DNA of 55,955 bases, the filler included, from Basidiobolus ranarum (taxonomy: Eukaryota), in NCBI GenBank assembly GCA_040143965.1. It is 4 parts of 4 records of this genome, joined end to end, with 100 filler letters (N's around TTAATTAATTAA, not from the genome) between each part and the next. Parts side by side here need not be neighbours in the genome. Positions count along the whole stretch, not along the records: positions 14,043 to 27,976 come from JASJQH010007328.1; 3 more parts are not named here. One strand, written 5' to 3'. Positions 1 through 55,955 of the stretch are shown piece by piece; position 1 is the first letter of the stretch; every line of letters begins with the position of its first letter. Made by a program: the position numbers and the translations under genes. Below the pieces are notes generated by a model that was given only the letters and a program-made list of their open reading frames with translations, did no database searches and had not been told where the DNA came from.

Positions 1-142
1 AAAGTGTTTAGGGGATTTGGAAGTGTTTTGGACAAGATTTGGATTTGTGAATTAGACACTTAAGTTTTATTGAATTGAATATGTCCTATTTATAGTTTAC
101 TATGAAATAGATCAAATGTTAATGAAGTTCACTACATCGGAT

Positions 143-3100
143 TTACATAGGAACCCTTACATCAGTTACTCCTTTCTTGCCTTTAGCGAATGCTGCTATA
201 CAGCGGTCATATAAATCAAAAGAGACAACTGGGTCGGGTAGAGCCATCAAGAATTGGAGTAATGCCTCGGCCATTGAATGAATACCAATGTGACTTGTGC
301 TTGCCAAGCTGTCTGGTAAATTCTCAGTCGAGAGAGCATCACTATCTGATGGATCATCTAATAGCATCTTCAGATCGAATTCCTCACCAGTATCCAAACA
401 CTCTACAATGTAAGATACAAGGTACTCATCTCCGGCCTTTAAGAAGAGTTGACTCTACAAACATAGCGATATAAATATGAGTTCTGATCCCTTTGTTAGG
501 TAATAAATGGAACATTACCACGCCAGCTCCATAATTAGAAAGAAAATCACCCATTCTCCAGATCTCCCAGGGTACACTGCGTTGAAAGTGAGAAGGTAAC
601 GCTAGGATTTCTTTAGGGTCTGCTTGCCTTATTGGTCCTTTAAGCTTGGACAGATAGTCGAGTGGGGTGCCAAAACAAGAGGGCAAGTACTCACCAAAGA
701 TTTCGATAAAATAGGCTTTGCCGTTTGGGAGCGCCAAATTGAGTATATCTCTTAATTCCCTCTGACCCGTATTAAGACCTGATGCTGAAGTGTTATTCAC
801 TAATACTTTAACATTGATGTCTTTGCTTTCACCTACGTTAGAGGAACAATGCTTATTAGTTTATAATTGATACAGCCCAGTTCGAATAAGAGCATATACC
901 TGGTAAAAGGATATTTTTGGCCGGGCTAACCAACAGCCATGGTTCAGAGAGATTCTCAGTATCTCCATGTGGCAGAAACTCCATCCGGGTCAAGGTCTAC
1001 AATAAACATAATTGTAAGCAAGTGTGTTTAACACGAGTGATTCTGATCAACCGTACCGGGCTAGTGTTCACGACTGTGATGGTCTTTGATACGGGTACGT
1101 TGTATTTCACCTTACCAAGATCTATGGAGAGGGGTGATACGGAAATCACAGCTGTCAATTCATTCTCAAATTTATCCAAATCGCGAGAAATCTCTGCCCA
1201 AACTTCCTCATATTTCTCCTTCAGTAAAGTTTTAACCTAATAATCTATGTTAGAATAGTAATCAAGGCCAACTCAGATGTCCAGTAACTTACTTTAACAT
1301 GGAAAAGAGCACTAACTGGCTTATGGTCACTTGATACCATGGAATTCTGGCTTTGATAGAAGAGTTGGCTAATGTTCTCTCTCTTATTTGAGCACCATAA
1401 GATTCGGTCGCACCATGAGGGCACTCGCTTCTTCTCACTAAATTAAGTGTATGAGCACCTATTCATGGCATCGATTAAAGTAAGGTGAAAGGAAAAGCAT
1501 TACTTGGCTGTCAATATTTCACTGCCGATTTCATACTTATAAGTAGGTACAAATCTCAACTCTCCTTCTTCAAAATTGCCAAATGCCAAACCTTTACGTT
1601 TCTGTTCATTCAACTAAGTATATATGTTAGCTAGTTGTCGGCATGAGATAAAAACATCATTACAATACTTGGTCATGTTGAATCAACACATTCAGTTGGT
1701 TTTCTTGGAGTAGTGCAAACACTTTCTCTTCAGGCAAAGCTACTCGGTAGTTCAAATCTCCGAACCAAAAGAGGTTACTGAAAACCAGGAAAACGTCGAT
1801 ACAGTGAGTAATTACATAAAAGACAATCTGATCATTCTGGTAGTTATTTGGCCATTTCAAACAATACTTACTCGTTATTGAATACGGAAAGCCCTTGGGA
1901 GTGCAGCCGATTATTGTAATTACTTAACCCAACTGCTCCCGCAATTCCAGGCACAGTAGAGAAATATCGAGACGCGCCAACTTGTGAGGGAAAGGTTATT
2001 CGACGACAAATTTCTTGATAGTCTTGATTCCTTCTAGATACTTGATTGGCGTATGCGGCTAAGTGGCAATTTACAAAGCAAAGATAGGTATCGCGGAATT
2101 TAACTCTAATGGCAACTGCTCCTTTATTCCCCTGGGAAATTTAAATCCACTGTTATTCTTATTGATCAATGAAGATGCTGATTCTTTTCATAGACTACCA
2201 TGCCCATAATGCCACATCCGGCTGAATCTCCTTCTACATAATCTATATCTTTGACATGCTTTTGTTTGACGTATACCATCAGTAGCATGCCAACTAGTTG
2301 CTTGGACTTCACCTTTCACAGACAAAGTAAATATTTAGGTGATTTGTAGTGCGTACGGAATATGCGTGTTAATATGGCTACCTTCGTATACTGATCATCC
2401 ATTAGAACCAAGACTTTCTCAATACTTCGCGTCCATTCATCTTCCTTGGTACTATCGCTAAGTAGAAAGGCTTCAGGGCTCAAATCGAGCTCTTGAAAGC
2501 TATATATCAGTACATCCAGAAGTTTAGTATGAAACAAGGGAAGTTGTATATATTCAAGCTACAAACCCAACCGCTATGATATCTGCATCCACCATTTCCT
2601 TTGAAGACTTGAACCAAGGAACTAACGTTTCTCTTGACGGTCTTCCGTTTACATTCCATGTGCCAACGAATACTCTGCAGAAATGAGAGATCTTATTAAT
2701 GTTTGACCCAAATCTTAAAAGGATTTTATGCTCTGGTGGTTAATTACTTTATATTATCCTCGAGAGTGAACTCCGTTTCTCGTTCTTGCATTTTTTTCGT
2801 GATATATTCCTCTTTGATATGAATGGAATTCGATATTGAATCTGAATTCTCCAACTCGGTGCTTGAAGATAGTTGCGCTATGAAAGGATTATCTTCACTC
2901 ATATTCAATCCTACAATGCTGGTGAATAGAGAATAAAGGATCCAATATAGAAAACATGGCACTCACCTACTAATGAACTCCTTTCTTTCAATATTATAAA
3001 GCAACAAGCACAGTGAGTAGGATGCTGGCTTTAAGACAAATATCATTTTCAACTTACTACTCTCACTTGACACTACTTCTCCCGAATCTTGAGTATTGTA

Positions 3101-3894
3101 GAACTCGACCCACTGATGCGATGCACCATTATTTTGCCAGCTGTGTTTCTCTATTGTTGAGATACGCGATTAGCTATCAACGCAATTGAATGAATTCTTG
3201 GCTATTCTCATACTTGCACTATCCAGATGCTTATTAATTTCATCTTGCACGTTCTGTATTGCTTCACTACAATTCGTGGTCAGTATCAATTGCTTCGATC
3301 CACTCTTCATAAACACGAAACAACCTAAAGCATCACAAAGGAAAGGAAATATAAGAAACCCCGAATTATTAAAAGTATATAATAGAGAATGTACCAGGGC
3401 TGTCCATTTCCTCATTATTCTCCTCATCACTGTCGTTCTGAGATATATCATCTGAAAATTGGGTCAATAAATAGATAGCTATACGCAAATAGATATGTAA
3501 TGGAAAGTATGCCTATTGTAAGTTCAAAATCCATGTAAATAGGATAGGTGCCAATTATATTGATGAGATCATCAGACTTGTTGAATAAGAACACACTATA
3601 CAAGACTTCTTAGTTATATGATAGTAGATAGCACTTCAGCAAATAATCAGCCTCTTACCATGCTTCTTCTTCAACTGAATCTTTTGGTCTGTTAGTGACT
3701 ACCGCTACTATTCCACAACCCTTTTTCCCAGTCTCTTTCTTGTAAGCTACTTCAGCTGAGTATTTTTAGAATTAAAGAATATACTATTTTTGTATTGGAT
3801 TCGAAGAGAAAAATTTAAACGAACAGAAGGATATTGCTTTGATGAATTCGGTTGCTCGTAATTGTGATATTATTTTGTCTTCGAACGGATTCAT
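143..3894 (-). CDS. OCRL/INPP5B-like inositol polyphosphate 5-phosphatase with ASH and RhoGAP-like domains; multi-exon, 3' end probably runs off the contig
   Basis: Spliced exons give 5-phosphatase motifs [55 protein letters not shown] and SDHKPV. These are followed by ASH-like [20 protein letters not shown], then SCFGTPL and a RhoGAP-like segment [19 protein letters not shown]. Putative ATG at 3894. A GT donor at 160 suggests further exons outside the window. Confidence 0.9.
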
Positions 3895-4954
3895 TTTCTT
3901 CTCGCAACAGTACTATAGAGAGTTCGTGTTCGTAACGGTAAATCTACCTTTGAATAAATGTGCCGTCACAAAGCACCGATATGGTATGAGAAAATGCCAA
4001 ACACAAGTGCATACATATATTCACTCATAATAGCGTATATTAACTTGGCTCATGATTACTGGATCTATCCTATCAATCGATATTTCGTAAATCAGCCGAT
4101 TGATGCAATCAAATATCATTAAAAAGTGCAGTTCATGTCAAAAACTATCGGCAGTGATGTTGTACAACGGTACATGACTGGTCAGCAATCATCCAGTATG
4201 CAGCTCAATTTTAATTTTCTCTAAGACGTCAACAATCGAACTCTCTGAGCAGCGGTAGAAAGCATACTACATGGGGACAAGATAGGAAGTCAACTCGTAA
4301 GATATAGTAGCATATCAGGTACTACTTCCTTGCATTCTTCTAGACAAAGTCATTACCGGATTTATTGGCTCTTTGGACACTACATTAATGAGATAAAACA
4401 ACAAAGTAGAAACCTGACTTGCGTCTAGGGGTACATCTGTTGGGAGAAACTAGCGATGGAAATATGTAGATGGTTTGGCATAATATTATTATAAATGAAC
4501 TATACATCTATATATGTATACAAAATCACTTTAAGCTCGGTTTACTGGTTAGAAAACTCCAAGGTTACTCGGGAAAAGCTTAATCTAGTTGTAGGTTGTA
4601 ATATATATCAGTTACACTAATAGATGAGCTACAGATGTGGCTTTGGTGCATATAATAAATACAACATGAACAAGTCAGGGCCAAGTTAGAAAACATGCCA
4701 GATCTATTCTAATCGAAGCTTCTTAATTTATATATGGAATACCCAGTTCATATGTGATTGAATCATTGGGATTAGGAGTGGGAGTGGGATTGCTTACATC
4801 TACATCTTTAAATTCTTATTTCGAGGGTCCTTACTTCAGGTACCCATTTTCTCCTTCTCGTCATTAAGATTTCTAATATTCGTTTCTTACCCCTTAGTCT
4901 TTTCATTACCAGTCTTCGTTCCTTTCATCACACCCTTTCTATTCCTCTGTCGTA

Positions 4955-5333
4955 ATGAAGTTGGCTTTCTGTCCCCCTGGTTGTGCTATCTGTTGTAGTA
5001 TCCTCAGTGTAATCGGTATTATCTTCTTGGTAAGTAGGCCGCTTTCATCCAGGGAACCCAATTTGTTGAGAGCTAAATATTGACTTCATATATAGGGTGT
5101 TCTTGGAGCTCTTTTTAAGGCTGAAGTCCATGAACTTACTGAAGGTGATAAAGCTCCCAAGGATCCCCAAGCTGTCGCTCAAGGATGCTTCATCGCTGCT
5201 GGTATTTACGCTGCTTTCCTAGTCTTGTCACTCTGCCAGGTAAGAATTTAACTTACTATCCAAGTGGAAACAAAAATAACTAACCCATCATCGTTTTTAG
5301 ACATGGCTTCATAGGAAACAACACAGAGAGTAA
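4955..5333 (+). CDS. V-ATPase V0 subunit f / RNase kappa (RNASEK) family protein, 83 aa, 3 exons
   Basis: Exons 4955-5029, 5096-5239 and 5301-5333 have GT-AG borders and splice in frame to MKLAFCPPGCAICCSILSVIGIIFLGVLGALFKAEVHELTEGDKAPKDPQAVAQGCFIAAGIYAAFLVLSLCQTWLHRKQHRE. Two TM helices and the C-x-x-L-S-x-x-G and CF-x-AA-x-x-Y patterns fit the family. Confidence 0.85.
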
Positions 5334-5682
5334 AATTTTCCAAAACTTCTGAACCAAGATTAAGTTTGCGAGATGTATGGATCGCTTTGACTTATTTTTG
5401 ACCAATGTTTGCTATATCTTTCTCTTCTCCATCTCAAATAACAAAGTACAGCCTATAAACTGAAGAACTTAACTGTCACTATACTTTAATACGCGCAGTC
5501 CTCTTCATTCAACTCCACCATCATCACGTCACGTGATTCTATCCCTTCATTACGTTAATGCCATGCTTCTAATAAAGCTCAATATGGTTTATTAAAAAAA
5601 GAAAAAATTAGAAGTCAACTGGCTATGATATGGAGAAGACAAATGAAAAGATCTAGAATGTATACAAAGTGTCATGAATTGC

Positions 5683-7105
5683 TTAAAGAAAATATGGGGT
5701 TCCGCCCATTCTGGCAGGAGTGGTTCTCTCTTGATCTGGCACTGCCTCGAATATTTTGAAACTACTTTCATCTACGACTGTGTTCTCTTTCACTTGCATG
5801 ATACTTGCAACATTACCACAACGATAGCAATAGTTGGGTGCCGACCACACCGTCACCAAGTTCTCATCGGGGAACATAAATTTATACCCCTCTTGAACCA
5901 ACTGATGCGCACGCGCAATCAGATCAAGTCCATTGACGTGATTAAACTAAAGAATCCATGGATTGAGTTAGCTGAGCTCTTAGTTCCCAAATTATCTTTA
6001 CTTCTCTCACCTCGGTAGTGACTCTTCCACCAAAGAGCCATCCTGCTCCTCTGGGGCTCACCGCCCACCCATCGATCTCTTCCGGGTCTGACCACATCAG
6101 ATCTGATAGAGATACGGTTAGAAGAAATTCAAGTGACATCAATAATATCCACAAGTTTACCGCAAAATGATCCTTCATGGGGAATTTCCTGACAGCGTTG
6201 TATGGTTCTAATCTGATCAAGAGTCCTTACATCAGGTGAGAGTCCACCATGAACACATAGAATACTTCCGTCGATAACCTACTCGCATGTTCATTCAGTC
6301 CTGTCTAGTGAAGGAACTATTCAAAGGGAAGGTATATTTACCGCAGCAATGGTCAGATAATCGAACACTTGGCAACAGTATTTCCATACGTTTGCGTTTC
6401 CATATTTAGTTTGACATTCGTCTAGAAAACAAAGTGGGTTAGAACTGGAACACTTGTGAAAAATATTCACACATGAACTTAATACCGTAAAAGCCATACA
6501 CTTGGGTGATCTGTCTACTCTCATGGTTACCACGTAAAAGGGTGATCTTATCTGGATATCTTGCTTTTAACACCATGAGTAAAGTAAATGTTTCTAAACT
6601 AAAGTAACCACGATCTACGAAATCTCCCTACAAAGACCAAAAAAAAGTGGGGATAAGATATCTATCGAGGAATTTGGAAGGTTTCAAAAGTCAACTCAGA
6701 TTTACCATAAATATGTAATTGGTCTCGGGTATTTTACCACCAACATTAAACAACTCTTTAAGATCGTAGAATTGTCCATGAATATCACCACACACGGTGA
6801 CCGGAGATTGAACTGGTTGAACATTTGACTCCTCCATCAGTAATTCCTTTACCTGTTGGCAAATTGGAGGATGTTTTAGAAAGAGTTATTTTGAGAATAT
6901 ATTAAGAAGCACAAAGTTGGTTCACAGGGCTTTTTGAACCATCAAGCTCTTTCTTTCTTATTATCTCTAAATCACTCAGAAATAATAACTTTCGTCGAAG
7001 GATGAAAAAGCATTCACCTACCAGTTCGCAAAGTTTTTTCATGTTTTGTTCAGACAGATGTTGGCATTCCAAGATCGTGTCTAACCATTCCTCAGGACAA
7101 CTCAT
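5683..7105 (-). CDS. SIT4: PP2A-like Ser/Thr phosphatase catalytic subunit, Sit4/PP6 type (multi-exon)
   Basis: Motifs [54 protein letters not shown] and [17 protein letters not shown]-terminus TPYFL; ATG at 7105. Confidence 0.9.
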
Positions 7106-8007
7106 TCTCAAGCAACTCAAGTGTATGTATGAATAATAAAGAAAGCACGAAAGTCTGAGTGAAATCGATGATGAATGATTAGGAGAAATATCATGTTGTA
7201 TGATGATGATAATGTTGAGTGGAGATCATAGTTTGGTTAAGTTTAAACCATATCGTAAACGAGAAGAGAATATATGCTTAACATAAACATGTTTCGCGAC
7301 GGTGTGAATAGATAAGGCGAGGGTTGGGGAAAGTGGGGCTAGGCAACGTTATTTGTAGATTATAAGATTTAGTTTGATCATTTGGCATGAGACTAGATCT
7401 CAAAAGCAAAGGCAAATATGTGATACAGTACAGATAATATCATGTGAAAGTTGATAGTTATTGGGCTAATCAAGGCCAATCGTAAATTATCGGACTGTAC
7501 GTTTATGGAAATTAAATAAATGTGGGCTTGTGCACTCTCTACACTCACGACACTCATTAATGCCAATATGGCTCTTACACCCACTCAACAGATCCAATTA
7601 AAGGGAGCAGAAACATTCTAGGAACTAGTTTGGAACATGAGGGGAGCTAATGGCAAGTGGGTGGCAAAGAGGCGGCACATAGACATGAATATATCACATT
7701 CCCCTGCCGCCCCTTCGTAAGCTCAAAATAGAGTTATGGGTAGAATGAGCTTATTTCATAGGTTGTGATTTGAGGTAACCAAGGAATTGATTTGTATTTC
7801 TTAGACACAGCGTCCATTCAGCGTCCATTCTATTACGAAGGTGGCACAAATGAAGTCTTGCCTAATTGAACTGAACAACATGGAAATCCCTCCAGAAAGT
7901 TAAATGAATCAGATCATTGGTGGATTCTGGGTAATCGCTTACCATATAACTCAAGTGGAATTGTGCGATTCAGAGATTCATCGATTCCCCACTCCCCCTC
8001 TTTTACA

Positions 8008-9402
8008 ATGTCTCCACCACAGTCTTCAGTGGAAGCGCCTTCCGTATCCTCATTCACCATGGAAGAGGTTAGAAGTCGTGTGAAAACTGGTGAAATATTA
8101 ATCGTTTACGATCGTCAAATCTACAAGCTTAACAAATGGATAAAGCATCACCCTGGTGGCGAGCTTGCCGTTAGACATATGCTCGGCAAGGATGCCACTG
8201 ATGTGGTAAGAGCAATGCACCCGGAGTGGGTTTTGACCAAAAAGATGAAGCACTTCTATATTGGTGACTTGGCTATGGATCCTTCAGCCACTCACACCAA
8301 CTCTGAACTCAAGGTTCAAAAGCAGATCTCTGAGGCTTACAAGCGCCTGGAAAACAAGATCCGTGCCCACGGGCTGTACGAAACAAATTATGTGTGCTAC
8401 GCCTGGGAAGCGGCTCGCTGTATTGGGGCATTTGTGACCATGGTGGGCTTAGTTGTCTGGGGACCACAAACCACCTGGAGCTACATAGTAGCAGCACTTG
8501 CGAACGCCTTCGTCTGGCATCAGAGTGCCTTCTGTGCTCATGATGCTGGCCACAATGAGATTACTCACAACATGACTTATGATAGTACTATTGGCATTCT
8601 CCTAGGCAACTATCTAGCTGGTTTGTCTATTGGATGGTGGAAAAAGAGCCACAATGTTCACCATATCATCACCAACCACCCCGAACATGATCCTGATATT
8701 CAGCATCTTCCCTTCTTCGCCATCACTTCAAAGTTCTTCAACAATTTGTTCTCTAGCTACCACAACAAGGTGTTGAAGTTCGATCGTGCCTCTAGATTCT
8801 TCATCTCTTTCCAGCACTTCCTCTATTACCCCATCCTTTGCTTTGGTCGGTTCAATCTTTACGTTCAAGGGCTTATCTTCTTGCTTACTGACGATTATGC
8901 ACCACTACGTAAATGGGAGTTGGTAGGAATGGTCTTCTTTTTCTCTTGGTACTCGTACCTTGTTTCATTCATTCCAACCTGGGGAATGATTTTTATGTAC
9001 ATCATGATCTCCCACGTCTTTACCATGATGCTTCATGTTCAAATCACCTTGTCCCACTTTGGTATGTCTACTGATGACCATGGTCCTGACGAATGCTTTG
9101 CTTCTCGCCAGCTGCGTACTACCATGGATGTTGACTGCCCAGCGTGGTTCGACTGGTTCCATGGAGGCCTCCAGTTCCAAGCAATTCACCATCTCTTTCC
9201 TCGAGTTCCCAGACACAACTTGCGGGCCACACAGCCTTTTGTCGAAGAATTCTGCGAAGAAGTTGGTTTGAAGTATCATAATTATGGATTTGTCAAAGGC
9301 AATGGGATTGTTTTCGGAGCACTTCGTGATGTCGCTGACCAATTAGCATTCATTGCGAAAGTGGCCTCCCACGAGGCTCATAATCACCTTCATGTAGAGT
9401 AA
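8008..9402 (+). CDS. SLD1: Cytochrome b5-fused desaturase, most likely delta-8 sphingolipid desaturase (intronless)
   Basis: HPGG heme motif; His boxes HDAGH, HNVHH and QAIHHLFP; HDPDIQHLP and HVQITLSH segments typical of fungal SLD. First ATG at 8008. Delta-6 activity is not excluded. Confidence 0.85.
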   Translation: MSPPQSSVEAPSVSSFTMEEVRSRVKTGEILIVYDRQIYKLNKWIKHHPGGELAVRHMLGKDATDVVRAMHPEWVLTKKMKHFYIGDLAMDPSATHTNSELKVQKQISEAYKRLENKIRAHGLYETNYVCYAWEAARCIGAFVTMVGLVVWGPQTTWSYIVAALANAFVWHQSAFCAHDAGHNEITHNMTYDSTIGILLGNYLAGLSIGWWKKSHNVHHIITNHPEHDPDIQHLPFFAITSKFFNNLFSSYHNKVLKFDRASRFFISFQHFLYYPILCFGRFNLYVQGLIFLLTDDYAPLRKWELVGMVFFFSWYSYLVSFIPTWGMIFMYIMISHVFTMMLHVQITLSHFGMSTDDHGPDECFASRQLRTTMDVDCPAWFDWFHGGLQFQAIHHLFPRVPRHNLRATQPFVEEFCEEVGLKYHNYGFVKGNGIVFGALRDVADQLAFIAKVASHEAHNHLHVE

Positions 9403-10034
9403 TGGAGAGTTTGTTAGCATTTTTGATGTAAAAACCATAATATTTGTAGAATACTACCCAGCCCTAGCCCTATCTCCATCCCCACCCTTAATGTTACTTC
9501 TGATTCGTATTATTATCCTTCATAATTAAAAGCTTAAAAGCCCACTTAATCATTTAATATCAATCGTTGTTATTTCTGTGATAGATTTAAACAGACAAGA
9601 CTGAAGTGGCTTAGTGTCAAGCTTATAAAGGTGAGTAGACTAAACGCGCAAATGGCTAAACAACTATACAAACATTGCCGGGATGAGCAACCAAGGATAA
9701 ATAGAGCAATCCTCCAATAAAACTAACCAACAAAATATTGAATCACGAGATCAAGGTTTAATTCATTTGCAGCAAATGCTAAAAATCAGTAAAACACCTT
9801 CGGTTCTTTGTGCCTCTGACCAAAGTCCTTTTTGCCCATAGCAACGAAATTATCTCAGAGAGTTGACTTTGTACCTATCTTTAATTCGCTCGGGTGTATT
9901 TTCTTCTTCGATATTGCTTCTGTATTTATTCCCTTTGTATTCCCTCTTTTGTATCTATCTTCGGTGAACTTTCTGTTACTCGTTTGTTGACTTCCCTCGG
10001 TTATCAATTGTTTTTTGGAATTGGGTATTTCATC

Positions 10035-12339
10035 ATGTCTACTGTAATTAAAAAAGGCCACTTGTCACTCAAAGAAGAGGGCCTGCGAGCATGGATATGG
10101 TCGAAACGTTGGGTATTACTGCGAGAGATGACACTGACTTTCCATAGAAACGAGGTAAACCACCCTGTTTTCTAGTCATCCTTCTACTTTACTGGGCCCA
10201 AACCAATATGGTTCGGTGGGTATTCAGTACGCACGAATTTTCTTTTCTTACCTGAAACTGGGTTTATTTGTAGACTTCACCACAGCCTGTTGCACTGATA
10301 TTCCTAAAAGAGATCTCCGGAGTCAATCGAACCGATTTGAAGCCTTATTGTCTTGAAATCATTACAAAAGATCGTACTTACTTCTTATCTTGTAAAAGTG
10401 ACGAGGAATTATATTCTTGGATGGATGCGATTTATCAGGTATCTTATGAAACTACTTTTCTTTTGTAGCCATCCTCCTCGACTGACACTTCTTTTCCTTC
10501 ACTCTAGCGCTCTCCTTTGATGGGCGTTTCAAACCCCACCAATTTCCAACATAGGATTCACGTTAATTTTGACCCAAACACTGGCATGTTAACCGTAAGT
10601 TTCTTTCTCTCCAACGAATGTGGGTTTCTTCAAAGGATAACCCTATAACTTAAATTATTTAGGGCCTTCCGGAACAATGGGTCAAACTCTTATCCTCTTC
10701 TGCTATCACTAGAGAAGATTATACCAATAATCCTCAAGCAGTTTTGCAAGCCCTTGAGTTTTATACCGACCAAAATCAACGCAAAGAGGATAACTACAGT
10801 AGCCAGCAAAAGTGGGTCGGACTTTTACCACAGGTAGGATAAGCTTTTAAATAACTCAGTTCACATATTTTACTTACATTCTTCGATCATTTTAGAATCC
10901 AAATCAAACTATCCCTACTCGTCCTCCGCCATCTATTAAGGCTCCAAATGGACTACCTACACCTCCAGCTAGTGTAAGCTTGCCTACACTTTGAACACCT
11001 TAAACTTAACTCTAACAATCCGATATTCACCACAGTCATCCCCCACTTTCAAGACCGCTCCGGTTCCTAATCGGTTACCCGAAGATGGCCAATTGGCCCC
11101 TTCACAACAGCCCCCTAAATTGCAAATTCAAGGTGGCCTAGCTAATGGCACACCCAAATCGTCGAACAAGCCTAAAGACCAGAGACTCTCTACCTTGACA
11201 GAGTCACAGATCATGGAGAAGCTGAGTTAGTGATTTTTGCTGACTTATGCAAAGAAATTGGCGGTTGATAACCAGTTCTTACTCCATATAGGAAGTGTCG
11301 TATGTAAAGGAGATCCAACTAATCTCTACCTAAAGATCAAGAAGATTGGACAAGGGTAAGTTGCTTATCTATGCAGTATAGAATGTGTATAGATCGTTAT
11401 TTATTAATGGAATTCATGCAGTGCTTCTGGCTCAGTATATGTTGCTCGCTCACTCTCCAACAATAAGCGAGTGGCCATCAAACAAATGGATTTGGCCCAC
11501 CAACCACGAAAGGAGTTGATCGTCAATGAAATCGTGGTTATGAAAGAGGCTCAGCACCCGAATATCGTCAATTATCTAGACAGCTACTTGGTTACGGCCA
11601 ATGAGTTGTGGGTGGTCATGGAGTACATGGAGGGTGGGGCTCTTACCGAAGTTATCGACAACAACACACTCACCGAAGGTCAGATAGCAACCATATGTCG
11701 TGAGGTAATTACGCTTGTAGAGTCTTGATTGTCAGCGCTTGTTCTCATTCATTATCTTCTACAGACGTGTAGAGGGTTGCTGCACCTTCATCATCAAAAT
11801 ATCATTCACCGTGATATCAAGAGCGATAACGTTTTGCTGGATTACGAAGGAAGAGTGAAAATCAGTAAGTGTCATGTGACTTGTGTCGAATTCATCCATG
11901 TACTCATCCTTTCTGCATAGCTGATTTCGGATTCTGTGCTAAACTCACGGAGCAAAAAAATAAGCGTGCAACCATGGTAGGGACTCCTTATTGGATGGCA
12001 CCAGAAGTGGTGAAACAAAAAGAATATGACGCCAAAGTAGATATCTGGTCACTTGGTATTATGGCCATTGAAATGATCGAAAATGAACCGCCCTATCTTG
12101 ATGAAGAACCTCTCAAGGCACTCTACCTCATTGCCACTAACGGTACTCCTACATTAAAGCGACCAGAACTTCTCAGTCGGGAATTTAAAGCATTCCTTGC
12201 TGAATGTTTATGTGTAGATGTGAAGAGTAGAGCTACTTCGGCAGAGTTACTGGAACATGAATTCTTGAAAGGTGCTGTACCCCCAACAGAATTATCCCCT
12301 TTACTAAGGTTTCGTAATCCACCCAGACCACAACAATGA
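10035..12339 (+). CDS. CLA4: Cla4/Skm1-like PAK kinase (PH-CRIB-kinase), multi-exon
   Basis: N-terminal PH ([24 protein letters not shown]), CRIB ([16 protein letters not shown]), kinase motifs [32 protein letters not shown] and [12 protein letters not shown]. Confidence 0.92.
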
Positions 12340-12609
12340 TCTCAGTTAGCAATTCACTTTCACTAAATTAGAAATGTATATTGGATAAATATATATATAA
12401 ACTTATTGGACCTCAATCATTGATTACATTTCTCTAAATCTTACCTTATACATTTATTTACTACCATTATTGCTAGCACAATAAGCATATCTATCATGAA
12501 TGTTTTGAGTTGCTGAAAACTTAGAATCTATAAATATGTGAAGCATTAATTCTAAATTTCTACCTGACCAAAAAGAAGTTCAATTAAGAACAGTTATTGA
12601 GTCTATTCA

Positions 12610-12849
12610 CCAAACCAGTGCCAATAGGCTCCCAAATACCTTAAAAGGTTATGAGCCCCAAACTTGCACTCTCTGTGATGTCTAATTCTCAAATTTCTAG
12701 AAATTTTCCTTCTTATAAAAAATTAGATGGAACTGTTTATCAAGTTTAGAAAATTAAAATGAAGATGCTACTGCAAGAAAATGGACTTTGGGTCCCTGTT
12801 GTAGGAAAAGAATGTTAAAGTATTTGGGAGCCTGTTGGAAGTGGTTTGG
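12610..12849. repeat. Inverted repeat pair (MITE-like) from a dispersed repeat family
   Basis: 12610-12644 is the reverse complement of 12815-12849 at 31/35 positions. Related sequence occurs at about 1-36 and 27483-27514. Confidence 0.6.
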
Positions 12850-13068
12850 AACAAGCTTGAAAAATCTATATATCTGAGAACTTCTAAGTTGGTAAAAATA
12901 TTCTAAGTAAATTCCAATTGAGAATAATGGATAATATCTTAGTGAATTATAAGATGACTAAGTTCTAAGCTGTATATGACTATATAGGTATTTAGGCAAA
13001 GCTAATTTCAACAGAAAATACTTGTCAATTGTATGACTTATAATCCTTCAGTAATTTAACTGCCGTCA

Positions 13069-13688
13069 TGTCCAAATAGTTGTTTGGCTTTCACCAGTGA
13101 TATGCAAAACCTGAAGGCATGTACTGTTTGCACACAAGGGGCAATCACTGAATCAGGTAAATACCATTCTTATATGGCTTACATACCCTTAATACCCCGT
13201 TTAAATTTTGATGAAATCACCCAAATATAGATCATTGATCCAATACCCAAGTAGTCTCCAGAAAGCTGATGGTATTACCAATATACTTGATGAATATCAC
13301 TACAAGAAGCTGAAAAAACAAGATTTCTTTGGGAACATGGGTCATCATGCATTTGCATGGCTCTGAATGGTTTCTTGCTAAATAAGTATACCATTGAAAA
13401 GGCTTGATGGCCTATAACTTTAATTAACCCAAATCTTCCTCCTTCTGTATGGTACAAGAGTCATAATATTTTTATACTATCCATCATATCTGGACCTAAG
13501 TCACCAGTGCTTACAGATATCTTCTTGGAACCTTTGATTGAGGAATTTGAATGGTTACCTAATGTGATTCAGATGGGTGAATATTTATGAAAGCTAATAT
13601 CATTGTACATATTGGTGATACTCATGCCATCAGCAGACTTGGAGGTTATTGTGGGCACCATGCACCATCTTGCTGTTTATTTTGTTAA
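13069..13688 (+). mobile_element. Degenerate CACTA/EnSpm (Tnp2, Transposase_21-like) transposase relic
   Basis: Fragments CPNSCLAF..LKACTVC..YIPLIPRL, WPITLINPNLPPSVWYKSHNIFILSIISGPKSPVLTDIFLEPLIEEFEWL and GDTHAISRLGGYCGHHAPSCCLFC, interrupted by stops and frameshifts. Confidence 0.8.
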
Positions 13689-13762
13689 ATCAATGGAGTC
13701 TACTCTATCAGGCATCTGAATTACTCCTGTCCAAATACCAAACTAAACTCTGTAATTTTACT

Positions 13763-13942
13763 GGACTTGTTCTCAGTGATAGTGCCAGATTATGCTATAT
13801 ATATCATATTGGATGAAGTATTCTAACATTTGTGTGGCACAATTTGGCACTATCCATCACCCTCTGGCACAATCAAATTCAATCACATTTACTCTAATAT
13901 ATAGATCCAAGGTCCAATAAATCCTGGCACAATGGAACAAGT
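13763..13942. repeat. Dispersed repeat, copy 1 (diverged copy at 24565-24733)
   Basis: Both copies read ggacttgttctc.gtgatagtgcca ... ccaaggtcc.ataaatcctggcac.atggaacaagt. Confidence 0.85.
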
Positions 13943-14042
13943 NNNNNNNNNNNNNNNNNNNNNNNNNNNNNNNNNNNNNNNNNNNNTTAATTAATTAANN
14001 NNNNNNNNNNNNNNNNNNNNNNNNNNNNNNNNNNNNNNNNNN
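13943..14042. other. Artificial contig spacer
   Basis: N44-TTAATTAATTAA-N44, exactly 100 bp; the core gives stops in all six frames. Confidence 0.97.
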
Positions 14043-14246
14043 CGCAATGATGTCCTTGTAATAAGTGTCGGCCACTTCTATCTGATTCTGGAGGAGATCG
14101 AGCATTGGTTGCCCAGCCAACAGAGTCTTCAAGTTTCGAAGTGCTCTCCGAGACGCTTTCAGTTCCCAGGAATCGACTTCGTTGTTTTCAACAGTTTGGC
14201 CATTTGGCCAAGAATATTTGATGGACAATGCTGGTGGAAAAGACAT
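14043..14246 (-). CDS. Hypothetical protein, N-terminal fragment cut by the contig end
   Basis: ATG at 14246 opens MSFPPALSIKYSWPNGQTVENNEVDSWELKASRRALRNLKTLLAGQPMLDLLQNQIEVADTYYKDIIA, open up to the gap. A TATA-like element lies about 80 bp upstream. Confidence 0.6.
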
Positions 14247-15014
14247 AGAGCGAAATATGCCAGTCAATGGTCGATTGGATAGGAGAGTCTGATTTGTCCA
14301 ATTATTGGTAGATTCTTCATGGCTTATATATTAGTGCGCTCGGCCGAATTGACCGAATCTTCTGTGGACGGACCGAGTCACGGACCGAATCACGGGAAGA
14401 ATCACGGACGAGTCAAGAACTAGGATTCAATGGTGTATGTTCACATACAGGTATCATACAACGAATTATCGGAGTCAGTGCACTTTCTTCTATAAATTGC
14501 TTACACGCTCCTTGAAGGGTTGGCTCAACAGCTTTGATAGATCTGTATGACAGGCTACATCCTTGCACCAATGACCGATATATATATATATAACAAGGAC
14601 AAGGAAAATGTTCCCTGATAGAAGAGTGCACCGTTGTTGACTTGATAAACGTGTACGATTCGTTACTAAAGCGCCTGCTATTAGAAGTACGATTGGGCAT
14701 ACTGTAGTTATGTTGCTTTATGAGGTGATATAGTAGCCAATGTGGTGTGAAAATGTTTGCCACAAAAAGTTTCAACGCTTGTCCACAAGCACTACGAGTT
14801 GCGGCTTCTATTTGAACATAATACACTAGAATTCATAAGAAGGTATAGGAAAGCGAGTAATATAAACGAAAAAAAATAAGCAAGAAAAAGTGTTGTGGCG
14901 ATGCTCTTGGAAACTTACCAATGCTGGATGACCTACAGTACAATAAAATTGTATGTTGCTGGTCTGATTGCTGCTTACTTATTCTTATCGTTGCATTATT
15001 GGCTTTTGATGGAT

Positions 15015-16200
15015 TCTTTGTTTCGACATTTAGCACTTGTAAGAATACGAAATGAAACCTTTGAAGTGACTTTTCTTCACACTTTTGCAAGCTTCCGTAA
15101 TTCTTTTTGATAAAGTGTCTTGCTACAAACATCTATGGCACCTAACTTTATTCTTTGCCACTGGCCAAAATTGTTTTATTGGGTTAAGCTCAGGAGAGCA
15201 AGTAGGAAGATACACACATTTATATCCTCGATATTCAATATACTTCTTTATGTTTTCATGCTTATTTATTTTGCATTATTCATGACTATATGTTGACCTT
15301 TTATATATGGATGTTTGTCCATTTTATCTAGAATCATTTTTAGGAAACTAATGCAGTGATCTGTTTCAGTTCCTGAACTTTTATATCCATCAACCTCTAG
15401 TAGGTCTTGGTTTTTTTATGGCAACTATAACCAAACCTATGGCAGAAATAGGGCCCAATATAGACGTTGTGTTTGCTCTTGTAGCTGACCTGGTAATAAT
15501 AGCACGAGTACCTTTTTGGACCAAGATCTTGAGCGTCTCATATATTTATATCAAAAGCAGACTCGTTGATAAATATTCAATTCGTTTGGAAGTTCATGTC
15601 TGTATTTTCCCATTTACAAACTCAATCGAACTGCTCCTCAACCTTTATTGGACTGTTTCTTTCAATGGAATGAAAATCTGCTTTTTTCAACGAAAGGTTG
15701 CATTCGCTTCTCATAAAGTTATAAACAGTGCTGCGTGAAGCCTTAAGATCATTGTATCGTTTCAATAAATGCTCAGTCACTTCAACAACAATAGCAGGGG
15801 GATTACCATCAATGAAGTTGATAACAGTCGTGTTATGTTCTTGGGCCAAAATACACCTACGACCTACTTTTTTTACAGTTCTCAAAAACACCGTCAGGGC
15901 ACACATGATAGTGGTTAACCCATCTCTGCGCTGTTCGAATGTGAATGCCCAACTGCTTCACTGCAGCTGATGTACTCATACACTTTTCAGATCGAAAAAC
16001 CTAGCTTTATCCTGGACAGTAAAACGCACATAATCCCGTTATGTATTTGCCTCCTTCATACGGATATTTTCATCTTTTGGCTTTTCTATCAACATTGGGT
16101 AAGTCAGAGAAGATTCACTAGAGGCCGCGTTTTTTAAGTATTCAGAATGAGTCGCCATCGTCTCGACAATAAATTCATTCTGATCAACGATATAGTCCAT
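15015..16200 (-). mobile_element. Degenerate IS630/Tc1-mariner (DDE_3-type) transposase relic
   Basis: Fragments VINFIDGNPPAIVVEVTEHL..SRSTVYNFMRSECNLSLKK..ERNS, IFINESAF, WSKKGTRA..TTSILGPISAIG and GYKCVYLPTCSPELNPIKQFW, with several stops and frameshifts. Ends are approximate. Confidence 0.85.
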
Positions 16201-17102
16201 GGGCTCATAGTGTACACCTAGAATTGGTATTAGGTTTCTCTCGACGATGTTATCTATTTGAATTCATGCTCTTCAACAGCTAAATAACTTCAGGGACATC
16301 TAGATTCAATCAATACAAGATACTGGGCTTATCCGTGTGAATTATCTTCTTGTCCAATACCAAGTACTTCGATGTACCTGGCTCGTTTTTATCAATACAT
16401 AGCGGCATCCACCCCCTCTCTGGTTTGGATACGCTCTGTATAGCTACTTATTCACATGATTTAGGAGACCTAAAAGGTAAACATAAATTACAAATAAAAC
16501 CAGGTAACATGTCAGTATAGTAGTATTCCCCATTTCAATCGAAGGTGGCTTATGTCTATGCTTCAAGTAGTGGTAGTATTGGAGATGGAGTATCCTAACT
16601 GTCTAGGCATATTATGCAATGCGGTTGTCGGGAATTTATTTGCATTAATCTAGGTAAGGATTAACGAGATTAAATCAAATTACTATTATATCACTGTGGG
16701 GAAATTTCACTTATACGCTAGAAATACCTGCGTAATGGGGAAAGGCGAATTCAATGCCAGGCGGGGAGCTTTAGTGGCAAAATTATATATTCCGAATCTT
16801 GTCGTAGTGAGATCCTTGTTAATTATAGTATGAACAAGTCCACTTAAAATAAAGACTAATAACAAATGAATTCCTACCATGGACGTAAAACCTCTGGAGT
16901 AGCGTAAGTGAACTTCATCTTCGGGCATGCATATCATTTTCATATATATGAGTCAATATCTCAACTTACTAAAGTATTGTTCTATCTTTCCTTGTTACAA
17001 AAGGTTTCCTGACTTTTCGGAAAAGCTGTAGTATTCACTTGAAAAAAAGCTACATTCACTTTATACCATTCCTTGTTTAACTCACTTATTCCAACATCCA
17101 TT

Positions 17103-18581
17103 ATGGCAGCAGTTCATATCACATCTCCAATTGTCAGACATGCTCCGTTACTGGAAAGCGCTAAAATCACAGAGCTGGATTTGCGCGGAGAGACATGTTG
17201 GTTTGTTCTGACCATAGTGCCTCTTTCCGCTGATAATCTGAGTAATCCGGGGACTTCTACGAGATCCTATAAAATCTTCAGAAGGTTCGAACATTTCCAA
17301 TATTTCGCAAACTACATAAAAGTGGAGTGTAAAGATTCCAATTGCCAAGTACCGAAGTTGAAAATAAGAAAGAGGTTGCTGTTTTCAAAGAACTTATACG
17401 CTGAGCGTAGAAAAGAAGATTTGAACCGGTTTTTATTGAAAATCTTTCAACTCCCATTGAAAGTTAAATCTTCTCTCTGTTTCGCTGAATTCTTGGGTAT
17501 TTGGAAGGGTGATCTGAAGGAGAATCGTTTAGATTCAGTCTCGTTGGCCCCGAAACTGGATTACTTAGATGAGGAATCATCTTCAGAAGTTAAAAAAATC
17601 GTAGTCACAACTTCACGAAAATCTACTGCTGCAACTGATAAAGAAGCCCTTATTCCCAGTCACTGCCCACCTATCAGAAGTGATTCACTCAAACAAACAA
17701 CATCCAACTTAAATCAGGAACCTAGGCCGTACCTAAAGCAGAGGAAAGAGTCCACCGAGGATATTGTGTGTGCTGAACCTAATGTTCAGCGTGCCAAAAC
17801 ATGCCTAACTAAAAGTTTGAGTAGCCACAATATGATGTCATCTCCGTGGAATAACTTAGAGAAAACCCCCTCTTTAAAGGTGGCACCTTGGAATATTCGT
17901 CACCTGACTCCAAAAGAGATGTTCACTCTGGAAGATAAACGACAATCCCTTACCAGATCGCATACATACACTCTAGGGATCAGGAGAAGTATGCACTTTA
18001 TATCTCCATTTATTCGAATTAAGGTGCTTCTGAATTCCGAACACATAATTACCTTTCTAGTTCCCAGAAACGTTCAACTCGACGAAATGAGACGACGTAT
18101 TAGTGAAAAAATTAAAAAAAGTGGAATAGACGAGTTCGTCCAAGAGGATGGGATAATTCCCTGCTACAAATATGATAACAAACTTGTAATAGTAGCTACT
18201 AACGAGGATCTTCGTAGAGTCTTGGTAGATAATAGAGATAAATTCGTCTTTTATCTACCTTCGAATAACCTTTTGGAAGAGTTCTTCTGGATGAGAGAAG
18301 TGATGGAGAACAGACACAGCATACGTGACTCTAAAAAACCCAACGAAAAGAAGAAATTCTCCCAATTAGAGGCCCTTGAATTACGCCAAGCCGCTTTACT
18401 TTCCTTTCAAAAGCGCAACACCCTAGTTAACTTCCGAAAGAGTGAATCCCTATCAGTCTTACAAGCCATACCAAATATAGGTCCTAATGCAGTCAAGCCT
18501 AACCACCATTCTGCAGGGATACCAAGAAGTCGGTACCAAAATAGGCAATACAGAAGGAGCAGAGAGCATAACCAACTCTAA
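17103..18581 (+). CDS. PX domain plus PB1-like domain protein
   Basis: N-terminal PX pattern (YKIFRRFEHF..VPKL..ERRKEDLNRFL..I..LP..FL) and PB1-like pattern (IRIKV..I..VPRNV.LDEMRRRISEK..YKYD..NEDL). First ATG at 17103. Confidence 0.7.
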   Translation: MAAVHITSPIVRHAPLLESAKITELDLRGETCWFVLTIVPLSADNLSNPGTSTRSYKIFRRFEHFQYFANYIKVECKDSNCQVPKLKIRKRLLFSKNLYAERRKEDLNRFLLKIFQLPLKVKSSLCFAEFLGIWKGDLKENRLDSVSLAPKLDYLDEESSSEVKKIVVTTSRKSTAATDKEALIPSHCPPIRSDSLKQTTSNLNQEPRPYLKQRKESTEDIVCAEPNVQRAKTCLTKSLSSHNMMSSPWNNLEKTPSLKVAPWNIRHLTPKEMFTLEDKRQSLTRSHTYTLGIRRSMHFISPFIRIKVLLNSEHIITFLVPRNVQLDEMRRRISEKIKKSGIDEFVQEDGIIPCYKYDNKLVIVATNEDLRRVLVDNRDKFVFYLPSNNLLEEFFWMREVMENRHSIRDSKKPNEKKKFSQLEALELRQAALLSFQKRNTLVNFRKSESLSVLQAIPNIGPNAVKPNHHSAGIPRSRYQNRQYRRSREHNQL

Positions 18582-19256
18582 ATAGTAATGTATGTCAGGA
18601 ACCAAGAAAATGCTTCGTTAGTAGTTTCTCCCAGTCAGGTGATTATCTAAGAGAAAATATCCAAGCTGTCTGATGTTCAGTTTTCAAGATTTTCAAGGAT
18701 TTCACAAGTCACATAGATAGTCATTGTTATATTTGCCTACTAATTAAGTGATGTATCCTTTATGTATATATCTTCCCACCCCTTCTTTGCTATCACTACA
18801 ATCAACAATTTCTCGTATTTATTTGCTTTCTCATTAATAACTTAATAGACACTACCTCCACTAGATATATCGCATTGATTGACATATGTTGACCTGTTCG
18901 GTTCTCAAATTATCCACGGATTAATTAAATTTAATCCGACAAATGATGAGATGTGGAGTTTGAATGAAGGTTGATTGGATTTTAGGGATTTATTGAATAA
19001 TAATTAACAATGTTATGTGAAAAACTTACTCTCTGAGATATGCTGAAGTCAGCTGCTCAAAATTATATACAAAGGTTGATAGAAAAAATCCCTGGAAGCT
19101 CTGGTTGAATAAAATATCATTTAGAAGAGTCGGGTTCATTCAAGTGCTTTCATATAAAAGTGCAAAAATTCAAAAGACAATGACGAAGATATTAGAAGGG
19201 TGCGTAATGAACTTTTTCGTGATGCATAGGCGAATATACCTATCCTACAACACCTG

Positions 19257-22200
19257 CTACGTTGATGCTTCTGTTGAGCTAGCCTTGTCTCTACCTGAAT
19301 TCATGAACACATTCCAGTATTCTCGGGTAGCGCCACAGCTTCTGACATGGGTCAGTATCGACGGAAGAATATCGGATATGGCCTTGAATAAAGGTGTAAC
19401 AACAAAATCTGCAAATGTAATTGCTAGCCGTGGTTGCTGTGGATTACCACGGTCGCCAAAAGCAGAGACAGGGAGTTGTATTTCTTTCTCCAGATCACCC
19501 TATATATAGGAATATATTGAAGGGATAATTAGCTTGGATCCACACATGCACACACTAAGTGGTTGAATGGAAAATTACCTGATTAAACATTTCCTCTTGT
19601 ATAAGATCAGACCAAGCGCGAGCTAAATGTAAGGGTCTAATGGTGTTGCTAACATCCGCACATTTCATGAGCATTTCCAGCAGCCTAAGTCGATGACTCC
19701 GATCATCCCATCTCCATCCCGAAGTAACACATTCATTGAAATTGGCCATCACTTCCATGTGTCGGCCCATATCCGTGGCTAGTATACATTTAATGATGAT
19801 TGAGCGCAGCTCAGCAACAACCGCAGCAGAGAGATCCCCAAATATATTGGCTTCAGGTAAATTACGCAAAAGCACGAAAGTTTGATGTGCGTGAAAGTTC
19901 TCTAGCACAGATGAATCATTGTATAGAATTGCCAACTCGGAGCTGGTCGCTACATGGAAGTTATTGGTGTGCCCATCATGAGAAAGGTCATGACAAAGAC
20001 ACGCAACAATGAAGGCAAATCTCTCATTCATTGTGAAAATGGAATGGCTGGGAGAACTGGATTTCGATGCCGGAGCCTCATGTATGTGAGTGCTTTCTTC
20101 AAGAAGGTCAGGTGGTGAATCATCTAAAGTGTTGGTAAGTTCTGAATCTTTTGTAATCACTATTGGGTCTTCGTAATAGTCTGGACATGAGTGGAGCTGT
20201 TGTAACATTTGATTTTTGGCTAGTAATGACAATGGGTTCTCGCATTGTGTGTCTAGCGGTTCATTGAAGTTGAAATCACAAGCTTCACGAAGAAACAGAT
20301 ACCCTGCTTGTGTAACATCAAAAGCATGCCTAAAGTTATGGTAGGGGTTCTGAGAGGTATTGTATCCATCTTTAACAGCATGAAGGAAAGCAGTAAGCGT
20401 TTCCAAAGAAATGTTGTAGTGTTGTATAAAACCGAGTTCATTGAACATGTCGACCAGGAACGGTAAAAGTTCCATTTCGGTATATGACCAGACGTCAAAT
20501 CCCCACGAATTAAGCAATATGGCCCGCTGGGGTTTTGGAAAAATCGCAGAAGGACTGGGCGGTGATTCCGGATAGTTGCGCTCAGAAGTGGGTGTGGGAG
20601 GTACTGTGGTTATCGATTCGGATTCACTTTTCAACTGTGATGCGGGTGATAAATACAACCCATTACAATTTGAGTTCGATTGTTTAGAAGGGCTGTGTGA
20701 TTTGAGTGTGTATGAAGAAGGCTCCACCCAATCATCAGTAGTGCCTTCATTGAAGCTTGGAATGTCATCTTTGCATTGATGAAGCTCTTCATTTTCGTCA
20801 GGTTGATATTCAGGGATGTTTTCGAGTGCCATATCATACGTATATTCATTTTTGAAGTTAGCACCACGACTATCACTCTTGGCGGTGATGATAGGTTCAT
20901 CATGCTCTAAATCAGACAGCTCAAGATAATGGTTGAACGAAGGCCCATCAGGGCCGAAAAGCTCTGCATTGGACAATTGATCATGAACGCTATGCATTCT
21001 TTGCCTGCGTGATCTTAATCCATTAGCAAACCGACTAAGCTGTTGAGTGTCTGAATTACGACGTTGGTTCGAACCTCGATAGTAAAATCCGCCTCCGCTC
21101 ATGTTTTTGTAATCCATTGGATCTTCAGACTCATTGGCATGACTACGCTCCCATACATCCGAGGGCCAACCATTTTCACCGTACATGGAATATACCGATC
21201 CCTCTAAAGATGATGCTCTACGATGTCGAGAAGGATACGATCGCCGAGATCTTTCTAGCCGAATTCCATCCGGGGGTGTGGACAACGGAGCATCTCGAAT
21301 CACTTCAGTGGATAGCCAGTTACGAGTCTCTCGGTCAAGATTTTTGTTGTGCAAAAGCTTTTCAAAAGCTGGCCGGTACAAATTGGTAGATTTTAAGGAG
21401 GATAGAATAGTGGCAAGAGTTTTCCTATAAATCATAATAATGTTGTCAGCAAAATGGGTAATATAGAATGAAGTACTAATATATGAATGTCGGCGTACTT
21501 CGCTTCATCAGACATGCCAGTACTTTGCAAAAGATCGGTAACAGTCCTAGTAATAAGGTTGATTGGCGTTTCAATAGCTTGCAACATCTGATCTTGTAAC
21601 ATATCGACAGCCAGTTCAAGAGACCTTCTTTTATTACGCTCCTCTTCAAGCATTAACATAACCTGTATTTGTATAAAGTTATTTAGAAAGATAATACATT
21701 AAGACAGTTTGCAGATATTCCTTCTTACCTTTCTCTCCTTTCGTTTACGCCAAACACTTCTCCAAACGGTTTTCACTGTTTCCAATCGAACAGGTTTTAA
21801 AACATAATCATCAGCACCCAACTGAAGGCAATTGCAAGCAAGTTCAAGTTGTTCGGGATCCGCCATCACTAGAAGATTCTGGTTTAATAGTCAGAAAAAC
21901 AATATGTTAAAAACTAGAACTTACTAATTACTGGAAGGTCCTTGAGGTCATCACTAGAGCGAATACTTTTTAGAATTTCAAGGCCTTGATTTTGTCCATT
22001 AGAGTTCTCATAAGTGATGCTAACAATCACTAATTGGTAGGTGATGGAAGGCTTTTCAAATTCGATCTATGAAAACGAAATTTGAGTATCAGCCAATTAC
22101 AAAAGTGGTAAATATTAACTAAAGTTTACATAGGAATCGTTGCAAGATCTGCGGAGAATTGCTAAGGCTGAATTAGTATCGGCCACCAAATCAACTATCA

Positions 22201-22637
22201 AAGATTATAAAGTTAATAATCCTGTGTATACGTTAAAAAAGTATATGGAATATACCAGGATAGCCGATTTTTCTTAAGTGCTGTCTTACGAGGCGACCGT
22301 GTAATATATCATCGTCATAAATCAGAACTTTCACTTCACTCGGACTAAAACTAAGCTTCCTCAAGAAAAATTGATGAAAGGTTGGATCCGTGGGGGAAAT
22401 GGGAGGAGTATATTGATCAAGAGAGGTCGTAGAACTTTTGCGCTCAGTTTCTGACGGAGTTGAGTTTAGTCCAACAGGTGCTGTCAATATAAGTGGTGAT
22501 AACGAGGGCTTTAAATTGGAGGGATGGTCGTATATTTCGAGATTATCGCTAGATATAATCGTAGCGGCATGATCGTAGGACGTAGATCTCATGGATCTCA
22601 ACGGGACAGGTTTAGTAAGATCCGGATTGTAATGCAT
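19257..22637 (-). CDS. Class I cyclic-nucleotide phosphodiesterase with an N-terminal (pseudo-)receiver domain, RegA-like architecture; multi-exon
   Basis: Catalytic motifs NPYHNFRHAFDV, CHDLSHDGHTN, LYNDSSVLENFH, ILATDM, KCADVSN and EEMFNQGD. Small exons at about 21730-22330 splice to KVLIYDDD..YQLVIVSITY..GLEILKSIR..LPVIMMA..LGADDYVLKP. Last exon 19500-19257. Confidence 0.9.
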
Positions 22638-24499
22638 TTTCAACTAGGAGTGAACCAATGTATTGAAGAGGAGTAAACTTTATCGACCGGACCAGAAGAA
22701 TTAAAGAATATCAATGGCTGAAGTAATAAGGAAGAGAGGGCATTATTTTAAGAGCCTGAATCAAACCTTTAAACTAGTAAACTCCCGAAAGAAATAGACA
22801 ATGGTATGTCGATATTCTTGCTTTGAAATATTACTTACAGAAGAACAAGAAAAAAAGAGCTGGTAAGAATAACTTGACTCTTTAGAACTTATAATAGAAT
22901 ATACAAAAGTAAAGTTTGGAAATAACCAAGATACAGCGAACGTAAAGATTAAACGAGAAATTACTTCTAAATGAGAGCTGAAAAAGGAGTCTAAGTTACG
23001 AATTTGATTGAATACACGGTTAGCAAAACTGGCGAAAGTGAGATTATAGCAGATGTTACGTCATGATCCGAAACAAGAAGTATCAGTTTTCCCATTAATT
23101 TGTGTTCCAGCACAATATAAATTGGATACAAATTGCGAAGATAGCAAATTCATTGGCCTTCGCTAATCTCTCATTTTCACTATTCTATTGTAGAAGAAAC
23201 GGGATTGCTCATGTTTCTCTTTGTCTCTATTCGATCCAAACTCGACCATAATATGTTTGAAATCTAGCAGAACTAGTGTATCCCGGTTTCAGACCGTCTT
23301 GTTGGCTCTAGGTTCTTATCTAAGCAGCTTTGATTAGTACACCGGTAGAAACCGTGTCTAATACTATTTTGTTTACTACATGGCTGAGGTGCTAATGAGC
23401 ATTTGCTCTACTGTGAGAGTATAGTATACATCGTCAAATGTTTAACACGCATCCATTTTGCATCCCCATGGATAATTCTATCATTAGAAAGCACAAGATA
23501 AGCCACAAATTACGGGCCTTGTCAGTGGTTGAAGTAAAAGTTTGTTCAACCTGGGTGCTACTAGGTGATGTTAAACGCATCACCAACAACCCATTTTCAT
23601 CACGTTATCTACAGACCGCGAGATACACGGGATTGTATAGAGGCGAATTTTAAGTTTACGTAGATCGTTACAAATAGACCACATAATCAAGGCTCGGGTC
23701 AGCTACATTATTTATTTCCATTTACCAATATGCAAAACAACGCTCTGGATTACGTCGTTTCACACCCTTCTCTTCATGTCACTTTTAAGCAGGTTATGAA
23801 GATGTTGACACCCTGTGACCAGACTGACTTACCACGTAGCACACGATTGCCACCAACTTATCAGTGGTGACATCAGGTCAGTGTGGGTCCAAAGTGGGCT
23901 AACAAATCGTCCACCAGATAGATAGAACGAGCTAATCAGCCCAGACATAAAAAACTGCGTCTCTCGCTGCAATGCAAGTGTGGGAAATCTGGCAAAGAGG
24001 ATATTGGCAAACCTCCATGGGATTGGCGAAGGAGAGCCAAGTGATGGTGAAAGTTGAGTCTATTTCCATAAAAATCCATACAATTATGGATGAATGTTCC
24101 AGCAGAGCCTAGTAAGCGACACTAACCAACTATTTTGAAGACAGTTTTTTAGCATTGATCGATTGGATTTTATTGTTGCTTGATTGATAATTACTCTTAT
24201 TTTGGTAATGACTTGTTTGTTGGGCATATTACCAGGAAAGTTAAACCCATTGGCTATAATCTTTAGCTAAAGCCATATTTACAGTAGAGTACAGAGGGAT
24301 ACTGGAATGCCCGCATAGTAATCAGTGCAACAAGAAACAGTACAACTGCTATTAACGGCGACTCGCTTTAAGGGTGTTTTATCAATAGAAAGGGTTTTAC
24401 ATTATCAATGACTGATGGTAGGGTTAAGAGCATGTGGCCATAGACAAAATTGTACAAAAAATTATCAATCCTCGCCCAAAAATTTAATTAAATTTAAGA

Positions 24500-25550
24500 A
24501 AGCTCTGCAAGTCCCCAAAGTTCTGTGGAAATAGTACATTGGAGACTTATACAGGTTATATAATGGACTTGTTCTCTGTGATAGTGCCATTTTGTACTGT
24601 ATATATCATATTGGATAAAGTATTCTAAATTTATGCGGCACTATCCAGCACCCTCTGGCATGATCAATTTCAATCACAATTACTCCAATATATTGAGCCA
24701 AGGTCCGATAAATCCTGGCACCATGGAACAAGTCCAATGATAAAAATGCATCTTTTTCAACGAGGCCAGAAAGTTTTGTATTGACTTCTTCTTTCATGAA
24801 TTGGATGTAATGAGATGTCCACAAATTCATGTTACCTGAGAGTTCTTCGTCAGCAAGTAGATATTCCATTTTGGTTAAGAATTCAAATAGTAAATGTTGG
24901 CATCCTCAAGTATCCATTACTAGTAGAACTACGCTACAAGCACAATCCCCCGCCTCGGTATTCTTTAAAGTACTTGACCACTTTTTAAACGGAACCACAT
25001 AGAGCTTATTATGTTCGCCAGCTAGAATATCGCTTAGTAGAAGTCAAACTCGGGATCGCGACCATTGGCTTTAGAGCTTATGAGTGGTTGTAGATCCACG
25101 TTCAAAAAACCGGTTAGACTAACGGTGCTTGTGAAATTGATCACCAAGATTGTGTAGTGTAAAAAAATCAGTTTAAGAAATTGCACCGATGCTAACATCT
25201 GCAGTTCTCCCAATGTAAACAGTGCATCTATTCTCATACTGAAGTAATAAATCAGCGAGATACCCGCTAATGCAAGAATATTAAATCTAATGCAGGGTAA
25301 TTACCTCATTTCCACAACATTTATAGCTATCATATTCTATCTATGTTAGAGACAGTACGAATGGAGTGGCGAGTATATTTCATGCTACATTGGTGAAGTC
25401 AATTATGATGTCTTTTGGTAGATCTCCCTCCAAGTATAAAGCACCAGGCAAACACGCTCCTTCGGGCATACTGAAAGCCAACAGGCTTGCTATGTTACGG
25501 ACAAATAAAAACATATATAGTTTATGCCTTAGATTTAAGCACCCGTATAT
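24500..25550 (-). pseudogene. Degraded coding or repeat relic of unknown family, containing repeat copy 2 (24565-24733)
   Basis: Chain of stop-interrupted minus-strand frames (including 24606-24869 and 25034-25237); part is duplicated at 13763-13942. Ends are approximate. Confidence 0.4.
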
Positions 25551-26264
25551 CAGGTTCGCTTAAAGTCGATCATTATCTGATCCAAGTAATCACTATGAGA
25601 TTTGAAATCATTGCTGTTATGCAAGGATAGGGCAATAGCAATACTTCATCGAGGCCTATTACTCTTAAACTTTCCAACAATCACATCCTACTGAATACTC
25701 GCAGTTAGTCACAAGGATTAGTTTTCGACTGCCACCCCTGCCTCCGATTCAGTCACTCCCAGATTAGTTGTACATGAAACGTCTATACCCAATACATACC
25801 ATAATAACTGACTATTGGACCAAAGTACATCCTACTAGTGGGAATGTTTTATAAGCGATTTAAGATTATGTATAAGGCGCTCACTGCCTCTTCAAGTTGT
25901 CTTCTAGGAGCTATTAAACTACTATGACGTACGATGGGGCGGAGAAACATGTATCAACGATTGTTGTTTAAATAGCCAGAAACTCAATATTTTAGGGTTG
26001 ATTCGTGCCACAAGGAAGTAAATCTAGAACATGAAGTATTTGATGTTGGCGCCATATACACGCATATGCACACAGTTCCATAAGCCATGGATGTAGCCCC
26101 ATATGATACCTATAAATACCTTTTGCCACAAAAATAAACCTCTGAACATGATTGTTGTAACTGAAATTGATGACAAAATGAAGTGAATCGAATGAGTCAA
26201 GCAAAACATATAAGAGCCGAGGTCACTCACCAAATATGTGCTGAAGCTACTTCATATATCGGCT

Positions 26265-27242
26265 ATGAGACTAAAAATCACTTTCTACGCGCTACTACTA
26301 CTGGTTGTGAGTAAACCCATTACCACAACTAACACTGCTGCATGCAAGGGTTCCTGTTCAGGGTCAAATAAAACCATAATTCAAAAGAATGCTCCATGGC
26401 ATCTGGCCCGCATAAGTCACCGCTCACTGAACACAACCAGTAAAAATGAATTTTCCTATCAGTCTGCTCGTGATGGAAGTGGAGTAACGATTTACGTATT
26501 TGATTCAGGCGTTGATACCTCTCACGCTGAGTTTAGTGGCCGTGCCCGTATTGGTGCTGATTTCATTGATGATGGTGTTCCAGATAACGATGGCCATGGT
26601 ACCGAATGCGCAAGTTTGGTTAATGGAAAGACTGTTGGTGTGGCAAAAAAGGCCCAGATTGTCTCTGTAAAGGTGACATATCGTCGTCGGCCCCGCAAAC
26701 TTTCGGATGCTTTTAAGTTTGTTTTAAATGATGCTAAAAAAAACCCCAAATTCAAATCTGTAATAAGTATGTCCGTCGGAATAGAGAATGCTGAACAAGA
26801 GACTGAAGACGCTCTCACAGAAGTTATCAGAGCTGGTATCACCGTCATTGCGGCAGCCGGAAATGGAGCTCATGATCCATGTAAGCTATGGCCTGCGTTA
26901 CGTAAAGACGTGATCACAGTCAGTGGTATGGATAAAAATGATCGTTGGGGCAACGAAAGTAGTGGCAAATGCGTTGATATTCTTGCCCCCAGCGATGATA
27001 TACTTGTTGCCTACTACAACCCTGATAAACCCAACAATCATGGTAAACTGAGTATTAGTGGTGGTTCTTCAGATGCGACTCCGATCGTAGCTGGTGTTGT
27101 GGCTGGGTATTTATCGGAAAAGCCAATGTCACCTGCCGAAGTGAGAAAAGTACTGATCAAAGCCGCTGGAAAAAATGTGATCAAAGGCGTCCCTAAAGAT
27201 GGAACACCAAATCTCTTAGTTTATAACAATGATAAAATATAA
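26265..27242 (+). CDS. Secreted subtilisin (S8A, proteinase K-like), intronless
   Basis: Signal peptide; APWHLARIS; triad motifs VFDSG, GHGTECA and GSSDATPIVAG; oxyanion motif AAAGN; C-terminal GTPNLL. Confidence 0.9.
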   Translation: MRLKITFYALLLLVVSKPITTTNTAACKGSCSGSNKTIIQKNAPWHLARISHRSLNTTSKNEFSYQSARDGSGVTIYVFDSGVDTSHAEFSGRARIGADFIDDGVPDNDGHGTECASLVNGKTVGVAKKAQIVSVKVTYRRRPRKLSDAFKFVLNDAKKNPKFKSVISMSVGIENAEQETEDALTEVIRAGITVIAAAGNGAHDPCKLWPALRKDVITVSGMDKNDRWGNESSGKCVDILAPSDDILVAYYNPDKPNNHGKLSISGGSSDATPIVAGVVAGYLSEKPMSPAEVRKVLIKAAGKNVIKGVPKDGTPNLLVYNNDKI

Positions 27243-27479
27243 ATCTTCTATAGGTATTTATATATACACATATATTGGTTGTTGTGTACACATTTGTAAT
27301 ATGCTTTCTTGTAGGAGTACTATGTGGTATATCTCTCTTCATTTAGACTGGCATGGCACCACTTGTAGGCAAAATTACTGTATTACTAATGCTACCAATG
27401 AAACTTGAAAATAAAAGCATAGTTTGACAAAAATGACAATATTAAGCTTGGGATTATGTTGAAGATAGGGCATTATCTA

Positions 27480-27976
27480 TTCAAGTATTTTGGGAGTTTG
27501 TTGGAAGTAGCTGGAGAACCTGAAGAATTGGTGGTTTTCAATTATTGATATTTAGTGAACAGTTGACATTTATGGTTTTGTCAGGAGGTAAACAAACAAA
27601 TATGAAGAATATGTTAAGGAAGGTCCCAGGAACATGTGTGCAAAGTTATGAGTCTCTTGGACAAGTTTGAAAAATCTATATACAAGATAACTTCTAAGTT
27701 GGTAGGGTTAGTTAGGGTTAGGGGTTAGGGGGATGATAAACACCACAGGGTGTAATATTTATTTAATAACTAGATAAACTACTATTAAACAAATAAGCCA
27801 ATGTAGCATAATATGCTAACAATAAAAGTTGAAGTTAAAATATAAAGAAAATAACAAAATATGGGAATCCTAAGATTAGTTGAAAACCTTAGAGTTTGCT
27901 ATTTCCCACAGATGTTGAATGTCAAAGTCTAGTGGGGAATGAAGTTCAACTGCTTGTTCACTGTAGTAATTTCTTA
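27480..27976. repeat. CpG-free repeat-derived contig end with a short TTAGGG-like tract
   Basis: 27661-27704 matches 12851-12894 (acaag.ttgaaaaatctatata....a.aacttctaagttggta) and is followed by gggttagttagggttaggggttaggg. Confidence 0.65.
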
Positions 27977-28076
27977 NNNNNNNNNNNNNNNNNNNNNNNN
28001 NNNNNNNNNNNNNNNNNNNNTTAATTAATTAANNNNNNNNNNNNNNNNNNNNNNNNNNNNNNNNNNNNNNNNNNNN
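27977..28076. other. Artificial contig spacer
   Basis: N44-TTAATTAATTAA-N44. Confidence 0.97.
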
Positions 28077-28174
28077 GTCCAACAAGTCAGATAGTGTAAA
28101 TTCTCTACAACCTCCCAAGTAAGCTCAATAGTCAACTAGTGCATACAAACAACCATATTCATTTTCTTTCTTAG

Positions 28175-30281
28175 GCCTACCGAGAGTCTGGCTGCAGAGA
28201 GAGCTAACCCATCTTTCCCTATACGTGAGCTTACCTACTATTTGGATGGAGGTGAAGAGGAGACCAAGGTTCGTTCATCTTAGGGAATGATGAGATAATC
28301 CATTTCTAATTCTAACCCCATTTTCCGCACAAATTAGCTGAATGAAAAATTCATGTTTCAACTGGAAAGAGATCCATTATGGAAAATGGAAGATCATTAC
28401 AATTTGACTCTTCCTGAAGTGAGAGAAAGAACTTTACTCAAACTCAGAAATGTTCTTCCTTATTTAGCCAATGAATCCAAAGACAATTTCCACAAACGTC
28501 TTATTTTGATGGGTTTAGTAGATCCAGCTTTTTATACCAGACTTGGTGTTCACACCGGTTTGTTCTTTAGTACCATTGAAGGACAAGCCACTCCAGCTCA
28601 ATACGAGTATTGGGTTAAGAGAGGTGCTTTGGCTTTGAATGGCATTACTGGATGCTTTGCCATGACTGAGCTTGGCCATGGATCTAATGTTGCTGGACTT
28701 GAAACTACCGCCACCTTTGACGAAGCCACCGATGAATTCATTATTCACACCCCCACCATTACCGCTACAAAGTGGTGGATCGGTGGCGCAGCACACACAG
28801 CTACCCATACAACTGCCTTCGCACAATTGATCGTCAAGGGCAAAAACTATGGTGCCAAACCATTTGTTGTCCCCCTTCGTGACGCCAACACCTTCAACCT
28901 ATTACCTGGTGTCAATATCGGCGATATCGGTAAGAAGATGGGCCGTGATGGCATTGACAATGGCTGGATTCAATTCACCTATGTTCGCATCCCTCGGCAA
29001 AACATGTTGATGAGATTTGCACAAGTCACTCGTACTGGGGAGGTCATTCAATCACCTCTCGCTCAACTCGCATACGGTGCGCTAATTGGTGCTAGAGTCA
29101 CTCTAATCCGTGACGGTGCGAATTTTGCGAAAAAAGCCCTAACTATCGCACTTAGATATGCTGCAGTTCGTCGACAATTCTCATCCAATCCTAAAGAGCC
29201 AGAGACGAAAATTTTAGATTATGTAATTCACCAAAATCGTCTGCTACCTTTATTAGCGGAAGCAGTAGCCGTTAATTTTACCAGTGTAGAAGTTCAAAAG
29301 TTGTACACTCAATTGATGCATCAATTACAAAATGCACGTCCTGGCCAAGATATGTCGGAAACCTTTGCTCTTCTCAAAGAAACTCACGCAACTACTGCTG
29401 GACTTAAGGCTTTCTGTACTTGGAATTGCTTGAGTGCTATTGAAGAATGTCGTCAAGCCTGTGGTGGCCATGGTTATTCTGGTTATACTGGATTGGCATC
29501 TATGTATTCCGACTTTGCTATTCAATGCACTTGGGAAGGTGATAACACTATTTTGACTCTTCAGACTGGTCGCTCCCTTATCAATAGCTACCTCGATATC
29601 AAGCGGGGAAAAACCGTCTCTAAAGGGCTTGACTACCTCAAGAAAGCAGGTGAACTCAGTACCATGCGCTGCCCCGGAGATGATGTCGCTTCAATTGCAA
29701 ACATGGACACCATATCTGAGGCTTGGAGTGTAGTTGCTGCTAACGCTGTTAAAATCTCAGCAGACATATATGAAAATTCCAAGAGCAAGGGGATTAGCAA
29801 AGATGCCGCATTGGAAAGCTGCGCAGTGGAGCGTCTTCATGCTGCACGTATGCACAGTTACGGCTACATATTCAACAAGTTCTCCGATGCTGTACGCCAA
29901 GCACCCGAAAGCATTCGCCCCGTATTGACCAATCTTTGTTTACTTTATGGTCTCCATAGCATCAAAGAAAACGCTGGCGAGTTTCTTGGTTGCCAATATT
30001 TCACTGCTTCTCACATGTCAGTGATCCGGGAGCAAGTCAATTATCTATGCTCAGTCATTCGTAAGGATGCAATTCCATTGGTTGATTCGTTCAACTATTC
30101 CGATTATATCATCAATTCGCCATTGGGTAGATATGATGGAAATGTTTATGAAGCGTACTTTAACCTAGTCAAGGCCAACAATCCTCAACAACCGGTTCCA
30201 TATTTTGAGTCGGTCATCAAACCCATTCTTTCTGCCAACTACAATCAAACAGAAATCCCTGATCTGGAAATTGATCAGTAA
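28175..30281 (+). CDS. POX1: Peroxisomal acyl-CoA oxidase, 5' partial
   Basis: Exons 28175-28268 and 28338-30281; motifs GCFAMTELGHGSNV, KWWIGGAAH, GIDNG, CRQACGGHGYS, TWEGDN and LGRYDGNVY. The first exon is not found on this contig. Confidence 0.93.
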
Positions 30282-30852
30282 TCCACTCCACCATATCTGA
30301 TTCTGGTCATCATCATTGCATCAAGTATAATAAAACTATGTAAGATAATTAAGCTAAAGTAGTAAATGATGGAGAGAGAAAATAAGATACGAGATATACA
30401 AAACTGAACTAGATTCCTCATCACACGCACCAAAATATATTAGGATTAAAAGCCAGGGTGGGATAGTTACATTAAACCCACGAACCTTATCCACGATAAA
30501 CCATCAATTTGACCAAGTTGGTGATAAGAAGCAAATAGATTGGTCGCCTTAGCTCGCCACCCAGATTATAGTAATATCATTAGATATTACTAATCACTGG
30601 ATGGGGAATCTATATCCGAACTATTGAACATTTAATGCAATCAAGAGAATATCTCTACATTGTAAACTGATAAATGTCCGATTTTCGACTCAAAATACTT
30701 CAATCGCCATATTTTCCCAACACTACTAGATCTATGACCACACATTACAAATTTGTACTAGAAATCAATCAATTTTATTTATGTACATATAGATAGGACA
30801 AAAGTGGAATTCATGCTGATGAAGTTAAATATATACAGTAGTGAATTGAAAA

Positions 30853-31572
30853 CTATCGGAAAAAACTCGAATTTCCAGTATTAATACCTGAAACTGGAAA
30901 TTTAGTAATAATAGGAAGTCGGTGATTGAAAGAGTCAAATGCCTCTAGAATTCTTCGACAATTCTCCTCTACGCGGTAATGTCTCTGACGACTATCCACA
31001 CGTGCAAATCCTCGGTTACATACAATGCAATTATAAGGTTTGTCACCAGTGTGTAGACGTACATGCCGCTGTAGATCATGCTTGCGCGTAAATGCACGCT
31101 CACAATGATCACATTGAAATGGTCTGTTGGCGGGGTCAGAAGGAGTTCTACTTGTTGAACGGCGAGTGAAGTTTTTGGAATTTTTCCGGACTGAAGTTCT
31201 TTTCTTTGGAGAAGATTGTGTATCTTCCACAATGGGTTGTGTCATTTGATAAGGTGGAAAACACTCGGATGTAGGTAGCAGGGTCGACATGTCAAGTGCA
31301 TTAGGCTGCAGGTCAGGAGTGGCATTGACAGGAAACCCGAGTGGATTAAATTGAGGATCAAATTGTGCGGGATAACTCCCCTGAATCAGCTCAGGAAGGT
31401 CAAACTCGTCACTTAGACTAACAATAGATGGGGATGATATACGATCCTCCGATGTGCAGAATAGTTGCTGTTGCTGAAAGTTGCCAAGAGAGTGGAAATA
31501 CGAATGGTTCACATTAGCAAGCCACTCTTGCTCTGGTGAAAAGTAAGGTAAACTTTCTGGTGGCAAGTTCAT
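30853..31572 (-). CDS. C2H2 zinc-finger transcription factor
   Basis: RPFQCDHCERAFTRKHDLQRHVRLHTGDKPYNCIVCNRGFARVDSRQRH after an acidic, Q/P-rich N-terminus. First ATG at 31572. Confidence 0.85.
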   Translation of the reverse strand: MNLPPESLPYFSPEQEWLANVNHSYFHSLGNFQQQQLFCTSEDRISSPSIVSLSDEFDLPELIQGSYPAQFDPQFNPLGFPVNATPDLQPNALDMSTLLPTSECFPPYQMTQPIVEDTQSSPKKRTSVRKNSKNFTRRSTSRTPSDPANRPFQCDHCERAFTRKHDLQRHVRLHTGDKPYNCIVCNRGFARVDSRQRHYRVEENCRRILEAFDSFNHRLPIITKFPVSGINTGNSSFFR

Positions 31573-32608
31573 TTCAGAAATAAGGTTATGAGATACTTCT
31601 CGCGAGCTCTCGAGGTTCCTTATAAATGTTTTGAGTAATGGTTGTTGCAATTGCGATATATTAATTTAGTAATGAACAGCGTCATAAGATAAGAATCTGT
31701 CCTTTATTAACTTTGATTTAAGTGGATCTTGCAAATAAATGACTTTGTAAGTCTTCAGCTGAATAATTCCCTTTCTAACTCGCATCTCTAACCCCCACCC
31801 CGATTGGTGGATACTGGAGATACTGAGAACTTCGCTAAGAAGGATTAAACCAAACATGAAAACCATATACTTTCACCAATAAACCCTCGTTCTTGTGCTT
31901 CACCAATAAGCCCTCCAAGCTCTCTTCTCAAGATATAGTAGATGAGCTAAAGTTAAATTAAACCCACGTCATCAAAGGTTGTAAGCAATTTCAATTCCTC
32001 TTCCATCTACCACCTAGTTAACCCTAACCACGGCATCGTAGAGAATGGTACATGCTTGCTAAATATCTAGGCCTAGTACCTGTATCGCGGTAGACGAACA
32101 CCATCCAAATGTAGTGGGTAGACGAATCACGATCCGACTCAATAAGGGTTTATTGAACCAGATTTGTTTGTTCGCCCTGTTTGGGTTTCCTTTCATCATC
32201 ATCATCTACAAATAACGTGAAGGAAAGGATCAACCCAACTCTATTGCTAGATTGTGTACGTAAAGATCTTGGGTACCCTTCGCTAATCATACTTATTACC
32301 TCTCCATTATTAGAAATAGTCTCACAAACTATAAAAGCCACCAGGGTTAGTGCGAATGTTGAAAAAAGGATGGGGTACAGATTAATTCATTGAACGCTGC
32401 TATAAATAGGTTCCCCATTAAACTCAAGTCCAATCAAGTTCCCCCAAAAGCCATTTCGATAGTGTGTGCATATTAAAGTTAAACTACCAATCTTCAACAA
32501 GATATAATAAATATATGTATACATAGGTTTATTATCTAAGAGAATGGTAAAGTGATGGCATGAAAGTAAGGTTCAAAAAGCGGGAAAGTATATGCATTCA
32601 ATTTATAT

Positions 32609-33805
32609 CTAGACTGCATTGTGGAAAAGGTAGGAGATTGATTCACCATTGTGAATACGACGGATAGCTTCAGCAAGACTGCCTGAAATATCAATGACTT
32701 GGAGCTTGGTGCTCATAGCACGCTTTTCAGAAGGAACTGCGATGGTATTGGTGATAACGACTTGGTAAACACTGCTGGAGTTTTCAAGTTTGGTGAGCGA
32801 ATCGCCAGAGAGAATACCATGAGTAGCAACAAGGTAAACACGCTCTGCGCCACAGTTTTGAACCAGATGATCAGCTGCTTTAAGGAAACTCTTGATGCTG
32901 TCAATCATGTCATCCTATTGTCAGCGGAGTTAGCACTTGTCATAAATCTATTACTGCCATGATATTTACTTACCAAAAGGAACACAACTCTTCCCTTGAC
33001 ATCACCAACCAAAGTAATACCTTCGTCATCCTGAGAAGTAATGCAATTTTGCTTTCCTGCTTCACAAGACTGATGGAAGCGAACTTTAGGGTCCGAGTGA
33101 ATGAGAGCAAAATCGATATTTAAACGATCGGCGAGAGAGGTAACTCTACAGAAACATGAGTAAGCTTAAAATATTCAAGTACTTCTGCCAAAAGTATATT
33201 AGTACGAACCTTTTAGCACCACCAGCATTCTTAGACACAACAACGCCCTCCTTATAGTCGTCAACGTTCTCCATGATCCATTTGGCTATGTTTGGCTCGG
33301 CAAATAAGTTATCAACAGGTTTGTTGAAGAAACCTTGCATTTGTGAAGCATGAAGGTCAAGAGTAATGATATGGTCAACACCAGCAACCGTAAGCATGTT
33401 GGCGATTACTATATCAATATCAGCACATATATTAAAAATAAAGCATTTTGTCCATTGGTAAAGCGTTTACTCACACTTGGCAGTAATGGCGCTACGTGAC
33501 TTTTTCTTGGACTGTTTCGAGTAAGGGAAAGCAGGCATAACAGCAGTAATACGCTTAGCTGAAGCGATTTTACAAGCATTGATCATAATAAGGAGCTCCA
33601 TAAGATGATCGTTGACGTTTCCGCACCCTCCAGACTGAATAATGAAGACATCTTGATTACGAACAGAAACACCAATCTCAATAGAAGTCTCGCGGTTGGA
33701 AAACTTCTTCAAGGTGACGGGTGAAGTTTTCTCTCCCAAACGTTGGGTAATCAATTCAGCAAGCTCTGGATGAGAGGTACCGGAGAAGATTTTAGTTTCA
33801 CGCAT
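32609..33805 (-). CDS. PRS1: Ribose-phosphate pyrophosphokinase (Prs1-like), multi-exon
   Basis: [74 protein letters not shown] and [17 protein letters not shown]. Confidence 0.92.
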
Positions 33806-35180
33806 GTTCGTAGAATTATCACGACTTCTATTATCCTCAAGTTCTGTTGAATACAAACTTCAACAACGAAAAAAAAACCGATAAAAAGTGTTGACTTGAT
33901 CACGTGAATGGGCAAAAGTTTTCGAACCTTGAATAACAGACTATCTGGCCATTGGATTGGCTGATTAGATCTATGATCTGTTTCAGGAATTTCAATAATC
34001 TAGATTTAGATGTAACAAACAAAGCCAGCATTGCACTTAAAGTTAATCAAAGATGCTTACTTGTGGTTTATCAAGTGAAATAGCTGCCCGAGTCTTTCAG
34101 TTTTTGGGGTGGAGCTCGTAGATTTTCTATTTCTTATCAAATATCACATATATTAAGCATGAGTATATACACTCTTTCGCTCGCAAGGGAGTGACCAACT
34201 AGCTATTGATGAATTCCAGTGATAGGTTGAATATTTACAACGAAACTTATTAACCGTTATTAAATGCTGGGAAACATGGGGAAATGCTGGGATTTTACCC
34301 ACATCGATAGTTTTCAGGGCTGAGCTTGTTCATGAGAGATTGTGATTGGATAAAATGGCAACAAAACATTCGAAACGCTTTTGTATTCTTGCTACGAAGA
34401 CGTAAGCACACTCAAGGAGCAATTGCTGCAGCATTCCTATATGCGTTTTATAATATTCCTTTCTGATTCACTTGTGCGTCTTCGTAAATTACTCGCCCTC
34501 AAATAAAAATGGGAATGAAAATTTTTGTGCGGGATCAGAGTTACTAGTCATCTCGGACATGCAACATCCAACATCCAACATCCTACATCCAACAGCGAAC
34601 AGTCAACCTCGACACATTGACTTTGCTATCCAAGCCTACTGGATAAACCTTGGCTTGATTTTTCCATCCAGATGGCAACTGATCAGGGTCTTGTATATAA
34701 TTCCACGTGTTTTACTAAAAATGAGTGGGATCGATCATTACGACTCCTATTTTATAATGGCATATTCATTGATCTTGAATATAAGAAATCATCGATAATC
34801 ACAGGTCCAGACATTGTGTGGCCTTTAATTATCTGGGTCTTTCTACCGCTGAGTGCTGTTTTCCTCGCTCCTTGCCCCTTTGCCATTTCCTTCTTTTTTT
34901 CTCCATTCTAATACTTCTTCTCTTTTGAGCTCTTGGTAGCGGCTCACGTATTATCGTATTTTCTACTAGAGTTTTATTGGTATGTGTTAGTTTTTCCTAA
35001 TCATTCGGCGACGTAGAATTTGGTGCTGCTTCTGGTCATCGTTCTTGATCGGAACTCTGATTTAGCACATTGTGTACTTTTCACATTCTATTTCGGTTTT
35101 ATAGATTTATATTTAGTTATAGTACTTACCAAAGTTTGCTTTTTCAAGTTATTTGTGTCAAAGTGTTAACTACGCCGAAA

Positions 35181-38100
35181 ATGTCCAAATCACCAACTCC
35201 TGATCCCCTTCGGGGGTTATCAACTTCACCATCCATGTCCTCTCCAACAGGAATACCTGAGAGACTTCTTTCAAAAAGGTAGTCATAATTATTAAATTTT
35301 ATCGAGAAATACCATATTTTGCGGAATATAAAAATTTTTCTGGAATCATTTTTTGGGTTGATATACTTACGAAACTTTATAGAACTATGGAGATCCAGGC
35401 TGAAGAGGGAATATTGCCCTATCGTTCCCCCTCTCATTCTTCATCAGGCAATTCCTTACTAGGATCATATAACAGCTCCCTTCTTGATGAAGGATCTCGT
35501 TCTAAAACACCCGAGTCAAAACTCGGTCTCTCCTTATTGGATTCGCTTTCAGGCTCTTCTGGGCTTAGTTCTAGCAGCTTTCCAACTGCTAGAAGAGCGC
35601 GTGCGGATACTATGCCTTCTTCCCTGACAAGATATCCTTTTCGTAGTGTATCTCCTGGAGCTTCGTCAGAGACTTCCACACCAATTGGCAGTAATTATCC
35701 TGTTTCTTCAGGCACAACTACTCCTACGCGAATGAGTGGTGGAAATACTACTCGCTCTCGTGGTAATTCTTTGAGTATTCCCTCCTCTGCATTTTCAAAC
35801 ACTTTTGGATCCAGTATTTTCTCTCCTTGGCAGGTCACGCCAGGTGATGGAAATGATGCAAACGAGTTCGCTGGGCACGGTTTAAATGATGATTCAGTCA
35901 ACCCTCTCATTCAGACTTTAGACTATCTAGGCCTTGATGATTCTTCTAATAACTCTTCTCATCAATTGAATGACAGTCTTGGTGGCTCTAGGTACGACTC
36001 ACCCCCCGAGTCCAAATGTAAGTAGATGATAGAAAATGTAGCTTGTGCTAAAAAAGTACTATGTAATAATCGAGATCTATTTCTTTGCAGCTGTTAGCAA
36101 TTTGAGAGCATCCCTTGGACGACTTCGTTCTCACTCAATGTCTTCCACTGCTAATTACGGTGATGAGATGATATCTCCTCTTCCACCTGCCCTTCAGCAT
36201 CTTAGAAATGCGCCTTCACGTACTCGCGCTATTTCGGTTGGATTTTTGGAAGCTCCTCAAGGCTTTTACGCACCTGTTGATAATTCTTCAAGTCCAGAGA
36301 TGTCACTTGGAAATAAATATAGCAGTGAAAGTATAATGCTTAACGATAACGGATCCATCAATACTAATATGGGGTTGAATGGCTCTGATAATGTATGTAA
36401 ATGTTGACATTCTCCCTCACTCTTCCTTTATTCACGCATTTCTTTTAGCAGCTTCTTAGCCATAGACAGTCGTTTGAAAGTGGGAATGACTATGATCATG
36501 AGGTAAGTCATTTTCAATTACAGGCGTTCATTGATTTCTATTAACACCCGTAATATCTGCAGTATTTAGATCCCCTCGAGATTTCCACTGCTGACCATGT
36601 AACACCTACTCGTTCTCTTTGGATTGGTAATATTGACAGTTCCTTAACATCTGGGGATCTTATGTCGATTTTTTCACCTTACGGACCTATCGAATCTCTT
36701 CGTTTACTTCCCGAGAAAGAGTGCGCTTTTGTTAACTACGTAAAGATCGAAGATGCTATCCGTGCTCGGGAAGAGATGCAAGGTGGCAGAGTAGGCAATT
36801 GCATCATTCGCGTTGGTTATGGAAAGGTATAGATCCATTATTCGTATAAATATATTTATTTGCTCCAGAACTCGGTACTAACAACAGTCAAACCTTACAG
36901 GCCGATATATATACATCTGATGCTCAAACCATGCAACCCACAAGAGCACTCTGTAAGTTTACGTAGATACGATATCACCTCATCTTTTCACATTCTGATT
37001 AGTCTACATTTACAATTAGGGATTGGCAATATTTCTGCATCTATTACTCCTGCTGCTCTTCAAGCGGTTTTCGCTCCCTTCGGAGCCATTGAGTCTGCTA
37101 GAATTCTTACTCACAAGAATTGTGGATTCGTGAATTTCGAAAAAGTGGAGGATGCTGCCAAAGCCAGAAAGGAAATGAATAACAAGGAGATATACGGATC
37201 TGCTGTGAGAATCGGTTATGCCAAAGTCCCTCCAAAGGATGCTACCACTTCTAAAATTGGCGCTACACCATTTGGATTGCCATTCTCTTCCACTCTCACT
37301 CAGTCAACAACCCCCATGGCTCAATGGAGCTCAAGTGTTACTTCGTTAGGTGGAAACTCGGTCAGTTCCTCTACTGGTGAGCCCGATACCTCTCTTGGTT
37401 CATCTTTAAACAACAGTGGTTCCGGGATGTACGAAACCGTGGATTTGTTGGGTCCACTTGTAATGGATGACAAACTGATCGCCTTTCCTTATGCATCTTC
37501 ACTCCCACCTATTCCTGAGCCCAATCTTAACCGTAAAATAGATCAATCTCGTCTTCGAGAAATCCGAAAAAGACTAGATAGTCATACTTCATCGGCCAAA
37601 GATGTCGAATCTGCTTTCCAAGAATTATATGAAGATGCTGTTGATCTTTGTTCTGGTAAGTTTCTTACTTTTCCTAGTAAATTCATTCCAAATTCCTAAC
37701 ATTGTTATGTTTAGATTATATTGGGAACACCGTCGTTCAAAAACTCATGGAGCGTGGAGGAGATAGTCATAAATTAATGTTGATTGAGAGAGTTGCCTCT
37801 CACATGGCTTCTATTGGTGTTCATAAAAATGGCACTTGGGCAATTCAGAAAATGATAGATTGCGCCACTACACCTGCTCAAATGCAACCCATTGTTAACT
37901 CCTTAAAACCTTTTGCTCCACCCTTGCTATTAGATCAATTCGGAAACTATGTTATACAATGTTGCCTTCGTTTGGGACCCCAGCGTAATCAATTCATCTA
38001 TGACGCCATCCACGCCCGATGCTGGGAAGTTGCCCAAGGAAGGTTCGGTGCTCGTGCCATTCGCGCTTGTCTTGAAAGTCAATATACTACTAAACGCCAG

Positions 38101-39186
38101 CAAAGACTTGTTTCGGTTGCCCTTGTGCATAATGCTCTCCTCTTGGCGACAAACCCTAATGGATCACTTCTTCTGACTTGGTTACTTGACTCATCCAACT
38201 TGGCTGGGAGATATCGTGCTCTCGCTCCTCAATTTATCGGGCATTTGAGCCATCTCTGTACTCATAAATTGGCGTCTTTGACATTCTTCAAGATTATCAA
38301 CCAAAAAGTGGAGCCTGATGCTCGTGATTTACTATTACAGGGTCTATTCTTACAAGACCAAGTCTTAGAAGATGTACTCAGCGACCAAGTTCACGGTGTT
38401 GGTCTTATTCAAAAGATTCTAGCTAGTAATTATATTGAAGATGCTGACAAGAGTAAATTCTCTGAACGTGTCAAGTTGATGCTTGGAAAACTCCAAGTCC
38501 ATCAGGTGCAGGGATATCGTCGATTGATGGAGGAGCTAGGACTTGGGTTTGGTCCCAAACAGTACCCTGATTTAGCCGGAGCTGGCTATGCTTTCCCCAA
38601 CAACCACGATATGAGTCATAAGCTTAATGCCTCTGCTGGTTTACAAGGCAATGGTTCTGGAGTTGGCAATCCTCTCCAATTCCAAGGCGCTGGGCAGCAT
38701 CCCTTGTTCAATGCTTTAATGGCCAATCCACAGATGGCAGCTGGTTATCCCCAAGCAGCATATAACAACATGTACGCCAACGCAAGCATGTATAACTCAC
38801 TCTTGAATACATATCCTTATGGGATGATGAATATCCCTGGACTTGTCCAAGGAAATAATGGCAACTACCTCGCGCAAAACCAATTCCAAAATCTTAGTCA
38901 AAACCCACAACAACTTCAACAACAATTACAACAATTGCAACAACAACAACTACAGATGCAATTACAACAGCTCCAGTATCAGAAACAAGAAAACCAAGAG
39001 AACCCATCCAACATGGCATCCCAAGCACGTTTTGGAAACAATGCAAAGAGTAATGATAATGGATCGGTAAATGCAGGCCTTCACGAAGGTGGACATTCCT
39101 CGACTTCCGATTATTCTGTAGATAAATTTTCTAGTGATAATGTAGTTTCCTCCGAAAATCACTCGTCATTCCGTCAACACTATTAA
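35181..39186 (+). CDS. Jsn1/Puf2-like RNA-binding protein (2 RRMs plus Pumilio repeats, Q/N-rich tail), multi-exon
   Basis: RRMs (TRSLWIGNI..ECAFVNY; IGNI..HKNCGFVNF) and PUF repeats (DYIGNTVVQKL, HKNGTWAIQK, DQFGNYVIQC, GRFGARAIRACLE). Confidence 0.9.
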
Positions 39187-39743
39187 GACTATCGGATTTC
39201 GAGTATATTGAACTTACATCTAATTCGGAGAATCATTCAAGTCGAAATTATTACTTTATTTTATTATATTTTATTCCATTTTATTACCAAAAGATGTGAC
39301 GTGATCGAGCGCATTCATGCTTCTCCTTCGAGTATATCTGTCGAGATGTCTTGTCTTTTCATTAGCTATTTTTAGTTGTTTCCATATGGAGATTGTAGAG
39401 CCATATCCCCTTCTTCCCTCCTCTTTCCCCTCTCTTCCCCCCACTCCAACATTATTGCTTTCTATGTTCGTTTTATTTTTTTCTCTACAGATGTCCCTAG
39501 TAAATATCAGCATTCATCTCTCGTGTCGAGTCTTGTTCTTCTCTAATCGTATAATAAAAATATGTAGGATATCCATTCATATGGGACTAATTCCTAATTT
39601 CACCTAAAAAATCGAAAAAAATTCTGATTTGACGCGATTTTTTCAATTTCTTTTCGAGCCAATTCGATTCACCTTGACAAAGAAAACACAATCCAAATCT
39701 ATAGGAAACCCCCCCCCCCCTTCCCCGATAGATATATACATTA

Positions 39744-41859
39744 ATGAGGAGAGTCAATAATACTCAAGGAAACTCCGCCATTAACGCGCAACCTGGTACT
39801 TACACAGATTATCGTTTGGTGTCTGGTACGCGAGAAACCCTTCATAACGTTTTAAAGTTTCAAAATTCCAAACCCATCGATCCAAGTAAATTCACACCTC
39901 CCGTAAGATTACATCGTAAAGAAACCAATAGTGAAGTTCCAGAAGTATTACAAGAAATCACCCCTGGTGAAACAGTGACCGAACCAACTACTACTGGACA
40001 AGCTTCTGGTGCTGACCCTACTATCATAGCTCCCTATGGTGGTGCTTCACGTAATAAACAAATGTTATTTAAAAAAAGAACTAAACAAGTGTTCCCTACC
40101 GATGAAGGTAGTAGAAAACTTAAAGAACAAGAGGCAAAACCTTGGGTACTCGAAGATTATGACGGTGGAAATTATTGGAGTGGAAGTTTGGAGGGTGGTC
40201 AACAATCAAATTACTTTTTGTTTGTCTTTTCGGTAGGTGAACCTTCTAAATTATGGTCCTATTAGAGGTCACTAGGTACTTACTATTCTCTTCGGTTGTG
40301 GATACTCCCTCAATAGGAAGATGGCTTTAAAGTGGTCCCAGCTCATAGATGGTATAGATTTCAACAGAAGCTCTCGTATGCAACGTTGACGATAGAAGAA
40401 GCTGAAGAGCAGGTAATAGGACAGTTCTTCATGAATCTCAGATTATCAGGCCTTATTAATGAATTGTATTACAGTTGATTAAAGCACAAAAGAAAGACAG
40501 CGATCGCTGGATGATGCGCAAGCGGTTATTAAGTAAGTTAGAAGGAGACGGAACTGGGGAAGGTGAGGAGCAGTATTTACCGCGAAAACTCAAGGTCGTC
40601 GATCACGAGGATCTGCAGTAAGTATTCCCTCAAACATATTGATGTCTTCTTCGAAGAAGAATTAATTTCGCTTCACTAGCTTCTCCGATGATGATTCATC
40701 TGCGCAAAAGAAAAGACGTAATGACGTGAGCAAGGTATCCATTTCAGAGTTTTTCTTTGGGTTTTGGCAAAGAATAACTAAAATTGGTGTATGTTAAAGC
40801 ATGGAGATATCGAAGAGGTCGATTTCGATGAAGAGTTTGCGGATGATGAAGAAGCGCCCCCAGAATTAGAGGGTGATCAAGACGAAATCAAAGAAGAGGT
40901 AGCCATTCAATCCTTTTCTTTGCGTTTTTCCCATTTAAATTGAATGTGTTGTGTCTATTAGCAAAGTAGAAGGAAACCAGAGCGGATAGTGGCTAGTGAT
41001 GACGAAGAGGAAGAGGAAGAGGAGGACGAGCTGACCACCACGGGCAAAGTAATAAGACTTCTTTTACAACTAACGTGAACAAAATATATTGATCAGCATT
41101 GCTTCAATAGGAGATGAAAAAGGCGCTGTTGACCCTTGAAAAGAACACCGCATATGACTCTGATGATGAAGAAAATCCATACCTTAGTGTTAGTTATGCT
41201 TTTCTTTATAACTTGGTTCTTCATAGAACTAACGTTTACTGTTATCTGTAAAGCAGGAAGATGAGGAGGAAGAAGAACAAGAAGAGGATAAAGAAAAAGA
41301 AAAAGAAATCGAGGAAGAAAAAAAGAAACAAGAGGCTGCAAATCAACCAGCACCTACTAAATCCAGTATCTTCACCCCCAAGCCTTCAAGACCAGTATTC
41401 AAATCTTCGTCTGCGGTCCGTTCCTCTAGTCCCCCTAGATCTGTGAACTCTTTGGATAAAAAACGTAAACCTGAATCACCCGTGAATGATTTTGCTAAGA
41501 AGGTATTTTGATACAATTGAACCCATCCCTGTTGACTTGCTAATTTGTCGTTACCGGTTAAATAGCCTAGGGTACTTTCTCCTTCCGCAACAAAGCCGGT
41601 CACTCCAATCCCTGCTGCTGGTAAGGATAATCCTCTAGCGGGCACCCAAGCTTGTGCTAACTTTATTGGTTTTCTAGATAGCAACTTGATTACTGAGGAA
41701 GAGATTGTGAATCTAATCAGAAATAACTCACTTACAACTAAAGATCTAATTACCAAGATCAAAAAGAAGTTGAAGGCAGACCCGCGTAACAAGCAGCTTA
41801 TAAGCGCTATAGTAAAGAAAGTGGCTACCACCAAAGATGGATTCCTTGAACTTAAATAA
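39744..41859 (+). CDS. TFG1: Transcription initiation factor TFIIF alpha subunit (RAP74), multi-exon
   Basis: HNVLKF..PVRLHRK, IAPYGG, PWVLEDYDG, FKVVPAHRWYRF..TLTIEEAE, acidic middle region and a C-terminal winged helix (LITEEEIVNLI). Confidence 0.88.
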
Positions 41860-41984
41860 GTTGAATATCTACAAAACGTAAATTTCTGTCTAATATGCAG
41901 TGGATCGCTCTACGTTATCGTTACATTTACATTTTAATTAAAGAGATATTAACTTCAATGATATCATTGCTTATAATTCAATGG

Positions 41985-42084
41985 NNNNNNNNNNNNNNNN
42001 NNNNNNNNNNNNNNNNNNNNNNNNNNNNTTAATTAATTAANNNNNNNNNNNNNNNNNNNNNNNNNNNNNNNNNNNNNNNNNNNN
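41985..42084. other. Artificial contig spacer
   Basis: N44-TTAATTAATTAA-N44. Confidence 0.97.
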
Positions 42085-42702
42085 GCTTCATGTATGAGCC
42101 AACGAAAGTTGAGGCGACTCGCCCGCCTTGACCCCTAAATCAGGAAGAAAGCTTAATGAGGAAATAATGGGAATAGTACACTATACTTCTGACAAGTGTG
42201 ATGGCTAGTCTGTCCTTCCCCAAGCAGTTTGTGAAGTAATTGGTATATTGCAAGTACCGAGATCTTTGGGCTGTGTCGGGCTTTAATACGCACATTTAAC
42301 CTTACTTGGAGTGCATGAATGTGCTCGCAGTTTTTTTGCGGTGATTATTTGTATAATATGCCGACATTTTCCTTTTTTATAAGCAGATCTTGTTACTTGT
42401 ACTACAACTGGTGACTATTCTTTGTCTCTTATATGATCTAATATTCGAGCTTGGTTGACCACTGGCATCCTATTAAGAGTAGTATCTCTTCCCTTTAACC
42501 TCTTCCTTTGTTCATAGTAGTGCCATATTTGTAATCTCTCGCCATTTTCAGTATCTTTGTCTGAGTTCTCCTTTCCACGTTGACTTTCAAGAGCTGAAAC
42601 TGTTTTCAAAGGCTACTACTACCTATTATACGAATACGGACACTCGGTATCGATAGTGGAAGACATTCAATTTCAAAGGAATATAGAACTTACACAGTTA
42701 GG

Positions 42703-44089
42703 ATGAAGGTATAATATTTCGTAACTTCTGTTTCCAACTCCTGACTATGCAAACCTTGAGTGGTTCATGCTCACGCCTGGTTTAGCCCACTAAACGAGTC
42801 TGTTACTTCTCGGTCAAATAGCAACAGTGGAACTTTAATACAGCAAAGCTGACGTTAATGTTAGTCTTCCTTGAAGCTATATTAGTGATATCATTTGAAT
42901 CATACATTACATATACGTACTTCACGATGAAATCGGGATTAGAAAACAGCAGTCAAGAAGCCCCGAAGCATGGAACATCCGGCTCGGGAATGGAGAGTAT
43001 TGAAACCTTAAAAGTCAAAGTTAACTCTCTTTTCGTATACTTCATTATCTTCATTAGCTCTCAAATATTTCAAGTAGTACTTATATGGGATGCGGTAACT
43101 ATTTGTTTCGAGTTATAAGCTGCCTTGCTATTGCTAAAACAAATGTACTACCTTTTAGTTGAAATTCCAGAATACCATTCAAATTATTGGGTTTTTGGTG
43201 TTCCATTTCTGCTGTTTTGGATACTCTATTATCCAGTGGTTCCAGCTGTACTCCTTTCTAGACATATTTCGAGTTAGTGATGTACCCGAAGAATTATTAC
43301 TCTATGCTATCATCATCGCAGGTGTAATTCTGCTTTTCCAAATGATATTTACGTTGGCTGGTTGGAAACTATACCAAGAGTTTGGATGGAAGATTTACAA
43401 GCGCATTGGTGCCGATTTACGGATGAAAGGTATTTCCTTCACGACTTGTCGCACTTGAATGGGATTCTGACCTTTTGACTCAGAGCGGTATCGGGCGTAC
43501 CAAATCTTTCTTATGCTGATAAAGATGGATATCTTTTTCTTTTTGGGCTTTTGCGTGCAATTTCTAGTACTAGTGTTGAGAAATTCTGATCTAGAAATCC
43601 CATTGACAATTGCCGCGATGCCGTTAATCATCATCACCTTGATCGTTGCAATTTATGGAATCAGAAGGGAGGACAAGACCATGGTGAGGATTTTTTTGGG
43701 TGGCTTATTCTGTGGTGCTGGATATTTTGCATTCAAGATCATCAAAATGTGGATTCAGAGGCATGAGGATAAATATCAGAATGTGATAATATTCCTCTCG
43801 TTCTTTGGTAAGCTTTCTTCATGGTGGCTTATTTAAAGTTGAATGACTTGCTCATATGGAATTTCTATAGCTGCTCTTTCACTCATAATGATTATATTGA
43901 CTATTGTACAAACGTGGGTATGCCATCGAAACTTTGGAAAAGGGTTGAAAGCATACAGTAGGTCAGCTTTACTATGGTCACTATTCTATTACTTAAGGTT
44001 AACAAGTGTATATAGTTCAATCTTCGCCACATGGGATTGCGTATGCTCAACAGGCCAGTGAACGCTATATGACATTGGAGGATGACTAG
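42703..44089 (+). CDS. Multi-pass membrane protein, UPF0658 (fungal Golgi membrane protein)-like; multi-exon
   Basis: WDA..QNTIQIIG, KLYQEFGWKIYKRIGAD, YQIFLMLIKMDIFFFLGFCVQFL, IRRE and NFGKGLK. The start exon (ATG at 42703) is tentative. Confidence 0.75.
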
Positions 44090-44969
44090 TACATTTGAAT
44101 TCAGAATATGTCTAAACAGGCATGTCTCTGGTTTCCAATTCTCCCTCTTCTAGCTGCTTCTTTACATATATTTATTTCTTGTGTATTTTACTTGCCTGAT
44201 TCACTCAAGTTCACATTTTTGTCTCATTTCCATCCAATACTCAATCCTACTACTTTTACTAGTCCAAAGTGGAGGAAAGCCAGCGGATATATCAAAGAGT
44301 TTCATCCATTCGGTGGACATCGTAAATAGAACATATACATTAACTTTCTGGTACAAGAATCTTTATGAGTAACTGAGATTTACTTTTCCACATTAATTTT
44401 GCTTTGGTCACTAGAATCAAGAGCTTTCGTGGTATTTCGATCAGCATGAGATGATCAAAATTTTCTCAAGCACAAAGTCCCCAGAAGATATACTTCGCTA
44501 GACATCATACAGATGTACTCACTAAGTTTCCCTATATTCTACTGAGAAAAAGGTGAAGATAACAAAATTCCAAAAGTTTGTTTAGACTAGGTACACCTCA
44601 ATTTTAAAATCTGTTGTACATTGTGTAAGAATTATATCTACTATTTCCAATGGGGATTTTGTGTAGTATACACGTTTTACATTGCCACCGTATCCAGTGA
44701 ATTGATATGATATGATTTTATATCTGATCGTGAGTTTTGTACATGCAGTACATTTGAAGAACTGTACATAATACTTTCGTCCAAAAGCTAATAATGATTA
44801 AAAATGTGAAACGTAATGATAAATGCGAAAGTGGCGCTATTTCATCAATGAGAGAAAAGTTTCTTGAAGCTTGATAGGAAACTCTTCTTCTTTTTGAGCT
44901 TTTTAGGAAGTGGTGATAGATTACTTTTTAAGGTGGTGCTCCCGGAATATACGCTACTGGTCGGCGTGG

Positions 44970-45867
44970 CTAAACTGTCCTCAATATCGCTTTTTCCCGA
45001 ACCATTTGCTCAACAAACACTCCAAATTGTTCACCTTGTGAGCGTGCAAGTTCTCGTTCTTTTACTGAGGCGATTCTAGAGCCATCTCCGTTTGTAATAG
45101 TACCTGCACCCCAGGGACTTCCTCCTATGACTTCTGTATTATCTGTAAGGTGTGGTGAAGTGAAGCCTAGCGGGACATAGACCATTCCATGGTGTACTAG
45201 ATTAGTTACGAATGTGTACCCGGTAGATTCTTGACCACCTCTTTGGCATGATGTAGAAAAGAACGTTCCTGCGAATTTGTGACATAAAGCACCCCTAAAA
45301 AAGAACAAGTACGCTTGAGTAAATCAACAATTCTTCTTAAACTGACTTATTGGAAACATACTCGGTCCACAATGAAACGGTTGATTCCCAGAATGCGTGA
45401 TATTGTGACGGCATAGCACCATATCGTGTTCTATATAGGATTGAGTTGGTATGTTTAGTAAACATAAATGTGGAACAATTATTTTGGATGAAAAGTTTAC
45501 TCACGGAATGCCAAACAGGAATCCATCTGCATCTCGCATCTTTTCCAAAGTTATATTGGGAATATCAGGTTTCGGTGGAGCTCCTATGCCGCCAAGGACT
45601 TTGTTCATTAACGTAAAGTCATTCGATTAATTGGAAATCTAGTTTCTTTAGAGTTAGTGAAAGATACCTACGCTCTTCGGGCATGGTTTCCGGAATTTGG
45701 TACATCTCCACTACTATGTTCGGGTTTTTCTCCAGTCCGATTTTGATCTCCTTAGCAAGCTCGTATACGTGCCCATATAGTGAGTAGAAGATAACCAAGA
45801 TTTTGGCTCTACGTATCGGTGAGTGAATTTGAATGGATGGTATTGATCGAACAGACATGTCGTTCAT
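44970..45867 (-). CDS. WrbA/Pst2-family flavodoxin-like NAD(P)H:quinone oxidoreductase, multi-exon
   Basis: FYSLYGHV, ADGFLFGIP/TRYG, GGQEST, LVHHGMVYVPLG, GGSPWGAGT and GDGSR. Confidence 0.9.
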
Positions 45868-48833
45868 ACCAGCAAAAAAGTCTTACCAAGAAAAGTAGAA
45901 TACTACGCAGTACGTCTTTATAAACACTAAGGAAGATTATAATTGGCATTGCATAGTTGCCAAAATCACCAATATATCCAATCTCGTGTAACCGTGATAA
46001 AGCTGTGTTCCCTTCTAGTTGCTTTTATTATGACCTTGTGAATTTATTAGATCATACTGTAACCTCCTCTTCTTATTAGACAGCCAAGTTGGCTTTATTT
46101 GGTATTACAAGAGTATATGAAATTTATTTCCAAGTTGAAGGGAATTAAATAGTGAAACATAGCTCAAAAATACCCAGGTTAATTTTGGATGGTACGCCCG
46201 GCGAAGTGTGAAAATTCGTTGTGTGATGCACATATTTTCCAATTAAAGTTAATAGGCTGCCTTTCAATGACTACTTCTAATGTAAAATATAGAAAGTTCA
46301 GGTGAGAATGAAAACGTTAGAACTCATTAGAGTATTTGTAGTGTAGTTAGTAGCCGTTCTACGAATTGGGAATCACTGTAGCCATGGTCGCACAAAGGTA
46401 TATTGCCAAATCATTAAGGAATTTGTGGCTTTTTTTATCATTCACCAATATCGCAGTTGGAGATAGTATTCAAATTCTACTGCTAGGGTTTGGTAAAAAT
46501 CTATGTTGGTGATTTTTCAAAAGCCTCTTTCGGATGGCCAGTTATGTTGGAACTTGCTCTGTTCAGCACAGATATAGAAGGGGTGGCTATCATTGTATAA
46601 AACTAAGGTATTAGTGTTGCTTCATTCAATCTAGTCAATACAACTGAGGGTATGTCAGTGCCATATGCATGTTACATCTCAATGTGGATTCCATCGTGCT
46701 GCCACCGTATTAGGATAGCATGAGGAAAGCTTATATTGTGTGACTAAAGCTAGGTGATTGGATGCTGTTGGAGACAAGCATTGCATGTATCTGATATCTG
46801 GTAGGATTTACTTGCCTTAGTAGAGAGAAGGAATTTGATCAAAGACATGGGAAATGGCACCAAATTTAATAATACAAACTACAGATAAATCATTCTCCTA
46901 AACAATCCCTGGATTCAAGAGTACTGATTCAGGGTAGTTCGAAACCAGGGGCTTTCTATATTCAACCATCCCAAAGCTTCCCTCTTTCCTCGTTTAGGGT
47001 AGAGTAAACGTTTCAGGATCATCAACTCCTACCGAACAATCATCCATCGAGGATATAGTAAATCTATGTAAGGGGTGTCCGCTTAGTCTACCATCATTGG
47101 CAACGAACGGGACTAATCTGCGAATACAAAGGAATACTTGGATGGCTCCATATTGCGGGCTCAGAGATAGCAGCCAATTGATGTACACTTTCATTAACTC
47201 GTTATGGTAAGCAAGCTTGAATACGTCATATTAGGCACCATCATATTAATAGAATTCTTGAGCGAAAGGTAGTAAGTATTGGCTTTAGAACTCCGTAATA
47301 CTGAAGTCTTGGTCACCCCTTAACCACTCAGACCCTGCCACTTTCCAGTTCTGTTGTAGCGATTTGTCCACGCCACGTATGCCGATCTGGTGGCTTGGCT
47401 ATTTCAAATCTATAAATCCGAGTATTATTGGAGTCTGCAATGTTCGAATCCGATGATTTATGGCTAGCTTGTTCTCAGGAGTTAGGCTCCGTTCTAAGGG
47501 GGTTTGCCTTCAGAGAGACAGATAAGCGGATATCTCAGTAGATTTGTTTATTTCACTACCTGTTTCAATCAAACTAAGTCCAAAGACAATGGATTTCGTG
47601 TGGAGATGGCACATAATAGGGGTACACAAATCCACAACTCCATAAAAGCTCCGCCAACTAAGCCACTGTTTGCTACCGATCTTGATTAAAAACAATGACT
47701 TGGGTATCTTGAGTCATTGTGGTGAATGTCTCCGTAATGTAAGATACTTCGAGGGCTATAAGATACTCGAGCGGAAATCACGCCATAACATGGTTGCTTG
47801 ACAGCCATTAAGCGAATTGATCCAGAGAGCCAATTATCATGCAAATGCTCTAAAACCGATAACAAGTAACTCCAGTTTGACCCGCTATTTCCGGTAGTGG
47901 CCGATGGGATTTTATCGGTTCTAAATATAAGGCAAATCTAGCGCTTGTTTAACAAAGTTGCTGGCAAGAAATAAAGTTTGTTTGGAGTCTTGCAGGATGA
48001 TTGTTATCACGCTTGAATTAGTCCTTATCTATATACAAAACGATTGGGATGTTTCAATTGTCACAAGAATCATTCCTCAACTCCCAAGAATTGAGTGTCT
48101 CAAAAACAGATTTGATACGATGATGTCGGATTGATCAAGTGTAGTTGATGATAAACACTAATGCTTCGGAATATAATTGGATCGGACATGATTGGAGTGA
48201 CTGGCTCAGTTCTCCCCGTGATTCAGCAATAGATTGAACATCAGAATTGCCAGTTCACGTGGGGTAGTCAGGCGTGATCACTTGGTCAGGTTGTAGGTAA
48301 CCAAGCGATTACCAGAGGGGAGGTAGTGTCTTGGTACACTGACCTGTGAAATAAATATGCAATTGAATATGATGCGGCTACATAAAGTGAGGGAATAGGT
48401 CAGAAATTGTTGGTACTTGAAGGTGATTCGTGGAAAAGGAGTGGATAATTTCGGGAGCTGCAGTCTTATCTACCTTCATGGTCACACTCTTTTCTCCATT
48501 ACAAATAATCTCTATCTTTCCTTTGAAATCCTTGTTTTAACCCTAACTATTACTTTCCCCAGCTCATCCCACTTTTGCATACATAACGTATATAATACTA
48601 CCCAAAACAGCCCATATTGACCCAGTGCAGCTTCTCTCTATCAAATCCTCTGCCTCTAACCTACACACTTTAAACCAATACAAATTTTCAAATTGTCTTC
48701 ACAAAATTCAATTCGAGTTACCAAAAGTAAGGAGAATGGTATAGCATCAAAACGTAAAACTAGTGGTCAAATTTCAGAAGCTACAACGAAGGTCATAAGC
48801 TCCGCTCTTAATGAACGTCAAGAAGTTAATCTT

Positions 48834-51800
48834 ATGACAGGCACAAATAAATCCGCTAAATTACAAAAACATTCTAGTAAAGTGGCTGCTCCAGCCATGG
48901 GGGTGAAAGCAGAACCTAAATATTTCAGGTAAGCAGTTTAAGCAATGACTGAAATCACCCACCACAAGGCCAACACTTATCTTTGTATTGATTATTGAAC
49001 TTTCTTAGAGACAACACTTCTTTACATAGTATTAGCTCAGTGCTACATGGGATTTCAACCTATGTAGCATATAGCCTTCCGGAGTCACTCTCTCGTGTTA
49101 AAAGGTCGTCTTTTAAACTCGATTCACCCCACAGTATTCACAAAAACTCTCCTGGAGAAGGTGGGATAGTCACTCCAGAACGTAAAAAAACCGTGACATA
49201 TGCTTCCTTTAAGTGGATTACTGGTCACTTCCATTACGATAAAGCTGATACTAGTCAGAGGTGATATTATCATTTGAGAAATCGATGATATATATATACT
49301 AACGGTCTTATGTTGACAACTAGGAAACTATGTTTATTTTTAGGCTACAACGACGGCTTTCAGATATGGGATCTGACAGATACCGATAGTATTTACGAGA
49401 TTGTTTCCTTCCGGGATAAATCTGAGATCAAATGTGTGGAGGTTAGCAACTATTACTTCACTATATATGTTATTAGAACAGCTGGAACTTACTAAACTAT
49501 TTCATAAGGCTCTTCCCAATCCGAAAGTATCGGCCGAAGCAAGAGCTGATGACTTTCAAGACGCCAGAGCACTGATCGCTTATGTGTAAGATATATTTGA
49601 CTCTTCATTCAGAAAACGCTGATCTAGAATACTCACAATTCTCTTCAAAGCACCGAGAAAAGGGAAGTTATAAATGGGGAAGACCAGATCGGTTCCGTCT
49701 TGAACTTCTTTTCTTTGAGGACTCATGACCATGTGAAAACGATTGACTATGATATTGAAGAGATCTCGAGTGTCAAAGCCAATGAGCGAGCAATTGTGGT
49801 GGTAATAGGAATCCAAGGAAGCTTGTTTTAGCAGTAACTCAATTAATCCTTCATTTAGTTATTAAGATATACGGGTATCGATATACTGTCGCCATTTTCC
49901 TTGGAGAAGTTAACTCGCTTCACAGACATATATTACCACCCTTTTACGGGCTCTCCAGTAGTGGCTTTGGGACACCGCCTGATCGCCTATAGCTCCTCAA
50001 ATCCTCCACCTCTGAGTTCCAGAAACTCGCCTTCCAACAATCAAGCTCATAATTTCAACGTCGAGCGTGTGGCTAAAGAGATGATGAATGGTGTTAAAAC
50101 CATAGGTATTGTGAAATTCACAGATGTAATTTATTACGAATGGAATTAATCATTACGACTATTTCTAGGAGGATATGGTTATAAAACTCTATCAAATTAT
50201 CTGGCAGTGTCCCCGCCCTCGCAAGGCATGTTTTCGAGATATTCCAGCTCTCCAAAGTCTCAAATATCTAGCAGCCCATCTTCTGGATCTTTTACACCAG
50301 AACATAAGCCTATTGACAAATCTTTGCCTGAAGGGATGGTAAAGTTACTGCATTATATAGTGGCAAATCAGTAGAATACCCCGTAGTTAATCAAAGATTT
50401 ATCAGGTAATTGTTCGCGATCTTTTGCCGATTTTGAGTAAAGATCCGCCTTACCATGGCCAAAAGAAGGATTTACCAATCGCCCATTTCCAAGCGCATTA
50501 TCATGCTGTTGCTGCACTAGCGTTCAGCATTAGCGGATCACTACTTGTTACTGCCTCAATTCAAGGTACAAGTTTCCAAATTTTTAGCATTAGCGGTGTA
50601 TCCGGAGACGGTTCTATTGGTTCTGTGAAGCATTTGTATAAGTTGGCTCGCGGATATACCTCAGCTTATGTTGAAGATATTGTATTTAGTCCAGATTCAA
50701 AGTGGCTGGCTGTGAGTACTGGACGTGGTACTACCCATATCTATGCGGTTAACCCATATGGTGGACCGCCAAATGTCTCATCCCATATTAGAAACTGCAT
50801 TGAGAATGAACGTGGTCGGCCCAACAGTTCTCTTGAGGAGTCGCCACATGTTTCCCTCTCATCTATTGTTCGTATTAAACAAAAGAATTCTGGGGTTATT
50901 GATATGGAGATTCCTGAAAATGATGTTTTACTTGACGGCTCACCTGGTGTACATTCCCATTCTCCAACGGATTCATTCCTACAGCAACAAATCCATAGTT
51001 CACCAATTGCTTTTTTCATCAACTCCCACGAGTCCTTATCACCAACTGCGCGCAGAGGAAGTGAAAGCATGCCAAGCGGACATCAAAACATTCTGACCTT
51101 CAATATGAATGGCACCTTAACCCTGCACCGATTGGACATCACAAGTATTCCGTTGAGAAAGAAGAAGCATGGTCAGTACTAACAACCCTTTCACCTCCAC
51201 AGCTGTGAAACATCCCAATGAACACCTTCACATATAGGTATCATCGTTAATACATTTGAACTGAGCGTGTCTGGCGAAGATGTTGCCGAATGGAATCTTT
51301 GCCGAGGTTCTGATTGGCCATTTGTTTCCATCATGGTCGAGGTAAAAGATAGATATGTTCAAGTACACATAGCTAGAGTTCCTAACCATGAATCCATTTA
51401 GAACGAAAAGAGCAAAAAAGAGGATAAAAAAAGATGGCTGGCACAATCCGAAATATCTACTTATCATATTTATGAAGCACCGTTGTGGGGCTCTACACAA
51501 TTTGTATTGCAAACATTTGATATAGAAAACTTCACCAGCCATTCTTCTGCGCCATATCCCGAAGCCAGAAACATTGAATTTCGGAAGGATATGCCTGTCC
51601 CTTATGGAGTGTAAGCTATCCAACGTCACTTGCGATATGCCAGCAGCGTACTAACCCTCCCATTCTAGATACATCCCTAAGAGATCTGAAGATAATGAAT
51701 TCTCCTCTGAGAATGAGCTTGAAGGTAAGCACTAATAGCGGATTATCATTGGGCTCTGTGTAGCATTGACGAATACTGAAATGTTTTTAATGGCTAGGCG

Positions 51801-52287
51801 ACTTGTCCAACGCCATTGATTCTAGCCTGGCTTCACTTCCACCATTGACCAACAAATCGAATGAGATCGAAATTCCTAACTCAGGTCGTAGCAAAGCTGG
51901 TTAGTACCTCGTTTCTTAAATTCAATTGGTTGTAGCTATAGTGCTAATATGGATCGGGCTTTAGAGGACCTATCCTTTGATGACCTCAACTTCATTGAGA
52001 TAGAGGATATATCTGCCAGTAACAATCATGAACAATACACTACCCAATCATCTGTGGAGGATCTAGAATTCCTTGGCTACTTGAACGACGAAAGTAAGGA
52101 GAGAAACGTTCCGGATGAAGAAGAGTTGTTTGATGATGAAGTCGAGAAATATCCAGCCGATTCGCTTTTATTCATGAAATCAGTGGATCTCCAAGAGATT
52201 AATGATTTGGCTGAGATACCAGCTATCATTCCTGACGAGAAAGTCAAGAAGGGTAAGGGTAAGAACAAAAAAGGGAGGAAGTTGTAG
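48834..52287 (+). CDS. BCAS3-like WD40 (autophagy-related) protein, multi-exon
   Basis: LFLGYNDGFQIWD, ALGHRLIAY, IAHFQAH..ALAF..SGSLLVTAS, HLYKLARGYT..IVFSPDSKWLAVSTGRGTTHIYAVNPYGG, AEWNLCRG and WLAQSEISTY..PLW. Start codon uncertain. Confidence 0.82.
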
Positions 52288-53040
52288 ATGAACTGATAGG
52301 TTCACGAAGTTACCAGTCTGGTAGTGCTTTCGCGGACCTTCCTAATTCAATGATACTTGACCTTGTTAGTAAGAAACCATTTATCTCTTTGAAACTTCTT
52401 TGTAACCGTTAATCTTTCTAATGTCTTGAGTAAATATGCACTTTTCATTAGGAATATTTCTCATGAATCTTTTACCACCACCTTCATCCCCGCCCCGCCC
52501 CTTCCTTTAAATTTCACTTTTCTCTTTGTAATATGGAAATTGGTTGATTTAATTCTTGATTTTTACAAATTGACAACTTATTGAGTAATCTAATTGGTAG
52601 TTGTTTTATTCTCGCAGATAAATACTTTCACTCTCACTTCACTCCACTCTAGTGTTTACTTGACCTGACCTTGCACCATATTTCATTGTAATCGAACTAA
52701 CCCAATATTGGGCCATAAATTTCGGTTGAAAATATATCAGTCGCCATCAGTTTGTGCCAAGTACATGCTTAACCTGTTTATTGCTTAGGATGTGACCTTG
52801 CCTGGTTACATCAAACCATTAACAATGTAGTGGTTTATTATACCAAAGTACAAACACTGATAATTGAGTAAATTAGTAATGGTTGACTGTTCGAATTGTA
52901 ATTGTGTACAATATGAGGTTTATTTGAAGTATTTGATTGCAAGGCTTATATAAAATTCGATTGGGAGTAGTAATAACTGTAAGAAATGTGTTACTTTATA
53001 CAGCAAATGGAACATGAAATGACCGGGTCAAACTAGGAAA

Positions 53041-54111
53041 TTATTCATGGTCGTCTAGCAGTCCTTTTTCTTCTCCAGTAGAGAAGACTTGTTCAATTTT
53101 CACTGGGTTACAGTGATGAGGTAAACTTGCGACTTTAGCATCATGATTTGACAGTAATGCTTCGGTATGTTCCGACTGATGATGATTTTGTCTTGATGAA
53201 TTTCTAATACGCAAGAATAGCAGAATTGGTAGAGCGAAGAAGAATATAACAACAGCGACCAGACTCATCCAGATTAAAGCGAAGAGTTGAAGTTCACCAA
53301 CATGTTCATTAGCCCAAGTTTCGATATTATCAGTTACTTTGTAATACCAGATCTCAATGGACTCAGCGGCATTATTGAGATAGTTTTGGATTTGATTGAA
53401 GATGCGGGCTAAACGTTTACCACCACATCTATGAGAGCTTGTCTCTTCATCATCTAGTTCAGAAAATGGCATCCAAGGTTGATTTCCTTCTGGACGGTAG
53501 TATACTTGATCGAGGGGAAGTTTACGGGGTGGATATACAGAAATATCACCGCTTTCAGGTAAATCAATCACAACTTGTACCACCTCGTTTTGAACTACGT
53601 TATGATCTAAAACTTGGGTTTGCAAAATTACACGAGGAACGAAGATATCTTGGTCCTCATCGTACTCCACATCAGCCCAGGCATACATTTTAACAGGAAG
53701 TAAATCAGGAGATTGGTCCATTAGTTCCATCTCGAAAATGTCAACCTTGTCTTCAACATCAATGGCGAATACAGGGACATTGCGGTAGAACATGGGCCCA
53801 TCGTCAATCAACTGAAAATGTTATTAGAAAGTATATTCTCTAAGTATTCTTATTGCTATAAGTACCTGTTTTTCGTCCACTTTTAAGTTCAAAGCCAACA
53901 CGCGAGTTTGACCGGCCTGTTCACCATTTTCATCAATAATTTGGTCAATTTGATTGATAGATATTGCGAGGACTTTTGTCCTTGGAGATACGTGCAAAGT
54001 TTCCACATGTACAGTCAAATCATTGTCAGAGTATTCTTCCACAGGGAAAGCATTGACGAATAAGACGAAAGAGAGCAAGGCGAAGAGCAGATATTTCAGC
54101 TTTGGTAACAT
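53041..54111 (-). CDS. Uncharacterised single-pass membrane protein with a signal peptide, 2 exons
   Basis: Exons 54111-53866 and 53811-53041 join in frame. N-terminal signal MLPKLKYLLFALLSFVLFVNA, acidic luminal region, TM helix LFALIWMSLVAVVIFFFALPILLFL. Confidence 0.75.
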
Positions 54112-55262
54112 GATTTCAAATGGAAGAGTAGTCACAGACTGGGTTTGTGGAAGTAAAATCGATAAATAAATACAAGAAGGTTAAGGTTACTGTGGTTTAA
54201 GGAACGTCAGACCAAGATTGGTATTTAAATGGTAGAAATTTGCGTCACCCTAATCATACCAAATTGGCAACTCCAACAATGAAATCACTCTCTTATGACT
54301 GATTAACTTTCCATGGTCCATTGGGTTTCCGGTATCAAGTTGAGTGTCTCATTTGGATTCCCCGGACCAATCAATTGTTAACGATGGGATAAAAATTACG
54401 AAACTCGAACAATTTCATTCATCAGATTATTTTCCATGATGCAGAGCCCCTTTAGCTCTAGTATTCTAGGAGAGTTCTTCACAAAAGAGTATTGAAATTA
54501 AATTAGGATCGAGCTCGATGTCCAATCACACGCGCTGCGAGTGAATCATTGAATGCCAGCACTGCGGTCCATTATGCCACTGGACAGCAATTATGGTAGA
54601 GTGAGAAAGCGAGGGTAACTGGAATATTTGCGAAGATGCACACATTGTCTCGTTGATACATTGGAGTGCTAGCATGCATCCAGCACTACATCAAATATGC
54701 ATTACTCCCTTATAACACCTTTCTTGGCTCTGGTCCATGAACCGGGTGATGTCATACCATCGGATGATATGGCTAGTACGAAGGGCGGCAGATGGTTGGC
54801 CAGCTCAGTATTGATTCTATTCTCGCCATGGGTTAGAGCTCGAGCAGGGCTACATGCTCTGATTGTCACATAACGAAAGTACTCTCTGCGGTGCGAAGAG
54901 CCGCCCAAATTACTCGCGGTTTCACGGAAGATCCACTCAGAAACAATTCCCAGCACCAAAGATTTCAAGGATTACCACTATGGTGCGAAGCTATACGAAG
55001 GTACGATGGAGATAATCTCAAAGCATCTGTCCGAGTGCGTCGCAGGAGGCTCGGGAAAGCCATCCTTTCACTGTTATTTCTTTGGGGCGAAAGGTTGATT
55101 AAAGAAAGATCAAGTTATACGTCAAACGAGGTAACAGTGCGATCTCACAAACTGATCAAATATATTGAATTGGAAACCTGCGCAGTACTGGAATGAAAAT
55201 TAAATGGTGAGTCAATCTTATGACACGCACGATATTGTTATATATAACAATGATGATCATCA

Positions 55263-55936
55263 ATGATTTCTCTAGTCACCATGGCCTTGATGGACAATTT
55301 CTTTTTTATGGCGTTCCTGCTAGCACTGGCAGGAATAGCGATTGCGATACAGTCAGGTGAGTTGCTTATTGATGACACACCACACACCAATCATGCTAAC
55401 TCGATATTAGGATGCAATAGTACTTTGGGAAGGATCGCCGGTAAAACCTTCTCTTCTGTGAATTCTTTTATCACCGGTTTGGTTCCATTATTCGTCATCT
55501 TTTTGATCGAAAGTAAAGGAATCACTGAGACCCAAGCCACGGCCGAGACAGTTGCACGTAAGTCAATTCATTCCTTCACCATCCATCCCTTATTAAATTA
55601 ATGAAACTCCTTTTGTAAGGTATCCCGTGGTGGGGCTGGATAGGTGGATTCTTAGGAACAGTCTACGTCTTGTCTCAAATATTTGTGGTGCCTAAAATTG
55701 GGGCAGCGAACTTCACCGGCTTACTGGTTTCTACTCAATTGACAACAGCTGTATTGATGGACAATTGGGGTATAGCTGGAGTGCCGCAGCGAACCTTGAC
55801 TTAATATAGAGGGCTCGGTCTTGTTGGGTTACTACTTAGCGTGTTCGTCATCACTCGGTGCGTTGGACCACCAGAAGCTGTCGTGCAGCCGGAATTGGTG
55901 ATTGAAGAAAAGAGTAAGAACTCGAGTGAAGTTTAA
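55263..55936 (+). pseudogene. DMT-superfamily YdcZ/DUF606-like transporter, 3 exons, with an in-frame TAA at 55802-55804
   Basis: Exons 55263(or 55281)-55356, 55411-55557 and 55620-55936 give LAGIAIAIQSGCNSTLG..SFITG..PWWGWIGGFLG..VPKIGA..QL..AVLMDNWG..QRTLT*YRGLGLVGLLLSVFVI. Confidence 0.7.
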
Positions 55937-55955
55937 AACCAATATTCATAAAACC

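Follow-up and report, generated by a model that had tools for sequence, protein, structure and literature searches.

An aspartate-less receiver on a RegA-architecture class I phosphodiesterase in the fungus Basidiobolus ranarum

Introduction

RegA is among the closest described systems. RegA-type proteins consist of a receiver followed by an HD-type class I phosphodiesterase (PDE), and a derived RegA2 without the receiver residues has been noted (PMC3906536). RegA is cAMP-specific and is also kinase-regulated, by ERK2 (PMC11988041). Among fungi, an atypical receiver with a C-terminal phosphodiesterase has already been tabulated as CanguRR10 in Catenaria anguillulae, with a second case in Umbelopsis (PMC8510515, Tables S1 and S4). 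Classes of aspartate-less receivers and pseudo-receivers have been defined, and alanine is the common substitution at the beta4 Thr/Ser site (T) (PMC4395418, PMC12632262). Little is known of how pseudo-receivers switch in organisms other than plants, and a single fungal case has been characterised (PMC12632262).

The window analysed here was the whole stretch of 55,955 nucleotides from Basidiobolus ranarum, in which an earlier note had proposed a receiver without its phosphoacceptor fused to a class I PDE. The protein is an aspartate-less member of an already known receiver-PDE class, which limits its novelty; searches of the open literature (subscription journals lying outside the search) returned no paper on it.

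Results

Gene model

Six predicted GT-AG introns (56 to 79 nt, 66 to 77% AT) gave a single open frame of 993 amino acids, identical to NCBI KAK9710671.1 from B. ranarum. All six introns occurred at the identical codon and phase in a second B. ranarum copy (P0002, contig C7356). The earlier proposal that four small exons splice to a receiver peptide (residues 102-239 of the product) was borne out by this frame, the database identity and the shared introns, and on the predicted structure the four small exons and the PDE exons are one 7-exon gene (Table 1). Introns 4 and 5, at small exon junctions 3' of the region first described, are required for the PDE join and were sound. Intron 1 was found at the same place and in phase 1 in the protist-type metagenome loci L032, L065 and L086, as was intron 3 in L032, L065 and L055.

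When each of the 226 ways to reach the PDE exon through GT-AG introns was scored with a profile built without Basidiobolus rows, the gene-model path obtained 213.0 bits, tied by one path lacking five loop residues (213.6 bits). The serine-bearing strand was retained in all 10 paths within 30 bits, and alternative splicing restoring an acceptor aspartate was found in none of these 10 best of 226 paths. A second NCBI isoform of the gene starts at Met197 and is devoid of most of the receiver.

Table 1. Features of the B. ranarum receiver-PDE gene (positions along the window)
Feature	Position	Strand	Content
Whole gene, 7 exons, 993 aa	19257..22637	minus	pseudo-receiver, coiled coil, helical module, class I PDE
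Exon 1	22256..22637	minus	disordered N-tail; fungal pre-receiver helix (85-95); beta1-alpha1 with D108/D109 (22316-22311)
PKA-type basophilic motif R93-K-L-S96	22350..22361	minus	8 residues before beta1
Exon 2	22130..22194	minus	beta2-alpha2
Exon 3	21925..22066	minus	beta3 with Ser165 (AGC, 22021-22019); 4-residue loop insertion; alpha3
Exon 4	21729..21868	minus	beta4 with Ala199 (21863-21861) and Asp200 at T+1; beta5 with Lys221 (21797-21795); alpha5
Exon 5	21499..21662	minus	coiled coil (244-272); Ser257 (21623-21621); start of helical module
Helical module, residues 273-340	21298..21575	minus	spans intron 5; common to RegA; part of predicted dimer interface
Exon 6	19579..21424	minus	gene model
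Disordered linker, residues 341-590	20548..21297	minus	low pLDDT; 58% identity between copies
Class I PDE domain, residues 591-980	19299..20547	minus	variable insert 681-758
Exon 7	19257..19499	minus	gene model

Receiver domain

The alignments to Response_reg and PDEase_I suggested earlier gave 43.1 bits at residues 104-229 (Pfam cut-off 30.2 bits) and 249.8 bits, respectively. The acidic pocket and the lysine were retained, as first read from the DNA, in the form of D108, D109 and K221. Ser165 aligned with the acceptor Asp (D), ended beta3 in the structure model (strand 161-165) and was the residue on which the acceptor Asp of Heterostelium RegA fell by BLASTP; both alignment and model thus placed a serine, and no aspartate, at the acceptor site. 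Ala199 occupied the Thr/Ser site in a gapless alignment, 15 residues before the beta5 Gly, a spacing found likewise in five other gapless rows. Both proposed substitutions, Asp to Ser at beta3 and Thr/Ser to Ala at beta4, were therefore confirmed. The RegA-type acceptor (the Asp212 equivalent) and the beta4 Thr/Ser are absent, and with D and T gone the domain falls among receivers without D (aspartate-less) or with at least one of the two acids (DD), D, T and K missing (pseudo-receivers). Positions T+1 (Asp200) and D+4 (Glu169) were acidic in both B. ranarum copies; such residues are unusual for working receivers and a trend among pseudo-receivers (PMC12632262).

The domain kept the (beta-alpha)5 receiver fold, with Z up to 19.5 and an rmsd of 2.0 over 132 residues against solved receivers. 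The AlphaFold2 model (28 rows, mean pLDDT 65.7) displayed a disordered tail, a helix at 85-95, the five-stranded receiver (pLDDT mostly 87 to 95, except in the alpha2-beta3 loop), a continuous helix at 225-289, three short helices to residue 339, a disordered linker at 343-583 (pLDDT below 50) and then the PDE domain.

As it lacks D and T, the receiver is very likely unable to accept a phosphoryl group from an HPt protein and uncoupled from the His-Asp relay, as had been suggested earlier, even though the genome still encodes that relay, with 47 receiver matches and two HPt loci that retain the active His.

Silent sites were saturated between the two copies (pS 0.79), and amino acid identity was 0.90 in the receiver core, or 0.84 once its loops were counted. 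The coil stood at 0.94, the helical module at 0.96 and the PDE at 0.89 to 0.90, against 0.58 for the linker and 0.29 for the PDE insert. Ser165 was kept in both copies (AGC/AGT). Since the receiver is as conserved as the PDE at saturated silent sites, the dead receiver is not drifting and is under purifying selection; this conservation ruled out a pseudogene or unselected decay.

The receiver tail had been likened to plant PRR/TOC1 pseudo-receivers. Its best solved match was ARR1, which we take to be a true Asp receiver, and Asp-bearing relatives share the tail, which ruled out PRR kinship on this ground and removed the tail as a pseudo-receiver sign. Among the other PRR/TOC1 marks, no CCT domain was matched (Pfam) and the D site holds Ser, not Glu; the shape of the receiver alone came near.

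Phosphodiesterase domain and substrate

The catalytic domain folded as PDE9A (Z 43.8, rmsd 1.9, 322 residues), and its metal ligands H660, H664, H776, D777 and D888 were intact and invariant in 28 of 28 family rows. Judging from these residues, the enzyme is most likely an active class I cyclic-nucleotide phosphodiesterase. Ala939 (19424-19422) stands where PDE9A has the Gln that binds the purine, a residue invariant in mammalian PDE families. This site varies across the RegA-architecture family, so that Ala939 weakens the claim on specificity, not that on fold.

We infer cAMP as a fairly likely substrate. At least three cyclase matches were found in the genome, all with a Lys motif that we take to be adenylyl-type, and no guanylyl type was among them. 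The accessible part of PMC7590022 contained nothing on specificity. With its purine-binding Gln replaced, the enzyme could instead prefer cGMP, be dual-specific or be weak, as the alignment of Ala939 with the PDE9A Gln and the Gly found there in Blastocladiomycota, a group with cGMP signalling (PMC4046227), would allow; this is unlikely, given the cyclase matches and the RegA-clade rows that also lack the Gln (Ala/Thr in P0082, P0090 and P0109), RegA itself being cAMP-specific. The best solved match of the catalytic domain, the cGMP-specific PDE9A, was not diagnostic, since Pde2-type models also matched PDE9A best by fold.

The profile match of the helical module (273-340) ran on into PDE4 constructs with UCR2, and the module may resemble PDE4 UCR2 or the PDE8 helical regulatory region. 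Pfam and single-sequence searches gave no support for homology with UCR2 or PDE8; extending the match to PDE9A gained about 6 bits, and the only matches of exon 6 by itself were chance ones to protein A repeats.

Family distribution

The order receiver, coil, helical module and PDE was also found in Blastocladiomycota, Sanchytrium, Parvularia, Pigoraptor, Gefionella, many Amoebozoa and environmental samples. The IQ-TREE tree comprised 44 chosen rows and 496 columns, D. discoideum RegA, PDE8, PDE9 and yeast Pde2 not being among them; the comparison with RegA proposed earlier was made with Heterostelium album RegA, which fell in another clade, and that with Pde2 through Pde2-type proteins, a separate family (100/100). 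Basidiobolus, Blastocladiomycota and Sanchytrium formed one clade (100/99), which was joined by Parvularia, Pigoraptor and P0012 (98/92). The opisthokont rows in turn nested, together with Gefionella and tubulinean amoebae, in a clade of 28 rows (96/99). The same fungal clade was obtained in a FastTree of 171 PDE domains. Dictyostelid RegA formed a separate clade (100/99), and forcing RegA together with the opisthokont rows was rejected (p-AU 1e-4, the group having been named with the tree already in view). The RegA and opisthokont branches were not sisters, amoebozoans occurred in both, and, the deep fork joining them being placed only tentatively, dictyostelid RegA is a possible orthologue of the Basidiobolus protein.

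By its position in these trees, the Basidiobolus protein was inherited within the RegA-architecture family, on the opisthokont branch and apart from dictyostelid RegA. The module is accordingly not a fungal derivation as first supposed: the family is inherited, 32 of 46 relatives are intact and two introns are common to protist-type loci. Tree nesting and shared introns also ruled out a recent bacterial fusion or transfer. A metagenome scan yielded 71 loci, one of which was nearest Basidiobolus, that locus being without receiver or helical match. No orthologue was found in named chytrids, Mucoromycota or Dikarya by searches that were word-limited or hid relatives above 50% identity, and such orthologues may exist. 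The B. meristosporus gene model begins inside the receiver and leaves the D site outside.

Decay of the receiver across relatives

Complete relatives numbered 46 once 10 near-duplicates, rows below 40 bits for the helical module and site-gapped rows were dropped. All five catalytic sites of the receiver were kept in 32 of them and in none of the seven complete fungal rows, which all carry pseudo-receivers. T alone was missing in Paraphysoderma, T and the second acid in Allomyces, Catenaria, Blastocladiella and Sorochytrium, and T and D in both Basidiobolus copies. The survey of the Asp position in early-diverging fungi that had been proposed thus placed the loss of Asp in Basidiobolus only, among these seven rows. 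Outside the 46-row count, Coelomomyces had lost the acids and Lys too, Pigoraptor displayed Ala in place of the T residue, Parvularia had Arg for K, and in P0095 the D site was Ser. No receiver was detected in Sanchytrium; the sanchytrids keep the coil and the helical module. P0012 (beta1 missing) keeps D, S and K, which speaks against a clean opisthokont rule. By this pattern, Thr/Ser was lost before Asp in the lineage of Basidiobolus. Six of the 46 rows from outside the fungi and two Planoprotostelium proteins had likewise lost D; receiver-PDEs without the aspartate thus have more than one origin.

Pde2-type phosphodiesterases of early fungi

Further PDE genes of the Pde2 type were found elsewhere in the Basidiobolus genome (C2363, C6988, C610 and, by PDE match, C34). 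The Pde2-type set comprised 22 proteins from Basidiobolus, Mucoromycota, Glomeromycota, Olpidium and environmental samples, and the best solved match of its profile was Candida Pde2 (6cpt, 299.5 bits; next 233). The receiver profile matched 20 of the 22 at 14.6 to 44.8 bits, versus at most 5.1 in 440 shuffles; a sub-threshold Pfam receiver match was present in all eight proteins tested, and residues 26-228 of the P0203 model folded as a receiver (Z 14.7, rmsd 2.1, 117 residues). When a receiver was sought in yeast Pde2, the sequence match between Candida Pde2 and the Pde2-type proteins covered only residues 190-570 of the Candida protein (156-570 by VIA-align), Foldseek aligned 522 columns at an rmsd of 14.6, and an Atlas search with the Pde2-type N-terminus scored 0.80 only. 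By these profile matches, PDEs that carry a receiver are common among early fungi, and the Basidiobolus finding is the less surprising for it. The RegA-type Basidiobolus protein did not group with the Pde2-type proteins. These differ from it in that the helical module was present in 0 of 22 rows and that they keep Asp, Ser, Lys and the purine-binding Gln and are without the second acid.

Predicted dimer and kinase sites

Residues 80-345 scored 0.45 as a homodimer versus 0.00 for the best of three controls, with a partner pLDDT of at least 71 and at least 76% of contacts shared between runs. The predicted interface comprised the alpha4-beta5-alpha5 face, the coil and the helical module. Of 29 solved eukaryotic homodimers, 17 attained this mark, as did one of seven that had no older solved relative and none of 30 single chains; given that one in seven, the pass may reflect memory of solved receiver-coil dimers. 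On the strength of the model, residues 80-345 probably homodimerise. The prediction was silent on activity state.

A basic-basic-x-Ser/Thr motif lay 5 to 9 residues ahead of beta1 in 14 of 41 relatives, among them six of the seven fungal rows; 12 near-duplicates and 5 short N-termini had been excluded. Shuffles gave a mean of 0.64 and a maximum of 5, and none of 2000 reached 14. The site was missing in the other 27; Paraphysoderma showed a near miss only, and Coelomomyces a Gly there. It also occurred in amoebozoan-type members with intact receivers, which implies that it predates receiver loss; kin share the motif and are not independent. A second basophilic site, Ser257, flanks the coil, and Ser/Thr was found at this position in Basidiobolus and five Blastocladiomycota rows.

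Discussion

We lean, by a small margin of confidence, towards a phosphorelay-deaf dimeric PDE of RegA architecture whose input now comes from Ser/Thr kinases. The receiver would be retained as a folded module deaf to the relay, phosphoryl uptake being blocked by the lost D and T and further by the Asp crowding T+1. Two chains would pair through alpha4-beta5-alpha5, the coiled coil and the helical module, forming a stalk that would govern how active the tethered catalytic domains are; the 250-residue disordered linker between stalk and catalytic domain weakens the case for direct mechanical coupling. Input would have moved to Ser/Thr kinases, PKA foremost, at Ser96 before the receiver and Ser257 in the coil, and PKA acting on a cAMP-destroying enzyme would constitute a cAMP feedback brake. 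Control by PKA at Ser96 and Ser257 is suggested by motifs and remains tentative.

The receiver might alternatively be a fixed scaffold without input, the dimer being locked and possibly active, with Asp200 or Glu169 filling the pocket and control exerted by expression or isoform choice. The acidic T+1 and D+4 in both copies, a pseudo-receiver trend (PMC12632262), the isoform from Met197 and the sanchytrids, which lost the receiver and keep coil and helical module, are in line with this, but it is unlikely, as the whole domain and the pre-receiver helix are conserved (90%) beyond the dimer face and the basophilic site sits at a fixed distance. That the pseudo-receiver shifts the dimer by binding a partner protein or a small ligand (HPt without transfer, or a metal at D108/D109/H113) appears more unlikely still: DD and K are kept, an alpha1 His is common to Blastocladiales and HPt genes with the active His are present, but pocket losses that differ between lineages argue against one shared ligand. 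Phosphorylation in the pocket, on Ser165 or a neighbouring acid (Asp200, Glu169), is very improbable despite the kept DD and K, a Ser165 conserved in both copies and a Ser at the D site recurring in P0095, P0096, P0114, P0120 and P0127, because D and T are both gone, T was lost before D in the lineage, and we know of no established receiver chemistry for His-to-Ser transfer. The earlier suggestion of Ser phosphorylation found no support at Ser165, and the PKA-type motifs that lie away from the pocket offer a better lead.

A broader history can be imagined, which we regard as rather doubtful. Opisthokonts would have inherited a phosphorelay-driven RegA-type PDE and rewired it early, T being lost first and other losses following in parallel; the dead receiver would be a kinase-operated dimer switch, Basidiobolus an end state with its relay working, and the Gln-less pocket would read purines unlike any solved PDE. 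If true, Paraphysoderma (T lost), Basidiobolus (T and D lost) and Sanchytrium (domain erased) would form a natural series.

Among close relatives, receivers range from intact through partly decayed and aspartate-less to erased, and the output is an easily assayed enzyme; pseudo-receiver switching is therefore directly testable in this family. The comparison also shows that fungi started out with two PDE families bearing receivers, which ties two-component to cAMP signalling in a way hidden by the yeast picture, and the receiver-bearing Pde2-type PDEs of early fungi are worth following in their own right.

Comparison with known systems

Described fungal aspartate-less receivers are mostly Rim15 with Glu at D, whereas Basidiobolus has Ser and a PDE output (PMC4395418, PMC12632262). 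Nine supplements of PMC8510515 contained no match to Basidiobolus. CanguRR10 (A0A1Y2HN41, P0009) is an orthologue of the Basidiobolus protein (fungal clade 100/99); it keeps Asp and has lost the second acid, while Basidiobolus shows the reverse, with both acids kept and Asp lost. Its T site is Ser in the published table (PMC8510515), whereas our gapless alignment gave Ala at T and Ser at T+1.

Contrary to the earlier note, a receiver fused to a class I PDE is no hallmark of RegA, since animal PDE8 also carries a receiver N-terminal to a class I PDE (PMC13095499) and early-fungal Pde2-type proteins have a degenerate one. PDE8 shares with the Basidiobolus gene the existence of receiver-less isoforms (Met197 start) and differs by its PAS domain; no PAS match was found in 28 of 28 family rows (Pfam), and the Basidiobolus coil was continuous in the model. 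To our knowledge, animals, the hosts of PDE8, have no His-Asp relay.

The RegA-type layout itself, a receiver fused to a class I PDE in one protein, was upheld by Pfam, by BLASTP against RegA and by the folds, and matches the published description of the type (PMC3906536). RegA keeps DD, D, S and K and is activated via Asp212, an aspartate that Basidiobolus lacks (PMC11988041). The basophilic site is present in Basidiobolus and absent from Heterostelium RegA, and the purine-binding Gln is missing from the RegA clade as it is from Basidiobolus. Heterostelium album RegA (EFA83871.1, P0113) nevertheless displays the same succession of receiver, coil, helical module and class I PDE, with 28% identity to the Basidiobolus protein over 318 N-terminal columns (E 4e-31).

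Missing, additional and degenerate receivers

The NCBI isoform "variant 2" of the main B. ranarum protein (P0001) was annotated to start at Met197 (window 21925 onward), with most of the receiver missing; for B. meristosporus, A. macrogynus and B. emersonii, the gene models likewise began within or past the receiver. Variant 2 may be a genuine short isoform or an annotation artefact. In Sanchytrium and two close relatives (P0010, P0011, P0013), the receiver was erased beyond detection and the coil and helical module were retained. The relatives P0081, P0083, P0084, P0091 and P0093 displayed an additional, degenerate second receiver, C-terminal to the PDE domain.

Pde2-type PDEs from early-diverging fungi (P0197-P0218) also harbored a degenerate receiver, scoring below Pfam's cut-off, in which the second pocket acid was lost and the Asp, Ser and Lys were retained. 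The N-terminal domain of yeast Pde2 may be a remnant of such a receiver. The B. ranarum genome (G000) encoded genes of this type; another class I PDE gene pair lay on its contigs C38 and C7844 (loci L003, L004, L016), for which one receiver search returned no match.

Purine-binding site

The purine-binding Gln was replaced by Ala in the main B. ranarum PDE (codon at window 19424-19422). In the family alignment, Blastocladiomycota had Gly at this site, Gefionella and Pigoraptor had Ser, and the RegA clade had Ala or Thr; in most tubulinean-type rows it was Gln.

Genomic context

Paired N runs flanking 12-base spacers (window 13943-14042, 27977-28076 and 41985-42084) indicated that the window consists of four joined contigs, the main PDE gene lying wholly inside one of them (C7328). 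No connection was seen between this gene and its neighbours in the window (PX-domain protein, subtilisin-type protease, acyl-CoA oxidase).

Features of the window and genome
Feature	Location	Strand	Remark
Receiver end, beta5-alpha5 (main protein)	window 21868-21729		matched against solved receivers
PX-domain protein gene	window 17043-18581	+	neighbour of main PDE gene
Subtilisin-type protease gene	window 26214-27242	+	neighbour of main PDE gene
Acyl-CoA oxidase gene	window 28338-30281	+	next contig
Pde2-type PDE genes	G000:C2363 (L013), C6988 (L014), C610 (L017)		B. ranarum genome

Likeness to plant receivers

The beta5-alpha5 end of the main protein's receiver matched plant ARR1 at E 3e-6, whereas bacterial receivers matched it far worse (E 0.04 or worse). 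By structure, plant PRR models ranked first against this receiver. Together, the ARR1 sequence match and the PRR structural rank raise the possibility that the receivers of the RegA family and the type-B/PRR receivers of plants have a common origin.
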